A stretch of 64,000 bases of DNA, from assembly GCA_964474825.1 (NCBI GenBank), contig CAYYWQ010000001.1, positions 549,609 through 613,608 of the forward strand, in the 5' to 3' direction. The translations under genes and the position numbers were made by a program. Below the pieces are notes generated by a model that ran no database searches, was not told the DNA's origin, and worked only from the letters and a program-made list of their open reading frames with translations. How positions within the stretch are numbered: position 1 is the stretch's first letter; each line of letters begins with the position of its first letter. The stretch is from an uncultured Candidatus Saccharibacteria bacterium. Lineage in GTDB: Bacteria > Patescibacteriota > Doudnabacteria > UBA920. Positions 1-64,000 of the stretch are shown in pieces.

Positions 1-1
1 T

Positions 2-934
2 ACAGACCCAATTAACGGAGACCCGAACATTTTAGTAATGTGCGAAGTGCTAAATGCTGACGGCACCCCGCATGTTACCAACACCCGTCATATTTTGGCC
101 AAGGTCGCGGACCAGTATCGTGAACACGACCCTTTGTTTGGCATTGAGCAGGAATACACGTTGTACCGTAAGGAATGGCCATTAGGCTGGCCTAAGGACG
201 GCTTTCCGCATCCACAAGGACGCTACTACTGCGGTGTTGGTCACGACGAAGTTCACGGCAGGCCACTTATAGAAGAACATTTACAAGCTTGCTTAGACGC
301 AGGCATTGGCATTTCCGGAATTAACGCGGAAGTTATGCCCGCTCAGTGGGAATTTCAAATTGGCACACTGGGACCCCTGCAAGTTTCCGACCAAGTATGG
401 TTGGCCCGCTGGCTGCTTTACCGCTTAGGCGAAGAGCATGAAGTTTATGCCAAGCTGGACCCAAAGCCCATGCCTGGAGACTGGAACGGCGCGGGTGGCC
501 ATACCAACTTTTCCACAAAGTCTATGCGTGAAGAAGGCGGCATGGAAGTTATTAAAAGAGCTTGCGAAAAACTGGGGCAATTCCACAAACAACACATTCA
601 GGTTTACGGCGCGGGTAATGACGAAAGATTAACCGGCAAACACGAAACCTGCAGCATCTACCAGTTCCGTTATGGAATAAGTGATAGAGGTGCTTCTATT
701 AGAATCCCTATGGCAACGGCTAACGCAGGCAAAGGCTACCTAGAAGACCGCCGCCCGGCCGCAAACTTAGACCCTTACCAAATTTGCACGGCCTTAATTG
801 AAACTACCTGCGGCGAAGGCTTTAACCCCGACAAATACGGCTGGAAAAACTTTGAGCTCGACGACCGCAAAAAAATTGAAGTCAAAACCGAAATGGTAGT
901 CCAGGCTCCAACCGCCCCGCTGCCGAGAATGTAA
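2..934 (+). CDS. glnII: Glutamine synthetase type II (GSII); 5'-truncated by the window edge
   Basis: Translation from base 2 reads ...DPNILVMCEV... then GIEQEYTL, YYCGVGHDEV, NAEVMPAQWEFQIG, PKPMPGDWNGAGGHTNFST and ASIRIP, all eukaryote-like GSII signatures. The frame is open to the window start. Confidence 0.9.
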   Translation, partial: TDPINGDPNILVMCEVLNADGTPHVTNTRHILAKVADQYREHDPLFGIEQEYTLYRKEWPLGWPKDGFPHPQGRYYCGVGHDEVHGRPLIEEHLQACLDAGIGISGINAEVMPAQWEFQIGTLGPLQVSDQVWLARWLLYRLGEEHEVYAKLDPKPMPGDWNGAGGHTNFSTKSMREEGGMEVIKRACEKLGQFHKQHIQVYGAGNDERLTGKHETCSIYQFRYGISDRGASIRIPMATANAGKGYLEDRRPAANLDPYQICTALIETTCGEGFNPDKYGWKNFELDDRKKIEVKTEMVVQAPTAPLPRM

Positions 935-952
935 TCAAGTAACGCTAAAAAA

Positions 953-981
953 TAAAGGCCCACGCAAGTGGGCCTTTAAAA
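953..981. terminator. Bidirectional intrinsic terminator between convergent glnII and proA
   Basis: Hairpin aaaggcccacgcaagtgggccttt, flanked by an A-run on one side and a T-run on the other. Confidence 0.6.
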
Positions 982-2232
982 TTATTTTCGTATTTGTCCG
1001 TTCCCCTCAACTATCCACTTGTAAGAAGTTAATGCCTCAAGTCCCATAGGCCCTCTGGCGTGGAGTTTTTGGGTGGAGATGCCGACTTCGGCGCCCATAC
1101 CGAATTCTCCACCGTCCGTAAAACGGGTGGAGGCGTTATGGTAAACCGCGGCTGCGTCTACTTCTTTAAGGAAAACTGTTGCGTGATGTTTATCATTCGT
1201 TAAGATCGATTCTGAATGTCCCGATGTGTGACCTTTAACAAATTCCAAACCTTCAGCAAAATTCTTAACTGTTTTTATGGACATTTTTAGGGACAAAAAT
1301 TCTTTGCCAAAATGTTCCGGCGCAGCTTTATGCAAGAGATTGGCTGGATAAATATTTTTAAGTTGGTCATAAGATTTAATATCCGCAAAAACTTCCACCC
1401 CGTATTCCGCCAAAGGAGCGGCTAAGGCAGGCAAAAGTTTTTTTAACATTTGCTGATTAATCACGAGCGTATCTAACGTATTACAAACCGCGGGAGCCTG
1501 GATTTTACTGGTTACAATTGTTTCTACTGACTTTTTAACGTCATAAACATCTACAAAAGTATGGCAAACGCCAGCGCCAGTTTCTATTACCGGCAAATGC
1601 GAATTTTGCCTAACCCATTCTATAAGCCCCTGGCTGCCGCGCGGAATTAAAACATCTACCAAGCCGTGGGCAGAAAGTAAGTCTTTCTTCCAGTCAGACT
1701 TTGGGTCTATTAAAAATACGGCGGCAGATGGTAATTTATGCTTATTTAAAACGCTGTGAATAAGCGACACAAAAACTTTATTCGTCTCAAACGCTTCCTT
1801 GCCGCCTTTAAGCACAATGGCGTTTCCGGTTTTAAGCGCTAGCACTGCTAAGTCCACAGTAACATTGGGACGGGACTCATAAATAACACCCACAACACCC
1901 AAAGGCACAGAAACTTTTTTTATGCTTAAACCGTTAGGCCGCTTTTTAGTTTCTAAAACCTCATTTAATGGGTCTGGCAATTTTACAACTTCGTTAATAG
2001 ATTTTATAATCCCGGCAATTTTTTTGGCGTTTAACACAAGTCTTTCTTTAACTGAAGCATCCCCCACAAAAGCTTTTAAATCTTTTTGGTTGGCAACTAA
2101 AATTTGACGCTGATTATTTTTTATTGCCAATGCAATATTGCGCAGTAGGCTATTACGATCCGCTGACGACAAAACCGCCAATTTAGAACCGGATTGTTTG
2201 GTTAATTTAAGTTGGGTTAACAAATTAGGCAT
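982..2232 (-). CDS. proA: Gamma-glutamyl phosphate reductase
   Basis: 416 aa with aldehyde-dehydrogenase-like motifs typical of ProA (…GISTQKLHARGPMGLEALTSYKWIV…). Lies in the proB-proC-proA operon. Confidence 0.9.
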   Translation of the reverse strand: MPNLLTQLKLTKQSGSKLAVLSSADRNSLLRNIALAIKNNQRQILVANQKDLKAFVGDASVKERLVLNAKKIAGIIKSINEVVKLPDPLNEVLETKKRPNGLSIKKVSVPLGVVGVIYESRPNVTVDLAVLALKTGNAIVLKGGKEAFETNKVFVSLIHSVLNKHKLPSAAVFLIDPKSDWKKDLLSAHGLVDVLIPRGSQGLIEWVRQNSHLPVIETGAGVCHTFVDVYDVKKSVETIVTSKIQAPAVCNTLDTLVINQQMLKKLLPALAAPLAEYGVEVFADIKSYDQLKNIYPANLLHKAAPEHFGKEFLSLKMSIKTVKNFAEGLEFVKGHTSGHSESILTNDKHHATVFLKEVDAAAVYHNASTRFTDGGEFGMGAEVGISTQKLHARGPMGLEALTSYKWIVEGNGQIRK

Positions 2233-2989
2233 TGCTTAACTCCCCGGCTCTTTTATGAGCTGCTAAAACTGCTTGATTTATAATTGCGGATAAATTCTTT
2301 TTTTGAAAAACCTTAAGCGCCGCGTCTGTGGTTCCTTTTTTTGAGCGTATTTTGCTTATCAGATCTTTATAATCTCCGGACTCTTGGAGCTTAGCGGCAG
2401 CGGACATGGTTTTTTGCACTAACATTTTGGCTTGGCTAGCGCTTAACCCAAGTTTTATACCTGCTGATAATAAAGAATCTGCTAAAAAGAAAAAATAAGC
2501 CGGGCCGCTGCCGGAAATAGCAGTAACCGCATCAATTAGTTTTTCATCACTAACTTCAAAATTCTCTGTAATTGCGTTAAGCAAAGGTTTTACGGATTTT
2601 TTATCCTGTGCCGACAAATTGCTTTTCCAAGCCGCAATCCCCTCGCCTACTGCCAAACCTAAATTGGGCATCATTCGAACAATTTTTTTGTGTCCAAACA
2701 AATTTGTAAGCTTGCTAATTCTAACACCTGCCGCAATGGATATAATAACAGTTTGTGGGCCAATTTTGGCCTTGATTTCATTGGTAAGCTGCACAATATC
2801 CTGCGGCTTAACTGCAACAATTACAATATCAGCCTTCTCTAAAGTTTTAAAATCAGGATCAAAAACCACGCCTGATACAGCGGTCTTTTTTTTATCTGTC
2901 GCAACTATCTTTGTTTTAAATTTTTTGGCAACTAAGGCTTTGGCTATAGCCTGCCCCATATTGCCAAAACCTAAAATATTTACCTGCAT
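2225..2989 (-). CDS. proC: Pyrroline-5-carboxylate reductase
   Basis: N-terminal Rossmann fold MQVNILGFGNMGQAIAKAL and a ProC-like C-terminal dimerisation domain. Overlaps the proA start by 8 nt. Confidence 0.85.
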   Translation of the reverse strand: MQVNILGFGNMGQAIAKALVAKKFKTKIVATDKKKTAVSGVVFDPDFKTLEKADIVIVAVKPQDIVQLTNEIKAKIGPQTVIISIAAGVRISKLTNLFGHKKIVRMMPNLGLAVGEGIAAWKSNLSAQDKKSVKPLLNAITENFEVSDEKLIDAVTAISGSGPAYFFFLADSLLSAGIKLGLSASQAKMLVQKTMSAAAKLQESGDYKDLISKIRSKKGTTDAALKVFQKKNLSAIINQAVLAAHKRAGELSNA

Positions 2990-3021
2990 TATTTTACTAT
3001 TTACTAATAACTAAAGACTAA

Positions 3022-4101
3022 CTACTCTTTAAGCACCATCATATAATCACAATGTATAACTTCTTTTTCCAAAGCGCGCCCTTTTCCCAGGGCTTGTTTT
3101 ATGGACATGGCGCCTTGAATGTCTTTTTGACTGTAATTGCTTTTACCGTAAGCCACGGCCAGGCCGGTTTTACCAATAACTTCTACAATTTCGCCTTTGT
3201 CAAACATGCCGCGGGAAGAAATAATACCTGGAAACAAAAGGCTTTTATTACTCCTCAAAGCTTTAGCCGCGCCGTCGTCTATTACAAGCTGGCCAAAACC
3301 TTTAGAAGCCAATAACCAGCGTTTTTGCTCGCTCATGTCCTTAGGAACTGCAGCCGCGAACCTTGTCCCCGGGTGATCTTTTGTCAGGGCTTTCAATATA
3401 ATATCTTTTTCTCGTCCGTCTACAATTAAAGTTTCCACTCCGCCGTGAACCGCGTGTTTGGCCGCGCGGATCTTGCTTAGCATGCCTCCCCGTCCGCCGC
3501 TGGACTTGGTACCGCTGCACATTCTTTCCAGCTCAAAATCAACATTTTTTACTTCCTTTATAAGTTCAGCATTTTTGTCCACACTAGGGTCTGCGGTAAA
3601 AAACCCTTTCTGGCTGGTTAAAATTAAAAGCTTGTCTGCCCCTGTTGCAACGGCTACCATTGCGGCCAACTGGTCGTTGTCGCCTGTTACTAAATCCGCC
3701 TTAGAAATTACGTCGTTGCCGTTTATAACCGGCAAAACTCCGGCCTTAAGCATGCTATTTAAAACCGCAACTAAATTAGTATAACGCTCACGGTCCGTAA
3801 GCTCACTGCGCAAAATTAACAACTGCCCCACATCCGCCCCAAATTCGCCCGCGTATTTTCCATAAAACTGCATTAAATACGGCTGGCCTACCGCGGCCCA
3901 AATTTGCTTGTCTTCTACAGAGTCCAGCTTAGGCAATTTTTCCCGGCCAAAGCCAACCGCGCCGCTGCTAACCAAAATTATTTCATGGCCGGCTTTACGC
4001 AATTCAAAAATTTCCGCGATTAAATTTTTAATCACGGAAGGCTGGATGACATTAGTGTCGTTACTCAAAACATTTGTGGCAACTTTTACAACAATTCTCA
4101 T
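3022..4101 (-). CDS. proB: Glutamate 5-kinase with C-terminal PUA domain
   Basis: MRIVVKVATNVLS… amino-acid kinase fold with a PUA-like C-terminus, first gene of the proBCA operon. Confidence 0.9.
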   Translation of the reverse strand: MRIVVKVATNVLSNDTNVIQPSVIKNLIAEIFELRKAGHEIILVSSGAVGFGREKLPKLDSVEDKQIWAAVGQPYLMQFYGKYAGEFGADVGQLLILRSELTDRERYTNLVAVLNSMLKAGVLPVINGNDVISKADLVTGDNDQLAAMVAVATGADKLLILTSQKGFFTADPSVDKNAELIKEVKNVDFELERMCSGTKSSGGRGGMLSKIRAAKHAVHGGVETLIVDGREKDIILKALTKDHPGTRFAAAVPKDMSEQKRWLLASKGFGQLVIDDGAAKALRSNKSLLFPGIISSRGMFDKGEIVEVIGKTGLAVAYGKSNYSQKDIQGAMSIKQALGKGRALEKEVIHCDYMMVLKE

Positions 4102-4166
4102 AAATCAAAATCTAAAACTTGTAATCCCTCGTGACCACGATCTATTAATGTCCGATAAATTTAGAG

Positions 4167-4535
4167 TTAGGCGCGGCCATAATCATCACTCAAGCGTTCA
4201 ATGTCCTGCTCATCGTAGTGTCCGGTTTGTGACTCTATAAAAATTAATTCTGTTTTGCCTTTATTTATTACGCGGTGCTTGTCGCCAATTTTAATGTCTA
4301 CAAAACTGCCCACGCTTACGGGAATTTCTTTGTCATTTAATACAACGACGCCCTCACCTTGAACAACAAACCAGTGTTCATTGCGTTGCTTGTGGGTTTG
4401 GTAAGACAATTTTTGTCCCGGATTAACCGTAATTTTTTTAACGCAAACGTCTAAAAAACCGGGCTCATTTACCGGAAATTGGCTTAAAATTTCATATTCG
4501 CCCCATGGGCGCTGCTCTTTATAATGCTCACTCAT
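4167..4535 (-). CDS. Cupin-domain protein (mannose-6-P isomerase type II / GMP C-terminal cupin-like)
   Basis: WGEYEIL…HKQRNEHWFVVQGEG…GDKHRV is a cupin_2 pattern. The ORF track starts at a TTG at 4589; the first ATG with an AAAGG SD is at 4535. Confidence 0.7.
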   Translation of the reverse strand: MSEHYKEQRPWGEYEILSQFPVNEPGFLDVCVKKITVNPGQKLSYQTHKQRNEHWFVVQGEGVVVLNDKEIPVSVGSFVDIKIGDKHRVINKGKTELIFIESQTGHYDEQDIERLSDDYGRA

Positions 4536-4667
4536 AATGCCTTTATTATAACAAAAACCGGCGAAAAAATTAAGAGCCTTGCCAAGCAATGGTTATTAAC
4601 CCTGCTCATGCGGTTTACTTTAATTGCCCCAGCATTTAAACTACTGTAACTTGCCCAAGGAGGCAAA

Positions 4668-5030
4668 ATGAAGACATCGCATTTGATTCTTACCCTTCAC
4701 TACGTGTGCCTGCTCACGGTTGTGAGTACCTGCTCATCGACATACTGGATTGCAAAAGCCGACCCAATTTTCTACCGCCGGGGAATGTTCCCGGTTTTGA
4801 TGCTAATTGCCGCACTAACCCTGCTGTCCTGGCCGGTCTTTGGCGGTTGCCCTCTAACCAAGTGGGAAAACAAGCACATAGCGGCAGAGGGCGGCGTACC
4901 TTACAAAGGATCGTGCATGGTCTACCGGCTAAATTCGTGGACTGGGCGGCAAGTTAACCCGCTATTCATCCACGTCCTGCTGGTGACGGACATGATTGTC
5001 ATACCGGTGACGGTATTTTTCTTAGAGTGA
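4668..5030 (+). CDS. Small membrane protein, DUF2784-like (GCPLT motif)
   Basis: AAGGAGG SD before the ATG, three predicted TM segments and a GGCPLTKWEN motif. Confidence 0.55.
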   Translation: MKTSHLILTLHYVCLLTVVSTCSSTYWIAKADPIFYRRGMFPVLMLIAALTLLSWPVFGGCPLTKWENKHIAAEGGVPYKGSCMVYRLNSWTGRQVNPLFIHVLLVTDMIVIPVTVFFLE

Positions 5031-5058
5031 CCCGTAGTTTAGGGTCACTCTTTTTGTA
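5025..5058 (+). terminator. Intrinsic terminator
   Basis: Perfect 10-bp stem agagtgaccc/gggtcactct followed by TTTTT. The stop codon lies within the stem. Confidence 0.75.
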
Positions 5059-5082
5059 TGCCAGGTAAAATAATTTTTATAT

Positions 5083-5964
5083 TTAAGATTTCTTATTTCC
5101 CCCGGTAAGCAACCCAACACCGAAACCAATGGGGACTAACGCTAGCAGTTGCCAAATTTGCGGCTGTTCTTTTAGTATCCAGTAGGAAAAAATTAAAGTA
5201 AACAATGGGGCCACGCTGGCTAAGGCATTGGCCTTAGTAACGGAAATACGGTGGATGCCTTCCATCCAGAAAATTTTAGAAAGGCCCAAAAGCAAAATTC
5301 CGTTTATGGCTAAAAACCAAAAAGATTTTACAAAACCGTTAAAATCCGCACCAGCTTTTAAAATTGCGGCTAAAATAAAAAATACAGGTATGGCTACGAG
5401 GCTGCGTAAAAATAAAATGGTTTCGCTGCTAACAAATTTACGCAGTTTCTGCTGGTAGTAATTTCCCACAGGGGGGCAGGCCACTGCCAACAAAATTAGA
5501 ATATCTCCCCTGTTAAAGTTTAACCCGTGTTTAGGGAACAAAATTATCAAGGCTCCAACCAACATTAAAGCCGCGCCCAAAGTGTGGCCTACGGAAAAAT
5601 ACTCCTTCTTCCAAATATTGAAAAACAAATAGCTAAAAAACAGTTCCATTAAAGCAATAATAGAAGCGTTGCCGGCCGTGGTATATTGCAAGCCGGTAAA
5701 AAAGAAACCATAAAAAAGTATGGTAATAAAAAAAGCTATAACCGGAATATATAGCCAAACTTTGGGATGAAAAATTTCCTTGGTCTTTTTTCTAAAAATA
5801 ATAATTGCGCCAAAAAATAGAACCGCAAAAATACTACTATAAGCCAAAGACAAAATTGGGGGTAAGGACTGGTAAGATAAAATTGTAATAATTGGGAAAA
5901 AAGCCCAAATAACTGCCTCCCCAAAAATTGCCAACTCCCCTTTTCTACTTTCGCTAATTTTCAT
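5083..5964 (-). CDS. EamA/DMT-family transporter (10 TM)
   Basis: 293 aa, highly hydrophobic, with two-fold internal symmetry typical of drug/metabolite exporters. Confidence 0.6.
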   Translation of the reverse strand: MKISESRKGELAIFGEAVIWAFFPIITILSYQSLPPILSLAYSSIFAVLFFGAIIIFRKKTKEIFHPKVWLYIPVIAFFITILFYGFFFTGLQYTTAGNASIIALMELFFSYLFFNIWKKEYFSVGHTLGAALMLVGALIILFPKHGLNFNRGDILILLAVACPPVGNYYQQKLRKFVSSETILFLRSLVAIPVFFILAAILKAGADFNGFVKSFWFLAINGILLLGLSKIFWMEGIHRISVTKANALASVAPLFTLIFSYWILKEQPQIWQLLALVPIGFGVGLLTGGNKKS

Positions 5965-5975
5965 TTATAAAGTAT

Positions 5976-6004
5976 AACAAAAAACCGCCCGCTGGGCGAT
6001 TTTC
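5976..6004 (-). terminator. Intrinsic terminator of the 6006..6218 gene
   Basis: On the minus strand, CGCCCAGCGGGCG hairpin followed by U6, immediately after the stop codon. Confidence 0.65.
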
Positions 6005-6005
6005 T

Positions 6006-6218
6006 CTACTTAAAACTTTTTAATTTGTCCGCCAAATCATCTAATATTCTTTTTCGTATCTCCTCCCCAATCATTTGGCAATGCTCGCAAACCTTTAAGT
6101 GGTTAGTTATTTGCAAATCCCCCTCCACAGCATCATTTGTCGCAAAATAAGCCTTTAGCATTTCAGCAGATGGATGTTCTTTATATTCTTCATTAAGCTC
6201 TGTTCCTGTTTCAGACAT
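6006..6218 (-). CDS. Small zinc-finger protein with HxxxCxxC (ZAS-like anti-sigma) motif
   Basis: 70 aa starting from the internal Met MSETGTELNEEYKEH…HLKVCEHCQ…. The longer track ORF 6006..6356 reads through the tRNA gene (GSNPT artefact), so the start was moved to 6218. Confidence 0.4.
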   Translation of the reverse strand: MSETGTELNEEYKEHPSAEMLKAYFATNDAVEGDLQITNHLKVCEHCQMIGEEIRKRILDDLADKLKSFK

Positions 6219-6232
6219 TTCTCTAATTTTTC

Positions 6233-6307
6233 TGGCTGGGGCGGTAGGATTCGAACCTACGAATGGGGGCTTCAAAGGCCCCTGCCTTACCGCTTGGCGA
6301 CGCCCCA
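6233..6307 (-). tRNA. tRNA-Gln (anticodon UUG)
   Basis: The reverse complement folds as a cloverleaf: acceptor TGGGGCG/CGCCCCA, anticodon stem GGGGC/GCCCC with loop CTTTGAA (anticodon TTG), T-arm GTAGG-TTCGAAT-CCTAC, and an encoded CCA. Confidence 0.85.
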
Positions 6308-6527
6308 AAGCGATATTATCTCTGCTTATTCTACCAAAAAGCCTGATTTTTATCAATCCTTAAAAATATCTTAAAATCGCCGTTACCCCGGTTCTTTGAT
6401 ATAATGGTTGCAATGGTCATCTTGGTGCATGACTCAAAACTTTAAGAATTAGAGCAAGCTATTCATATAACACAGAAGAATTAAGACATAAAATTTTGCA
6501 GCAACTGCTTTAGAAAATTTTAAACTT

Positions 6528-7337
6528 ATGGAAAATAATAGCACACATTTTGTGTTTGATGGAAAAAATATCGTAATATCTCCAGACCTACATCTGATTA
6601 TCATTTTTTTACAAGAAATTGAAAAAGAAATTGAAAGCTTTTTGGGCTTTGACAAACAATTAGAATCTATAAGAAAGCAATACCTTGAAACAATAAATTT
6701 TGTACAATTCCTTGCTGATAAACTTAAAGAAAATTCTATTAATTTTAATTATACACTTTCAGAATCGCCAGAAAAAATTGGAGAAAAACTAAAGATTGAC
6801 AGACCAATCCGCTCAGAGATGATTGTTTTATTTGCCTACTTGGAAGTATTATTTCGTTTTAACTGTGCTTATGAAAACAAAACGTTTGATGATAATGAAA
6901 TTAGAAAATTGGCAATGAATCAGGATATAACGAAAACATTTATAAAAAATTTTTGTTTAAATCCTAAAAATGAATGGGGGAAAAATAACCCAGATAGACT
7001 TAAACACATCACTGTAGATAATTTAAGAAGGCTTAGAAACTCTCTGACACATTTTTTTTCAGTAAATAGCGGGCTATCTGTGGTTCATTCTCAAGCCGAC
7101 GAAAAGGCAAGAAAATTAGAGGAGGCGACGCATTTTAAAGCAGTATTTATTTCACCAGAAGATTTATATGGAATTATAAAAGGAGTAGCTAAATTAATGA
7201 TTGAAGAATGGAGTGATGATTGTAAAAAGTGCATTGTCGAAAACTCGGATGATTTTAAAGAAAAAATTTTGTGTATAAAAAATTTAGTTAATAACACTGG
7301 TTCCATAGTAATAAAGAATGGGGAAATTAATATATAA
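6528..7337 (+). CDS. Hypothetical protein with RNxxxH (HEPN-like) motif; possible Abi-like nuclease
   Basis: 269 aa on an AT-rich islet. NLRRLRNSLTHFF matches the HEPN Rx4-6H (RNxxxH) signature. No other recognisable domain. Confidence 0.35.
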   Translation: MENNSTHFVFDGKNIVISPDLHLIIIFLQEIEKEIESFLGFDKQLESIRKQYLETINFVQFLADKLKENSINFNYTLSESPEKIGEKLKIDRPIRSEMIVLFAYLEVLFRFNCAYENKTFDDNEIRKLAMNQDITKTFIKNFCLNPKNEWGKNNPDRLKHITVDNLRRLRNSLTHFFSVNSGLSVVHSQADEKARKLEEATHFKAVFISPEDLYGIIKGVAKLMIEEWSDDCKKCIVENSDDFKEKILCIKNLVNNTGSIVIKNGEINI

Positions 7338-7348
7338 GAATATCTATT

Positions 7349-7996
7349 ATGAAAATAAAAAAAATACTATTTCCGTTCTTAAAATATAACTCATTCTTGA
7401 AAGATAAATGGTGGCACAGGCTTTTTGTAGTTTTTTATAACATTACGGTTGTGGCCTTTTTAATTGTAGCATTTTTTGTTGCCTATTCTAGCATAAGTGA
7501 AACTCCTTTTAACACAAAGATAATAAACAACTTACGAGATTTTTCCAAAAACTCTGATAAGTCAATGGCTAATACCGTGCCGTCATTCTTAAAGCAGGGA
7601 CAAAAGATAGGTTGTTTCGAAGATGGAAAATATAATTATGTATCAACTTATTCATTACAACATGAAACTTTTTGTAGCTCAGACTTATCAAGCCACCTTG
7701 ATGAAGCGGCTCAAGTAATTATGGGGGACGACTCGCTTACATTTGAAAGACGCAAAGAGGCTCTTTCGGAGGCATTGACTAATGACAAGGAAAAAAGATA
7801 CTGTTTTATTAGAAAACAAGGCGTCGATTGTTTATCCAATAATATTATTTCTTACAACAAAAACATTATATTTTATTTACAAGTTATTGCTTCTTCCTTT
7901 TTGACAGCTTATTTATTTTCATTGTTTTTACAACTTTTATATTTTAAAGGTCTAATTTATATAATTTACGGGAAAAAACCGCAGTTGGACAATTAG
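7349..7996 (+). CDS. Hypothetical membrane protein (TM segments near both termini)
   Basis: 215 aa, starts 12 nt after the preceding gene in the same AT-rich islet. Hydrophobic segments at residues ~22-46 and ~170-200. Confidence 0.5.
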   Translation: MKIKKILFPFLKYNSFLKDKWWHRLFVVFYNITVVAFLIVAFFVAYSSISETPFNTKIINNLRDFSKNSDKSMANTVPSFLKQGQKIGCFEDGKYNYVSTYSLQHETFCSSDLSSHLDEAAQVIMGDDSLTFERRKEALSEALTNDKEKRYCFIRKQGVDCLSNNIISYNKNIIFYLQVIASSFLTAYLFSLFLQLLYFKGLIYIIYGKKPQLDN

Positions 7997-8066
7997 GCCA
8001 TTTGGACGATTTTTGTTACAAAATTTTCCCACAAGGACAGCCAAAAAATATTTATTTGCAATTACA

Positions 8067-8095
8067 AAAGACCAGCCAAGTGGCTGGTCTTTTTA
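8067..8095. terminator. Bidirectional terminator between convergent genes
   Basis: agaccagcc-aagt-ggctggtct hairpin flanked by A- and T-runs. Confidence 0.7.
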
Positions 8096-8100
8096 AATAT

Positions 8101-8649
8101 TTAATTAAATTGGTACATTCTTTCTGAAACTTGCTTTAGTCTTTTGCGGGCGCGGTATTGCAGGACTCTTACGGCTAAGGTGTTTTTATTTAAGACTTTG
8201 GCTACTTCGCCTACGGAAAGTTGTTTAAAGAACCTAAGCTCAAGCACTTTCCTGTAACGCGCGGAAAGATATTTAAAACAGGAGCGGGCGGTTTCCAGGT
8301 CTGACTCTGTTTGCATGGTCTTTTGCAAAGACTTGTTGTCAGGCAAGTCAAACCCTTCGTCTATGCTTATTACGTCCGGCCGGCTGTATTTTTTGCGGAG
8401 CTGGTCGTTAATGGCGTTGTTGGCAATAGTGTAAAGCCAGCCGCTAAAATTTATTTCCCCGGGGCGTAAATACGGCAGGGCTTTATAGCTCTTAATAAAA
8501 ACTTCCTGCAACACGTCTTCCGCGTCCTGGTAATTTTGGATTTTTTTTCTAATATGGAAAAAAATCCTTTTGGCGAAAGAGTTGTACAGTTCTTCAAAGG
8601 CAGCCAAGTCGCCGTTTTTTGCTAAAAGCGCAAGTTGGTTAGTTTCCAT
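8101..8649 (-). CDS. ECF-type RNA polymerase sigma factor (sigma-70 regions 2 and 4)
   Basis: 182 aa with a region-2 segment (…EDVLQEVFIKSYKALPY…, SGWLYTIANNAI) and a region-4 HTH (LSVGEVAKVLNKNTLAVRVLQYRARKRL). Confidence 0.85.
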   Translation of the reverse strand: METNQLALLAKNGDLAAFEELYNSFAKRIFFHIRKKIQNYQDAEDVLQEVFIKSYKALPYLRPGEINFSGWLYTIANNAINDQLRKKYSRPDVISIDEGFDLPDNKSLQKTMQTESDLETARSCFKYLSARYRKVLELRFFKQLSVGEVAKVLNKNTLAVRVLQYRARKRLKQVSERMYQFN

Positions 8650-8685
8650 AATTGTTATGTTAATTATATTTATTTCTAATATTGC

Positions 8686-9096
8686 TTAAGCGGCCATTTG
8701 CCGCAGTTTGGACGGCTTTAATTTTTCCCTGACTTCCAAAACCACTTGTTCAAAATTCCAATCCTCATGAAGATAAAAATCCCTTAAGGGCTCTTCTTTG
8801 GAGTCTTTGGGGTCAGGAAGCCCGGAACCAAGCCAGCTGCTTAAAAACATAACCGGCACGGTTTGGCCCCATTTGTTTTCCCGGAGCCTCTTAATTAAAG
8901 TTAAGCCGTCGGAGTTGGGCATTACCAGGTCCACGACCAATAAATCCGGATGCCACCGCAGGGCTAAATTTAAGGCGTTCGCACCATCCGCCGCGGTTAA
9001 GACGTTTAAGCCTTCTCTCCTAAAAATTTCCGCCCAGGCTTTGAGCAAAGATTTTTCGTCTTCTACCACTAAAACAGTTGGTGTATGTTGCTGCAT
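8686..9096 (-). CDS. Stand-alone response-regulator receiver (CheY-like)
   Basis: VLVVEDE…DLLVVDLVMP…LTLIKRL is a REC domain only. Confidence 0.8.
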   Translation of the reverse strand: MQQHTPTVLVVEDEKSLLKAWAEIFRREGLNVLTAADGANALNLALRWHPDLLVVDLVMPNSDGLTLIKRLRENKWGQTVPVMFLSSWLGSGLPDPKDSKEEPLRDFYLHEDWNFEQVVLEVREKLKPSKLRQMAA

Positions 9097-9290
9097 AGTT
9101 TATTCCTTCTCAGGACTTACCCACCGCCGCCTCTTGAACTGGCGAAGCCAGTCCTTCAAGGCGGCTCTGGCCAATTGCTTCGTTATTTTGTTCCGGTTTT
9201 ACTCGCCGTAGCCTGGCTACGCCTCGTAAAATCCTCACAAAATGCCTCGCACTTGGCGGAAGTAGTGTAAGCCCTGTTTATTTATAATGA

Positions 9291-9424
9291 AAAAAAACCG
9301 AACAAAAAACTTTTGTCCGGTTTCGCCATTGGCCTCTCCCGCCATAATTTTAAAAATTATGCGCGGGCCAGCTGCGATTGTAAGGCGACCAAATAATAAA
9401 TCGCAGATTGTAGGCCTACTAAAT
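9291..9424 (-). repeat. Copy 1 of a ~130-nt conserved intergenic element (terminator hairpin plus structured segment)
   Basis: ~85% identical to 13164..13297. Contains hairpin ctgcgatt[19 nt]aatcgcag and the palindrome gtaggcctac. On the minus strand it ends in a hairpin plus U-tract. Confidence 0.6.
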
Positions 9425-9435
9425 TTAGTTAAATT

Positions 9436-11685
9436 TTAAAGTAACTTTACTACTTCCAATGTGCTGCTTTGAGGAAAAGGAACCTCTTCTTTTTTAGGAT
9501 ACTTTATTTCCATCCACTCCGGGAAATCTTCGGCGCTCATAGGTTTGGCTATAAGGAAACCTTGCGCGGCGTCGCAGCCTAAACTTTGCAAAAAAACCAT
9601 TTGCTGCCCTTCTTCCACCCCTTCGGCCGTAACCTGTAAATTCAAAGTTTGGGCCATGGCAATAATAGTTTTGGTAATGCTGGTGTCAGGCGCGCTGGTT
9701 ATGCAGTGTCTGACAAAAGATTTGTCTATTTTTAAACCGTGAATGGGAAAACGTTTTAAATAATTGAGCGAAGAATAGCCGGTGCCAAAGTCGTCTATTG
9801 TAATTTGCACGCCTAAATTTTTTAATGCTTTTAAGTTAACCCGGGTTAGCTCCAAATCCCCCATTGCCAAACTTTCCGTAATTTCCATTTCCAGGCAATT
9901 GGCTTCCAGGCCGGTTTCCGCTAAAGTGTTTGCTACTTCGGCCACAAATTCCGGTTCGGAAAATTGCTGCGCGGAAACATTTACCGCTATACGGAATTTA
10001 GGCAGTCCCATGTCTTGCCAAACTTTAGCTTGTATACAGGCCTGCCTTAAAACAATTTTGTCCAGCTGGGCAATTAGCCCTGTTTCTTCGGCTAAAGAAA
10101 TAAATTCACTGGGAAGCAAAAGCCCCTTTTCCGGATGCTGCCAACGCGCCAGAGCTTCTAGAGCAATAATCTTATTTCTTTTTAAGCTAATAATAGGCTG
10201 GTAGTGGACTGTAATTTGGTTTAAGAATAAGGCTTCGCGGAATTCGTTCTCAAGGGTAAACCTTTCAGCCTGATGCAAGCCATGGAGGGAAGAGTCATAC
10301 AGGCTTAAGCGGTTGCGGCCGTTCTCCTTGGCCCTGTACAAAGCAACGTCCGCGTTCCTTTTAAGGCCGGACAAATCTAGTCCGTCGTTGGGGTATATGG
10401 CAATGCCAATGCTCACTGTAGGGTGTATGGTATGCTCTTCCACTTTTACCGGTAAACTTACGGCCCGGAGTATTTTTTCCGCGGCCACAACCACGTCTTT
10501 ACTGGAACGGATGTCGTTAATTAAAATTAAAAATTCATCTCCGCCAAACCTGCAGGCCACGTCTTCACCCCTAATGCTTGTTACCAACCTGCTGGCAATA
10601 ACTTTAAGCAGGGAATCTCCCGCGACATGACCGAGACGGTCGTTAACGTTTTTAAAACGGTCCATGTCCAAGAACATTATGGCAATTTGGCGATTGTTGC
10701 GCTTGGCTTGTTCCAATGCCTGGTCAAAACGAATGTGGAATTCCTTCCTGTTGGGTAAACCCGTTAGGGAATCATGCAAAGCTTGGTGGGTTATAGTCCT
10801 TTCCGCTTCCTTGCGTTCAGTAATGTCACGGATATTGGCAATAATTCCGTTTACGCTCGGGTCGTCCAACTTATTTACCGCGCTTGCTTCCAGCCAGCGC
10901 CAGGAACCATTACTGTGCCTATAACGAGCCTCTACGGTCATTGCTTTGTTGGGCTGCACAGCGGTTTGAAGCATGTGATTCTGGATTTTTTCTACGTCAT
11001 CAGAATGCATAAAATCCACCAAATTACGTCCTAACAAATCACCTACCGCATGCCCAGCCATACGGGTTATTGAACCGCTAATGTCCGTAATACTTCCGTT
11101 CGCGTCCAGCAGGGCGATAACATCGTAACTGTTTTCTATCATGGACCTAAAACGCAGTTTCTGGTTTTCCGATTCCAGCCTGGCTTCCTGTTCCCCCATT
11201 CTTAACTGATTAATTGTAATAGCCTGGGCCGCGGCATTCCCCAAAGCTATGGACAGGCCCTGCTCCTCTTCGGAAAAATTATGGGCATCTTTATAACAAA
11301 TAACTAAGTTCCCATAAATACTATTTTTATAACAAATCGGGATAATAACATAACTTTTCATGTAAGGGCTAACGTCATACCCTTCCTCGTAGTCTTCCTT
11401 TTTTACAACTTCCACAAAAAGTGGCTCCTGTTTTTTTTGGACCAAATAATTCCCTCCGCGTTCCCGGGGAAAATTGGGGTCATAAGGAACAGTAGGGCTT
11501 TTATAAACTAACTCAAAGCCTTGGCCAAAGGGTTTAACCCACCAGGCAAAGCCAAAGTCGGCTTCTAAAATTGCCAAACCGGTGTCCATAAACTTTTGGA
11601 TAATAGTTTCTTTCTCAGCGACATTGAAAGATTCCAAAATTGTATGGTTAAGCAAAGTTATTTTTTTTGAAATTGATTCACTCAT
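9436..11685 (-). CDS. GAF-PAS-GGDEF-EAL protein (diguanylate cyclase/phosphodiesterase)
   Basis: 749 aa. RFGGDEF(LIL) GGDEF motif, EALARW EAL motif, and PAS/GAF-like N-terminal regions. Confidence 0.85.
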   Translation of the reverse strand: MSESISKKITLLNHTILESFNVAEKETIIQKFMDTGLAILEADFGFAWWVKPFGQGFELVYKSPTVPYDPNFPRERGGNYLVQKKQEPLFVEVVKKEDYEEGYDVSPYMKSYVIIPICYKNSIYGNLVICYKDAHNFSEEEQGLSIALGNAAAQAITINQLRMGEQEARLESENQKLRFRSMIENSYDVIALLDANGSITDISGSITRMAGHAVGDLLGRNLVDFMHSDDVEKIQNHMLQTAVQPNKAMTVEARYRHSNGSWRWLEASAVNKLDDPSVNGIIANIRDITERKEAERTITHQALHDSLTGLPNRKEFHIRFDQALEQAKRNNRQIAIMFLDMDRFKNVNDRLGHVAGDSLLKVIASRLVTSIRGEDVACRFGGDEFLILINDIRSSKDVVVAAEKILRAVSLPVKVEEHTIHPTVSIGIAIYPNDGLDLSGLKRNADVALYRAKENGRNRLSLYDSSLHGLHQAERFTLENEFREALFLNQITVHYQPIISLKRNKIIALEALARWQHPEKGLLLPSEFISLAEETGLIAQLDKIVLRQACIQAKVWQDMGLPKFRIAVNVSAQQFSEPEFVAEVANTLAETGLEANCLEMEITESLAMGDLELTRVNLKALKNLGVQITIDDFGTGYSSLNYLKRFPIHGLKIDKSFVRHCITSAPDTSITKTIIAMAQTLNLQVTAEGVEEGQQMVFLQSLGCDAAQGFLIAKPMSAEDFPEWMEIKYPKKEEVPFPQSSTLEVVKLL

Positions 11686-11759
11686 AATATATTAAAGTTT
11701 GGTTGTGGAGAGAACAACCCGGCGGATCCTTACGGAACTGCCAGATTGTCCTCTCCATG

Positions 11760-12587
11760 CTATCGGTCGGCCATAAGGCGCAGAATTGAATACTGCTGAT
11801 GAAAGTACCAGAATCTTCCCAGAACTTCCAACGACAGTTTCCCTCCAGCGCCTTCTTGAGCGGGCTCCAGAAGCTCGGGTAAATCGTAAGGGGTTGTGTC
11901 TCCCCATTCCGGCTTACTGAACTTGTGTCCTTCCCACTCCACCTCAGCTGAGTTGTCGGCTTTGGTTGGGTGGACTAGGTAGACCCGCCGCTGAGGGTAG
12001 TTCTCGGGAACCGGCTCTAAAGCAAAGGAGCCCAATATAGCCATTAGGCGCGCCTTAATGATTTCGTCGCAAATTTGCGCAAGCGACGAGCCCACAATAG
12101 CCAGGGCCGACATAATATCCACCGCGCCTGAGCTCCATGCCCGAATAACTTCCTCTTGAATAACGTTCCAGTCGAGTCGGTTTCGGTCTGAGTATCTTAC
12201 AGCGTTCTGGCATGCGACTTTACTATTGTCGCGCACCACAACACTAAAATACTCTTTTCCCACAGCCTTGGCCGCAGATTTCTCGCGGCCTAAGCCCCAG
12301 CCCCAGAATTCCCAATTCTGTCCAATTATATCTGACGGGCGCAGGGCCTGGGTCCGGACGGAACGAGCCTCACGGCGAATAATTCGACACACGGATCTTC
12401 GCCATACGGCATTCTGTTCCCGATAAGAAGCCAAGGTTACCAACCCTAGCCTCACCAGGTCCCGCGGTGCAAGCGGGAAAGGATTACTTGGAACTGGCGT
12501 CAATTTCTCGTCCCACTTCTTTTGAAGCGCGGGATCAATACCAGCCCCTATTTGAGCCTCGAGATGATGGCCGAACCGGGTCATCAT
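11760..12587 (-). CDS. Hypothetical protein, GC-rich compositional outlier
   Basis: 275 aa ORF with a strong GGAGGAGG SD. The segment ~11.69-12.6 kb is visibly GC-richer than its flanks. No recognisable motif. Confidence 0.5.
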   Translation of the reverse strand: MMTRFGHHLEAQIGAGIDPALQKKWDEKLTPVPSNPFPLAPRDLVRLGLVTLASYREQNAVWRRSVCRIIRREARSVRTQALRPSDIIGQNWEFWGWGLGREKSAAKAVGKEYFSVVVRDNSKVACQNAVRYSDRNRLDWNVIQEEVIRAWSSGAVDIMSALAIVGSSLAQICDEIIKARLMAILGSFALEPVPENYPQRRVYLVHPTKADNSAEVEWEGHKFSKPEWGDTTPYDLPELLEPAQEGAGGKLSLEVLGRFWYFHQQYSILRLMADR

Positions 12588-12680
12588 GCTCCTCCTCCCT
12601 TAATTATAGCCTATAAACATAAGGATATTCAAAGGAAAGAGGCAATTTCTTAAAGAACAAAGTAGAAAATATTTTTTCCC

Positions 12681-13004
12681 TTAAACTTGAGGCAGGTTTC
12701 GCAAAAACCTGCTAAAGTGGATAATTACCACCCCTCCTGCCATAATTAGCGCTAAAGCATAAGGGTTATAACCAACGTTCATGGAAGCAACCGCCGCATA
12801 ACCACCAAGGGCCCCTACAATACCAATTAAGATGTCCCACAGCTTTCTGTACCGTGCCTTAGAAACAAACAACCCGGTAATTACTCCCAAAAAAATTGAA
12901 ATTAAAGTATCCATAATTTTTCCTTTCAAACTAATTATGGAGCTGTCCATAACTATTTTTAAAAATGCGTAATGGTCCCGCAATCCCTCCGTTACCTCCC
13001 GCAA
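12681..13004 (-). CDS. Small membrane protein, possibly GlsB/YeaQ/YmgE family
   Basis: Gly-rich TM helices (ISIFLGVITGLFVS…IGIVGALGGYAAV). The true start may be the internal Met MDTLIS. Confidence 0.4.
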   Translation of the reverse strand: MREVTEGLRDHYAFLKIVMDSSIISLKGKIMDTLISIFLGVITGLFVSKARYRKLWDILIGIVGALGGYAAVASMNVGYNPYALALIMAGGVVIIHFSRFLRNLPQV

Positions 13005-13163
13005 TTGCGGGACCGCTTCGCAATTTACATGTTGTCTTCCTGACCGCTCATGCCACCTTTATTGCCCTCTCCCTGGCCTTGATTCATGCCAGAGTCGCTG
13101 TCTGCAAAATTATATGTTTTCATAATTCTCACCGCCTTTCATTGTAGGGCCCTAAATAATTAA

Positions 13164-13297
13164 CAAAAAACCGGCCCAAAATAATTTGTCCGGTTTCGCC
13201 ACTGGCCTCGCCCGTCATAATTTTTAAAAATTATTGACGAACCTTGCTGTGATTATAAGGCGACCAAATAATAAATCACAGATTGCAGGCCTACTAA
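13164..13297 (-). repeat. Copy 2 of the ~130-nt conserved intergenic element
   Basis: Aligns with 9291..9424. The hairpin arm ctgTgatt…aatcAcag carries a compensatory change relative to copy 1 (ctgCgatt…aatcGcag). Confidence 0.6.
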
Positions 13298-13433
13298 ATA
13301 TATGAAATTGTACTCACCTTAAAATTTTATACAATCATTACTGTCTTGTCAACAGAAAAACTTTCCTTCATTTAAGCGAAGAGAGGTAATTTATCCACAC
13401 CAATAAAATTTTTGCTTCGTTCGGGGCACACTG

Positions 13434-15806
13434 TTATTTTAAGCGCGCATCGCTTGCCGTCATAACTGAAAGCTTAGCCATAGCTAAATCATAACTGTTT
13501 GCTTTAACCAGGAAACTTGCCTGTCCGCCATTGCTTAAAAAAGTATTCCAGTCCGGAACCGGTATAAGGCCTTCCGGGGTTAAGAAGTAAACGGCTTTTC
13601 CTGAAAGCAGCCAGCTGCCTCGCGGGTGAGCTCCGTTTGCGGTTACCACAACTTTCCCTGAAAGAGCCAAACCTGAATTGGAAACAACAGTAAGGTTCGC
13701 AAACTTAAAACCAAGCCCTAAAAATGCGGCCGCGTTAGCAAATGGTGTTTTGGTGTTTTTATATACCAAAGCTATGGTTCCGTTTTCATTTATTAATTGT
13801 CCGTTAACATAGCTTCCTGTTGTTGCCACAGGGGTAGGTGTGGGCGTGGGAACAGCTGTTGGTGTGGGAGTTGGCGTAGGGCTCGCACTAGAGGAGTTTA
13901 CTGTTACGTTCAAAGTGGCGCAGGAGCTTCCACCGGTTTGGCAAATACTCACACTGGCGTTACCTACTGTTATACCGGTTAAACTAAGCTGAGACCCGCT
14001 TAAATTTAAAGTTAGCGCGCTGGGATTTGTAATACCCGAAATATAATAGGTGCCGCTGCCTCCGCTAATAGAAATAGCCTGAGTTTGGTTTAAACCCAAG
14101 GCTGGACTGTTGTTGCTAAAAGTAATAGTACCGGTCCCGGCCGCTGCGCTGGCAACAGTAATAGACATAACGCCACAAACTGAAGAATTATTATTTTGGC
14201 AAACCGTAACACTGGAAGTCCCGGCGTTCAGCCCTGTCACGTAAAGGGAATTAGACTGCAAAGAAACCGCGGCCGCGGAAGGGTTGGAATTATTTGAAAT
14301 ATAATAACTGCCACTGCCGCCAGTTATGGAAACTGTCTGGTTTTGATTTAAGGCAACATTCACGTTACTTGGGCTAAAGGTAAGTCCCCCACCAGCGCCG
14401 TTAACAGTAACATAAAGCGTACCGCAAACCGTGCTGGAAGTCTGGCAAACCGTAATAGTGCTGCTGCCTACATTTTGTCCGACCAAATAAAGAGAACTGC
14501 CGCTTAAGCTCAAGCTGACAATGCTAGCGCTGGTGTTATTTGAAATAGTGTAGGTGTTAACTCCATTGGTGGAATAAATAGCTATGCTCTGGCTTTGACC
14601 AACGGTCATAACCGGATTTTGCAAACTAAAACTAATGCCGCCGGTAGTGGTGGTGCCGCTTGAGCCGACCTGCACGAACAAATAAACACAGCCCGAAGTT
14701 GAACCAGCCGGGCAAATGGTCAAAGTGCTGGATCCGGCCGCAACAGCGTAAACTGTTACCGTCTGGCCGGTCTGCCCGCTAACGTAAGAACTAACACTTG
14801 CCGAAACAACCGCTGAGTTACTATTGTTTGTAATACTTAAAGCCGCGGTGCTGTTGTTAATTGTTGCGGTACCTGTATTGCCCGCAGTTAAAACCAAACT
14901 GGAAGGGCTAATGGTTAATCCGTTCTGGCCATTGCTGCCCACCGTTACAGTTACAGTACCGCAATAGCTGGAGCCGGTTTGGCAAATTGACAGGGTGGCA
15001 TTCCCTGGAGTACCTCCCGAAAAATATAAAGTGGAACCCGAAATGCTGGGACTAGACACAATATTGGAATTGGAATTACTGGAAATATAATAAGCCGAAG
15101 AATTGCTATTGCTCGGACTGTAAATGGTAATATTGGAACTTTGTCCTGCAATAACAACGGGGTTGGCGTTACTAAAATTCAAGGTTGTGGAACTCCCGCC
15201 GTTGACCGTTACAAGAATATTTCCGCACTGGGTAGCAGACACTGTTGAGCATACCGTTAAGGTTGTGCTGCCCGTAGACTGGCCGGTAATAATAACAGAT
15301 GCCCCGCTAACAAAAACATTGGCAACCGAAGCATTACTGTTGCTTGTTACGGAAACGTTGCCGCCACTGGAAGGAGAAGCTACCACTGTCGCGCTATTGG
15401 GGCTTGTTATGGACACGCTTGTCTGGCTCAAAGTTAAAGTTCCGCTTACACACCCGCCGGTGCAGCTGCCCGGAGGAATTTGGACTGTGGGCGACTGTAG
15501 TCCTCCTATTATTACGTAAAGCAATAGCGGATTGCTGCTGCCGTCAAAACTAACGGTTTGCGTGGAAGTAAAATTGCCGTTTGTATCGGTATTACCTAAA
15601 CTATTTGAACTCCCTGTAAAAGAGGATGAGCTCTGCCTTTGGTATAAATAAACCGGGGTATTAGCGTTAGCATTGTTAATATTCAAGGTTACCGAATTGC
15701 CGCTGGATGTCGCGTACAAACTGGGAGTACCGGCCAACGCAGTCCCGGCCAGGCTGGCAAAAATTAAAACCAAACACAACCCAAACAGCAAAAGTTTTTG
15801 TTTCAT
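13434..15806 (-). CDS. Large secreted S/T/N-rich protein with repeated Ig-like (Big-type) modules, PT linker and C-terminal domain
   Basis: Signal peptide MKQKLLLFGLCLVLIFASLAGTALAG. About 8 repeats of ~85 aa, each with two Cys (…LT[IV]CQTGSS.CGT..VTV), then PTPTPTPTAVPTPTPTP and a ~130-aa C-terminal domain. Confidence 0.75.
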   Translation of the reverse strand: MKQKLLLFGLCLVLIFASLAGTALAGTPSLYATSSGNSVTLNINNANANTPVYLYQRQSSSSFTGSSNSLGNTDTNGNFTSTQTVSFDGSSNPLLLYVIIGGLQSPTVQIPPGSCTGGCVSGTLTLSQTSVSITSPNSATVVASPSSGGNVSVTSNSNASVANVFVSGASVIITGQSTGSTTLTVCSTVSATQCGNILVTVNGGSSTTLNFSNANPVVIAGQSSNITIYSPSNSNSSAYYISSNSNSNIVSSPSISGSTLYFSGGTPGNATLSICQTGSSYCGTVTVTVGSNGQNGLTISPSSLVLTAGNTGTATINNSTAALSITNNSNSAVVSASVSSYVSGQTGQTVTVYAVAAGSSTLTICPAGSTSGCVYLFVQVGSSGTTTTGGISFSLQNPVMTVGQSQSIAIYSTNGVNTYTISNNTSASIVSLSLSGSSLYLVGQNVGSSTITVCQTSSTVCGTLYVTVNGAGGGLTFSPSNVNVALNQNQTVSITGGSGSYYISNNSNPSAAAVSLQSNSLYVTGLNAGTSSVTVCQNNNSSVCGVMSITVASAAAGTGTITFSNNSPALGLNQTQAISISGGSGTYYISGITNPSALTLNLSGSQLSLTGITVGNASVSICQTGGSSCATLNVTVNSSSASPTPTPTPTAVPTPTPTPVATTGSYVNGQLINENGTIALVYKNTKTPFANAAAFLGLGFKFANLTVVSNSGLALSGKVVVTANGAHPRGSWLLSGKAVYFLTPEGLIPVPDWNTFLSNGGQASFLVKANSYDLAMAKLSVMTASDARLK

Positions 15807-15932
15807 AAATATTAATTAATTTTAATTTATTTCGCCGATTAAACCGGTCTTACATTCCTTATTATAATAATCTTTTAATACAAAAATCGCAAATTTTACG
15901 TAACAAACTACTTAAAAAATCCAATTAGCTGC

Positions 15933-17264
15933 TTACTGTCCTAAAGTCGCGATGTCTGCCTGATATTTTTGTGTTAAGGCAATAACATTGTCTCCATAAA
16001 AACGATAGGCAACATTTGTGCCTCCGCTAAAATAACGCATGGCGGCATTCCACTGTCCCTGCTGGGTGTTGTCTGCCCCTCCTGCCACTAATTTTATACC
16101 AGCGGCCAAAAAGGCGTCGCGAATATCCCAGGGGTTTGCAGGTTTGCCGGTAATGGCAGAAACTTTATCCCTATAGCCCATCCAGGTGGAAGGAATAAAT
16201 TGCGCCGGCCCCATTGCCCCTCCCCAGCCCAAGCGCTTACCCTTTTTGTCTTTCATGGCGCAGGAAATAGGCGTAACTTCCGGGTCTAAGCCTAATTCCC
16301 CTGTAACTTCCAAAAACGGCTTTATGTCCCGGTCGGGCTTCATCATAACTTTATAACTTTTTTCAGGCCCGTCCCCGGGACGGTTGCAAGTGCCAACATT
16401 TTTCCCCAAATTAGATTCCTGGGTCAAAATGGCAAGTAAAAAAGCCGGATCAATCCCCGTCTGCTGCGAAACATATTGGGCAATTTTTAGGGCGTTGCCA
16501 AAAGTAATCTGGCTACTAATCCCCAAAAGGTCATAAATACGGTTTTGGATTTCCGCGGCGCGACGCTTGGTGTCATTTAAAGTAATTTGGTAGTCGGCTT
16601 CCTTGCCTTTGGTTTCCTGAAGCAAAATGTTTTGCTGGCTTACCGTGTCCAGCAATTGCCCCTGCTGCAAATTTTGCACTGACAAATAATTCTTGGCCTC
16701 GTCCTGCTGGTCCGTGTATTGTTGTTGGTCTTTTTCCAGCTGGGACTTGGTGTCCTGCGCCAATTTAAGCAAAGATTTTAAATTATCGGAAACTGTCATG
16801 GAAGCGGCCACGTCATTCATTACGTCCGACAGGTTTCCCTTGGATACAGCCAAATACAAAAGCGGATAACTGTCGCGCTCGTTAATTGTCCTAATAATTC
16901 CGCCAATTTGCTGGGCAAGCAGTTCAGCTTTTAACTGATTAGCCTGTATGCCCGCTTGCGTAACCGTAATTTTTCCGGTTAAGTCGTTAATTTTTAAATT
17001 GGTAGCCTGAATTTGCAGCTGCAAACTGGCCTGCTGCTTTTTTAAACTGTTAATTTTATTCTGTAAGGTATTTTTTTGGCCGTTAATTTGGGTTAATTGC
17101 TGCTGGAACTGGTCTATTTCGTTCTGGATTTGCTGGAGCTGCTGCTGTAGTTGGGCCTGCGTGGCCGCAGTTGAAGTGGCCTCTTGCGCCAAAACAGGCA
17201 TGGCAATTAAAAAAAATATTGCCATTAAGCTGAAAATTAATTTTTGTTTTCCTGTAAAAATCAT
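15933..17264 (-). CDS. Lytic transglycosylase (SLT/GH23-like) with N-terminal TM and long Gln-rich coiled coil
   Basis: C-terminal …LAILTQESNLG… and …GAMGPAQFIPSTW… motifs. Start moved to the signal-peptide Met (MIFTGKQKLIFSLMAIFFLIAMPVLAQE). Confidence 0.65.
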   Translation of the reverse strand: MIFTGKQKLIFSLMAIFFLIAMPVLAQEATSTAATQAQLQQQLQQIQNEIDQFQQQLTQINGQKNTLQNKINSLKKQQASLQLQIQATNLKINDLTGKITVTQAGIQANQLKAELLAQQIGGIIRTINERDSYPLLYLAVSKGNLSDVMNDVAASMTVSDNLKSLLKLAQDTKSQLEKDQQQYTDQQDEAKNYLSVQNLQQGQLLDTVSQQNILLQETKGKEADYQITLNDTKRRAAEIQNRIYDLLGISSQITFGNALKIAQYVSQQTGIDPAFLLAILTQESNLGKNVGTCNRPGDGPEKSYKVMMKPDRDIKPFLEVTGELGLDPEVTPISCAMKDKKGKRLGWGGAMGPAQFIPSTWMGYRDKVSAITGKPANPWDIRDAFLAAGIKLVAGGADNTQQGQWNAAMRYFSGGTNVAYRFYGDNVIALTQKYQADIATLGQ

Positions 17265-17300
17265 CTTTATTATTATATCATTTTTTGATACAATTGATAC

Positions 17301-17678
17301 ATGGATGACAACAAACTTGAGCAACAAGTAAGCGAATACGCCAAACTTGCGAAAGAAAGCCCGAACATAGATGTCGCGAGCTTAATGCTTAACGCCTTAA
17401 ACAAAAAAGAAAACTTAGTCTCAGGCAAAACAAAAAAATGGGCTTATTTAATTTCTGTTGGCTTGCCGCCTTTTGGTTTACTATTTGCGCTAAAGTTTTA
17501 TTTTTTTAGCGGCGAAGACGACGCCTCTTCTGTGGGCAACATATGCGTAATTCTAACAGTTTTGGCTATGGCCTTTATGTGGTTTACCTTTAAAACCATG
17601 TTGTCTTCCGGCGGCACAAGTCTACAGCAGCTGCAGCAAATTACTCCGCAGGAAATACAAAGCACTTTAGGAAATTAA
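17301..17678 (+). CDS. Small membrane protein, hypothetical
   Basis: 125 aa with two TM helices, followed by a terminator. Confidence 0.45.
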   Translation: MDDNKLEQQVSEYAKLAKESPNIDVASLMLNALNKKENLVSGKTKKWAYLISVGLPPFGLLFALKFYFFSGEDDASSVGNICVILTVLAMAFMWFTFKTMLSSGGTSLQQLQQITPQEIQSTLGN

Positions 17679-17703
17679 ACTCCGGTTGGTTATAGAAGAC
17701 CTA

Positions 17704-17735
17704 AAAACCGCCGTCCCTATGGGCGGCGGTTTTAT
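17704..17735. terminator. Bidirectional terminator
   Basis: aaaaaccgccgtccctatgggcggcggtttta. Confidence 0.7.
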
Positions 17736-17741
17736 TTCCGG

Positions 17742-19478
17742 CTACTTTCTGGTTGGCGGGATATGCAAATAATTTAAAATAAACTGGGCCATTTGGCCAA
17801 AGACGGGCCCTGCTGTGCTTTCCGCGTATTGTACGTCGCGCGGATGGTCAATGCGAATAAGCATTACAAACTGCGGGTCATCCACGGGTCCGTATCCTAT
17901 AAACGAACCAATGTTGTTATGCTCGTCATAACCCGGCTTGCCGTCTGTTCGTGGCACCTGCGCGGTTCCAGTTTTGCCGGCAATATAATAACCCGGCACC
18001 GCGGCGCGTTTTCCAAAACCTTTCTCCACTACATCCACCAACATGGCTGAAGTTTGGTAAGCGGTTTTGGAAGACACCGGCTGACCAACGACCACGGGAT
18101 CCGTGTTCACAACCTTACCGTCAGGAAAAATTTTGGTCTGGACAATATACGGCTTCATCATTTTGCCGCCATTCGCCAAAGCGCCATAGGATTGCAGCAT
18201 TTGAATTGGGGTTACACTAATACCCTGGCCAAAACTTGCTGTGTAATAATTTACCGTAATATTCCCTTTAAGTATGCCACTTAAGTCACCGCTAAGTTCC
18301 GGCAATTCAATTCCGGTTTTTTGGCCGAACCCAAAAGCTTTTACGTATTTTAAAAATTCACTGTTGCCGATTTGGGTTTGGGCGAAAATCGCCCCAGTGT
18401 TTAACGAAAAATCCAGAGCTTCTATCATGGTTTGCTTCCCGCGGGCTCCGGGTTCCGCGTTTTTTATGGTATAGCCGTCAACTTTTACCTGGCCGGTGTC
18501 CACAAAAGTAGTTTCTGGGGTGAGTTTATTTTCATTAATGGCCGCGGCCATGGTAATGGCTTTAAAAGTTGAGCCGGGTTCAAACACCCCTATGGTTGCC
18601 TGATTGCTAAAAATTTTAGATTCCGAAACTTTTCCAAAATTATTAGGGTCAAAATCCGGATAGGCGGCCATTGTTAAAATTGCCCCTGTTTTTGGGTCCA
18701 TAACTATAATACTGCCGCTGTCCGCGCCATGCCTGCTAACTGCTTCGGCTAAAACCGTTTGCGCGTGGAACTGGATATTTTTATCCACAGTTAAAATTAA
18801 ATTTACGCCATCCACAGCCGGCTCGCCTTGGCGCTGGGCGCCAAAAATCCAGGCGCCACTAATATCTTTTTCTTCATACAAATCGCCATTTTTCCCGGCC
18901 AGGTCTTTGTCAAAATATCGTTCCAGTCCGTACAAACCCACCTTTTGGTTTTGGGCATTGTAGCCTACAAAACCTAAGACATGGCTGAGCAAGTTGTCCT
19001 GCGGATAATAACGACTGTCCTCGGAGTCCAAAAAAATTCCGGAAAGCCCGAGTTGTGTAATTTTGGCCTGCTCCTCCTCGGTTAGTTGTTTTTTGAGCGG
19101 CACGTACTTGCGCGTCTGGTCTGTAATTTTAGTTAGAATATCTGTCGCCTGCAAACCTAAAGCCGTGGCTAAACTTTCGGAAGTAAGTTTTGGGTTCTGG
19201 ACTGCCTGAGGCACGGCGTAGACTAAATACTTTTTAGTGTTTGTGGCCACCGGGATTGGCAGCAGTGTTAACTTGTCCACTAAATCAATTTCTCCGCGAG
19301 AGGCCATAAGTTTTAAATAAACGCTGTGCTGCTGCTCAGCCTGCTTCCGCGCAGCGTCGCCGTGAACCACCTGTAGCATAAACAACCGGCCAATAATTAC
19401 AGCCAGGGCCAATAACAAAAAAACAGTCAACACGGCTGTTCTTTGGCGAAATATATCTTTGCGGGGAGATGCAACCAT
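17742..19478 (-). CDS. ftsI: Peptidoglycan D,D-transpeptidase FtsI/PBP2-type penicillin-binding protein
   Basis: N-terminal TM plus dimerisation domain. Transpeptidase motifs STFK (FEPGSTFKAI) and KTG (AGKTGTAQ). Lies in the dcw cluster. Confidence 0.85.
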   Translation of the reverse strand: MVASPRKDIFRQRTAVLTVFLLLALAVIIGRLFMLQVVHGDAARKQAEQQHSVYLKLMASRGEIDLVDKLTLLPIPVATNTKKYLVYAVPQAVQNPKLTSESLATALGLQATDILTKITDQTRKYVPLKKQLTEEEQAKITQLGLSGIFLDSEDSRYYPQDNLLSHVLGFVGYNAQNQKVGLYGLERYFDKDLAGKNGDLYEEKDISGAWIFGAQRQGEPAVDGVNLILTVDKNIQFHAQTVLAEAVSRHGADSGSIIVMDPKTGAILTMAAYPDFDPNNFGKVSESKIFSNQATIGVFEPGSTFKAITMAAAINENKLTPETTFVDTGQVKVDGYTIKNAEPGARGKQTMIEALDFSLNTGAIFAQTQIGNSEFLKYVKAFGFGQKTGIELPELSGDLSGILKGNITVNYYTASFGQGISVTPIQMLQSYGALANGGKMMKPYIVQTKIFPDGKVVNTDPVVVGQPVSSKTAYQTSAMLVDVVEKGFGKRAAVPGYYIAGKTGTAQVPRTDGKPGYDEHNNIGSFIGYGPVDDPQFVMLIRIDHPRDVQYAESTAGPVFGQMAQFILNYLHIPPTRK

Positions 19479-19502
19479 GGCTAAATCAAAATAGTTAAAT
19501 TA

Positions 19503-19886
19503 CTAGAGTCCTTGGCTAACGGTATTTTGGATTACCGAGACAATTGTATAAGAAAGCATTACAATAATCAATCCAATAATTGCGTTTGTCACGGTTTTCC
19601 TGCCGCGCTCAGCGCGTTCCTGGTTACCGTTTGAGGTTATATAGAAAAAGCCACCAATTATAATAAATAAGACTGCTAGACTGCCGGAAATAAATAACAG
19701 TAGATGTATAATGCTTAAAATCAGTTCCACTAATGTCTGGGAGCAGGCCGGACCCTCGTTACAAAACAATGATCTAATGGCATTCAATCCAAAAATGTCA
19801 CTGCCGCCACTGGCAAAAGCCAAAGCCGGAAAAAATAACAAGGCGACCGCAGCAAATGAAAATATTTTCTTAAAAATTATTTTCAT
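19503..19886 (-). CDS. Small secreted two-TM protein with TrbC/VirB2 pilin-like topology
   Basis: Signal peptide, then two hydrophobic helices separated by the short polar loop SNGNQERAERGRK. Sits between ftsL and ftsI. Confidence 0.4.
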   Translation of the reverse strand: MKIIFKKIFSFAAVALLFFPALAFASGGSDIFGLNAIRSLFCNEGPACSQTLVELILSIIHLLLFISGSLAVLFIIIGGFFYITSNGNQERAERGRKTVTNAIIGLIIVMLSYTIVSVIQNTVSQGL

Positions 19887-19898
19887 AGGCAGCCAAGA

Positions 19899-20270
19899 TT
19901 ACCGCTTACTCAGCTGGTTAACCTGCAAAAACTGTGGTGTTCCGGCAGGGACAAAGTCCGCTCCCAAAACCTGGCTCTGCACAGTAATCATAGAAGAAAC
20001 CTGCGCAACTTTTACGGTTAACTTTTGGTTAGCCTCGGTTAAGCCGGCCAAATGGTTTTGAAGTTTTTTTATTTCATAACCCGTGGAGGCGTAACTGTTA
20101 ACAGAAACTAAGTAGTCTGCCAAAATTAAAACAGACACAGCCACCAAAAACACGGCAGCCCATTTCTGCCAGGGCGACGGCTTACTAACTGTAAAACGCT
20201 TTACCGCGGACGTTTGCCTGTTTGGAACAGACATGCCAAAAAAATTATCTAAAGCTAAGCCTCTGATCAT
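19899..20270 (-). CDS. ftsL: Cell division protein FtsL-like (single TM plus coiled coil)
   Basis: 123 aa, TM WAAVFLVAVSVLILA, then a heptad-like region, positioned between rsmH and ftsI. Confidence 0.6.
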   Translation of the reverse strand: MIRGLALDNFFGMSVPNRQTSAVKRFTVSKPSPWQKWAAVFLVAVSVLILADYLVSVNSYASTGYEIKKLQNHLAGLTEANQKLTVKVAQVSSMITVQSQVLGADFVPAGTPQFLQVNQLSKR

Positions 20271-20346
20271 ATTATTTTTTTATTTTTATTTTGATTTTAT
20301 ATTTGGGGGACGCTTTGGTTTTGATTTTGACTTTCATATGCATTGC

Positions 20347-21276
20347 TTACAATTTTATTACTGCCCTCAGTTTTGCCGGCTTGGATCTGGAGTTGCTTGC
20401 CTGTTCAGCTTCAGATGCCGAGACCAGTTTTTTTGTTAAAATTTTTGCTTTTGGGTTTTTGCCGCAAATACATTGCGGGAAATCCAGCGGGCACACACAC
20501 CCTTTAGTTAATCCTACAAAAAACTGCTTAACCATCCTGTCCTCAAGTGAATGAAAGCTTACTATTGCCAATCTGCCGCCCGGAGCCAGTATGTCAAACG
20601 CTTTAGGCAAAAACTCCTCTAAGCTTTGTAGTTCCTGGTTAACTTCTATGCGTAATGCCTGGAAAATTCTTCTGGCGTGGTCATCTGCCTTATGTTTAAT
20701 TGGCTTTGGCAGGGCCTCCTGAATTAACTGATATAGATCTGTGGTGTATTTTATTTCTATTCTCTTTTCTCTATTCCCTATTATCTTCCTTGCTATTTGC
20801 CTGCTAAACTTTTCCTCTCCGTAATCTTCAAAAACTTTTGCTAACCTTTGTTCATCGTAACTGCTTAAAATAAATTTGGCGTCTTCGTTATGCGATTTGT
20901 CATACCGCATGTCCAGCAGTTCTTTTTTTTGGAAACTCATTCCCCTGTTTTCCAGTTCATAAGAAGAAAACCCCAAGTCCGCAACTATACCGCTAATATT
21001 TTCAAATTTGTGATGCGTAACTATTTTATCTATCTGCGAAAAATTGCCGTTCTGTAAGATTAAAGATTTAGGATTTAAGATTAAAGATCTGACATTATCT
21101 ATCGCATCCTGATCTAAATCTATTGCCAATACTTTCCCGTTCGGCTTAATTTTGTCCAATATAGCCGCAGTGTATCCGCCGCCGCCTAAGGTGGCGTCTA
21201 CGAAATTCTGATTGGGACCAGGACTAAGTAACCCAATAACCTCATTAAGTAAAACTGGAATGTGTTCATAAGTCAT
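20347..21276 (-). CDS. rsmH: 16S rRNA (cytosine1402-N4)-methyltransferase
   Basis: …VDATLGGGGY… SAM motif and MraW family features, located after mraZ. Confidence 0.9.
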   Translation of the reverse strand: MTYEHIPVLLNEVIGLLSPGPNQNFVDATLGGGGYTAAILDKIKPNGKVLAIDLDQDAIDNVRSLILNPKSLILQNGNFSQIDKIVTHHKFENISGIVADLGFSSYELENRGMSFQKKELLDMRYDKSHNEDAKFILSSYDEQRLAKVFEDYGEEKFSRQIARKIIGNREKRIEIKYTTDLYQLIQEALPKPIKHKADDHARRIFQALRIEVNQELQSLEEFLPKAFDILAPGGRLAIVSFHSLEDRMVKQFFVGLTKGCVCPLDFPQCICGKNPKAKILTKKLVSASEAEQASNSRSKPAKLRAVIKL

Positions 21277-21281
21277 GTAAA

Positions 21282-21713
21282 TTAAACGCCTAACGAACCT
21301 AATTGCTCTGCGATGGAATTACTGGCTGCCTCGGTCTGTTGTTTGTAAGCCTGCCACAATTCTTCACTCCAAATTTCTATGCGGTTATAAAGTCCGGCCA
21401 CCACAACTTTTTTACTAATTTTGGCAAATTCTTTTAAGTATCCAGGTAAAATAATCCTGCCTTGCTTGTCTACGTCGCAGTCCATAGCACCGGCCAACAT
21501 TAGCCGGGAAAAAGCGCGGGTATTGGCAGTAGAAATTGGGAGACTAGCCAATTTTTCCGCAAGCTTTTTCCATTCCTCAGCCGTGTATAAAAACAGTGAA
21601 TTGTCCAAACCTCTGGTAACAACAACTTTTTGTTTCAATTGCTTCCTAAATTTTACCGGAATGGAAACCCTTCCTTTTTCATCTATACTTGCCTGATATT
21701 CACCAATAAACAT
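21282..21713 (-). CDS. mraZ: Transcriptional regulator MraZ
   Basis: MFIGEYQASIDEKGRVSIPVKFR… duplicated MraZ fold. Confidence 0.9.
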   Translation of the reverse strand: MFIGEYQASIDEKGRVSIPVKFRKQLKQKVVVTRGLDNSLFLYTAEEWKKLAEKLASLPISTANTRAFSRLMLAGAMDCDVDKQGRIILPGYLKEFAKISKKVVVAGLYNRIEIWSEELWQAYKQQTEAASNSIAEQLGSLGV

Positions 21714-21884
21714 ATAGCTACGGAAAGAAGATTAAATTCACTACAGAAAACTACGGAATAATTAAGTTTACTTATCCACCAAACTTACCACTTATCCCCA
21801 CTTTCAACCACTTCATACCATTTAAAGATATTATACACCACAATTCCCCATAGGTCAAAAGGTTTGCAAGTATATTAAAAATAC

Positions 21885-21912
21885 AAAACACCCCTTATTT
21901 AAGGGGTGTTTT
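21885..21912. terminator. Bidirectional terminator hairpin (aaaacacccct-tattta-aggggtgtttt)
   Basis: Perfect stem with A/T runs. Terminates the GC-rich gene at 22045..22944 on the minus strand. Confidence 0.65.
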
Positions 21913-22044
21913 GTGGAAATTTAAAATATTTTATAATCTAATCCACAGGTATAAAAAAATTAAAAAAATGTCGTTTAAAATACAAACAGAAACGCACGCT
22001 CCACCCGGTTAGGCGGCGCGTGCGCGTAGAGATATTCACCGAGG

Positions 22045-22944
22045 TTAACCCCCCAGTCCGGCGAGCAGTTTTGCGGCTTGCCGGGCCTTCTCCAGTTCTC
22101 CGTCGAGCCTTTGATTCTCCGTCTTGAGCGAAGAGATAGCCGTCTGGTTAGCAGCTCTCTCGTCTTTGATCGCCTTAACAGCGGCCGGGGCCTTCTCCAC
22201 TAACTGCTGGAGCAGGCTAAGAAACTCGGCAACCGCCGGTAATTCAACGACATCCGTGGCAACAAACGCCGGCTTCCTGGGCCCGGCGACTTTCTTGCCG
22301 CGCAACTTCCGCAAATGCTGCTCAACGTTCGCCCTTCTTGCCTCCGGAAAACCATTGGCGTGGGCGGCGCTAAGAAGCCACTCGACTTCATCCCTGACCA
22401 CAGGACAATTAGCATAGGCGTTGGCCCGGATGAATTCGGGCAGTTTCCAGGCAATACCCTGCAGTGGATACTTCACAGAGCGCGCCCCGGGATTCGGCTG
22501 CGGAGGATCGGGTGGAGGGGGCGGCGGTTCCGGGTTCGGTTTCAAACCCGATCCGTTACCTGGCGGCGACCCGCCAACGGGCGGGCGCACCACCGCACTG
22601 AGTCGTTCCCTCAGCCTCTGTTGGAGTTTGCCCTGGTCGAAAACCTCATAGGCCAAAATCCGACTCTGGTTATCCTTCATCATCTGTTTTAAGACCACCG
22701 TTTTGTCCTTGGGGATTTCCCGCGGATTGAAAATGACGACCTTGGCCTGTATCAAATTGTGATTGTTAACGGCAATCTCACTCGCCGAAACCTGCAGCAC
22801 CCGAGGGTCGTGCAAGAGGGCAACATTTTCTTGAGCAAAACTAGCTGCCACAGCGCCAATAACCGCAACGCTATGCTTTTCCACTGACGAACTTTCCATA
22901 CCGACCTTTTCATATGCGGATTTAGGAGCATAGATTAACATCAT
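22045..22944 (-). CDS. Hypothetical protein, strongly GC-rich outlier, with a Pro-rich linker
   Basis: 299 aa; by eye the ORF is ~60% GC within a ~40% GC background. Contains PPPPPPDPPQPNP. No recognisable domains. Confidence 0.5.
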   Translation of the reverse strand: MMLIYAPKSAYEKVGMESSSVEKHSVAVIGAVAASFAQENVALLHDPRVLQVSASEIAVNNHNLIQAKVVIFNPREIPKDKTVVLKQMMKDNQSRILAYEVFDQGKLQQRLRERLSAVVRPPVGGSPPGNGSGLKPNPEPPPPPPDPPQPNPGARSVKYPLQGIAWKLPEFIRANAYANCPVVRDEVEWLLSAAHANGFPEARRANVEQHLRKLRGKKVAGPRKPAFVATDVVELPAVAEFLSLLQQLVEKAPAAVKAIKDERAANQTAISSLKTENQRLDGELEKARQAAKLLAGLGG

Positions 22945-23002
22945 CTTCCTCCTAGAGCATAGGGGGATTATAGCTTACATAAGCCTTAATTTCAAGGACA
23001 AA

Positions 23003-23038
23003 AAAACACCCTCAAATATAAAAGGGTGTCTAAAAAAT
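23003..23038. terminator. Bidirectional terminator hairpin (acaccct-caaatataaa-agggtgt), near-duplicate of the 21885..21912 stem
   Basis: Stem flanked by A6 and A6 (U-runs on the minus strand). Terminates the SpoU gene. Confidence 0.6.
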
Positions 23039-23057
23039 CTCTCTTAAATTTATTTAA

Positions 23058-23537
23058 TTATCCCATTTTTATAGCATAGGCAGCGACACCAAAGGCAACA
23101 GAAACGTTTAGGCTTTCTTTTTTGCCGAGCATTGGAATTTCCACGGTTTTGTCGCACAGGCTTAACAAAGATTTTGAAATCCCCTTACGCTCTTCTCCTA
23201 AAATTAAAGCCATGGGAAATTTGGGCTTAAATTTTGTTATGTCTACAGCTCCAGGGTTGTTTTCTAAACCAATAATCTGGACCTTTTGTTTTTTTAAAAT
23301 TCTAATAACGGCCTGAGGGGTTTTAGAATATTCCCAAGCCACCCAAGTTTCCGCTCCTAAGGCCACTTTGCCAATTTTAGAAGAATGCACTTCGTTGTCT
23401 GGCCTGCCCGTAAAACCGGTTAAATAAATTTTAGTAACACCAAACGCGTCGGCCGTACGAAAAATAGAGCCTACGTTATAAAGAGACCTTATGTTATGGC
23501 AAATGACAAAAAAATCTTTAGATTTTGTTTGTGTCAT
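23058..23537 (-). CDS. SpoU/TrmH-family RNA 2'-O-methyltransferase
   Basis: SPOUT motifs …LENNPGAVDI…, …ALILGEERKGIS…, …IPMLGKKESLNVSVAFGVAAYAI. Confidence 0.8.
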   Translation of the reverse strand: MTQTKSKDFFVICHNIRSLYNVGSIFRTADAFGVTKIYLTGFTGRPDNEVHSSKIGKVALGAETWVAWEYSKTPQAVIRILKKQKVQIIGLENNPGAVDITKFKPKFPMALILGEERKGISKSLLSLCDKTVEIPMLGKKESLNVSVAFGVAAYAIKMG

Positions 23538-24042
23538 TTTGTTTAGCTTTTTTCCTTAAGACAAAAAACCAAAATAAATAAACTAGGGCGATTAACGAAT
23601 AATTTATAACCATAAACAACGGGTGCCCCCAAGAAGTCCCGTGATCAAACTTGTAACCGGACAATGGGTACAAAAGCGGGGTTTCGTAAAAGCCTTTGTG
23701 AGTAAAAACATCTATTGCAATATGCAAAGCCCAGCCCCATAGTGGCCAATATACTTTACCACGGCGGATTATTGTAACTATTAACATTACAACAGCAAAA
23801 GTTACAAAGCTATGCGTCCAGTTATAGGACCAGGAAGCGTAGCGGAACATCCAGGAACCGGAATTAAAAGTTTCAATTCCAAAATGGCTGCGGCTAAAAA
23901 TTAAGAAGAAAAAGGCCGGGGTAAAAGAAAGTAAGTCCGGCATTAAGCCAAAAAATATCGCCCAATAGCGACTGGCTTTTTCAGTGGTGTAATTTTTGTA
24001 AAACACCGCGTTAGTCCATAACGCGTGGGCAAAAACATCCAT
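23518..24042 (-). CDS. Membrane-bound metal-dependent hydrolase (YdjM/DUF457-like)
   Basis: His-rich TM protein (HALW…H…HIAIDVFTH). Confidence 0.5.
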   Translation of the reverse strand: MDVFAHALWTNAVFYKNYTTEKASRYWAIFFGLMPDLLSFTPAFFFLIFSRSHFGIETFNSGSWMFRYASWSYNWTHSFVTFAVVMLIVTIIRRGKVYWPLWGWALHIAIDVFTHKGFYETPLLYPLSGYKFDHGTSWGHPLFMVINYSLIALVYLFWFFVLRKKAKQNDTNKI

Positions 24043-24058
24043 ATTTAAAAATATAATT

Positions 24059-24466
24059 TCAAACTAACAGGTTCAAATTTAAATCCGCGTTCAATTCCCG
24101 CTTTAACTCGCCTTCTAATTTTATTAAAAAAATTTCGCAGGTAAGGGAAACAAGTAACTTGCTTATATGTCCGCCAATTAAAGAAAAATCGGTCTTTCCA
24201 AAACTGCCGTGCATATGAAGTGCACCATTGCCGCCGTTGCCCGTGAGCGAAACAATTTCCAAGTCTTCCTGGAATATTTTTTTCTCATATTCTTTTTTGG
24301 AAAAATTAAAATAGGCCAGCTCAAGATCTGAACAGGCCCCCAAACCGTTAAACGCGCATGCGGTAATTTTTTGGTCAGCCAAAAATTGCTTTAACGCGGC
24401 AATAACTTCTTCGCCCCTGTCAAAACGCAAAATATAACGACGGTTGTCTTGTATGACAACTTTCAT
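24059..24466 (-). CDS. PPC/DUF296-domain protein
   Basis: …LRFDRGEEVIAALKQFLADQKI…GLGACSDLELAYF…SLTGNGGNGALHMHGSFG… is PPC-like. Confidence 0.6.
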   Translation of the reverse strand: MKVVIQDNRRYILRFDRGEEVIAALKQFLADQKITACAFNGLGACSDLELAYFNFSKKEYEKKIFQEDLEIVSLTGNGGNGALHMHGSFGKTDFSLIGGHISKLLVSLTCEIFLIKLEGELKRELNADLNLNLLV

Positions 24467-24470
24467 TTGT

Positions 24471-24854
24471 TTAAGAAAGTTTAACGCTTCTGGCTAAAAC
24501 GTCTTTGACTTTTTGAATAACATTGTCTATAGACTGGTCAGACTTAAGTAAATAGTCTACAGCGCCGGCTTCCACAATTTTGCTAATAGTTTCCACGTCG
24601 CCTATGTTAGTTAAAACTATAACAGCGGTGTTAGCAGTTTCCGGGTTGGCTTTAAGCTCCCACAGAACTGAAATACCATCCAACTTTGGCATCATAATGT
24701 CTAAAAGCAAAAGATTAGGTTTAACCTCTTTGCATTTGGCAACGGCCTCTTCTCCGTCATAAGCCGGGATTGGCTCATAACCCGCACTCTTTAGCGCCTC
24801 ACACAACGAGCCGGAAATAAGCTTGTCGTCTTCAGCGACTACAATGGTTGTCAT
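24471..24854 (-). CDS. Response-regulator receiver protein (REC only)
   Basis: IVVAEDD…LLLLDIMMPKLDG… CheY-like, immediately downstream of the histidine kinase. Confidence 0.85.
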   Translation of the reverse strand: MTTIVVAEDDKLISGSLCEALKSAGYEPIPAYDGEEAVAKCKEVKPNLLLLDIMMPKLDGISVLWELKANPETANTAVIVLTNIGDVETISKIVEAGAVDYLLKSDQSIDNVIQKVKDVLARSVKLS

Positions 24855-24967
24855 GTTAATTTCCTTTCTGTCTTTACTAACTACTAATTAATTACGAATA
24901 TACTAATGCTGGCAATTTAACTCGTATATTAGTATGACTTCGTAGTTCGTAAAGCCAGTTTGTTATT

Positions 24968-26626
24968 TTAAATTGGTAATGAAAAATTAAAGGTTGACCC
25001 CAAATTTTCTCCGGCGCTTTCCGCCCAAATTTTCCCCTTATGGGCTTCTATAATACCTCGGCTAACTACTAACCCTAAACCAGTGCCTTTACGGCTGCGG
25101 TCGCCGCTGTTTAACTGCTTGAACTTGGAGAACAACTGGTTTACGTCTTCATGGGAAACTCCTATACCGCTGTCTTTAACGCCCACAACTACTTGCTTGC
25201 CTGCCGCGTCGGGATTTACATTCACCTCAATTGTCCCGCTGTCAGTGTATTTTATGGCGTTACTAAGCAAATTCCCCAAAACCTGGGAAATTCTTACCCT
25301 ATCAAATTTTACCATATATTTGTCCGGGGTGGTAGAAGTAATGGTTAAATGCTTGCCTTCAGCTTGCGGTGTAAAAGCTTTAATTTGTTCTTTAACTACT
25401 TCCACTAAATCGTAACTTTGCTGATTCAATTCAAATTTACCAGCCTCAATTTTAGCAACGTCCAGCAAGTCGTTGACCAATTCCAGCATGTTATTGGAAG
25501 CGGTTTCAATTGTGAGCACTGTGTCTTTAACTTTAGCGGGGTCAACTCCCTGGTTAGCAGCCAAATTCTTAAGCATGGACTCCGAAGACCAACGCACTGC
25601 GGTTAACGGCGCGCGTAATTCATGCACCATCATTGCCGTAAATTCCTGCCGTGTTTTTTCCAAAGTTTTTTCGGTGGTAATGTCGTGGAAAACTACACTA
25701 ACCCCCAACTTTTCGTTTTGCCCTGTTTTCACCGGGGAAATTCCTAAATACAAAGCTTTGTCTTTAACGAATACCTCCTCAACAAACAAAGGCTTGTCTT
25801 CACTTAAAGCTTGTTCAATTTTTGTGCGAATATCTACCTTGCCGGCCAATCCGTCTACAATGTCAAACATAGTTAAAGGCTTTCCGGGTGCCGGATTAAA
25901 CAAGGCGGCCGCGGCCGGGTTATGCACCAAAAGGCGATTATCCGCCGAAACCATAATTACACCGTCTGTTAAGGAGTAAATAATGGCGGAAAGCTTGCCT
26001 TTTTCGTTTTCCAATACGGTTTGCAATTTAGACACTGCCATGGAAGCCTGGTTAGTAATGGCGTAAAGAATGGAGGCCTGCTGTTCCCCATAACGGCCGC
26101 GCTCAGAAGACGCCACGTTTATCATACCCACCAACCTGCCGGAAATTACTACCGGCAAGTTAAAAAATGACCTGACTGTAATTTTTAAATTTTCGTCTAA
26201 AATATTTCCGGTTATACTTTCGTCCAGTTTTTTGGTATTCAGCTCGTTTCCTAAAATAGCACCGAAAGACAAAAGCATTTTTTCCTTAACTTCTTCAATA
26301 AATTCATGGTTAACCGTACGCTCAACGTGGCATTTAAAAGCAATGCCGCCGTCTTCGGCAATTATCATGTAGGCTACGGTGTCGTAATCTAAAAGGTTCC
26401 CCAAACTACTGGTAATAATATCTATAATCTTGGCAGTGTCCAAGGAATAACCAATACGGTCGTTAATTTCCTTTAACACTTCGGCCTGATAAACTTTTTG
26501 CTGCAATTCCAAAGACTGTCCGGCCTGCTGACGCAAAAATTTGCGTTCACGCCAAGACGAATAAATATAACCGGCCAAAACAACGGCCAGCATTACAAAA
26601 TCTATTGCAAGAAGTATATTTAGCAC
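24968..26626 (-). CDS. Sensor histidine kinase (TM-GAF/PAS-HisKA-HATPase_c)
   Basis: H-box …HELRAPLTAVRW…, N-box …LLSNAIKYT…, G-boxes …DSGIGV… and GTGLGL. Confidence 0.85.
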   Translation of the reverse strand: MLNILLAIDFVMLAVVLAGYIYSSWRERKFLRQQAGQSLELQQKVYQAEVLKEINDRIGYSLDTAKIIDIITSSLGNLLDYDTVAYMIIAEDGGIAFKCHVERTVNHEFIEEVKEKMLLSFGAILGNELNTKKLDESITGNILDENLKITVRSFFNLPVVISGRLVGMINVASSERGRYGEQQASILYAITNQASMAVSKLQTVLENEKGKLSAIIYSLTDGVIMVSADNRLLVHNPAAAALFNPAPGKPLTMFDIVDGLAGKVDIRTKIEQALSEDKPLFVEEVFVKDKALYLGISPVKTGQNEKLGVSVVFHDITTEKTLEKTRQEFTAMMVHELRAPLTAVRWSSESMLKNLAANQGVDPAKVKDTVLTIETASNNMLELVNDLLDVAKIEAGKFELNQQSYDLVEVVKEQIKAFTPQAEGKHLTITSTTPDKYMVKFDRVRISQVLGNLLSNAIKYTDSGTIEVNVNPDAAGKQVVVGVKDSGIGVSHEDVNQLFSKFKQLNSGDRSRKGTGLGLVVSRGIIEAHKGKIWAESAGENLGSTFNFSLPI

Positions 26627-26691
26627 AATTTTTTGTTTTTAAGACACTAACACATTGCTGTTTTAGTGTCGGGTCTCCTATTAGTTTCGAT

Positions 26692-27009
26692 TTATATGCC
26701 TTTTAAAGTAGGATATTTTTCCAATAAAGTATTCAAAGTCATTTGGGCAATTTGACCAGAAAGATTCATATATTCATTAGCCACGCCTTTAAGCACCAGC
26801 TGTGGATCACCGTCCATGTCTAAAACCGTCCCGTCGTCCGTAACTTTTAGTCCCTGGATTTTTCTGGCTTTGTCTAATGCAATGTTCGGGCCCAAAACTA
26901 CCATTTGTTTCTGAATAAGGTCCGTAAGCATTTTTTTATACTCTTCTTGGTCTGCCATAGTTTTTTCCTCAAATTTTAGGTTTAATTTGTATGCTTCATT
27001 ATACCACAT
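26692..27009 (-). CDS. Hypothetical small protein (true start possibly MADQEE at 26958)
   Basis: ORF only. No recognised motif. Confidence 0.4.
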   Translation of the reverse strand: MWYNEAYKLNLKFEEKTMADQEEYKKMLTDLIQKQMVVLGPNIALDKARKIQGLKVTDDGTVLDMDGDPQLVLKGVANEYMNLSGQIAQMTLNTLLEKYPTLKGI

Positions 27010-27011
27010 TT

Positions 27012-27116
27012 TCTACTAAATACTAAAATAAACTAAAAATACGAAACCGGCCACAATCTTCAGCCAGGATAAAAATTTGGATTTAGTATTTTTAGTTCTT
27101 TTAGTATTTAGTAGAG
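27012..27116. repeat. Large AT-rich inverted repeat (~30-bp arms, 43-bp spacer) filling the dinB/downstream-gene junction
   Basis: Arms ctactaaatactaaaataaactaaaaatac and gtatttttagttcttttagtatttagtag differ by one mismatch and one indel. Confidence 0.7.
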
Positions 27117-27117
27117 A

Positions 27118-28491
27118 TTACAACTCTTTCATTCTCCCAAAACCCACACTGTCGCGAAATACCGAGCCCGCCTTAAACATTTCCGCGCGCATTAGGGTGA
27201 ATTCGCCATATTTGTTGTTAATAACATCTAACGCTCCCACTAAACGCCTTTGCTGTTCCACGTCCCCAAACAAACTTAACTGTTTAACATAAGGTCTAAC
27301 TCCGGCCACGGTTACGCCCACAAGTTTAATTTCCCTGCCGACAGACGCGCGCAAAGGTTTACTAATTAACCGCGAGCTTTCCAAAAAAATCTCCCGGCCG
27401 TCCTGCACAAAATATCCCAACTTCTTACTGTCGCCAAAACCTTCGTAATTTTTGTCACGGCAGTAACAGCTTATAATATTCCCCATTAAATTTTTGCGTC
27501 TAAGCCTGCGCCCCACCATTTCGCAAAGTTTGTAGAGCACCGGCATAAAAAATTCCTGTTTGCGGAACTCCTGAGGCAAAGTATACATATGCCCAACCGA
27601 TTTAATTTCGTCTTCATTGCGCACGCCCGACTTCCACGAAGTTTCCAACTGTCCCAAGCTGTGTAAATGATGCCCGGTAACCGCGCCAAACCGCGAAACC
27701 AACCAGCTTTCCGGGTAATCCCGCAGTTCCCTTAAAGTTTTAATGCCCAGGCGATTTAAGTTCTTCTCCTGCCTATGGCCAATACCGGGGATGTCGGTAA
27801 GTTGAAGGCGGTTATACAAATCGGTTTTATAAATCCTCAGGATATTATTATTGTCACCCCGACTGAGCCGGAGTGCATCCGACGGCGAACGGAAGGATCC
27901 CTTAACAACTGACGAGTTGTCTAATTTAAGGGATTCCTCGGCTGCACTCGGAATGACAACAACCAGCCCATCCGGCTTCTTTAAATCCGAAGCAATTTTT
28001 GCCAATGTTTTATTTTCCGCAATACCAACACTACACCTTAGCCAATCCCCAACCTCGGTCTTAAATCTTTTTTTTATCTCGAGCGCAATACTAACAGCTT
28101 CTTCAAATGGGTCACTGTCCACTGTGCACTGATCACTGAGCACTTTTTTCACATTACACGCCTTAGTCAAATCCAAAAAACATTCGTCTATGCTATATTT
28201 TTCCACGTGGTCTGTATAATCTCCAACCACTTTTAAAAACCTCCGTGTGTAAAACCGGTAAGCTTCAGCCCGGGTGTGGGTTAAAATAATTTTGGGGTAA
28301 AGTTTTTTAGCTTCCCAAACAGGCGTGCCGGTTTTTATGCCCCATTTTTTCGCCTCAACGCTGGCGGCAATAATAATTCCTCCCAAATGCTCGCAAACTC
28401 CCACAGGCAAACCCCGCCACTGTGGATGGTCCTGCTGCTCCACAGAAGCGAAATACGAATTCATGTCGAGGTGAACAATAATATTTTGCAT
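27118..28491 (-). CDS. dinB: DNA polymerase IV (Y-family) carrying an in-frame insert
   Basis: MQNIIVHLDMNSYFASVEQ… Y-family catalytic core. 457 aa is longer than usual, and the extra ~35 aa map to the palindromic element at 27853..27957. Confidence 0.85.
   Translation of the reverse strand: MQNIIVHLDMNSYFASVEQQDHPQWRGLPVGVCEHLGGIIIAASVEAKKWGIKTGTPVWEAKKLYPKIILTHTRAEAYRFYTRRFLKVVGDYTDHVEKYSIDECFLDLTKACNVKKVLSDQCTVDSDPFEEAVSIALEIKKRFKTEVGDWLRCSVGIAENKTLAKIASDLKKPDGLVVVIPSAAEESLKLDNSSVVKGSFRSPSDALRLSRGDNNNILRIYKTDLYNRLQLTDIPGIGHRQEKNLNRLGIKTLRELRDYPESWLVSRFGAVTGHHLHSLGQLETSWKSGVRNEDEIKSVGHMYTLPQEFRKQEFFMPVLYKLCEMVGRRLRRKNLMGNIISCYCRDKNYEGFGDSKKLGYFVQDGREIFLESSRLISKPLRASVGREIKLVGVTVAGVRPYVKQLSLFGDVEQQRRLVGALDVINNKYGEFTLMRAEMFKAGSVFRDSVGFGRMKEL
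27853..27957. mobile_element. Palindromic MITE-like element, copy A, in-frame inside dinB
   Basis: gtcaccccgac…gagtgcatccga…ggatccctta | taagggattcc…cggctgcactcggaatgac, with terminal inverted repeats gtcaYYccga/tcggaatgac. Homologous copies at 35814..35896 and 52505..52572. Confidence 0.7.
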
Positions 28492-28722
28492 AAACTATTC
28501 TCTATTCGCTAATCACTATTCCCTATTCTAATAGTATACGATTGTTCACCTTTGAACAACCCGAGTTTTCCACAATTAAAAAACCGAGCGCCGAGTAGGA
28601 ATAAAATCCTTTCCCGACGCCCGTCGATTTGCGTAAAACTCCTCCGTTTCTGGCTCCCCCGCGCATGGAAGCCGATATTATACTCCCGTAAAGGACTTAT
28701 GCGCGCTAAGTCCTTGTCCCTA

Positions 28723-29736
28723 TTAGTGGGGACGGTCGACCAACATCAACAGCAGAGCCTTTTGGGCGTGCAGGCGATTGCAGGCCTGCAGCTTTACTAT
28801 TGAGCGCTTGCTGTCGATCACACTGTTGACCACTTCCTTGCCCCGATGGGCGGGAAGGCAGTGGCCAAAAACAGCATCAGGCGCAGCGTGGGCGAACAGC
28901 GCGTCGTTAACCTGATACGGAAAAAAGTCGCTGTTCCGTTGTTCGGTCTCGCTCTCGTTACCCATGCTCACCCAAGTATCCGTGTAAACCACTTGGGCTC
29001 CGGTGACCGCTCGGACAGGGTCGTCCATCAGCACCACGTCACCGCCATTGACAGCCGCCAAGTCGAGGGCGTTCTCCACCAAATCCTGCGACGGCCTATA
29101 TTTGTCGGGGCCAGTCCAGCGAAACTCCATGCCCAACCGGACTGCGTTGAGCATTAAGCTATTGCAAACGTTATTGCCATCGCCAACGAAAGTCAACACC
29201 AGGCCATTCAACTTATTCCCAAAAACTTCCTGCAGGCTCTGCATGTCTCCCAAGGCCTGGCAAGGGTGATACATGCCGCTCAGCGCGTTAATGACAGGCA
29301 CTCCGGCGTGAGTGGCCAAATCCTCAACCGTTGACTGTTTGTAAGTTCTGGCTGCAATAACCTGAACCCACTGGCCGAGATTTGACGCGACGTCCTTAAT
29401 TGCCTCCCGCTCCCCCAAAAGTCCGGTAGGAGGCAAGACGCAATCGCCGCCCAGTTGCTTGATTGCGAGCTGGAACGTGCACGTCGTCCTCAAAGAATCT
29501 TTCTCCGTTAACCAGGCCAAGTAACAGTCACTTAGGCTGGTTCGGAAATCCTGAGGACTCTTCTTGACTCTTGCGGCCAAGTCAAGAAGTTCGCGTAATT
29601 CTTCCGTGACAACATCCAGGTCCGAGCGAAAGTGCCCGGATTCGATCTTGTCAAAATTGGTTGTCGCATTACTCAACAGTGATGACGCCAATTCCTTCTC
29701 CTTTTTTATTTTCCATTCCCAAGCACCATAAAGCAA
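28723..29736 (-). CDS. argF: Ornithine carbamoyltransferase
   Basis: SLRTTCTF, HPCQALGDM and HCLPAHRGKEV motifs, with C-terminal …NRLHAQKALL. The start is uncertain because it overlaps the upstream gene by 31 nt. Confidence 0.85.
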   Translation of the reverse strand: MLYGAWEWKIKKEKELASSLLSNATTNFDKIESGHFRSDLDVVTEELRELLDLAARVKKSPQDFRTSLSDCYLAWLTEKDSLRTTCTFQLAIKQLGGDCVLPPTGLLGEREAIKDVASNLGQWVQVIAARTYKQSTVEDLATHAGVPVINALSGMYHPCQALGDMQSLQEVFGNKLNGLVLTFVGDGNNVCNSLMLNAVRLGMEFRWTGPDKYRPSQDLVENALDLAAVNGGDVVLMDDPVRAVTGAQVVYTDTWVSMGNESETEQRNSDFFPYQVNDALFAHAAPDAVFGHCLPAHRGKEVVNSVIDSKRSIVKLQACNRLHAQKALLLMLVDRPH

Positions 29737-30539
29737 GCATCTTCCGCTCCCCTTACGGCACCAAAACCCAAATTCTCAAACCAGGTGCGAATTTTGGTGA
29801 TGGCCAAAAGCTCCCAAACGTTGAGCTCAATTGCCCAGTTGATGCAGTGCATCACCAAGGCCAGGCCAATACCTTTTATGCCGATAGTCCGGTCAACTAC
29901 CACGCTCCTTACTTCTGCCATTTCTGGCAACTCTCCGTGTTTCAGCGTGAAAACTACTAAAGCAGTGCAGCCCACGACCTGTTGGTCTTTAACTGCCACG
30001 AAGAAATCCAAAATTTCTGGAAAAAGCTTGGAGCTTGGTTGAATTAGCTCATTAGGATACTGGGCAACAAGGGCATGTATAGAAGCCCTGTCGCTTTCCT
30101 CAGCTCTCCTGAAAACTACGCCGGCTATATCAAAAGGTTTAAGCAGCTCGTGATTCCGGACCACCATCAACATCGCGTACTTCTCGTTGTTGAATGGCCG
30201 AAACCCCAAACTCTCAAATAACTTCTTGTCCTTTTTGCCGACAGTCACCAGGAGTTGATATACCCTCTCCTTCTGAGCCCGATTCATGCACACTCTAACC
30301 AAAATTTTGGCGTATTGCTTCCTTAGCTCTTCGCTAGAAAAAGCAAGACTTCGGATTTCCGCCATTTTTGGTCCATAAATTCTCAGTGCGCAGCAACCGA
30401 CTACTTCGTTTGATATTTGCAACACGACAAAGTCGTGCCAGGATGGAAGATGGTCTCCTTGCAGATGCGGGTTTCCCCGGATCAGCTCCTTGATTTTCTT
30501 CCAATCCCTTGCGGTTGCCCGCCTGATTAGTCCTCTCAT
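29706..30539 (-). CDS. Tandem-GNAT acetyltransferase (possible N-acetylglutamate synthase-like)
   Basis: Two GNAT folds (…VVGCCALRIY…LGFRP…; …VVGCTALVVF…LGFGAV…), directly upstream of OTC. Confidence 0.6.
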   Translation of the reverse strand: MRGLIRRATARDWKKIKELIRGNPHLQGDHLPSWHDFVVLQISNEVVGCCALRIYGPKMAEIRSLAFSSEELRKQYAKILVRVCMNRAQKERVYQLLVTVGKKDKKLFESLGFRPFNNEKYAMLMVVRNHELLKPFDIAGVVFRRAEESDRASIHALVAQYPNELIQPSSKLFPEILDFFVAVKDQQVVGCTALVVFTLKHGELPEMAEVRSVVVDRTIGIKGIGLALVMHCINWAIELNVWELLAITKIRTWFENLGFGAVRGAEDACFMVLGNGK

Positions 30540-30574
30540 TCTTTATTTTTTCCCCACCCTAATTGCCGGTATCG

Positions 30575-30900
30575 ACCCACGACGATTGGAGCAAGGAAAA
30601 TAAAAAACCCGTCACTGAAAACGAAAAATTCGTTCTCAAGGACGGGGTTTCTTTGTTGCCGTGGTACCACCTTGGTTCCCCCGCCGTGGCGGGGCTCATT
30701 ACCTCTTTTTACGGTGAGGCTGGCCGTCTGAAATTTTTTTCAGCAGTTTACCCTGAGTAGTTTTAGCTAAGCAGGGCGAACGGATCGCGACTCCATTCTA
30801 GCTTTATAATATGTAATTAAATACTAGTGTATCACCCTCAGCTCAAATGTCAAATGTGGATAACTCGTCGGCCCTTTCTTTAAACCTAAACAAATAAAAA
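30575..30900 (-). promoter_or_regulatory. Candidate T-box riboswitch leader of the GNAT-OTC operon
   Basis: The minus-strand RNA has a Stem-III-like hairpin CCCCGCC-AC-GGCGGGG, then AAGGUGGUACCACGG (T-box consensus AGGGUGGNACCGCGG), whose 3' half overlaps the 5' arm of a terminator. Confidence 0.45.
30602..30651 (-). terminator. Intrinsic terminator (expression platform) ~50 nt upstream of the GNAT start
   Basis: On the minus strand, AAACCCCGUCC…GACGGGUUUUUUAUUUU. Confidence 0.65.
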
Positions 30901-30964
30901 AGCAGGCTCATTGTAAGTCTGTTTATTTTAAAATATTAAAATCTAATATAAGAAAAGAGTCGGA

Positions 30965-31357
30965 CTAGTGGTGGCCGTGGGCACGGTGCGCCGCGTGCTC
31001 GTGGCGAATTTGCACATGCCTTTTTTTGTGGAAAAAAAACACGCTGAGCATCATTATGAAATAGCCAAGCCACAAACTCAAATGTGAAAACATGGACAGG
31101 CCTGCTATGGGCGCGGTTATTAAAGCGTCAATAATCAAACCCACAATTAACCAAAGTACGGCGGTAAAAATTGCCTCTATATAATGCATTATGCCAATAC
31201 GGCGCGCGCAAGCCGCTGTTAAAATGGCAATAATTATAAAATAAAAAAATTGCCAATAAATGTCCGTGTAAAGAGTTGAACTATAAAACCAAAGTCTCAC
31301 GCCCCCCAAAAGAATGGCCTGGACAAGCAGCATTAAAAAAAACTTCTTTATAGTCAT
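30965..31357 (-). CDS. Membrane protein with His-rich C-terminus, hypothetical
   Basis: Four TM helices; C-terminal HEHAAHRAHGHH. Confidence 0.45.
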   Translation of the reverse strand: MTIKKFFLMLLVQAILLGGVRLWFYSSTLYTDIYWQFFYFIIIAILTAACARRIGIMHYIEAIFTAVLWLIVGLIIDALITAPIAGLSMFSHLSLWLGYFIMMLSVFFFHKKRHVQIRHEHAAHRAHGHH

Positions 31358-31368
31358 GGACTTTAAAG

Positions 31369-31866
31369 TTAAAGAGTTTTGGTTTTAGTGGTCTTACGCT
31401 TAACAGCGGGTTTTCTTTTTACAGCACGCCTCTTAATGGGGGTTTCCATAAGAATTTCTCTTGGCATATCTTCTATAGACTGCTGTATACGGGACAAGTC
31501 TTCGGCCAGCTCCAACTTAACAACTTCCACGCGGGCTTTTAGTTCATTGCTTGTTGGCCTTTGCGGAAAAAGCTTATGGTGTAAATGTCTGGTTACGCCC
31601 CGCCACTCTCCTGTTTCATAAATTTTTTCATACCAATATTCTCCCAGCCAAATACCGTACCAGCTGCCACAAAACATGGCAAGCAGAAGCGTAATGTAAT
31701 CCACAGCCACAAAGGTAAAATAAGAATAGCTGGACGTCCAGTGGAACACGCCGTAAGCAAGCAAAGTTAAATAGGCTAAAACTATTAGCCTATGCAAAAT
31801 TACAAACAACAGCACACCCATGACCGAGCACATAAAAATATAAACCGATTTTTTTGCGCCTCCCAT
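31369..31866 (-). CDS. Membrane protein with Lys-rich C-terminal tail, hypothetical
   Basis: 165 aa, three to four TM helices, KRRAVKRKPAVKRKTTKTKTL tail. Confidence 0.45.
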   Translation of the reverse strand: MGGAKKSVYIFMCSVMGVLLFVILHRLIVLAYLTLLAYGVFHWTSSYSYFTFVAVDYITLLLAMFCGSWYGIWLGEYWYEKIYETGEWRGVTRHLHHKLFPQRPTSNELKARVEVVKLELAEDLSRIQQSIEDMPREILMETPIKRRAVKRKPAVKRKTTKTKTL

Positions 31867-31942
31867 ATTTTTTTATTTCAAATTAGATTTATTTGTTTTT
31901 ATTATAGAATACTTTTAATTTAAAAGCAAATTCCATAAAAAT

Positions 31943-32962
31943 TTATCGTGCGGACAACATACTCTTTTTATAGCTGTCTAGGTTATCCAGTGCCACGCCT
32001 GTGCCTTTAGCTACGCATAACAGGGGCTGTTCTGCCACAAAGCAGGGCACGCCAAGGCTTTGGGAAATGTAGTGGTCCAAATTTCTTAAGAGAGCGCTGC
32101 CCCCTGTCATTACCATGCCTTTGTCTATAATGTCGGAAGCCAGTTCCGGTGGCGTGTCCTGGAGAACGGTTTTTACGGCCCGGACAATTTCGTGGAGTTC
32201 GTCCTGAATAGCTTCCACCACCTCGTTGGTGGACACTGTTACGGTTTTAGGCAAACCAGTAACCATGTCTCGTCCTTTAACTTCCATTATTTCTTCTTCC
32301 GGCATGGCGAGCGCGCTGCCAATTGTGATTTTAATTTCTTCGGCCGTACGGTCCCCAATTGCAATACTGTGTTTCTTTCGGACAAAATCTATTATTGCCT
32401 GGTCAAAACGGTTTCCCGCAACGCGCACAGAAGTGGAATTCACAATACCGCCGAGCGAAAGCACCGCCACGTCTGTTGTACCACCTCCAATGTCTATAAT
32501 TAAATTTCCGGAAGCAGAGGCAATAGGAATACCCGCGCCAATGGCCGCGGCAACAGTTTCTTTAATTACATAAGCTGCTTTGGCTCCGGCGGCCTGGGCC
32601 GCGTCTACCACGGCGCGCCGTTCAGTAGACGTTATGCCGCCGGGCACAGATATCATTACTTCAGGACGAAAAAACCTAATATTACCCAAAGCTTTGTTTA
32701 TAAAATAACGGAGCATGGCTTCTGTTACTCGGTAGTCGGCAATTACGCCGTCTTTCATTGGCCTGCTGGCAACAATGGTTTCCGGCGTGCGGCCTAGCAT
32801 GTCTTTGGCTTCCTGGCCCACGGCTAAAACCCGGTTGTCGTTCAAAGAAATAGCAACAACCGTTGGCTCATTTATAATTATTCCGCGTTTGGGCAAATAG
32901 ACCAAAGTGTTGGCAGTACCTAAGTCTATACCTATCTTATTTTCAAACATAGCTTCAATCAC
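31943..32962 (-). CDS. mreB: Rod-shape-determining protein MreB
   Basis: IGIDLGTANTLVY…, actin-like ATPase motifs throughout. Confidence 0.9.
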   Translation of the reverse strand: MIEAMFENKIGIDLGTANTLVYLPKRGIIINEPTVVAISLNDNRVLAVGQEAKDMLGRTPETIVASRPMKDGVIADYRVTEAMLRYFINKALGNIRFFRPEVMISVPGGITSTERRAVVDAAQAAGAKAAYVIKETVAAAIGAGIPIASASGNLIIDIGGGTTDVAVLSLGGIVNSTSVRVAGNRFDQAIIDFVRKKHSIAIGDRTAEEIKITIGSALAMPEEEIMEVKGRDMVTGLPKTVTVSTNEVVEAIQDELHEIVRAVKTVLQDTPPELASDIIDKGMVMTGGSALLRNLDHYISQSLGVPCFVAEQPLLCVAKGTGVALDNLDSYKKSMLSAR

Positions 32963-33041
32963 TTTAGGTTAAACTACAGCTAATTATAGCAAAACCCAGG
33001 TCATTGTAGAAGCCCGCGTTTTGCGCTAAAATTAAGCTGAT

Positions 33042-34343
33042 ATGAATAAAAAATCACGTTACGGCCTAATTGTGCTTGGCTTTTTGACTTTTATAATTTT
33101 AGCCCCTGCCATTGTTCTGTATGTTAGGGGAATTAAGTACGATACAGAAAAACAGGAGTTTGTGCAAACCGGCATTTTGGCCGTCCGGGCAGACCCTTCA
33201 AGTGTCACAGTTTCGCTCGACGGCGAATTTGTTTCAGACTCGGCCAAAGATTTAAAATTCCTGCAGCCCAAAGATTACAGCATTAAACTGGAAAAAGAAA
33301 ATTACCAACCCTGGGAAAAAAGACTTGGGGTAGTTGGTGGCCAAGTTACCTGGGCCAGCCCGTCCACCGGTAAAATTATTTTATTTTTTTCTTCTCCTAC
33401 AACAACTACTGTAAGCGATGGGGTAACGGATTTTTCCGGGCCTGGGAATAAAAATATTTTGGCATTCATTAGCCAAAATAGTTTTATTGTTACTTCTCCT
33501 AATAACCCAAATAGCAGCGTAAGCATTGTCTTGCCAAAAATAGTTACTTCCATTTTAGCGTCTCCGGACTCTGACTTTTTCTTACTCCAAAACCAGTCCA
33601 CGACTTCACCGGTTACTTTATTTGTAGACGTTTCTGCCAGAAAAGCTTACGACTTAGGCGCGTTGTTTTCCACTAAAGCACAATGGTTTTTTAGCGGGGA
33701 CGACAAACTTTACGCCGTCCACACCGGCAGCCTTTACTCCATTAATACAAAAATTCCTTCTAAAACTTTGCTTCAAAGCGGCATTATGGCAGCTAGCTTC
33801 CTGGGGAATGACCTCTATGTATTAAGAAGCGCAAATAGCGGGCTGGACCTGGAAGTCACTTCAAATCCTACTGAGACCGGACAAAAAATCCTTACTAATC
33901 TTCCTGCTTTTAAGCAAACGGAAATTCTAATTAGCAGGCAAAAACAAATATTTTTACTGGCCGATGGAAGCTTGTACAGAGTGGGCGCCAGCTTAAAACA
34001 ACTGGCTTCGTCTGTAGATGCCAGGCAATTTAACAGTAACGACTCTTCCTTAATTTTTGAAACCACGGGAGAACTTGACTACATTAACCCCTATGACGGT
34101 AGCGTGGATTTTATTACCCGTAGCAGCATGGAATTAAAAAATCCCCTGCTCCGTTTTGATTTAGCCAATGCTTTTTTTGTGGAAAACAATATTGTCAAAG
34201 CGCTGGAGCTCGACACACGCGACCACCAAAACCAATTTGATTTATACCAAGGCACAAACATAAAAAAAATCGCCCTTTCAGACGATGGTAGGAATTTAAT
34301 AGTATTAGATGGAGCCACTCTGAAAATTTTGACTATCCGCTAG
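33042..34343 (+). CDS. Membrane-anchored protein with PEGA-like domain and beta-rich C-terminal region
   Basis: N-terminal TM. VTVSLDGEFV…YSIKLEKENYQPWEKRL resembles a PEGA domain. Confidence 0.45.
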   Translation: MNKKSRYGLIVLGFLTFIILAPAIVLYVRGIKYDTEKQEFVQTGILAVRADPSSVTVSLDGEFVSDSAKDLKFLQPKDYSIKLEKENYQPWEKRLGVVGGQVTWASPSTGKIILFFSSPTTTTVSDGVTDFSGPGNKNILAFISQNSFIVTSPNNPNSSVSIVLPKIVTSILASPDSDFFLLQNQSTTSPVTLFVDVSARKAYDLGALFSTKAQWFFSGDDKLYAVHTGSLYSINTKIPSKTLLQSGIMAASFLGNDLYVLRSANSGLDLEVTSNPTETGQKILTNLPAFKQTEILISRQKQIFLLADGSLYRVGASLKQLASSVDARQFNSNDSSLIFETTGELDYINPYDGSVDFITRSSMELKNPLLRFDLANAFFVENNIVKALELDTRDHQNQFDLYQGTNIKKIALSDDGRNLIVLDGATLKILTIR

Positions 34344-34747
34344 GATTTAACAGCAGCGTCAATAGCTTCATTCACTAATTTGTCAGCTTCTTTATTTTTT
34401 TCTCTAGGAACGTGATTAAAAGTCACGTTTTTAAAATGGTTTTTTAATTTTAATACATCGGCCGCTAAAAGCTTTAAAGTAGGCTCTTTAATTTTATACC
34501 TGCCCTGCATTTGCCTGACAATAAGCTCACTGTCCATATTTACCAAAAGTTCAGTAGCCCCCAATTTATTTGCCTCTTCCAAAGCTAAAATAAGCGCCTT
34601 GTATTCCGCAACGTTGTTTGTAGCTTCCCCAATATATTTTTTGTGTTGGCCGATGATATCGCCGCTTTCATCACGTACAACTACCCCTATACCGGAAGGC
34701 CCCGGGTTTCCCCTGGCACCGCCGTCAGTATTTACAGTAAGTTTCAT
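34340..34747 (-). CDS. rnhA: Ribonuclease H (type 1-like)
   Basis: NTDGGARGNPGPSGIGVV…ATNNVAEYKALI…E…D motifs. Confidence 0.8.
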   Translation of the reverse strand: MKLTVNTDGGARGNPGPSGIGVVVRDESGDIIGQHKKYIGEATNNVAEYKALILALEEANKLGATELLVNMDSELIVRQMQGRYKIKEPTLKLLAADVLKLKNHFKNVTFNHVPREKNKEADKLVNEAIDAAVKS

Positions 34748-34748
34748 T

Positions 34749-36587
34749 TTAATATTTTATTTCAATAATTCTTAGTTTCAAATTTTTTCTGCCATTCCAA
34801 CTGTCTTCTATTAACTCCGCCGCAACCTCTACAGTATCCCCTACTTTTAAACTTTTTTCAAGAAAGCCTTGGTTAAAGGCAATGCTGTCGATGCTCACTG
34901 CGCCTTTTTGGAATTTTAATTGCAGATGCTGCTGCGTTGCACCCACGGTGCGCAGGCTGGTTATTTTTAAATTGGAAATAAAAAATTTAGGACGAAAATT
35001 TCCAACACCAAAGGGTTCGAAGTTAGCTAATAGCTGGTAGGTAGTAGCTTGTAGGTCAGATTCTCCTAATTCAGCTTCAAGATGCAAAACCGGAGACAAA
35101 TCTTCTTCCGAAAGATTCTTGTCCGCATACTCTAGGACCTTCATGTAAAACTTTTCAAAATCTTCAGTCTTTAAAGTAAGCCCTGCTGCTTGCTTGTGGC
35201 CGCCAAAGCGAACTAAATGTTCTCCTGCATATTTTAAAGCTTCCACTACATTAAATTCGCCCACTGTTCTGGCAGAACCAGTGGCTTCATTTTCTTCCTG
35301 AGAAAGCACAATTGCAGGCTTGCCAAAAGCATCGGAAATTCGGCCGGCAACCAAACCAACTATGCCTTTTGGCCAGTCTTCACCCATGAGGACTAAAACT
35401 TTTCTGTCGCTAATAAGTTCTGCCGCGCCCTTAGCCTCGCTCATAACCCGCTCAGTTAACTTCTGTCTGCGGCTGTTAATTTCTTCTAAAGCCACAGCTT
35501 TTTGCTGGGCACTGACCGGGTCTTTTTCCATTAAGAGATGGAGTGCGACGTTTGCATGCTCAAGCCTTCCGGCGGCGTTTAAGCGCGGCGCTACCACAAA
35601 ACCCAAAGTATAAGTATCGGCCGGCTTTCGGTTAAAATCTACACCCGCGGAATTCATTAAAGCCCGCAGCCCCACCCAGCGAGTTTTTTGCAAAACTTTA
35701 AGCCCGTATTTTACCAGTATGCGGTTTTCTCCCAAAAGAGAATGACAGTCCGCTACCGTGCCAATAGCTACTAAATCTAGTAGCCATTTCTCGTAACCTT
35801 CGATGTATTTTCTGTCATCCCGACCGACTCTGAGTGCATCCGAAGAGGAGCGGAGGGATCCCTCTTCTACTGAGTTTAAGGGATTCCTCGGCTCGGCTGC
35901 ACTCGCTCGGAATGACAAACATTTGATCACTTTTTCTTTTTGTGACAAAATCGCGCAAGCGAGTTTAAACGCCACCCCCACCCCTGTTATTTCTGAATAT
36001 GGATAATTATCGCTAGGATTTTTTGGATTAATAAGCGCGTAAGAATTCGGCACTTCCCCAATAATTTCGTGGTGGTCTGTTATTATAAAATCAATATTAT
36101 TTTTTTCACAAAATTCAGCCGCGTCCAGGGAATTAGTTCCGCAGTCTACCGTTATGATTATCTTTGATCCTTCATCTTTAATCTTTAACAGCGCTTCCAT
36201 ATTCACGCCATACCCTTCCGTAAACCTGTCAGGAATATAAGACATTACTTCCACTCCCAAATACCTAAAAGTTTGCTGGAGCACTGCGTTAGCTGTTACC
36301 GCGTCTGCGTCGTAGTCGCCGTAGATACATATTTTTTCGCCCCCTTCGATTGCCAACCAAATCCTGTCCACTGCCTTTTGCATATCCTTAAATAAAAAAG
36401 GGTCGTGCAACTTTTCGTACGCTGTGTCCAAAAACTCTTCTACCTCTTTTTTTTCTGTAAATCCCCGGTTATACAACAACTGCTGAACAAGCTCAGGAAA
36501 AGCTGATAATTTTTCCGCTTCAGCCTGCGGAATTTCTGGTTTTAACTTCCAAACTTTTTGCATATAAGCTATTTTAGCAGCAAGCAA
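34749..36587 (-). CDS. recJ: Single-stranded-DNA-specific exonuclease RecJ carrying an in-frame insert
   Basis: DHH (…IYGDYDADAVT…, …DHH…) and DHHA1 motifs. The segment …NSVEEGSLRSSSDALRVGRDD… is encoded by the palindromic element 35814..35896. Confidence 0.85.
   Translation of the reverse strand: MLAAKIAYMQKVWKLKPEIPQAEAEKLSAFPELVQQLLYNRGFTEKKEVEEFLDTAYEKLHDPFLFKDMQKAVDRIWLAIEGGEKICIYGDYDADAVTANAVLQQTFRYLGVEVMSYIPDRFTEGYGVNMEALLKIKDEGSKIIITVDCGTNSLDAAEFCEKNNIDFIITDHHEIIGEVPNSYALINPKNPSDNYPYSEITGVGVAFKLACAILSQKEKVIKCLSFRASAAEPRNPLNSVEEGSLRSSSDALRVGRDDRKYIEGYEKWLLDLVAIGTVADCHSLLGENRILVKYGLKVLQKTRWVGLRALMNSAGVDFNRKPADTYTLGFVVAPRLNAAGRLEHANVALHLLMEKDPVSAQQKAVALEEINSRRQKLTERVMSEAKGAAELISDRKVLVLMGEDWPKGIVGLVAGRISDAFGKPAIVLSQEENEATGSARTVGEFNVVEALKYAGEHLVRFGGHKQAAGLTLKTEDFEKFYMKVLEYADKNLSEEDLSPVLHLEAELGESDLQATTYQLLANFEPFGVGNFRPKFFISNLKITSLRTVGATQQHLQLKFQKGAVSIDSIAFNQGFLEKSLKVGDTVEVAAELIEDSWNGRKNLKLRIIEIKY
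35814..35896. mobile_element. Palindromic MITE-like element, copy B, in-frame inside recJ
   Basis: gtcatcccgac…gagtgcatccga…ggatccct…taagggattcctcgg…ctgcactcg…ggaatgac, the same family as 27853..27957. Confidence 0.7.
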
Positions 36588-36789
36588 AGATAATGTGTAG
36601 CGTGCCCATTTATGGGCATCTTGAGTCCATTCCCAAACTACGATATTAAATCATAACCTAAGAATGGATGGTCAGATTTGGAGGCCTGACCGATATTTTT
36701 TAACGAGGTTTCCTTCCTCTGGCTTCTAGCGGATTTGGAGGCCCACTAAGCCTAAACCATTCATATACAACCCTCCTTATTTATCAAAA

Positions 36790-37053
36790 CTACACCCAGG
36801 GCATTTCTTCGACTTTGACATCGGTGTCCGCGAACTGAGCCTTGACCTGCTCGGCCATATCGGGATCGATGTGCATTTCTGTTACGTTCACCTCGCCTTC
36901 TGGAGACACCTTAGCTTTAAAGTGTCCCATTCCATTGCCCCCAATAGGTGACGGCCCTTCCTTGCGTTGAATAAGCCAGACTCTGATTTCTTGCGACTCT
37001 AGAAGGCCAATACCCCGGAGCTTTTTGCTCACGTCCTTAAGCTGCATCGTCAT
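36790..37053 (-). CDS. Hypothetical small protein (87 aa), GC-rich operon gene 3
   Basis: The ORF is contiguous with upstream genes (ATGA overlap) and visibly GC-richer (by eye ~50%) than its neighbours. Confidence 0.45.
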   Translation of the reverse strand: MTMQLKDVSKKLRGIGLLESQEIRVWLIQRKEGPSPIGGNGMGHFKAKVSPEGEVNVTEMHIDPDMAEQVKAQFADTDVKVEEMPWV

Positions 37054-37241
37054 CCCCTTCCCTTTTGTCGGACTTTTTTTGTTTTACGCTGAGTTTTCGC
37101 TTTTCCCAAGATGGACTTAATCAACTTAGGCTTCCGATAACCGAGCAGCTCTTCGGCAATTCGCTGGTCGATCATAATGCTATATACGGAAGGTCCCCAA
37201 TAAGCCACTTGATCAGTTACGTTCCACCAAGTCTGTTTCAT
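37050..37241 (-). CDS. Hypothetical small basic protein (63 aa), GC-rich operon gene 2
   Basis: Trp-rich N-terminus and Lys/Arg-rich C-terminus. Start/stop overlap with the next gene. Confidence 0.4.
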   Translation of the reverse strand: MKQTWWNVTDQVAYWGPSVYSIMIDQRIAEELLGYRKPKLIKSILGKAKTQRKTKKVRQKGRG

Positions 37242-37253
37242 TTTTTCTCCTTC

Positions 37254-37550
37254 CTACCAACCATACGGGGACATGAGAGGGCTGCGATAGGAACTAAAAG
37301 GATAGTGCGCTGATTCTCCAACTACGCGCATATCCGAAACGCGCCGTCCGAACGGCGTTGAGCCTGATCTTCCACAGCCGCATGGGGACAACCCTATTAA
37401 CTCATGACAGTCTGCGGCGCAATCAGATACCTGGACGAATTTCGGGATCCAAAATTTCTGTCCAGATATCACTTGTTCAAGAATTTTGTTGACGTACCCC
37501 TCCGCTTCGTCCTTTGTGAAGTGGTGGGGACAAACAGAGTTATCTTTCAC
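37254..37550 (-). CDS. Hypothetical Cys/His-rich small protein (98 aa), GC-rich operon gene 1
   Basis: C7/H9/H10 … C44 … C48 … C57-x-C59, a putative zinc ribbon. Confidence 0.45.
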   Translation of the reverse strand: MKDNSVCPHHFTKDEAEGYVNKILEQVISGQKFWIPKFVQVSDCAADCHELIGLSPCGCGRSGSTPFGRRVSDMRVVGESAHYPFSSYRSPLMSPYGW

Positions 37551-37861
37551 TTTTCCCTCTTTCCTTGCAAACGAGTATCCAGCACACTTACCGCTTGCGT
37601 TTTGAATTTGTGCTGGCTAATAACTACTTAATAATCATTGGCCAAAACAAAAACACCTTCCGCAAAGGCCGGAGGGTGCTTAATAAATATACCTATATTT
37701 TAGGCAACATTAAATCCCGGGCTTTGCGAATACAAAGTCCAGTTCCAAGAAGAATTAAATTTAATAGCCAAATGTGTCATACAAATATAATACACAACCG
37801 CGAGTCCTTTGTCAACTACTGCACTAGTGCAGTAGTGCATAAGGATTGGATATTTTTTATT

Positions 37862-38398
37862 TTACCATATATCTTCTATCTTATTACCAGAAGCCGAAGG
37901 TACTGGCGGTGGAGGGCCTCCCTCCCCACTTGGCGGCATTACTACAGGCGTTTCGTTGATTGTCGCCTCAGCGTTAGGTTTAAATCCTGGATTTTCAACA
38001 ACAGACAAATTTAAAGCGTCTATATAACCTTTTATAAACCTGCTTGGTAATCTTGTCCTGTTTTTGCCATTAACGTTTATGGTCTCAGTCAATTGTTGTT
38101 TTCTTAATCCATTTGGTATTTCAATTACCACGACAAACTTATGCTCTTTATGAGGCCAACTCATTGATTTGTTAAAAATCTCTTGCGCATTTTCATTTTT
38201 ACCTTTGGTTGAGTCCGTAAGCGGAATAGCCATTTCTGTCAAACTGTAGGCAGGATTAACAATAATTCCATTTTTTAAAATATCATCGGCCAACTCTTTT
38301 ACCGGTGTCCCATGTCCCCAAACAGAATGACCTTCAATAAGCAACCGCTTTTCAATATCTTGCAATAATCCATTTTTCATTTCTGCTTCGTGATCCAT
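37862..38398 (-). CDS. Hypothetical protein with Pro/Gly-rich C-terminus
   Basis: 178 aa ORF with no recognised motif. Confidence 0.4.
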   Translation of the reverse strand: MDHEAEMKNGLLQDIEKRLLIEGHSVWGHGTPVKELADDILKNGIIVNPAYSLTEMAIPLTDSTKGKNENAQEIFNKSMSWPHKEHKFVVVIEIPNGLRKQQLTETINVNGKNRTRLPSRFIKGYIDALNLSVVENPGFKPNAEATINETPVVMPPSGEGGPPPPVPSASGNKIEDIW

Positions 38399-38408
38399 AT
38401 AAAATATG

Positions 38409-40001
38409 TTATATTTGTTCCAACAAATTCACTCCGGTCATTTCCGGAGGTTTAGGCAGGCCGAATAAATTTAAAATTGTTGGGGCTATGTCGCTTATTA
38501 CACCTTCGGGTACTTGGGCGGCAAGGCCTACATAGCCACGGTGCAGCGGGGCTTTAAATTTTAATTCGTTGGCAATAATTAAAAGGGGTACAGGGTTGGT
38601 GGTGTGGTCTTTGTCTATGTCGCCGGTTTTAGTGTTTATCATTTGTTCGCAGTTGCCGTGGTCAGCCGTAAGGAGCATAACTGCGTCTGTTAAAAGAGCC
38701 GAGTCCATAATTTTTTTAAGGCACGTGTCTAAAAATTCCACGGCCAGGGTTACGGCTTTTAAATTGCCGGTATGCCCCACCATGTCGGTGTTAGCGAAGT
38801 TGGCCACAAAAAAGTTTGTGTTTGTGGAGCTTATTTTAGAAGTTAAAATGTCTGTGAGTTCCTCTGCGGACATTTGCGGATGGTCCACATAATTCTTGCT
38901 GTTTTCCGGACTATTCACAATAACCCTTTCTTCACCCGGATATTTTTCGGCCCGGCCGCAGTTAAAAAATGCCGTAACGTGAGCGTATTTTTCCGTTTCC
39001 GCAATATGGAATTGTTGCAGACCTACGTTCGAAAGCACTTCTGCTAAATTGTTTTTTAAATTAACCGAGGGAAACGCTATTTTTACAGGAAGTCCCGGTT
39101 CGTATTCCGTCATTGTGGCAAAATACAAATTCTGCAGTCTCCTGCCGGCAAACCCTCCGGCAATTTTTTCCGGTTCCACAAACGCGCGGGTCAGCTGAAG
39201 CGCCCGGTCGGAACGAAAATTAAAAAATATTATGGAATCATTGTCGGAAATTTTCCCTGTGGGCTGGCCGTTATTTAAAATAACAGTGGGCTTTATCATT
39301 TCGTCAAAAATCTGCTGGCTGTAATTGTTTTGTATGCAGTCTTCCGCTGATGCGGCTGTTAAACCCTGTCCTTCTACGAGGGCTTGATATGTTAGTAGTG
39401 TCTGGTGCCAGTGCCCGCCGCGGTCCATAGCATAAAACCTGCCAGCCATAGTGGCAATTTGCCCCAAACCAATGCGTCCGATTCTTTCCCGCAAAACCTT
39501 TAAAGTCTCCACGGCTATTTTTTGGTCGGTGTCACGCCCGTCTGTGAACATGTGAACAAATACGCGTTTAAAATCCTGCTCCGCGCAAAGCCCCAGCAGC
39601 GCGTATAAATGTTCGTCTAAACTATGCACTCCGCCCGGGCTTATCATTCCCATTAGGTGAAGATTGGAATTATTTTTTTTGGCGTGATTTACGGCCTCAA
39701 CCAAAACTTCATTCTTAAAAAACATCCCGCTTTGAATAGAAGCGGTAATTCTGGGCAAGTCCTGACCCACAATCCGGCCGGCTCCAATATTTAAGTGCCC
39801 AACCTCGCTATTTCCCATTTCTCCCCAAGGAAGCCCTACCAAGGGACCGCTAGCCTGCAAGGTCATACTGGGGAAATTATTTATGGCGTAATTTAAATTC
39901 GGCGTCTTGGCCTGAGAAATAGCATTGCCGTGAACTGCGGGAGCAACACCAAAACCGTCAAAAATTACCAAGACTACCTTTTTATATATCCTGTGATTCA
40001 T
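38409..40001 (-). CDS. gpmI: 2,3-bisphosphoglycerate-independent phosphoglycerate mutase
   Basis: …VVLVIFDGFGV…, metalloenzyme iPGM motifs throughout the 530 aa. Confidence 0.9.
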   Translation of the reverse strand: MNHRIYKKVVLVIFDGFGVAPAVHGNAISQAKTPNLNYAINNFPSMTLQASGPLVGLPWGEMGNSEVGHLNIGAGRIVGQDLPRITASIQSGMFFKNEVLVEAVNHAKKNNSNLHLMGMISPGGVHSLDEHLYALLGLCAEQDFKRVFVHMFTDGRDTDQKIAVETLKVLRERIGRIGLGQIATMAGRFYAMDRGGHWHQTLLTYQALVEGQGLTAASAEDCIQNNYSQQIFDEMIKPTVILNNGQPTGKISDNDSIIFFNFRSDRALQLTRAFVEPEKIAGGFAGRRLQNLYFATMTEYEPGLPVKIAFPSVNLKNNLAEVLSNVGLQQFHIAETEKYAHVTAFFNCGRAEKYPGEERVIVNSPENSKNYVDHPQMSAEELTDILTSKISSTNTNFFVANFANTDMVGHTGNLKAVTLAVEFLDTCLKKIMDSALLTDAVMLLTADHGNCEQMINTKTGDIDKDHTTNPVPLLIIANELKFKAPLHRGYVGLAAQVPEGVISDIAPTILNLFGLPKPPEMTGVNLLEQI

Positions 40002-40088
40002 TTAGCTTTAATTTTTGTTTCTGCGTTAGCTGGTAGTTAGTAGCTTGTAGGTGGTAGCCAGCAAAAATGCCTGGCTACTGACTACTCC

Positions 40089-41342
40089 CTACTTACTACC
40101 GACTAGCAACTCAATCTCCATTAACCTATTATATTTACAAACCCTCTCTCCTCTTGTGGGCCCAACTTTAATCCATTTGCTTCCAACAGCAACTGCTAAG
40201 TCCACCAAAAAGGTGTCATTAGTTTCGCCGCCGCCACGGTGTGATGGGATAGTTATCATGTTGTGTTTATTTGCCAGCAAACAACACTCAACGGTTTCCG
40301 TTACTGTCCCGGCCTGGTTAAGTTTAATTAAAATTGCATTTGCAGCTTTTTGGTCAATTGCTTTTTGCCAAAGCTTTACATTAGTCACTGTTAAATCATC
40401 TGCCACAACGACAGCGGAAGATTTGCTCATTAAAAGGGGCCAATGTTCCCAATCAAATTCCGAAAGCATGTCTTCCCATGCCACTATGGGATATTTTTGT
40501 AGCCATGGCAAAAACATTTCAATAACTTCCCCTGAACTTAAAACCTTATTTTCTATAGATAGAGTATATTTGCCATCTTTGTAAAATTCAGAAGCCGCGG
40601 CGTCTATGTATATGCCTGCGTCTTCGCCGGGTTTGTACCCAGCGGCTGTAATAGCTTGGGTAATAAGCTCCAAAGGCAACTCGTTATTGCCAATACCTTC
40701 CGGCGCGAACGCTCCTTCGTTTCCCACATTAGTAGAAAACTTTTTTTCTTTCAAAATCTTCTTTAAAGCTTTATAAACCTCTTCCATCATACGAACATTT
40801 TCCGCGGCAGATTGTTCTTTAACCACTGCCAAAATGTATTCCTGTAAATCTGTTGAATTGTCGGCATGTTTGCCTCCTTCAATAAATACTCCTAAAGGCT
40901 TAGGTAATTTTATAGAAGATGATGGAATATTATAAGCTTTCTGTAACCATTCATAAAGTTCCAGCCCCTCATCTGCCGCTGCTGCCCGGGCCACTGCCAT
41001 AGACACTCCTAGAATTGCATTAGCGCCCCAATTCCCTTTATTTTCTGTGCCGTCGCCCTTTATCATCAACTCGTCTATTTCTCTTAAATTTGAAGCGTTT
41101 TTGCCCAAAAGCATTGGCGCTATAACGTTGTTAACATTTGCAACAGCCTTTAACATTCCTTTTCCGTTGTATCGGGTCTTGTCGCCGTCTAACATTACAA
41201 AAGCCTCTTTGCTTCCGGCAGAAGCACCATAAGAAACAGACGCAATTCCAACTGCACCGGAATCTAAAGTTACTTTAACCTCGACACTAGGTTCTCCCCC
41301 GCTGGCCAAAATTTCCCTTGCCTGAATTTTTTTGATTGTCAT
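40089..41342 (-). CDS. eno: Enolase
   Basis: …IQAREILASGGEPSVEV… and …SHRGGGETNDTF… (SHRSGETED-like). Confidence 0.9.
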   Translation of the reverse strand: MTIKKIQAREILASGGEPSVEVKVTLDSGAVGIASVSYGASAGSKEAFVMLDGDKTRYNGKGMLKAVANVNNVIAPMLLGKNASNLREIDELMIKGDGTENKGNWGANAILGVSMAVARAAAADEGLELYEWLQKAYNIPSSSIKLPKPLGVFIEGGKHADNSTDLQEYILAVVKEQSAAENVRMMEEVYKALKKILKEKKFSTNVGNEGAFAPEGIGNNELPLELITQAITAAGYKPGEDAGIYIDAAASEFYKDGKYTLSIENKVLSSGEVIEMFLPWLQKYPIVAWEDMLSEFDWEHWPLLMSKSSAVVVADDLTVTNVKLWQKAIDQKAANAILIKLNQAGTVTETVECCLLANKHNMITIPSHRGGGETNDTFLVDLAVAVGSKWIKVGPTRGERVCKYNRLMEIELLVGSK

Positions 41343-41375
41343 AAAAAAGAGTTAATTTCTAGGGTTATTATAGCA

Positions 41376-41402
41376 TAAAAATAACAGGGCATTTGCCCTG
41401 TT
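41376..41402 (-). terminator. Intrinsic terminator downstream of pgk
   Basis: aacagggc-attt-gccctgtt with a U-run on the minus strand. Confidence 0.65.
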
Positions 41403-41418
41403 ATTTGAATTTTCCAAA

Positions 41419-42645
41419 TTATTTTAGGGCCTCTATTCCCGGGAGCTTCTCCCCGGCCAAATATTCCAGCATAGCTCCCCCGCCCGTGGAAACATGGTCA
41501 AGATGGTCTATTTGGTGCGCTTGGCGAATAGCGTCCACCGTGTCTCCCCCGCCGGCAACAACAAAAGCATGCCCTTTGCCGCGGCCGCCAATTAAACGAG
41601 CCAGGGCCATGGTAGCATGGTGGAAAGGCTTTTTTTCAAAATATCCTAAAGGCCCACTCCACACAATAGTTTTAGCTTTTTTAATTTCTTCAGCAAAAGC
41701 CAAGATAGTTTTTGGTCCTGCATCTAAGACCTGTTCTTTTTTGCCGATTTCATAAGGCTTGGTTACGCGAATGGAATCTTGATCCATTTTTTCGTCTGCA
41801 ACAACAACGTCTACTGGTAACAAAAGTTTGTCTTTAAAATTTCTTTGGATTTCCCAGGCGGTCTTAGCCTCGCCTTCTTCAACCTTAGACAAACCAATTT
41901 CAAAATCTTTTGTCTTAAACATTAAGTTGGCAACCCCGCCGCCCACTAAAATTTTGTCCGCCTTCTTACCTAAATTAGTTAAAGCCCCAACTTTTTCCGA
42001 AAGCTTTATCCCACCGGTCATTACTACAAAAGGATGTTTGGCCGATTTCAGCACTGCGTCCAAAGATTTTATTTCTCTTTCTAAAAGCAATCCGGCGTAA
42101 GAAGGTAAATGTTTGGTAACGCCTACGGTAGAGGCCGACTCCCTGTGGTCAACACCAAAAGCATCATTTACATAAACGTCAGCAAAGCTCGACAACTTTT
42201 TAGCAAACACCGGGTCGTTTTCTTCTTCTCCTTCATAAAAACGCAAATTTTCCAGCAAGATAACATCTTTAGTTGGAGCCATTGCCAGTTGCCCCTGATG
42301 TTTTTCTTCTAAAATGTTTCCGGAATAAAAAATAAAATGGTTAATTTCGTAATCAGGCAAAGCATGGTCGGTTTCCAAAAATTTATACCCCAGCATTTCA
42401 CTCATAAGTTTCGCAACTGGTTTCAAACTTAGCTTTGCATCTTTCTTTCCTTTTGGTCTTCCTAGATGCCCGCACACAATTACCGTATTGCCGTCTTTTT
42501 GTAAATGCTTAATGGTAGGAATAATTTGCTCTATCCTATAGGTATCCGAAACCTCCCCAGTGTCTTTGTCTAAAGGCACGTTAACATCAACCCGTAATAA
42601 TACGGTTTTGTTTTTTACTGTTGATGTTTTTAAATATTTTATGGC
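41419..42645 (-). CDS. pgk: Phosphoglycerate kinase
   Basis: …RVDVNVP…, …GGGDTV… and PGK fold motifs. Start set at MAIKYLK; the track ORF extends to 42708. Confidence 0.9.
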   Translation of the reverse strand, partial: AIKYLKTSTVKNKTVLLRVDVNVPLDKDTGEVSDTYRIEQIIPTIKHLQKDGNTVIVCGHLGRPKGKKDAKLSLKPVAKLMSEMLGYKFLETDHALPDYEINHFIFYSGNILEEKHQGQLAMAPTKDVILLENLRFYEGEEENDPVFAKKLSSFADVYVNDAFGVDHRESASTVGVTKHLPSYAGLLLEREIKSLDAVLKSAKHPFVVMTGGIKLSEKVGALTNLGKKADKILVGGGVANLMFKTKDFEIGLSKVEEGEAKTAWEIQRNFKDKLLLPVDVVVADEKMDQDSIRVTKPYEIGKKEQVLDAGPKTILAFAEEIKKAKTIVWSGPLGYFEKKPFHHATMALARLIGGRGKGHAFVVAGGGDTVDAIRQAHQIDHLDHVSTGGGAMLEYLAGEKLPGIEALK

Positions 42646-42655
42646 CATAAAATCC

Positions 42656-42952
42656 TTATCGGTGAGAACAGCCAGCTCGAACACAAAAGTCCAAATTGTA
42701 TCTTGCAATAAAAGCTAGCGTCAAAAAGAAAAATAAAACCAAATATAGAGATCTAATAATATTACTTTTATTAATATAGGATTTTTCGACATTTTCCCAA
42801 GTAACAAGACCAATGCTCAAAAGAAAACCCGATGATGCCAGCATCCAAGCCTTGGTTATATTAGAGGCGATCCAATTACTTACAAAATCAAAAACCATCA
42901 AGGCTATACAAATAAAGGACAAAAAATACAGAATGGCCTTTAGTTTACTCAT
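42656..42952 (-). CDS. Small membrane protein, hypothetical
   Basis: 98 aa, three TM helices, between gap and pgk. Confidence 0.4.
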   Translation of the reverse strand: MSKLKAILYFLSFICIALMVFDFVSNWIASNITKAWMLASSGFLLSIGLVTWENVEKSYINKSNIIRSLYLVLFFFLTLAFIARYNLDFCVRAGCSHR

Positions 42953-42955
42953 AAA

Positions 42956-43981
42956 CTAATTTTTCCCGACCATTATTACTTCTTCAACCAAGCGATGTGA
43001 ATAACCAAACTCGTTGTCATACCAAGCTACAACCTTAACAAAGTTACCGTCTACTACTTGCGTTAAAGCTAAATCCACTATAGATGAAGCAGGGTTGCCG
43101 ACGATGTCAGAAAGTACTATTGGTTCGTTGGTTACTTCCAAAATACCTTTGTATTTCTTCAGCTCCGAAGCTTCTGTAAAGGCTTGATTAATTTCTTCTT
43201 TGGTTACATTTTTCTTTAGGAGCAATGTGAAATCAGATAACGACCCGACAGGGGTTGGTACGCGGAAAGAAACGCCATCAAATTTCCCTTTGAGTGATGG
43301 GATGGCTTGAGTGGCGGAAATAGCCGCGCCGGTTGTGGTAGGAATAATGTTAACAGCAGCTGCACGGGCTCTGCGAAGGTCGTTAGACTTCCCTCCAGGA
43401 GGCGGACCGTCTACCAAATTTTGTTCAGCTGTGTAGCTATGAATGGTAGACATAAATGCTTTTTCCACACCAAATTTTTCGTTTAAAACTTCCAAAACCG
43501 GGGCAATACAGTTTGTTGTGCAGGAGGCGTTGCTGATAATATTCATCGATGACTGATATTTGTCCTGGTTGACTCCCAAAACGATTGTGGGAGTAATGCC
43601 TTCGTCTTTAGCAGGAGCTGAAATAATAACTTTTTTTGCTCCGGCCTTAAGGTGCGCGCCGGCTTTTTCGCTGTCTGTAAAACGACCGGTGCATTCCATG
43701 ACTACATCTACCCCAAGTTTGCCCCACGGCAAAAGACTTGGTTCTTTTTCCGCGCAGACCGGATATTTTTTCCCGTCTACAATAATATTAGTTTCATCAA
43801 ATTCTACTTTTCTGTGGTACCTGCCGTAAACGCTGTCGTACTTCAAAAGATGAGCCAATACAGAAGTAGCGCTCAAGTCATTTATACCCACAACCTCCAC
43901 TTCCTTGTGCTCCAACGCCACTTTAAAAGCCTGCCTGCCAATTCTCCCAAAACCATTTATACCTACTTTTATTGTTTTCAT
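42956..43981 (-). CDS. gap: Glyceraldehyde-3-phosphate dehydrogenase, type I
   Basis: INGFGRIGR and ASCTTNCIAP motifs. Confidence 0.9.
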   Translation of the reverse strand: MKTIKVGINGFGRIGRQAFKVALEHKEVEVVGINDLSATSVLAHLLKYDSVYGRYHRKVEFDETNIIVDGKKYPVCAEKEPSLLPWGKLGVDVVMECTGRFTDSEKAGAHLKAGAKKVIISAPAKDEGITPTIVLGVNQDKYQSSMNIISNASCTTNCIAPVLEVLNEKFGVEKAFMSTIHSYTAEQNLVDGPPPGGKSNDLRRARAAAVNIIPTTTGAAISATQAIPSLKGKFDGVSFRVPTPVGSLSDFTLLLKKNVTKEEINQAFTEASELKKYKGILEVTNEPIVLSDIVGNPASSIVDLALTQVVDGNFVKVVAWYDNEFGYSHRLVEEVIMVGKN

Positions 43982-44583
43982 TATAAATTCCTTTTCTCCA
44001 GCGTTAAACTGGCGCCTAAATTATTTTGATTTTCAACATTCAAAAAATACTTTTCCGAAACTATAGCAATCAACAACAGCATTACAGACTGCCAGATCAT
44101 GAATAAAACTGGGTAGTTCCCATTAGCATTAGGATAAACTCCCGACAATCCTAAAATTGCACTGCATAGGCTAAGCAATAAAACTTCCTTAAAACTTATT
44201 TTGACAACTAGCCATCTAAATGTTACTAGGGTCAAAAATCCACCTACTAACCCTCCAACAAAAAAGGCGAAATATCCACTTGGTTGCCCCATTAAATCCC
44301 TACCCGATCCCTGGGTCGTAGTGGCAACAATAAAAAATGTTGTCCAAAAAGCCACGTTGTAAGCAATTACACACAAAATTACCCAACCAACATAGTTCAA
44401 CCATTTTTGTAATTCCTGGAAAACAGTAAAATAAAGACAAGCTGCGAGCCCAAACAATACTCCGGCCACTGGCATGATTGGACCAAGATCATTATTCAAA
44501 CCCAAACTTGGTAAATAAACTGTTAATCCTCCCGAAATTAAACCGAAAACCAAGGCAAAAAGAAACTTACTTTTCATATCCAT
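43981..44583 (-). CDS. Membrane protein, hypothetical
   Basis: 200 aa, about five TM helices. Confidence 0.45.
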   Translation of the reverse strand: MDMKSKFLFALVFGLISGGLTVYLPSLGLNNDLGPIMPVAGVLFGLAACLYFTVFQELQKWLNYVGWVILCVIAYNVAFWTTFFIVATTTQGSGRDLMGQPSGYFAFFVGGLVGGFLTLVTFRWLVVKISFKEVLLLSLCSAILGLSGVYPNANGNYPVLFMIWQSVMLLLIAIVSEKYFLNVENQNNLGASLTLEKRNL

Positions 44584-45596
44584 TAATCTTTCTTTTTATT
44601 TACCAAATGCATTATTTTTTCTTTGTTATGCTCGGTAATTTCTATAGACTTAAAATTTTTCATTTTTTTCAAATGAGCTTCCATTTCTTTTTTTGTCAAA
44701 AGCCCTTCCTGGGGACCGATTTTTAAAACCACGGAGCCGGCATTTATTGGCCCCCAGCGCAGCGCCTCGCTGTGCGGTTGGCCGTAAAAAAGAGCGGCAA
44801 TATAGCCAGTTGTAAAACCGTCTCCTGCGCCTGTGGCCTCAATTCTTGGTCCAGGGAACTCCTCTATATAATAGAAGCCTTCGTTAGAATAACTATAAGC
44901 TCCCCTGCGGCCATCGGTCAAGACCACGGCTTTTGGGCCTAGCTTGACAAGCGCCTTACAAAGCTTCTCCGGATCGCGCCCATGGTCCCCGACCCAAGAC
45001 TGCGCCTCCTCCACGTTTAAAGACAAAACTTCCGTGCGTTTCAGTATTGGCTCATTAATTTTTACTCCCGCGCGTAATTGGAAAGTTCCCGGGTTAAAAC
45101 CCATTTTAACTTTGTACCTGTCCACATACTTTGCCAAATCTTTATGGATTTTTTCAAACCCAACTCCCATACTTGTTAAATAAATCCAAGACGAATGAAC
45201 AAAACTTGGTAGGACATAGTGCCGATGTTCGTGATAAACAAAAATAGTTCTTTCGCCGTCGTGGCTTAAAACTGTGGAAGCATTTGTCGGGTGGTTGTCA
45301 TTTTTATGAATGTAGCGGGTGGACACGCCCTCTTTTTCCATTTTGTGGACAATTTCCCGGCCGCCAGTGTCATGCGCCACAACGCAGTAAAAAGCAGTTT
45401 TCATTCCCAAGCGCGAAGCACCCACAGCATTGTTAGCCGCATTGCCCGCAACTGTTCGGTAAAACTTGTCCACCGGTAATTTGTCGCCCCAATTTATAAT
45501 GGCCTTTTTTTCGCCGTTAATTTCCTTAACTTCCACGTCCTTAACAATTAAGAACGTGTCTATAGTCGGGTCGCCAATGGAAATAATATCAAACAT
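44583..45596 (-). CDS. PfkB-family carbohydrate/nucleoside kinase
   Basis: …AGNAANNAVG… and …GAGDGFTTGYIAAL… motifs. Confidence 0.8.
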   Translation of the reverse strand: MFDIISIGDPTIDTFLIVKDVEVKEINGEKKAIINWGDKLPVDKFYRTVAGNAANNAVGASRLGMKTAFYCVVAHDTGGREIVHKMEKEGVSTRYIHKNDNHPTNASTVLSHDGERTIFVYHEHRHYVLPSFVHSSWIYLTSMGVGFEKIHKDLAKYVDRYKVKMGFNPGTFQLRAGVKINEPILKRTEVLSLNVEEAQSWVGDHGRDPEKLCKALVKLGPKAVVLTDGRRGAYSYSNEGFYYIEEFPGPRIEATGAGDGFTTGYIAALFYGQPHSEALRWGPINAGSVVLKIGPQEGLLTKKEMEAHLKKMKNFKSIEITEHNKEKIMHLVNKKKD

Positions 45597-45606
45597 TTTT
45601 ATTTTA

Positions 45607-45813
45607 TTATTTAATAATTGTGGAGGAACTCGCGCCTTCTAAACAGGCCTCAAGAGCCGGCGACATATGAATACGCACATAATTTACCGTAAAAAAAGCC
45701 ACAAAAACAATTAGCAAAAAACCTAAAACAATGTCGGAAACGCTGTAATAAATTACAAACTTCGCTTCCGGCCTGTTCTTATGCATATGCCTCTTATGGA
45801 CAAATTTGAACAT
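45607..45813 (-). CDS. Small membrane protein, hypothetical
   Basis: 68 aa, one TM helix. Confidence 0.3.
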   Translation of the reverse strand: MFKFVHKRHMHKNRPEAKFVIYYSVSDIVLGFLLIVFVAFFTVNYVRIHMSPALEACLEGASSSTIIK

Positions 45814-45817
45814 ACAA

Positions 45818-46096
45818 TTAGTTTTTATTTTTAAAATGTTTTATTAAACTTAAAATAATAAAGACAATTATAATCCAAATTGCTATGTTGAGCAACATCC
45901 CGTTTCGGTATAAAGGATCAAACTCAGATGCACTCATATAATAACTAATCGGATACCCTCTATGGGTTATACACGCTGGCCCATCATATCCGCATTTAAC
46001 AAACTTGATTTGGAATAAAAGCCGATCTAATAAAAACCCTAAAGCAAGGCTCCAGGCTACTAACCCCCATTTCGATCGCAAACTAAAAATCTTCAT
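45818..46096 (-). CDS. Small Cys-containing membrane protein, paralog of 51107..51415
   Basis: MKIFSLRSKWGLVAWSLALGF…IILSLIKHFKNKN versus MKIFSLESKGSLLGWSIVLGF…IILSLIRYFRNKN. The DNA is identical over the first ~17 nt. Confidence 0.5.
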   Translation of the reverse strand: MKIFSLRSKWGLVAWSLALGFLLDRLLFQIKFVKCGYDGPACITHRGYPISYYMSASEFDPLYRNGMLLNIAIWIIIVFIILSLIKHFKNKN

Positions 46097-46097
46097 T

Positions 46098-47075
46098 TTA
46101 TTTTTTTCTAGCTAAAACTTTTTTTACTGCGTCTATAACCGCTTGCTTGCCCATTCCATATTTTTCAATTAATTCTTCGGGTTTACCGCTTTCGCCAAAG
46201 GTGTTTTGCATTCCAACCATTTCAACCGGCACAGGACAGTGCTGGGCTAACACCTCACAAACTGCCGAGCCGCAGCCGCCCATAACTTGGTGTTCTTCTA
46301 CGGTTACTACAGCGCCGCAAATTTTAGCCGCTTCTGTAATACCTTCTACATCTATTGGTTTGATTGTGTGGTTGTTTACAACCATTACGCTTATACCTTC
46401 TTTTTCTAAATCCATTGCCGCAAGCAGCGCGTTATACAGCACAGGACCGCTGCCAATTACAGCAACATCTTTCCCCTCACGGAAAACAATGGCTTTGCCA
46501 ATTTTAAACTGTGTTACCCCTGTTGTCATTACCGGAGTTTTTTCTCGGCCAAACCTAAAGTATGCCGGGCCTTTCATTTCTCCGAGGGCAATAGTGGCTT
46601 TTTTGGTTTCGATTGAATCGCAGGGAACCACAACTGTTAAATTCGGCAAAACGCGGGTAATGGCAATGTCTTCCAAAGCCTGGTGCGTGGCGCCGTCCGG
46701 CCCGACTGAGATTCCCGTGTGGGCTCCCGCGACTTTAACATTTGCCTGGGAATAACAAACAGAAACCCGCAACTGGTCCCAGTTCCGTCCAGGAGAAAAA
46801 ACCGCGTAAGACGAAACAAAAGGGATTTTGCCATAAAGCGCGAGACCGGCCGCAACGCCCATCATATTTTGTTCCGCCACCCCGCATTCAATAAATCTTT
46901 CCGGATACTTTTTACCAAACGCTTCGACTCTTGTGCTTTCCGCCAAGTCCGCAGTTAGCACCACAACTTTTTCGTCTGCGGCACCCAACTCCAAAAGACC
47001 TTCACCATAGCCATTACGGGTTGGGATTTGCTCAATGTCAGGCTGGCCAATTTTCGGGTTTAAATTATAGTCCAT
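46098..47075 (-). CDS. Transketolase, C-terminal (pyrimidine-binding) subunit
   Basis: 325 aa with Pyr and C-terminal domains of a split transketolase. Confidence 0.85.
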   Translation of the reverse strand: MDYNLNPKIGQPDIEQIPTRNGYGEGLLELGAADEKVVVLTADLAESTRVEAFGKKYPERFIECGVAEQNMMGVAAGLALYGKIPFVSSYAVFSPGRNWDQLRVSVCYSQANVKVAGAHTGISVGPDGATHQALEDIAITRVLPNLTVVVPCDSIETKKATIALGEMKGPAYFRFGREKTPVMTTGVTQFKIGKAIVFREGKDVAVIGSGPVLYNALLAAMDLEKEGISVMVVNNHTIKPIDVEGITEAAKICGAVVTVEEHQVMGGCGSAVCEVLAQHCPVPVEMVGMQNTFGESGKPEELIEKYGMGKQAVIDAVKKVLARKK

Positions 47076-49233
47076 TTATGTTGTTATGTTTTTGTCCTTC
47101 TAAAAATTCCGTAATTTTTTCTTTATGTTTTTGGTAAATAAAGGAAATGGAAAGCAATATTACGCCAAGAACAATAAACGAAACAATGCGATAGCCGGTG
47201 TCTAAAGTCCCCACGTCATACAAAAAGACTTTGGCAATGGCTAGGCCAAAAAAGACGACCGCGACTTTTCGCAAAACAGCAAACCCTCTAATTGCGGAAA
47301 GCGGCATAAGCACCGCAGCATATATCATCCACCACAAGCTCAACACTAAATTGCGTGCGTTTTCAGAACCATTACCTCTGTAGTACTGAGTAATTTCCCA
47401 GGACACCGCAAACCATAAATACAAGCTGGCGCAGACTTTAAGAAAATCTCCGCTGCTGACATTTTTTCCGTCAGGTGAGGTTTGTTCCTGCAGGGCCGCA
47501 ATGGCCAAAAAGGCCACTGTCTGCAAAAACATAAGCCCAAATTTAACATTAACCAAAAAAATGTAATTGGAAGAATCGTAGGGCAAAAACAAAACACGGA
47601 ACGCACCTATGACCAACAATCCCAATGCCACGGCTGCTAAAATTTTGCGCTTCCCTACATAAGCCATAAAGGCCAGAATTGGAGGCAGTATTACCCACCA
47701 CAGACTCATACCCTGGGCCGCGCCTAAGCCTTTATAACTATGGCTAATTTCAAACGAAACCGCAATCCACAAAAGTATAGCAGCCGCAACCTCAGACAAA
47801 GTTTGGACATTCTTTTCTCCGTCGGAAACTTGAACTTTGGAAGACAGCCAGCCGGCAAAAATTAAACCCGCGCTTTCCAAAAGCATTAGAGCAAATTTTC
47901 CATTCAGCAAAAATTGTGTGTCGGTTGCCTTATAAGGCTCAAACGACACTACTATTAAAGAATAGTACAAGGCAAGCAAACCCCAAGTGTTAAACTCCGC
48001 CCGCTTAACCACGTAGCCAATAATAACAGAAGTTAAGGCAATGGCAATAAGCACCGCGTCAAAAGCCCGGCCGCTAAATTGCCAATAGGCCGCCAGAATA
48101 ATTAAAACCGTGCCTACCAAAGACAGGCAATAGTTAGTCATTTTAAAATTCAAACGGTCAACCAGCAAATAGGCCACCCACCAAATAACAGCACCCAGCA
48201 CCATTAACAGCGGCAAAAAATCATGGAAATTTTTATGGAGCAGGGAATAAATACTTATAAAGTAAAACAGCCCGGCAAATACAGACAGAATAGAAAAATT
48301 CTTGTCCGCGTGTCCCGGTAAAGTTTGCGTGGTGGCATGATGGCGAAACAAAGCGGCAACAACCAAGACAAACAAAACAAGAGAAGCTATTATAAAACTT
48401 ACGCTTCCCCAAGTATTGGCTTGGGTAGAATAGTTGGATGCCCAAACTGAAAAATCGAAAATAGAAGCCACCAGTCCCAAGAACACCAGTTCCAGCCAAA
48501 ACTTGCGCCATAAAACTACTACTATAGCCAAACTTAACACCAACAAATACCCAAATAGCATCCCCTGCTGGTTTTGCCCGCTGGAAAGCAGTAAAGGCGC
48601 GCCGTAAGCACCCACAATTCCAAGTATTGCCAAAGTTAAAGACTTTCTCTTAATGGACAGCCAAACCGCTAACGCGGACACTAAGACCATTAACGCTAAG
48701 GCAATGGGCTGGGGCAGGAGGTGGTAAAAATTAAAAGCCGCGTAAATAGTAAAGTCTAAAATTAATACACCACCTCCCGACATTGCGTAGGAATACTTTT
48801 GGTATTTTTCTTTCCAAAGTTCCCCTAAAAATACAAACAGGCCGCCTACAATAAAGCCGCACAATACTCTCATCCATTCATTTATCCAGCCGCGGTCAAC
48901 CGCAAGCTTAAAGAAAAAAGCAATCCCAATGGCAATAGCCAGCATTCCAAATTTGGTAAGCCAGCTGTATGCGGATTGGGGCTCCTTGTGGTCTTCGGTT
49001 GTTAACAACTTCTCCTGGGATCTAGACTCAAAAGCGGAGACCGGAGCATGAGTGGCGGCGCTTGGGAAAGACGTTTCGGAAAAAACAGGCGTGGGGACAG
49101 GCATATCATGCAGTGGCTCCACAGAAACCTGGTTTTGGGAATGTGACTGCCTTTCTAATTTTGACAAGCGTCCGCTTATGTTCCCAATCCAAAACAATAA
49201 AATTACGACGGCAATGAATAAAATAATTTCCAT
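47065..49233 (-). CDS. Large polytopic membrane protein (DUF2339-like), hypothetical
   Basis: 722 aa with >15 TM helices and an N-terminal LSKLERQ coiled-coil-like segment. Confidence 0.45.
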   Translation of the reverse strand: MEIILFIAVVILLFWIGNISGRLSKLERQSHSQNQVSVEPLHDMPVPTPVFSETSFPSAATHAPVSAFESRSQEKLLTTEDHKEPQSAYSWLTKFGMLAIAIGIAFFFKLAVDRGWINEWMRVLCGFIVGGLFVFLGELWKEKYQKYSYAMSGGGVLILDFTIYAAFNFYHLLPQPIALALMVLVSALAVWLSIKRKSLTLAILGIVGAYGAPLLLSSGQNQQGMLFGYLLVLSLAIVVVLWRKFWLELVFLGLVASIFDFSVWASNYSTQANTWGSVSFIIASLVLFVLVVAALFRHHATTQTLPGHADKNFSILSVFAGLFYFISIYSLLHKNFHDFLPLLMVLGAVIWWVAYLLVDRLNFKMTNYCLSLVGTVLIILAAYWQFSGRAFDAVLIAIALTSVIIGYVVKRAEFNTWGLLALYYSLIVVSFEPYKATDTQFLLNGKFALMLLESAGLIFAGWLSSKVQVSDGEKNVQTLSEVAAAILLWIAVSFEISHSYKGLGAAQGMSLWWVILPPILAFMAYVGKRKILAAVALGLLVIGAFRVLFLPYDSSNYIFLVNVKFGLMFLQTVAFLAIAALQEQTSPDGKNVSSGDFLKVCASLYLWFAVSWEITQYYRGNGSENARNLVLSLWWMIYAAVLMPLSAIRGFAVLRKVAVVFFGLAIAKVFLYDVGTLDTGYRIVSFIVLGVILLSISFIYQKHKEKITEFLEGQKHNNINGL

Positions 49234-49249
49234 ACAAATTTATTTTGCT

Positions 49250-50212
49250 TTAATTATTCAACTCCGCAGCGTCCGTAATTTTGCTGCCAGTTTTATAGGA
49301 ATTAAATTCCGTGCGGTTAACGTATATAATCTGCCCGGGGTCAACGCCGGCTTCTGACCAGGCCTGGGTAGAAATTAGTCTTTTTGTTGTTCCTTCAATT
49401 TTATATATGCCGCCTTTGCCGTTTAGCCAAATAAATTTGGCGTTCTGGTAATAATCGAATTCCGGCTGCTCAACAGTTACCACTTCACTGTCTTTGTTTT
49501 TATAAGACAAAAACACGGCGCGAGACATCATAGCAAGTTTTAGGTTGCTTTCCGAAACCCAATAAACCGTACCGGTGCCGTTTAATTTAATAAGCCGCGG
49601 TCCTGCCTGGTACAAACCAAAAGAAAGCGAGTCGGTGCCTGTCCCAGGGTCCTGGTATCCCAAACCACTGGGCATTTGAAGTCCCGAACCGTCCATGGAG
49701 GTAGGAGTTGGTGTAGGAATTGGAGTTGGTGTGGGTAAAGTGCTGCTTGCTAAAGGAGCATTTGGCGGAATGGCAACACTAAAATTGTAATTTTGAGTCG
49801 CCAAAGTTGACGTACTGTCGGTACCCAATCCTCCAAGAATTGAATAAGAACCCCAATACCCTGCCAGGGTTGTTGAAGCAAGAGTGTCAATTTGGATCAG
49901 CGACCCCTGATAGGTCTCGCCGGGATTCAAGGCGGAAGGCAAAAAACCATTTGTTGCCGGTTGGTTTATGGAAAGCCCTAATTGGCTGGCGGGGGCCACC
50001 TGCCCAACTATTGCCAAAGAATCACTGCTCGTAGAAGCCTTTATGAATTGCTTATAACTGCCATTATTAGTTACTGTGCCGCTAATAATAATCGCGTTTC
50101 CCGCTGGGGCGGCAGCGCCGCTGTTAAAATTGACCACAATATCAGCCAAGGTTACTAAAGGCAAGAGAAGCCCTGCCGCCACCGCCAATACTATTTGAAT
50201 TTTTTTTGTCAT
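49250..50212 (-). CDS. Secreted protein with PT linker and C-terminal domain shared with 13434..15806
   Basis: Signal peptide, PTPTPIPTPTPT linker, and a C-terminal region with a G.IY[KN]…GTK..I…A…G… pattern. Confidence 0.5.
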   Translation of the reverse strand: MTKKIQIVLAVAAGLLLPLVTLADIVVNFNSGAAAPAGNAIIISGTVTNNGSYKQFIKASTSSDSLAIVGQVAPASQLGLSINQPATNGFLPSALNPGETYQGSLIQIDTLASTTLAGYWGSYSILGGLGTDSTSTLATQNYNFSVAIPPNAPLASSTLPTPTPIPTPTPTSMDGSGLQMPSGLGYQDPGTGTDSLSFGLYQAGPRLIKLNGTGTVYWVSESNLKLAMMSRAVFLSYKNKDSEVVTVEQPEFDYYQNAKFIWLNGKGGIYKIEGTTKRLISTQAWSEAGVDPGQIIYVNRTEFNSYKTGSKITDAAELNN

Positions 50213-50226
50213 ATGTTTTTTAATGT

Positions 50227-51081
50227 TTATTGATGTTCGCTTTTAATTCTTCCTCTAAGTGTCCTAAGCTCGCTAAGCGCCAGCTTTGCCTGGTCCTTGT
50301 TAGGAGGCATTCCATGCCACTTGTAATCCCCTTCCATAAAATCCACTCCTTTGCCCGCTATGGTGTGGGCAATAATAATGGTTGGTTTTTCATAAATTGC
50401 TTTTGCTTCCTGGCAAGCATTTACAATTTCCTGGACATTATGCCCATCCACTTCTAAAACATGCCAGCCAAAAGCTTCATATTTTGCTTTTAAATTCCCC
50501 AAAGGCATTATGTCCTCGGTGTAACCGTCTATTTGAATATTATTTCGGTCCATAATTGCCGTAATGTTATGGAGCTTGTATTTCCCTGCAAACATAACCG
50601 CCTCCCATGTCTGGCCTTCGTCCTGCTCCCCGTCTGACATAATTAAATACACTCTCTGGGATTTTTTATGGTCCATTAAAAGCCCGTAAGCAATTCCCAC
50701 GGCCTGGGAAGAACCCTGTGCCAACGGACCGGAGGATGTTTCAATTCCGGGAAGCGACAAATTATGCGGGTGTCCTTGAAGCCTTGAGTCTAGTTTTCGT
50801 AAAGTCTTTAATTCTTTTTTTGGAAAATATTCCGCCTCAGCCAAAGCGGCATACAATACTGGGTTAATGTGCCCGCAAGACAAAACTAAATAATCCCTCT
50901 CGTCCCACTTAGGATTTTTGGGGTCGTGATTCATTACATTAAAATATAAAGCGCTAAATACATCCGCCATATCTAAAGGCCCGGCGCTATGCCCGCTTCC
51001 TGCCTCTACCAACATTTCTATAATATCTTCCCGTATGTCGTTGGCTTTGTATTTTAGTTCGTTAATTGATAACTTTTTCAT
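50227..51081 (-). CDS. Transketolase, N-terminal (TPP-binding) subunit
   Basis: …GSGHSAGPL…, …GHPH…, …DGE.DEG… TPP motifs. Confidence 0.85.
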   Translation of the reverse strand: MKKLSINELKYKANDIREDIIEMLVEAGSGHSAGPLDMADVFSALYFNVMNHDPKNPKWDERDYLVLSCGHINPVLYAALAEAEYFPKKELKTLRKLDSRLQGHPHNLSLPGIETSSGPLAQGSSQAVGIAYGLLMDHKKSQRVYLIMSDGEQDEGQTWEAVMFAGKYKLHNITAIMDRNNIQIDGYTEDIMPLGNLKAKYEAFGWHVLEVDGHNVQEIVNACQEAKAIYEKPTIIIAHTIAGKGVDFMEGDYKWHGMPPNKDQAKLALSELRTLRGRIKSEHQ

Positions 51082-51106
51082 TTTTATATTTGTGGCGCTA
51101 AAAAAC

Positions 51107-51415
51107 TCAAATTGCGGGATTATTTTTATTCCTAAAATATCTAATTAAACTTAAAATTATCAATACTGAAAAAAACCAAAAAAATAAATTTAATAAATAA
51201 ATTGGCTTTACATCAATTGCAGGCCCTAGGTCTCCGGTATCCGCTACAATTGGCCATCCATAACGATATGCTTCAAATGATCTCTGGCAGGGCCAAAAAG
51301 TGCATGCTATGTAAACTCTTTTGGTAAATTCAAAAATTGCAGTATTTACAACAAACCCAAGCACAATACTCCACCCCAGCAAGCTGCCTTTGGATTCTAA
51401 ACTAAAAATCTTCAT
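51107..51415 (-). CDS. Small Cys-containing membrane protein, paralog of 45818..46096
   Basis: Start set at MKIFSLESK (the track ORF extends to 51442). Confidence 0.5.
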   Translation of the reverse strand: MKIFSLESKGSLLGWSIVLGFVVNTAIFEFTKRVYIACTFWPCQRSFEAYRYGWPIVADTGDLGPAIDVKPIYLLNLFFWFFSVLIILSLIRYFRNKNNPAI

Positions 51416-52050
51416 TGTATTTCTCTTTGCAGTTTTTCCCACGCGGCCGGAACATCGGCAGCTTTAACTAGGGCACTACCCACGCATATTAAATCCGCGC
51501 CGGCTTGTTTTAGGCTTTTTGTATTAGTTTCATTAACGCCGCCATCTACCTCTATTATAGCATGGGGAAACAGTTGGCGCAGTTCTTTAATGCGATCTAT
51601 AGTGGATGGAATAAAAGCCTGTCCTTGCTTGCCGGGTATTACGCTCATAATTAAATATTCATCCGCGGCTATGTCTTTCAAAGCATTTACCGACGTACCT
51701 GGTGAAATTGCCACACCAGTTTTAAAACCCATAGCTTTCATTTCAGCTAACGTTTGTTTTAAATTTTCTGATGAGGAAAAAGCTTCGAAATGCACAATTA
51801 AAGTTTTAAATCCACAAATTTGATAGTCTAAAAAGTCCTTAGGTTCCTTAACCATTAAATGCGCTTCCCAATGGAAAGCCGGATTTAAAGTATCCATTTC
51901 ATCTGCATTTAAAAGTTTGTTTTCAATAAAAACCCCGTCGCCAAAATCCACTTGGATCCGCTCCAAGCCCGGCAGTTTGCTAACAGCGGAAACCCGCGCC
52001 AAAAAACCTTCCTTGTTAAATTCTAAAATTGCGGGGACAATTTGTGGCAT
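51412..52050 (-). CDS. rpe: Ribulose-phosphate 3-epimerase
   Basis: …HLMVKEP…, …VDGGVN… and the TIM-barrel pattern. Confidence 0.75.
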   Translation of the reverse strand: MPQIVPAILEFNKEGFLARVSAVSKLPGLERIQVDFGDGVFIENKLLNADEMDTLNPAFHWEAHLMVKEPKDFLDYQICGFKTLIVHFEAFSSSENLKQTLAEMKAMGFKTGVAISPGTSVNALKDIAADEYLIMSVIPGKQGQAFIPSTIDRIKELRQLFPHAIIEVDGGVNETNTKSLKQAGADLICVGSALVKAADVPAAWEKLQREIQ

Positions 52051-52497
52051 TTATTTTTCTAAATTTTTAATTTTTTCAATTCTTCTTTGATGCCTGCCGC
52101 CGCCGAACGCGGTTTTAAGCCAAACGTCTATTGATTGTTTAATTTCGTCAACCGATATAAAGCCGGCACCGAGTGATAATACATTAGCATTGTTATGGTC
52201 GCGCGAAAGGCGAACAATTTCGGGATTTCCGCCGTAATAAACCGCGGCACGAATTCCTTTAACTTTATTTGCCACAATAGCTTCGCCATTTCCGCTCCAG
52301 CCAATAATAATCCCGCGGTTATTGTCTACGTCTTCCGCGACTTTTTGCGCGCAAGGATAAATAAAATCCGGATAATCGTCGTCTTTGTCATATTTAAAAG
52401 GCCCACAATCCTCAATTTCCCTGCCGCTTTCGCGGAGGTAATTAAAAATTGTGTTCTTTAGCTCAAATCCTGCGTGGTCACTGGCAATGTATATCAT
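52051..52497 (-). CDS. rpiB: Ribose-5-phosphate isomerase B
   Basis: MIYIASDHAGFELK… Start moved to the second Met because the first ATG lies inside the palindromic element remnant. Confidence 0.85.
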   Translation of the reverse strand: MIYIASDHAGFELKNTIFNYLRESGREIEDCGPFKYDKDDDYPDFIYPCAQKVAEDVDNNRGIIIGWSGNGEAIVANKVKGIRAAVYYGGNPEIVRLSRDHNNANVLSLGAGFISVDEIKQSIDVWLKTAFGGGRHQRRIEKIKNLEK

Positions 52498-52504
52498 AGT
52501 ATTA

Positions 52505-52572
52505 TTTGTCATTCCGAGTGCATCCGAGGAATCCCTTAAGAGATCCTTCGCAACGCTCAGGACGACATGTTA
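52505..52572. mobile_element. Degenerate copy C of the palindromic MITE-like element (intergenic, tpiA-rpiB)
   Basis: gtcattccgagtgcatccgaggaatcccttaag… matches the arms of copies A and B. The right arm is decayed. Confidence 0.55.
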
Positions 52573-53256
52573 TCACATGTCGATTATTTGATTAAAATAA
52601 CTTGGTACTAAACTTGCTCCACCCACCAGTAAACCGTCTACATTTCGCTGCTGTAAAAACCCTTGAGCGTTTAGGTTGTTTACACTGCCGCCATATAAAA
52701 CTTTTGCGACCCCATATTTATTTTTTATAAAAATTCCAATTTTCTCCGCGTGTTCGGGAGATGCAGTTTTACCTGTACCAATTGCCCATACCGGTTCATA
52801 AGCTACTATGACCGACGAAGCATCCAAACCTGCTAAATCAATGTCTAACTGTTGTTTTAGAACATCTGTAACTTCTAAATCGTCTTGCTCTACAGTTGTT
52901 CCGTAACCTACACACAATACAGGAATAATCTTATGTGACAAAGCGGCTTTAACTTTTGCATTAATCATTTCATCACTTTCCCCAACTCCCCGCTTTTCAC
53001 TGTGGCCAATTATGCAATATTTTATTTTTAAATCTTTTAATTGTAATAAAGATACCTGCCCGGTATAAGCCCCCTTTTCCTCCCAAAAACAATCCTGCGC
53101 CCCAAGCCTCGGGTAAGAGACGGATGGCAAATAAATAGTCGGGGGGCAAAGCACCACAGTATTTTTGGCTTTTACAGATATAGACACCGAAAGTTTCTGG
53201 GCATCTTTTAAAGTGGTTGGATTAAGTTTCCAATTTGCGATAATGAGTTTTTTCAT
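52573..53256 (-). CDS. tpiA: Triosephosphate isomerase
   Basis: IIANWKLNPT, IGHSEKR and AYEPVWAIGTG motifs. Confidence 0.9.
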   Translation of the reverse strand: MKKLIIANWKLNPTTLKDAQKLSVSISVKAKNTVVLCPPTIYLPSVSYPRLGAQDCFWEEKGAYTGQVSLLQLKDLKIKYCIIGHSEKRGVGESDEMINAKVKAALSHKIIPVLCVGYGTTVEQDDLEVTDVLKQQLDIDLAGLDASSVIVAYEPVWAIGTGKTASPEHAEKIGIFIKNKYGVAKVLYGGSVNNLNAQGFLQQRNVDGLLVGGASLVPSYFNQIIDM

Positions 53257-53270
53257 ATTCCAAATTATTT

Positions 53271-54461
53271 TTATAAACCGCTTCGGTTATCTACCGTTTG
53301 AGAAATAATACTGTTTAAAGTTTCAGTAATCATTCTCCCTTTGTCCAAGTTTTGGCCAGGAATTTGTATGCCGTTATTGGCTAAAATATTCCCGCCCTGG
53401 CCTAAAACAAAACTCCGGGGAGCGACCATCCCCGAAACGGCAGCGTTCTGGATCATAACAGTGCACATACCAAAAATTTTCTCCATAAAACTCTGGGATA
53501 CGGTTACATTCTGAATGGTGTGATAAGGCAAGTGCCTCTCTTCCCGGCTAATCACTCCATTTCTCAATAAAATATACTCGGGTAAAAATTCAAAACGATA
53601 ACTCTTTCTCCACAACACTAACCAAATTATGCGAAAAGAATAAAAAATAAAAAATGTGGCCAACCAAAACAAAAAAATATCAAAACTTGTTGGATTAAAG
53701 CCCATTATTTCCGCTAAACTTTGGCCGCTATTTTTTCCCGAAGCAAAAAACCAGCTATTAATTATCCATGAAATAAAAGCGGCGTAAAACAAATAAGTAA
53801 AGGTCCGTAAAAAAAGCCATTTGCCACTAATTGGAAACTGGTCGCTGGAAATCTGTTGGGTTGGACTAACAGCCTTTAGTTGAGCCTGAGGGCGGGGCGG
53901 CATTGGGACACCGGAAACCTGGTCGGCTGCTGGATTCCCGCCGCCTTTAATTTTGTTAAGCAAAAAATTCTTCAGGCCTTCGGCAATTTGCGGATCCACA
54001 CCGTCAATGTGCGCGGCAATACCAGAGGAATAAGTGGCACTGGCAATATGGACATCGTAAATTCCTATAAGCCTGTCTAGAAAATCTTGATCAACATAAA
54101 CGTCCTGGATTTTGCCATATTGGACGTGGATTTCCGTTGGCATAAACACGCCTTTTTGAATGGTTACAAAGTTCTCGTCACAGTCATAATAGTAACGCTT
54201 AATATATAACTTAACGTACCAGCCATAAATTAAATACAATAACAATAAGACTGAGGCAACCCCAAAGAAGGCCCATTTTATAAAACTTCCAGCACCGCCG
54301 GGAGCGCCCACCGGACTGCTGGCAAAAAATCCTATTGCGCCCACACCCAAACCTAAAAGTAAGGAAAGAACAAAAAATCCAAAGATCTTTTCAATCATTT
54401 TTTTCCTGAATTTTTTCTTACTTAATGGATACTGCTGCTGGAAACCCGATGGTGCGTTCAT
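53271..54461 (-). CDS. Membrane protein with two bacterial PH (YdbT/DUF304-like) domains
   Basis: Two repeats of a TM hairpin followed by a beta-rich segment (…YYDCDENFVTIQKGVF…; …YILLRNGVISREERHLPY…). Confidence 0.5.
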   Translation of the reverse strand: MNAPSGFQQQYPLSKKKFRKKMIEKIFGFFVLSLLLGLGVGAIGFFASSPVGAPGGAGSFIKWAFFGVASVLLLLYLIYGWYVKLYIKRYYYDCDENFVTIQKGVFMPTEIHVQYGKIQDVYVDQDFLDRLIGIYDVHIASATYSSGIAAHIDGVDPQIAEGLKNFLLNKIKGGGNPAADQVSGVPMPPRPQAQLKAVSPTQQISSDQFPISGKWLFLRTFTYLFYAAFISWIINSWFFASGKNSGQSLAEIMGFNPTSFDIFLFWLATFFIFYSFRIIWLVLWRKSYRFEFLPEYILLRNGVISREERHLPYHTIQNVTVSQSFMEKIFGMCTVMIQNAAVSGMVAPRSFVLGQGGNILANNGIQIPGQNLDKGRMITETLNSIISQTVDNRSGL

Positions 54462-54470
54462 ATTTTTTGT

Positions 54471-55136
54471 TTAATTGTTTTGGGCACGTGTTAAATTTAA
54501 TTTAAATACGTAATTATTCGGGTCAAGCTGGTTTGCTTTTTTTAAGGCCGTAATACCCTCCTCTTTTCTGCCGTTTAAAATCAAACTCATGCCATAAACA
54601 TTTTGGGCCCATCCATATTCCGGATCTATGGAAACAGCCATTTGTGCGTACTCAAGGGCTTTGGACGGATTATTAGAATCCAGCTCAATTGCCGCGAGGG
54701 TTACATAAGGTGCAGAATTTTGGGGCAAAAGCTGTAACGAAGTCTTTTCTTCTGTTTGGGCATCAGCCGGATTATTTAGCTTATAATATGCCACACCCAT
54801 CCAGTAATGGGAGTATGCCTTTTCTTCATTGCTATTTGCGAGTGCTAAAGCAGCTTTTGCGTCAGTTAAAGTAGCTTCATAATTTCCTTCTGCCCAACTT
54901 GTCTTGGCATCCAAAATTTTTTTATAAACAGGTGGCGTAGTTTCTCTGGTTGAGCTAGCAACATTGGAGGGGTTTATTACGTTTTGGACCATTTGCCGAC
55001 GATTGTTTTTAATTCTTGGAATTAAAACAAAAAATATTCCCGCAAGAATTAATAAAATTACCGCCACGACGTACAAAGAAAGGTAAAGGAGCGCGTGGTC
55101 TTTTTGCTTTGGCCCATTGGAAAGAAAATTATCCAT
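54471..55136 (-). CDS. TPR-repeat protein with N-terminal TM anchor
   Basis: W/Y…A…Y…G…P TPR-like repeats. Confidence 0.6.
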   Translation of the reverse strand: MDNFLSNGPKQKDHALLYLSLYVVAVILLILAGIFFVLIPRIKNNRRQMVQNVINPSNVASSTRETTPPVYKKILDAKTSWAEGNYEATLTDAKAALALANSNEEKAYSHYWMGVAYYKLNNPADAQTEEKTSLQLLPQNSAPYVTLAAIELDSNNPSKALEYAQMAVSIDPEYGWAQNVYGMSLILNGRKEEGITALKKANQLDPNNYVFKLNLTRAQNN

Positions 55137-55140
55137 AACC

Positions 55141-56136
55141 TTACTCCTCTCCTTTTAAAAACTTAGTACTGACTTCCGGAGCAATAGGGTTTACCGGAAT
55201 TCCGGTGGCGTATTCAAAACCTGCCCAAATGGTAATGCGGGGGAAGATTGTCAGGTGCCAGTGGAAAGCCTTTTCCTCGTGCGCGCTATGAATACTGGTT
55301 GAGCGCAGCGGCATGTTGTGAATATAAAAATTCAGAGGAGGGTCACTTAGCTTGGTATACAACTGTCCCAGTGTAACTTTTAAAACGAAGGACAAATGTT
55401 TTATTTCATCTTCACTCATATCCTCAAACCGCGCCCCGTGTCTTTTGGGCAAAATCCAGGTTTCAAACGGCGAACGCGAAGCATAAGCAGAAATTACCAC
55501 AAAATGTTCGCTTTCATAAACCAAGCGATGCTTAACAGAAATTTCCTCTTTAATAATATCACAATAAATACAGGAGTTGTGATTTTGAAAATAATGGTAG
55601 CAGCCTAAAATTTCACTATGAATATGAGGCGGCACAATTGGCGTAGCCATAAGCTGGTAGTGCGGATGTATAATGGAAGCCCCGGCATCGCGCCCATGGT
55701 TATGAAAAATTTGCACGTAAGCCAGAGAAGGATTTCTTCCCAAACTCTGAATGCGCTCTATAAAAGTGCGGATAGTTAGCTCAACTGTGGCAATAGACTG
55801 AAGCGCCACCGGTTCGTTGTGCTTACGCGTAATTATTACTTCGTGCTCACCGTCCCCACTATGGGAAACATAAAATTCTTTGTGGCGGTAAACAGTGGTG
55901 TGTTCTAAGGAAGCAAATTTATTTGGGATGATGCGGATTTCCCAATCCCCTTCTTTAGGAATTTTTAAAATCCCCGGATTCTTGTCTTCATTCCCAGGAC
56001 AAAAAACACAACCAGCGTCCACTTCCGGCACGCCATGCATAACACTGTAAGTCTTATACTGGTCCGGCCTCTTCCCTCTTGCCGGAGCAATAAGCACCCA
56101 GTTTTTTGTTATTGGATTTTGACGGAACTCAGACAT
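55141..56136 (-). CDS. galT: Galactose-1-phosphate uridylyltransferase (HIT family)
   Basis: CVFCPGNE zinc site and HPHYQ HIT-like motif, in two half-barrel repeats. Confidence 0.8.
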   Translation of the reverse strand: MSEFRQNPITKNWVLIAPARGKRPDQYKTYSVMHGVPEVDAGCVFCPGNEDKNPGILKIPKEGDWEIRIIPNKFASLEHTTVYRHKEFYVSHSGDGEHEVIITRKHNEPVALQSIATVELTIRTFIERIQSLGRNPSLAYVQIFHNHGRDAGASIIHPHYQLMATPIVPPHIHSEILGCYHYFQNHNSCIYCDIIKEEISVKHRLVYESEHFVVISAYASRSPFETWILPKRHGARFEDMSEDEIKHLSFVLKVTLGQLYTKLSDPPLNFYIHNMPLRSTSIHSAHEEKAFHWHLTIFPRITIWAGFEYATGIPVNPIAPEVSTKFLKGEE

Positions 56137-56558
56137 TAAATATTTTTATTTAAACTTTTTATTCTTCTGTGTCCAATAATTGCAGGTATTAAAAGAGAGA
56201 AGCCGCATAAAAATAAAATATAATCGATCGTACCCAGACCAGGTAGTTCCCCTAAGGTGTTATTCACATACTCTACAACTAAACGAAAATAAATATAAAC
56301 TAAAGCGAAGACTCCAAAAACCCCATAAGAAAGTCTTACTTGAAGGATTGGTTCTGCATTTAACACTGAAACCAAACTTGCAAAAGCCACGCTAGATAAA
56401 GGAATAAAAATTAGAATTAAAAACCACAAACCCAAACCTTCTCCGCCTGGCGCTAGGTGAATAAGAGAAACTGTGAAGTATCCCAAAATGGCAAGATACG
56501 CGACACTAACGACAATTGAACCAATATTATACAAATTTATTTTTTTATCCAATTCCAT
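56136..56558 (-). CDS. Membrane protein, hypothetical
   Basis: 140 aa, four TM helices. Confidence 0.4.
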   Translation of the reverse strand: MELDKKINLYNIGSIVVSVAYLAILGYFTVSLIHLAPGGEGLGLWFLILIFIPLSSVAFASLVSVLNAEPILQVRLSYGVFGVFALVYIYFRLVVEYVNNTLGELPGLGTIDYILFLCGFSLLIPAIIGHRRIKSLNKNI

Positions 56559-56564
56559 ACAAAT

Positions 56565-56945
56565 TTATTTTTTGTTTTTATTTAAATAATTTTGAAGTAA
56601 AATTTGGGCGGCTAAACTGTCTAGGTTTTTATTACTACCGCTTATGTTTTGAGCCATTTGAGAAGATAGCCGTTCGTCAATAATTTCAACAGGTAAATTG
56701 GTCTCACTTTCTACTTTTAACTTGAAACTTTTTACTTCTTCGGTTTTTTTTGTTTCTTCTCCGCTCATGTTAAGCGGCCAACCGAGCACGATTTTGGCTA
56801 TTTCATTTTCGCCGATAATGGTTTTTATTTGCTGCCAAAATTCTTTAGGCGACAAAATCCTTAATTCTCGCGCCAAAGTTTGGGACTCGTCGGAAATTGC
56901 CAATCCAATTCTTTTTTCCCCGAAATCAATTCCAAGAGTCTTCAT
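56565..56945 (-). CDS. ruvX: Holliday-junction resolvase-like YqgF/RuvX
   Basis: LGIDFGEKRIGLAISD…DERLSS RNase-H-like fold. Confidence 0.8.
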   Translation of the reverse strand: MKTLGIDFGEKRIGLAISDESQTLARELRILSPKEFWQQIKTIIGENEIAKIVLGWPLNMSGEETKKTEEVKSFKLKVESETNLPVEIIDERLSSQMAQNISGSNKNLDSLAAQILLQNYLNKNKK

Positions 56946-58223
56946 TTATTTCGCTTCTCCCAGGGTTACCTTAATGTCTTTGGTTGAGCCGTTGTGAGTA
57001 ACCTTTAAGGTCACGACTTCCCCGACTTCGTAGTTAAGCAACAATCCGGACAAACTGTTTTTACTGTCCACCCTTACCCCGTTAACTTCAAGAATGATAT
57101 CGTTTTCTTTTAAGCCGGCCTTTTCAGCAGGACTGCCCGGTACAACGGCCGACTCAGCGCGGGTTTGGCCGGAAACGACCAAAGCGCCGTAATCCTGTTC
57201 CAACTTTTGTTGGGTTGCCAAACTTGGAGTGACCATTACATATCTAACTCCTAAAAATGGCTCGCTAATGTGGCCTAATTTTTGAAAACTGGTTAAAGCC
57301 CGTTTGGCCGCATTAGACGGTAAGGCAAAACCCACTAACTGTCCCTGTTGGTCTATGGCTGTGTTTATTCCAATTACCTGGCCTTCAATATTTAACAAAG
57401 GGCCACCGCTGTTGCCCGGGTTTATGGCCGCGTCAGTTTGTATTACCCCGGAAAGCTGTTCGCTGCCGCTGCCCACGTCATTCCCCGCGGTTATACTGCG
57501 CGCCGTGCCGGAAATAATCCCGCTGGTAACCGTATTTTGGTATTGACCCAAAGAATTACCAATTGCAATTACCCGCTGCCCAATTTGAATTTGAGAGGAG
57601 TCAGCCAGGCTTAAAAACGGCGCGTCTTTAATTTCTATTTTAATAATTGCCAAATCATTCGCCGGGTCCTGGGACATTATTTTGGCATCATAACTTTTTC
57701 CATCGGAAGTTAAAACAGTGTAACTGGCAGAATTATCACTTACCACGTGTTTGTTAGTTAAAATTAACCCGTCAGAGGTAACAAAAAAACCACTGCCCGC
57801 TCCAACTTGTTGGACATTAGGCGCTTGCGGAGACTGCTGGCTTTGTCCGCGCCCGTTAAAAAAGAAATAAAACGGATCCAAACTATTTGGGTTCATGCCA
57901 TACCCCGGCAGCTTGTTTAAGTCTTGGGAGATTATTATGGATACCACGGCCGGACTAGCTTTTTTTACCACATCTATAATAGCGGAATCTTCATTTAAGG
58001 TAACATTTTGGCTCACAACCGGACCCGAGGCAACTAATTTTTGGCCCTCTGGGGTGCGCAGGAAATAATAGGTGCTAAAACTGCCGCCAAGCACGCCAAA
58101 TACCAAACTTAAAATTACTAAAGTAATAATGGAATGTTGGTAGGGCGGATGGGCGGGATGCGGCACTCCTACGGGTTCATTTGGCTTAACATTTAGAGGA
58201 ATATTGGAATTTTGTTCGTCCAT
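56946..58223 (-). CDS. htrA: HtrA/DegP-family serine protease with PDZ domain
   Basis: …TNKHVV…, …D…, …GNSGGPLLN… catalytic triad context, with a C-terminal PDZ. Confidence 0.85.
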   Translation of the reverse strand: MDEQNSNIPLNVKPNEPVGVPHPAHPPYQHSIITLVILSLVFGVLGGSFSTYYFLRTPEGQKLVASGPVVSQNVTLNEDSAIIDVVKKASPAVVSIIISQDLNKLPGYGMNPNSLDPFYFFFNGRGQSQQSPQAPNVQQVGAGSGFFVTSDGLILTNKHVVSDNSASYTVLTSDGKSYDAKIMSQDPANDLAIIKIEIKDAPFLSLADSSQIQIGQRVIAIGNSLGQYQNTVTSGIISGTARSITAGNDVGSGSEQLSGVIQTDAAINPGNSGGPLLNIEGQVIGINTAIDQQGQLVGFALPSNAAKRALTSFQKLGHISEPFLGVRYVMVTPSLATQQKLEQDYGALVVSGQTRAESAVVPGSPAEKAGLKENDIILEVNGVRVDSKNSLSGLLLNYEVGEVVTLKVTHNGSTKDIKVTLGEAK

Positions 58224-58323
58224 ATGTTTATTTAAGATAATTAATTATACCATATTTAAGCTTAATACTAAAATCAGCCTTCTCTTGGTTCACAAGGAGG
58301 GCTGATTATTATTAGCTACTAAA

Positions 58324-59988
58324 CTACGGCGTTGGAGTAACACAACCCCTCGGCAAAGATGCGCAAGCTTCCTGCAGTAACTGCTCCGCGGAAGGCGGTG
58401 CGGAAGGTTTTTGGTATTGAGTTCCTTCTACGGGAACTATTGCGTTTAACTGCGCTGCCGCTAAACATGTGGTCTGTTCTTTAAGCACCCCGACAATGCT
58501 TCCGCCGCGCGGGCTGGTTGTGGCACCGCTAAACACAAATTTGGTAAATAAAGTTTCAGTAATCTGGGCAATTAATTCACTAACAAAACTGCTGGCATTC
58601 TGTATACCCAAATTTAATATGGCTTCCATACTTGCCTTTTCCCCGCTAACAATCTTGTTTATAGAAGACACTATGCCGCCTCCCAAACCCTCACGCGGGC
58701 TTTTTAATCCACTACTGGTTAGCTCCCTGTCTATTGCCTGCTGAGCAGCGCTCTCGGCTTGTTCAGCCACGTCTTGGTAATAAATTTTCCAGCCTTGGGA
58801 AGAAGACAAGAAATCCCCTAATGAAGCCATTTTCTGGTAATAATCAGGATCTTTAGGGTCCAAGGCAACAGGATCGAAACCCAAGTGCTGGTTGGCCTTG
58901 GCTTTGAAAATTGGCTTTAGGCTCGCGTTATTTTTATTACAGGAAAACTGAGGAATTAATTGCTTAATAATACTCTTGTCCGTAGAGTCGCCGCCGTATT
59001 TATTCAAATAATCGTCCGCATACTCCCCACTTACTAAAGCGTCTGAGTAATATAAGAAGTTAGCGATTTTATAATTGCTTTCGATTTTCTCTATAATTTT
59101 TCCCAAAAATGAGGCCATGAACTTGGAAAAAGAAGAAACCAGGCCTTCTTTAACCGCATCCATAAGAAGACGGGGAACATCCCCAACTGTAATGCTTACA
59201 TCCCCTATTCCAAACACGGCGTGGGCTTTAGGAATTAATGTAAACTGGTTTTCAGATCCGGCCGGAAAAATTAATTTGGAATCGGCAAGCTTATACCTAT
59301 TTGCTAACTGACCATAATTTGCGGCAAAGGTTAAAAAGCTTTGGTTCATGGCGCCGTAGCTCTGGTAAACTTCCGGCCAAGGCGCAGGGTTTTGCCCGGA
59401 ACCATAGTCTTCCGAAAGACTCAGTAGTTTTCCATAAGACAAATACGCGGCCACTAAAGCTTTTTGGGTTGGCAAAGCTTCTTTGGGCACGGGCGCGCTC
59501 ACCAGGTTGCGGTAGGCCTCGTTATATTCTTTCCTGACCGATTCAGTCACACTAGTGTCACCGAATAAATCTTTATTTAAATCCGCTGTATTTTTGTTAA
59601 ACGCCACAACCGGTCCTATTGCCGCGGTAAAATAATCCACCACTGCCTTTTGTCCGGCGGTTTTAGTAACATTTAAACTCTTTTCATCTACGGCGGGAAG
59701 GACTATAGGCTGGTCTGTTTTCAGCTCGTCCTTAACCATTTGTTTAAGCTCTTCCTTGGTCAAAATACTTTGGAACAACTCCGCACTGGCCTTAGGGTCG
59801 GTTTCTATGCTCGCCAAATATTTATTATATGCCGCCTGCTGCTCAGCCGAAAGCTTGCCAAGCTTTGCATAATCCGTTGTGTCCTTGTAACCAAAATTGC
59901 TCTTCTGCGAAACCGTAATTACCACCAAAACCAAAACAGCAACAACACTAATAGTAAGATTTGTTTTTTGCTGTTTGGATAATTTCAT
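58324..59988 (-). CDS. Hypothetical secreted/membrane-anchored protein (554 aa)
   Basis: N-terminal TM. No recognised domain. Confidence 0.45.
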   Translation of the reverse strand: MKLSKQQKTNLTISVVAVLVLVVITVSQKSNFGYKDTTDYAKLGKLSAEQQAAYNKYLASIETDPKASAELFQSILTKEELKQMVKDELKTDQPIVLPAVDEKSLNVTKTAGQKAVVDYFTAAIGPVVAFNKNTADLNKDLFGDTSVTESVRKEYNEAYRNLVSAPVPKEALPTQKALVAAYLSYGKLLSLSEDYGSGQNPAPWPEVYQSYGAMNQSFLTFAANYGQLANRYKLADSKLIFPAGSENQFTLIPKAHAVFGIGDVSITVGDVPRLLMDAVKEGLVSSFSKFMASFLGKIIEKIESNYKIANFLYYSDALVSGEYADDYLNKYGGDSTDKSIIKQLIPQFSCNKNNASLKPIFKAKANQHLGFDPVALDPKDPDYYQKMASLGDFLSSSQGWKIYYQDVAEQAESAAQQAIDRELTSSGLKSPREGLGGGIVSSINKIVSGEKASMEAILNLGIQNASSFVSELIAQITETLFTKFVFSGATTSPRGGSIVGVLKEQTTCLAAAQLNAIVPVEGTQYQKPSAPPSAEQLLQEACASLPRGCVTPTP

Positions 59989-60093
59989 TTTTTTGTTAAG
60001 GCAAGAAAGCTAAGACCATCTCACCGATATTTGACTTTTTTGTTTCTAGACCAAAAACTTTCTACACTTTATTATACCACAAACCAGCAGTAG

Positions 60094-61671
60094 TTACTCT
60101 ATAAGTTCACCGCCAAAAACTTGGAGTGCGTCGCTTAAATTTACAGTAACTTTTTCCTCAACTGCCGCGGCCGAGGTTATTACCCTGGTTTTTAAGGCCA
60201 ATTTTTTTCCGCTTACCTTCTCAAGAACTTGCCTAATTAATTGCTGGTTTTTTTGGTTGTCTAAATTCTGTTTGTGGAAAGGAAATTTTACTCCAACTAC
60301 TACGACGCCGTTTTCCACGCCTTCCAAAGCGCAAGTCCTAATTAAATTCGCAACGGGACCATTTAATTTTTTTATACCCGCAATAAGGTTTGGCCAAAAA
60401 ACCTGCACCTCTTCAAATGTTATTGTTTCGGCTGACAAACTCTCATCGGCCGTTCCCATTTCCACTGGCTCCTCTTTTTTTTCTGACTGATACTCAGCTT
60501 GCTCTGGCTGATTATTAACTGTCACCACAGGCTGTTTAACTGGTTTCTGCTGATTGGCCCCGACGCTTTGGTCAGGGCTCCGGCCTTGCGTCGGAGCTGA
60601 CTTCCGCTGCGCCGCTTCCAAGGCGGCCAAAAGCAACGGTATGTCCGCACGGACTGAAATAGAAAGATCTTTGTAAGATTTTAAAAATAACCTTGTAACA
60701 AAAATTAATTCCTGCGGGCCCGCTAAAGAGGCTTGCTGTTTAATTTCATCTTCGTGGTCTTTGGCAGAATTTTCCAGTTGACCGTTTGTTACCTGGTAAA
60801 TTAAAACCTTTCTTAAATACTCCAAAAAATCGCGGTTAAAAATGGCGAAGTCTGTCCCTTTTTCCAAAAGACTTTCAAAAAACTGTGGTATTTCGGAGAG
60901 ACTGCCGGTTAAAATTAAATCCAAAAGTTTATGGCACAAACTAAAATCCGTAATCCCTAAAAGCTGCTGGACTTCTTCCAAGCTGGCATCTTCACCCAGA
61001 GTAATAACTTTATCCAAAAGACTCAAAGCGTCACGTCCGCCACCTTCCGCATTTTCCGCAATTAATTTTAAAACTGATGCCGGAAGTTTAAGCTTTTCCC
61101 CTTTAAGCGCCGCCTCCAGCATTTCCATAATTTCTTCTGTATTAAAACGCTTAAAGTCAAAACGCTGGGTGCGGGAGACTATTGTGGCCGGCACTTTGTT
61201 AATTTCAGTTGTGGCCAAAATAAAAATTGCGTGCTTGGGCGGCTCTTCCAAAGTTTTAAGCAAAGCATTAAAGGCACCCTTACTAAGCATGTGTACTTCG
61301 TCGATAATAAAAACTTTATATTTTCCTAAAGACGGGGAAAATTTTACATGATCGATGAGGTCGCGAATATTGTCCACACCTGTATTGGAAGCCGCGTCAA
61401 TTTCAACTAAATCCAAAAACTGCCCAGCTTCAATTTGTTTACAAATGGCGCAAGAACCGCACGGCTCGCCATCTTTTATGTTCTGACAATTAACGGCCTT
61501 AGCCAAAATTCTCGCAACTGATGTTTTACCAATTCCGCGACTGCCTGTGAATAAATAGGCATGGGCAACAGACCCGGCCGCAACCTGGTTTTTTAAAGTC
61601 TGGATAATGTATTTTTGTCCCAAAACTTCCGAGAAAATTTGGGGTCTGTACTTACGATACAAAACTGCCAT
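60094..61671 (-). CDS. dnaX: DNA polymerase III subunit gamma/tau
   Basis: MAVLYRKYRPQIFSEVLGQ…GSRGIGKTSVARILA…CGSCAICK… AAA+ clamp-loader motifs. Confidence 0.9.
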   Translation of the reverse strand: MAVLYRKYRPQIFSEVLGQKYIIQTLKNQVAAGSVAHAYLFTGSRGIGKTSVARILAKAVNCQNIKDGEPCGSCAICKQIEAGQFLDLVEIDAASNTGVDNIRDLIDHVKFSPSLGKYKVFIIDEVHMLSKGAFNALLKTLEEPPKHAIFILATTEINKVPATIVSRTQRFDFKRFNTEEIMEMLEAALKGEKLKLPASVLKLIAENAEGGGRDALSLLDKVITLGEDASLEEVQQLLGITDFSLCHKLLDLILTGSLSEIPQFFESLLEKGTDFAIFNRDFLEYLRKVLIYQVTNGQLENSAKDHEDEIKQQASLAGPQELIFVTRLFLKSYKDLSISVRADIPLLLAALEAAQRKSAPTQGRSPDQSVGANQQKPVKQPVVTVNNQPEQAEYQSEKKEEPVEMGTADESLSAETITFEEVQVFWPNLIAGIKKLNGPVANLIRTCALEGVENGVVVVGVKFPFHKQNLDNQKNQQLIRQVLEKVSGKKLALKTRVITSAAAVEEKVTVNLSDALQVFGGELIE

Positions 61672-61741
61672 ATAAATAAAAACTATTAATTTTCCTCAGT
61701 GTATGCTCGCAGTCCGCCGAAGCCTTGGCGAAGGTGGAAGA

Positions 61742-61780
61742 GAAAGTTTGTGGGCGATATTTACGATAAAGTACAGCCAT
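61742..61780 (-). pseudogene. Recoded fragment of a dnaX 5' end (MAVLYRKYRPQTF) forming the start of an upstream ORF
   Basis: 13 codons are identical or near-identical in amino acids to the dnaX N-terminus but differ at ~11 synonymous positions. It lies 109 nt upstream of the real dnaX ATG, and the frame runs 42 codons into the dnaX start. Confidence 0.5.
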
Positions 61781-61833
61781 AGTTGGTATTTGTCTATGTA
61801 TTATAGCATATAACAAAAGTTGTTTTTCAAACA

Positions 61834-61860
61834 AAAAAACGGCTTTAAGCCGCCTTTTAT
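61834..61860 (-). terminator. Weak intrinsic terminator after the GtrA-like gene
   Basis: GGCGGC-UUAAA-GCCG followed by U7 on the minus strand. Confidence 0.4.
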
Positions 61861-61873
61861 TGGTTTTACTATT

Positions 61874-62554
61874 TTATATAGTGTTCTGTTTTTTAAATAC
61901 AATTACCTTATACCCAACAAAATTCCAAAATAACGAAACGCCGGTGGCCAATGCCGTGGCAATGTTTTTGTCTAAATCCGTATGGACTAAATGAATATGG
62001 GTAGAAAGCACAGCGCTCAAACCGGAGTTAATAAAGAAGCCAATGCCGGTAACAATAAAAAATATGAGGAAGGAATGGCCTACATGGTCCCAGTCTGAAA
62101 CATGGAATCCAAAAGATTTCCAAAAAACTTCTTCAACGGTCAAATAAACCACCAGAAAAATTAAATAAACATAAGCCGGGGCAGACATTTGGGAAGCAAA
62201 AGCCACAAACACCAAAGCCACAAAGCCTAAAGCTCCGACACAAAACAGCCTAACTAAATTCTTCCAAAAACTGACTCCAGTCTCGCCTCCAAAAGTCCAG
62301 GTTTTATTCCACGGATAGCTTTGAACAACCGCGCAAATAAAACCGACGCCTACAATGGCGCCGTATTTCCAACCCTCGGATATTCCCAAAAATTTGGAAA
62401 TAATATTTACAACCAAAAAATTTAAGCCTGTATTGAGGAAACCTATGCAACCAAACCTCAAAAACTGGTAAATAATCGAGTGGTTCTCTAAAAAACCTGT
62501 AATTGCTTGGTGAAAGCCTCCCTGATTTATTACCGCTGGTTGGTTTGTGTCCAT
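61874..62554 (-). CDS. GtrA-family membrane protein (tandem GtrA-like halves)
   Basis: …YQFLRFGCIGFLNTGLNFLV… GtrA signature; a second four-TM half follows. Confidence 0.55.
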   Translation of the reverse strand: MDTNQPAVINQGGFHQAITGFLENHSIIYQFLRFGCIGFLNTGLNFLVVNIISKFLGISEGWKYGAIVGVGFICAVVQSYPWNKTWTFGGETGVSFWKNLVRLFCVGALGFVALVFVAFASQMSAPAYVYLIFLVVYLTVEEVFWKSFGFHVSDWDHVGHSFLIFFIVTGIGFFINSGLSAVLSTHIHLVHTDLDKNIATALATGVSLFWNFVGYKVIVFKKQNTI

Positions 62555-62573
62555 ATTTTTATGCTAAGGTTTT

Positions 62574-63182
62574 CTAAAGTTCTTCGTCAGCGTCTATGTT
62601 AATACTCCCCCCGCCCATCTCCATATCCGCATGGGAAACCGAGGCGTTCTTTTTTATTACATTTTCCACTGCCGCCCAGTCTGCCGGATGGTCTTTGGGA
62701 ACTATAATAGTAACTTCGTCTCCCGGCTCAGATTTAAAATAAGTTAAAGAGGCGAGTAAAATTTTATATGGCTTGCCTTCGGCCATAACCCTAAAGTCGC
62801 CCTTATCATCTACTAACAGTACGCCGAGCATTTTGTTACGCTCAACAGGGCCAATTTGTTTATAAATAAATGAGCCGTCGTCGGCAATGGTGAGTTTTAA
62901 TACGTCCCCCTCAACAAGTTTAGACTTAGAGGCATAGTTGGCAGGCACAGGATACTGCTTTTTGTCAGGACCAATCATGTTTTGACCGTCGAATACGCCC
63001 TCAATAACCTTACCTCCCTCAGAAGGGGCAAAGGTTTGGGCTTTTTCAGCTAAATGGCCTGAGGCTGCTTTTACCGGCGCCCCGCCCATCATTTCGCGCA
63101 GCATTTGTTTGGCCGACTGGATGTTTTTTTCCGCCGACTCAATCATTTGGGCTATCATTGCTAAATTTGAAAGTTGATCCAT
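62574..63182 (-). CDS. Hypothetical protein
   Basis: 202 aa ORF, beta-rich, no recognised motif. Confidence 0.4.
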   Translation of the reverse strand: MDQLSNLAMIAQMIESAEKNIQSAKQMLREMMGGAPVKAASGHLAEKAQTFAPSEGGKVIEGVFDGQNMIGPDKKQYPVPANYASKSKLVEGDVLKLTIADDGSFIYKQIGPVERNKMLGVLLVDDKGDFRVMAEGKPYKILLASLTYFKSEPGDEVTIIVPKDHPADWAAVENVIKKNASVSHADMEMGGGSINIDADEEL

Positions 63183-63345
63183 ATTTTTGTTTTAGGCAAA
63201 CATGTTAAAGGCGCAAAACGCCTTCTTTATATTTATATTACGATTTTTTGTGGTTTTTGTTTCAAAAACACTAAAGTTAAACTTATTATAACAGATTTAA
63301 AAAATAAGGCAAATTTTCATAGGCTGAAAAACATCCTGGGACCCG

Positions 63346-63624
63346 CTAATGGGCATGAGCAGCTGCGGCGTGTCCATGGCCCCCTCCTCCCCCTCCGCCA
63401 CTAAAAATCATTGCGACGTCGCTAAAAAAGTTTAAAGGAAACTCAGATAGATCCTTAACAAAATCCCTAACACCTTCAGGGCTTATAATCTTAGCAAGAC
63501 TAGACGCAATTTTAAAAGGATTTAATTTTTCTGCGTATGCAGCTAATCCTTTTTTTTCGCCTCCACCCTCATGGGATGGGGCAGCATGACCGTGACCGTG
63601 ATCTGGAGCGTGACCGCCTGACAT
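63346..63624 (-). CDS. His/Gly-rich small protein, hypothetical
   Basis: HGHGH and G7-HGH low-complexity termini. Confidence 0.3.
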   Translation of the reverse strand: MSGGHAPDHGHGHAAPSHEGGGEKKGLAAYAEKLNPFKIASSLAKIISPEGVRDFVKDLSEFPLNFFSDVAMIFSGGGGGGGHGHAAAAHAH

Positions 63625-63631
63625 AAATAAT

Positions 63632-63862
63632 TTAATTAAAAATATGATTACTGTCTAATAGCTGTTTCTTTAAAACCTGTAAGTCAGAACTTTTTTCGCA
63701 GAAAGGCTCAATAAAGGAAAGTAAGTCCTGCCTGGATTTAATTTTAGCGCAAACCGGCTCAAATTCTCTCATTAAAAAAATAGCATCCGGTACAACCATT
63801 CTTTTTTCTTTAACAAGATTGCTTAAAAATAGGCAAAAAATACTTATATAATTCTCTTCCAT
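63632..63862 (-). CDS. Hypothetical small protein
   Basis: 76 aa ORF only. Confidence 0.3.
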   Translation of the reverse strand: MEENYISIFCLFLSNLVKEKRMVVPDAIFLMREFEPVCAKIKSRQDLLSFIEPFCEKSSDLQVLKKQLLDSNHIFN

Positions 63863-63898
63863 ATCCAGTATTTTACGACAAAATCAGATTTTCTGCAA

Positions 63899-64000
63899 CT
63901 ACAGTCCTCTCTCAATATCACCGGGCCCAGCAGACATCATTTCTGCGACTTGACCGGCTTCTAAAAGTTCTTCTTCTACTTCTGCCCTGGGACGACCGTG
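63899..64000 (-). CDS. C-terminal fragment of an unidentified gene running off the window end
   Basis: Open minus-strand frame …RAEVEEELLEAGQVAEMMSAGPGDIERGL* with stop at 63899..63901. Confidence 0.3.
   Translation of the reverse strand, partial: HGRPRAEVEEELLEAGQVAEMMSAGPGDIERGL

Follow-up and report, generated by a model that had tools for sequence, protein, structure and literature searches.

Why does the recJ gene in this 64,000-nucleotide stretch of DNA (hereafter the window) carry a long palindrome within its coding sequence, and what does the palindrome mean for the protein? An earlier note, made from the sequence alone, had placed a palindromic element at 35814-35896. The palindrome itself is no chance feature, but its extent had to be revised: its ends are set by the terminal inverted repeats TGTCATCCCGA ... 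TCGGAATGACA, and the right-hand boundary had been drawn about 21 nt short (element B, Table 1). Our best explanation, to which we assign a probability of roughly 0.65, is that element B belongs to the non-autonomous palindromic repeats of the REP/REPIN/RPE kind and is carried in recJ as a tolerated passenger.

Table 1 Element B, its parts, its host gene and the related copies in the window
Feature	Positions	Strand	Description
recJ	34749..36587	-	Host gene of element B; 612 aa; DHH, DHHA1 and RecJ_OB domains
Element B	35813..35917	-	105-bp imperfect palindrome, in frame in recJ; encodes RecJ L224-D258 (LSFRASAAEPRNPLNSVEEGSLRSSSDALRVGRDD)
5' unit of element B (gene sense)	35880..35917	-	TGTC tag, stem ATTCC/GGAAT, 24-nt loop GAGCGAGTGCAGCCGAGCCGAG, CCC tail
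Central spacer of element B	35863..35879	-	17 nt between the two units; loop of the long hairpin
3' unit of element B (gene sense)	35813..35862	+	Read on the + strand; TGTC tag, stem ATCCC/GGGAT, 33-nt loop, CCC tail
Copy A	27852..27958	-	Same element type as B; in frame in dinB (27118-28491), between IMS palm domain and HhH thumb
Copy C	52507..52567	+	Short 61-bp heterodimer; intergenic between tpiA and rpiB

Element B is a heterodimer of two inverted, TGTC-tagged, REP-like units with their tags pointing outwards, and the spacer between them differs between orthologous copies. The 116 nt around the element fold as RNA at -46.7 kcal/mol (z = -3.87, with 0 of 200 shuffled sequences folding as well) and as DNA at -23.2 kcal/mol (z = -3.2). 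When 110-nt sliding windows were compared across the 64 kb, element B ranked second in stability (-46.2; mean -20.8, s.d. 7.3); its G+C content is 57%, compared to 43% for the window as a whole. Other G+C-rich and very stable segments, at 22516-22625, 32536-32645, 28801-28910 and 60556-60665, turned out to be ordinary coding sequence without REP termini. A search of the whole window against Rfam 15 yielded only a tRNA located elsewhere that reached its gathering score, and permissive thresholds around element B returned only spurious miRNA-hairpin matches (e.g., 24 bits against a gathering score of 97 bits).

RecJ is otherwise intact, with all three domains, the invariant catalytic residues and all catalytic motifs present. 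The Pfam DHH match ends at residue 217, which corresponds to position 109 of the 125 positions of the profile, while DHHA1 covers residues 396-487 and RecJ_OB residues 504-608. The 35 residues that element B adds therefore do not lie between the DHH/DHHA1 region and the OB fold, where the earlier note had put them, but at the C-terminal end of the DHH domain, upstream of the motif LDLVAIGTVAD. The same note had taken the insertion to sit in a tolerant region and had proposed structure prediction and comparison with relatives, and here our results agree with it. Of the 120 closest RecJ homologues, 116 lack the element-B type and about 43 have a loop of only 14 residues, and across 71 CPR loci the loop varies from 26 to 77 residues. 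A solved RecJ structure (8y30_A) aligns to residues 14-217 and 263-607 and has no counterpart of residues 218-262. In the AlphaFold2 model, residues 228-257 show no secondary structure and have pLDDT values below 50, and the helices flanking the insert match those of a natural, insert-free relative (P0005). Element B thus occupies a surface loop that is hypervariable and tolerates insertions, close to where the DHH domain of RecJ ends.

These comparisons also bear on the idea that the segment is a conserved linker native to RecJ, the outcome that the earlier note had named as its refutation, or a product of misassembly; we regard both as hardly credible. It has an open reading frame in its favor and nothing more; the segment is lacking in the close homologues and solved RecJ structures just described, and related DNA occurs in dinB and in an intergenic spacer. 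Furthermore, two sequencing runs yielded two independently assembled contigs, both of which match the window at 100% identity over element B; it is therefore not an assembly artefact.

The length of element B is a multiple of three and the element is stop-free in the recJ frame. From this open frame we infer that it is transcribed and translated straight through, which would give a disordered loop of 35 residues in a RecJ that probably stays functional. It is highly improbable that the segment is instead removed before the mature protein is formed, as an intron-like RNA, an intein or a translational bypass element. The very stable hairpin within the coding region would suit such a process, and GC-rich palindromic bypass elements occur in yeast mitochondria. 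Removal would, however, make it needless for intragenic copies to keep the host frame open, and every one examined has a length divisible by three and no stop codon in that frame. The segment matches no Rfam family, an intein of 35 residues without intein motifs would be far too short, and no ligation system is known that would serve the excision of hairpins from bacterial mRNA.

Element B does not stand alone. As the earlier note had recognized, it belongs to the same family as a copy in dinB (copy A), with which it shares its architecture, its orientation relative to the gene and about 71% identity. A third, shorter copy (copy C) had been missed. It combines a TGTCATTCCGAG...GGAATCCC unit with an inverted GTCGTCCTGAG...AGGATCTC unit, contains a 34-nt stretch that is 97% complementary to copy A, and is oriented opposite to copies A and B. 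Within the window of this 1.21-Mb genome, which the names of homologues place with Doudnabacteria-like CPR bacteria, there are thus three dimers, two intragenic and one intergenic, all with TGTC...GACA at their two ends and CCC as the unit tail; more copies are present in the loci of relatives. Since a generic pattern (GTC followed by an A-initial AT/AC stem of 5 bp) matched the window 11 times compared to a mean of 11.8 in shuffled sequence, only specific matches were counted as copies.

The earlier note had also taken the two intragenic copies to encode similar peptides and to reflect either a preference for orientation and frame or selection for a translatable frame. The shared orientation is real, but it is weak evidence because 61 of the 68 open reading frames in the window are on the minus strand and copy C points the other way. 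The likeness of the peptides holds for the right arm, where copies A and B share a frame (GS[LF]RS.SDALR..R.D), and fails for the left arm, whose reading is VIPSAAEESLKL in dinB and, in another frame, LSFRASAAEPRNPLN in recJ. All three frames are represented among the left arms of DinB and RecJ orthologues (VIPS / SFRA / CHSE, RHSE), so that there is no frame preference beyond the need for a frame free of stops; in each copy, two or three of the six frames are open. This indicates that the DNA and not the peptide is the conserved entity. Consistently, a full HMMER scan of 1.84 billion representative proteins with a profile of the peptide found no protein family and only three low-complexity junk matches, and a 43-aa peptide profile gave two word candidates and no match. 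These empty searches rule out the encoded peptide as a protein domain.

Conservation at the DNA level is pronounced. Among four RecJ orthologues, the third codon position is invariant in 12 of 15 element codons (80%) but in only 30 of 145 flanking codons (21%; Fisher p = 7e-6). The cores of the RecJ copies are nearly invariant although the adjoining synonymous sites are near saturation. The RecJ copies of the four species are 83-88% identical to each other, compared to 71% between element B and copy A of the same genome; the copies group by gene site and not by genome. Neither the near-invariant cores nor the site-wise grouping is predicted for plain neutral junk. Together, they point to nucleotide-level constraint, concerted evolution or site-specific re-insertion.

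Constraint of this kind could mean that an old insertion was co-opted, with orthologous copies whose cores in recJ and dinB are kept by nucleotide-level purifying selection because the hairpin acts in cis. In the mRNA, the hairpin might slow translation or be the target of a double-strand RNase; alternatively, it might act as a DNA hairpin or protein-binding site that tunes the expression or stability of the repair genes. We consider co-option unlikely, although it would account for the grouping by site, the invariant third positions and the identity of the cores despite different reading frames. The four RecJ copies also share their phase and their left junction, 22 residues after GVGVAFK, and a published survey notes an excess of intragenic REPs in DNA repair genes (PMC3733652). 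On the other hand, the carriers are scattered among non-carriers, the nearest relatives of each T1-bearing RecJ being in another loop state, so that many losses or replacements would have to be assumed if the function were required. In one syntenic relative (L209), dinB carries the element and recJ does not. The pairs of the long hairpin are invariant among eight copies and give no covariation signal, and the two strands fold about equally well. In a comparison of strand asymmetry (G-U pairs), aimed at a role at the RNA level, both strands of the five long copies reach -41 to -50 kcal/mol, the sense strand being more stable by up to 7 kcal/mol in four of them and marginally less stable in the fifth. 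In addition, conservation of these cores extends to intergenic copies and to distant phyla, which makes it a property of the repeat class and not of recJ.

The preferred reading, a tolerated repeat, draws on this wide distribution. The unit GTCATTCCGAG-N(3-20)-GAGGAATCCC was found in at least 119 stretches, and the hosts among the matches listed comprise Acidobacteriota, Verrucomicrobiota, Chloroflexota, Bacteroidota, Gemmatimonadota, Firmicutes, Proteobacteria and CPR phyla. Of the 161 cross-phylum units among the matches listed, 150 have T or C directly ahead of GTC, and 77 have an inverted partner within 140 nt with a perfect, AT-initial stem of 5 bp. The partner stems fall into eight covarying types (ATTCC/GGAAT, ATCCC/GGGAT, ATGTC/GACAT, ATCCT/AGGAT and others). 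The CCC tail was built into the cross-phylum search pattern and is uninformative in those units; two loci, L129 and L143, have a CCA tail. Carriage by phages is rare, with the unit in only 16 stretches among 2.9 million viral contigs.

This layout is that of the CGTC/TGTC-tagged REPs surveyed by Di Nocera, De Gregorio & Rocco in 2013, which have AT at the first two stem positions and a short CCA-like tail, form mostly inverted dimers, lack a dedicated transposase and, where intragenic, are concentrated in genes of DNA synthesis and repair (PMC3733652). Our units have the same terminal (C/T)GTC tag and A-T/T-A first stem pairs, and their short, C-rich unpaired tail, CCC in the window copies, may correspond to the CCA-like one. 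They likewise pair up in inverted orientation, often as heterodimers, with the potential to fold into a single large hairpin, and are mostly intergenic but sometimes in frame in DNA synthesis or repair genes. The described families CGTC-1 to -4, however, have stems of 8-9 bp and loops of 4-5 nt (PMC3733652), whereas the perfect stem here is 5 bp and the loops are 12-36 nt long and bounded by GAG...(C)GAG, which places element B outside all four. In addition, the survey predates CPR genomes and lists five phyla (PMC3733652), while the present unit type occurs in many more, Patescibacteria included. The unit type is thus at most a new family that shares its layout with the CGTC/TGTC-tagged REP superfamily.

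Similar in behavior are the palindromic elements (RPEs, 100-150 bp) of Rickettsia, which are also palindromes of about 100 bp that occur both between genes and in frame within genes of a small-genome bacterium and leave the fold of the host protein undisturbed. Their termini are presumably similar (GTCATCCCG.../...CGGGATGAC, giving ...PRDD/GRDD peptides). Host phylum and sequence family differ, and translation was shown experimentally in Rickettsia, whereas that of element B is deduced from its open frame. The link to RPEs consists solely of the published assignment of RPE-4 and RPE-6, together with Neisseria dRS3 (CGTC-1), to the CGTC REP class (PMC3733652). With dRS3, element B shares nearly the same core, GTC-ATTCC...GGAAT-CC; dRS3 differs in its longer GC stem and short loop and is not known as an in-frame coding insertion. 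The TGTCATTCCCGCG...GGGAATCCA units contained in L129 and L143 presumably have the form of dRS3.

Like the REPINs of REPIN-RAYT systems, element B consists of two inverted REP units and a spacer, can form a hairpin of about 100 nt, and shows long persistence and conservation at the nucleotide level. The tag differs (TGTC here, GTAG in REPINs), and REPINs are almost always extragenic and are mobilized by a single-copy HUH/Y1 transposase. MITEs such as Correia/NEMIS, ERIC and BOX are also short, non-autonomous, co-transcribable and hairpin-forming, with terminal inverted repeats. Element B has inverted termini of 11 bp, but no flanking direct repeat was seen in the eight copies examined and no parental insertion sequence was found, and it is a dimer of REP units and not a deleted IS.

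The elements thus have a common plan. Each unit consists of a (T/C)GTC tag, an AT-initial stem of 5 bp, a loop and a CC(C) tail, and two inverted units can fold into one long hairpin. By analogy with other repeats, the cores may be recognized as single-strand hairpins by an enzyme or process that copies or maintains them, for which an HUH/Y1-type transposase supplied in trans and gene conversion between copies come into question. If element B is indeed a tolerated repeat, selection would filter insertions only for an open frame and a permissive site, and it would be the nucleotide core of the units, not the peptide, that is conserved. Our literature searches found no newer work that ties CGTC REPs to a transposase and no earlier report of palindromic insertions in CPR bacteria; searches with the terminal DNA strings returned primer coincidences only.

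What the RecJ loop holds differs between lineages. The palindromes at this one position belong to at least five unrelated families, namely T1, T2 (SSRNF...NSGMT, also with TGTCAT termini), a PSPLP type, an ADLHADPLRG type and a GTAG-tagged VGASFSRP...GRLKAA type. The matching DinB loop shows the same pattern of various occupants, and in some lineages heptanucleotide repeats occupy the RecJ or DinB loops. The two loops are hot spots, which goes beyond the known picture of such elements, as does the far stronger conservation of the cores compared to neighboring synonymous sites.

The hot spots may reflect recurrent site-specific insertion, in which the loops hold a preferred target, perhaps heptanucleotide arrays or a replication-dependent single-stranded hairpin site, where several REP families integrate at the same nucleotide. 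This would be a sub-variant of the tolerated-repeat explanation with a stronger claim on targeting, and we consider it distinctly unlikely. The number of unrelated families at one position would be expected, T1 carriers are not each other's nearest relatives, and high similarity stops exactly at the ends of the elements. Yet a permissive loop combined with selection against insertions elsewhere gives the same picture, and the junctions display no conserved target motif or duplication (in the eight copies with junctions read, neither end showed a target-site duplication). Three further sites in RecJ relatives, after residues 27, 317 and 560, moreover contain REP-like inserts, and the site-specific sequence signatures fit descent better than repeated sampling from across the genome.

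A bolder version seems similarly improbable to us. It holds that the RecJ and DinB loops of Doudnabacteria-like CPR bacteria are true hot spots of integration and turnover, with repeated installation of REP families at the same nucleotide alongside lineage-specific heptanucleotide arrays. The cores would be under nucleotide-level selection, as functional cis elements or as a means of targeted diversification of DNA-repair proteins, and would not be passive junk.

The insertion event itself is hidden from view because the nearest RecJ (L006), which is 77% identical when the loop is left aside, has another REP dimer in this position, one with GTAG tags, and the RecJ relatives compared include no pair of filled and empty sites at close range. 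As a neighbor-joining tree of the 120 RecJ sequences was star-like and did not separate gains from losses, we used pairwise identities.

With element B as a tolerated repeat, the Candidate Phyla Radiation joins Rickettsia and a few other bacteria in having 'selfish palindromes inside proteins'. This is a phenomenon of Rickettsia repeated in a new phylum and no new kind of system. The CPR copies are tied to a short hairpin unit that is common to many phyla and for which no mobilizing enzyme is known. A purely neutral view leaves two features unexplained, the frame-independent conservation of nucleotides and the recurrence of different repeats at one codon of two repair genes, and both bear on how REP-like elements spread and on their preference for DNA-repair genes. 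For genome annotation, such elements account for unexpected low-complexity inserts of 30-40 residues and for length variation in CPR proteins. They also account for spurious start codons, as in rpiB here, and for spurious small open reading frames (...LGMT, ...GRDD, VIPS...).

Element B, the T1-type palindromic repeat in recJ, is a REP-type heterodimer, conserved at the nucleotide level, that lies in frame within an intact RecJ, where it occupies a loop that is permissive and hypervariable. The palindrome that the earlier note had reported in this gene was recovered both by fold z-scores and by a sliding scan, with corrected boundaries (see table): the proposed start held, while the proposed end at 35896 missed the last 21 nt of one arm. 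With short flanks, the element folded at -46.7 kcal/mol as RNA (z = -3.87; 0 of 200 shuffles were as stable) and at -23.2 kcal/mol as DNA (z = -3.2). It ranked second in fold stability in a sliding 110-nt scan of the 64 kb (-46.2 versus a mean of -20.8, sd 7.3), its G+C content was 57% compared to 43% for the window, and the region was identical in two contigs from two different sequencing runs. Each arm, or unit, has the layout TGTC - ATNNN - loop - N'N'N'AT - CCC. Read in the gene sense, the stem is ATTCC/GGAAT in the 5' unit and ATCCC/GGGAT in the 3' unit; as the two stems differ, the element is a heterodimer, with outward-facing tags and a 17-nt spacer. It can fold into two local hairpins or a single long one.

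Coordinates of recJ and of the repeats discussed in the text
Feature	Position	Strand or orientation	Description
recJ	34749-36587	-	612-aa ORF; DHH, DHHA1 and RecJ_OB domains
Element B	35813-35917		imperfect palindrome, 105 bp; + strand reads TGTCATCCCGACCGA ... TCGCTCGGAATGACA
Copy A	27852-27958	same as B	in dinB-like gene; architecture of B, about 71% identity to B
Copy C	52507-52567	opposite to A and B	61 bp, between tpiA and rpiB
Heptamer arrays	20752-20786, 21056-21088, 28113-28144, 28495-28529, 36160-36188, 40027-40058
Heptamer palindrome	40027-40105		intergenic, enolase/iPGM genes; made of TAGNTNG heptamers
recJ match to its arm	35031-35056		C-terminal recJ (DLQATTYQL), within 35017-35056
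Direct repeats	9292-9427, 13165-13302		~65 and 57 nt, 85-91% identity, 3.87 kb apart

The RecJ of the window is complete, with every invariant catalytic residue kept, and the element codes in frame for L224-D258. The Pfam DHH match runs to residue 217, which corresponds to position 109 of the 125 in the profile, and is followed by DHHA1 at 396-487 and RecJ_OB at 504-608. Because the insert is flanked by the GVGVAFKLA helix and the conserved EKWLLDLVAIGTVAD segment, it lies inside the DHH domain, upstream of DHHA1, and not in a linker joining the catalytic region to the OB fold, where it had been placed before. The solved RecJ 8y30_A matches residues 14-217 and 263-607 and nothing between. The AlphaFold2 model built from an alignment of 35 sequences was confident (pLDDT 86.5, pTM 0.86). 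Residues 228-257, which it places between helices 217-223 and 265-279, scored below 50 in pLDDT and formed no secondary structure. The insert-free natural relative P0005 was modelled with the same helices, a 7-residue joining loop and no low-confidence stretch. This comparison of RecJ with and without the segment, a check the earlier note had proposed, supports a tolerated surface loop at the level of predicted structure.

The 120 closest homologues of RecJ (57-73% identity) belong, where named, to Candidatus Doudnabacteria or Patescibacteria. At the insert position, a loop of 14 residues is found in about 43 of them, and only four, including the window's own protein, carry T1. The distance between the flanking motifs ranged from 26 to 77 residues across 71 CPR RecJ loci. 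This length range and the rarity of T1 rule out a conserved native linker, the alternative that had been set against an insertion. The site is a hot spot for palindromes of several types. Other lineages have there a second palindrome family with TGTCAT termini (SSRNF...NSGMT), a PSPLP...KGEG type or an ADLHADPLRG type. At the position of the window's TGTC-tagged element, the closest relative P0002 (locus L006) carries a GTAG-tagged REP dimer (GTAGGGGCGAGCTTTAGCCGCCC ... GGGCGCCTGAAGGCGGCC), and two further loci (L129 and L150) have CGTC-type dimers. Short 'basal' loops consist of tandem heptanucleotide repeats with a lineage-specific unit, read in all three frames, such as (AAATCCG)x4, (GAAAAGA)x4, (ATTCAAG)x5 and (AGTGAAA)x4 (loci L130, L131, L152, L159 and L007). 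A one-unit change in such an array would shift the reading frame.

RecJ relatives also have REP-like in-frame inserts elsewhere in the protein, in three places: following residue 27, following residue 317 and, in the OB fold, following residue 560. Their peptides include LPFRRHS...SAQDDAG and VIARSASDEAI... (homologues P0011, P0015, P0058, P0090, P0093, P0094, P0120; L131 3122-3201), which indicates that one gene is open to repeated hits.

Copy A confirms that the recJ and dinB elements belong to one family. The DinB loop that houses it spans 29-99 residues between flanking motifs; many orthologues have heptamer-derived peptides there and at least ten have a T1 element. Like the RecJ loop, it is a hot spot, and in relatives heptamers occupy RecJ and DinB loops that elsewhere house REP dimers. 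In copy C, one unit is 97% complementary to a copy A unit and the other is of a different subtype. The earlier reading of a tolerated insertion of a repeat family holds up. The shared orientation of A and B, previously taken as a hint of an orientation and frame preference or of selection for a translatable frame, is real, but uninformative, since the strand bias of the whole window is very strong, with 61 of its 68 non-overlapping ORFs of 90 aa or more lying on the minus strand. The dinB of P0142 has, about 180 nt 5' of its T1 element, an additional TGTC unit that belongs to a different subtype (TGTCATTGCGAGGAACCCC...GCAATCC; L207, about 560-607). The longest rpiB ORF (MTNNTMIY...) takes its ATG (52510-52512) from the TGTCAT terminus of copy C. 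The start is probably the downstream ATG (MIYIASDHAG), and the case illustrates that palindromic repeats can generate spurious start codons.

Is the peptide or the nucleic acid conserved? The peptides of copies A and B had been described as similar; this holds for the right arm only, where they share a reading frame, while the left arm is read in different frames (VIPSAAEESLKL in DinB versus LSFRASAAEPRNPLN in RecJ). Among RecJ and DinB orthologues, all three frames of the left arm are used, and only two or three of six frames are stop-free per window copy. A search of 1.84 billion representative proteins with a profile of the encoded peptide gave no meaningful match. The nucleotide cores TGTCATTCCGAG, CGAGGAATCCCTTA, AAGGGATCCCTCC and TCGGTCGGGATGACA were nearly invariant across eight copies. 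In the four RecJ orthologues, third-codon positions were invariant in 12 of 15 left-arm codons versus 21% of 145 in the flanks (Fisher p = 7e-6), as were 15 of the element's last 16 nt. The element evolves unlike coding sequence, and the conserved entity is DNA or RNA. Hot-spot behaviour in two repair genes and this frame-independent nucleotide conservation are the main points of note.

The layout is that of the CGTC/TGTC-tagged REP superfamily (Di Nocera et al., PMC3733652). These REPs have a CGTC, often TGTC, tag, A-T pairs at the first two stem positions and a short CCA-like tail; they occur mainly as inverted dimers, often heterodimers, lack a dedicated transposase, have intragenic copies enriched in DNA synthesis and repair genes, and include Rickettsia RPE-4/-6 and Neisseria dRS3 (PMC3733652). 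RPEs are 100-150-bp repeats in intergenic and coding DNA (PMC1779305). However, the described CGTC-1 to -4 have 8-9-bp stems and 4-5-nt loops, compared to a 5-bp stem and 12-36-nt loops here, and we therefore filed the element as a new family with the superfamily layout, outside CGTC-1 to -4. Element B is an intragenic REP/RPE-like palindrome, a known kind in a new phylum. A GTAG REPIN was rejected as its identity, as was a MITE, the copies' ends having no target-site duplication. It matched no Rfam family, and a search of the accessible literature turned up no prior description of such palindromic elements from CPR genomes.

With one genome taken per species, a search for the pattern GTCATTCCGAG-N(3-20)-GAGGAATCCC located the unit in at least 119 stretches. 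The matches listed come from Acidobacteriota, Verrucomicrobiota, Chloroflexota, Bacteroidota, Gemmatimonadota, Armatimonadota, Clostridia, Proteobacteria and, within the CPR, Uhrbacteria and Magasanikbacteria. Among these matches, the base before GTC was T or C in 150 of 161 units. For 77 of the 161, an inverted partner whose AT-initial stem of 5 bp was perfect (eight covarying types) lay no more than 140 nt away, and only 8 units were located well within long open frames. The unit was rare in viral contigs (16 stretches). Two loci, L099 3048-3700 and L009 6247-7141 (Dehalococcoidia chromosome OZ244885.1), contain regular tandem TGTC-unit arrays with an 80-nt period and near-identical spacers, as well as clusters of alternating orientation about 330 nt apart; they look more like grouped REPs than CRISPR arrays.

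Two histories fit the element's distribution: a single old insertion per site, with many losses or replacements and the cores held constant, or repeated entry at one and the same nucleotide. Plain neutral junk would predict neither. None of the four T1-bearing RecJs is the nearest relative of another; for the window's RecJ (P0001), the loop is in a different state in the nearest relatives, at 77% and 73% identity outside it, and P0011 and P0024 fall in a clade at about 80% identity whose remaining members have PSPLP-type repeats or heptamers. A syntenic relative has the element in dinB and none in recJ. RecJ copies are 83-88% identical to one another, compared to only 71% between B and copy A of the same genome, and both RecJ and DinB copies have site-specific signatures. 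The tree of the 120 RecJ sequences was star-like, and long-hairpin pairs did not vary among the copies (n = 8). Element B would most likely be read through in translation to give a disordered 35-residue loop, as RPEs are, and the survivors would be only multiple-of-three, stop-free insertions in tolerant loops. By analogy, single-strand unit hairpins may be recognised by a trans-acting HUH/Y1-like enzyme, or homogenised by gene conversion.

Elsewhere in the window, heptanucleotide repeats of 4-5 copies are the longest and commonest tandem arrays. One arm of the heptamer palindrome matches C-terminal recJ at 25 of 26 nt, far above chance for 64 kb. The two direct repeats each lie directly downstream of a large minus-strand ORF (9436-11685; 13434-15806) and may be a common 3' region of paralogous genes.
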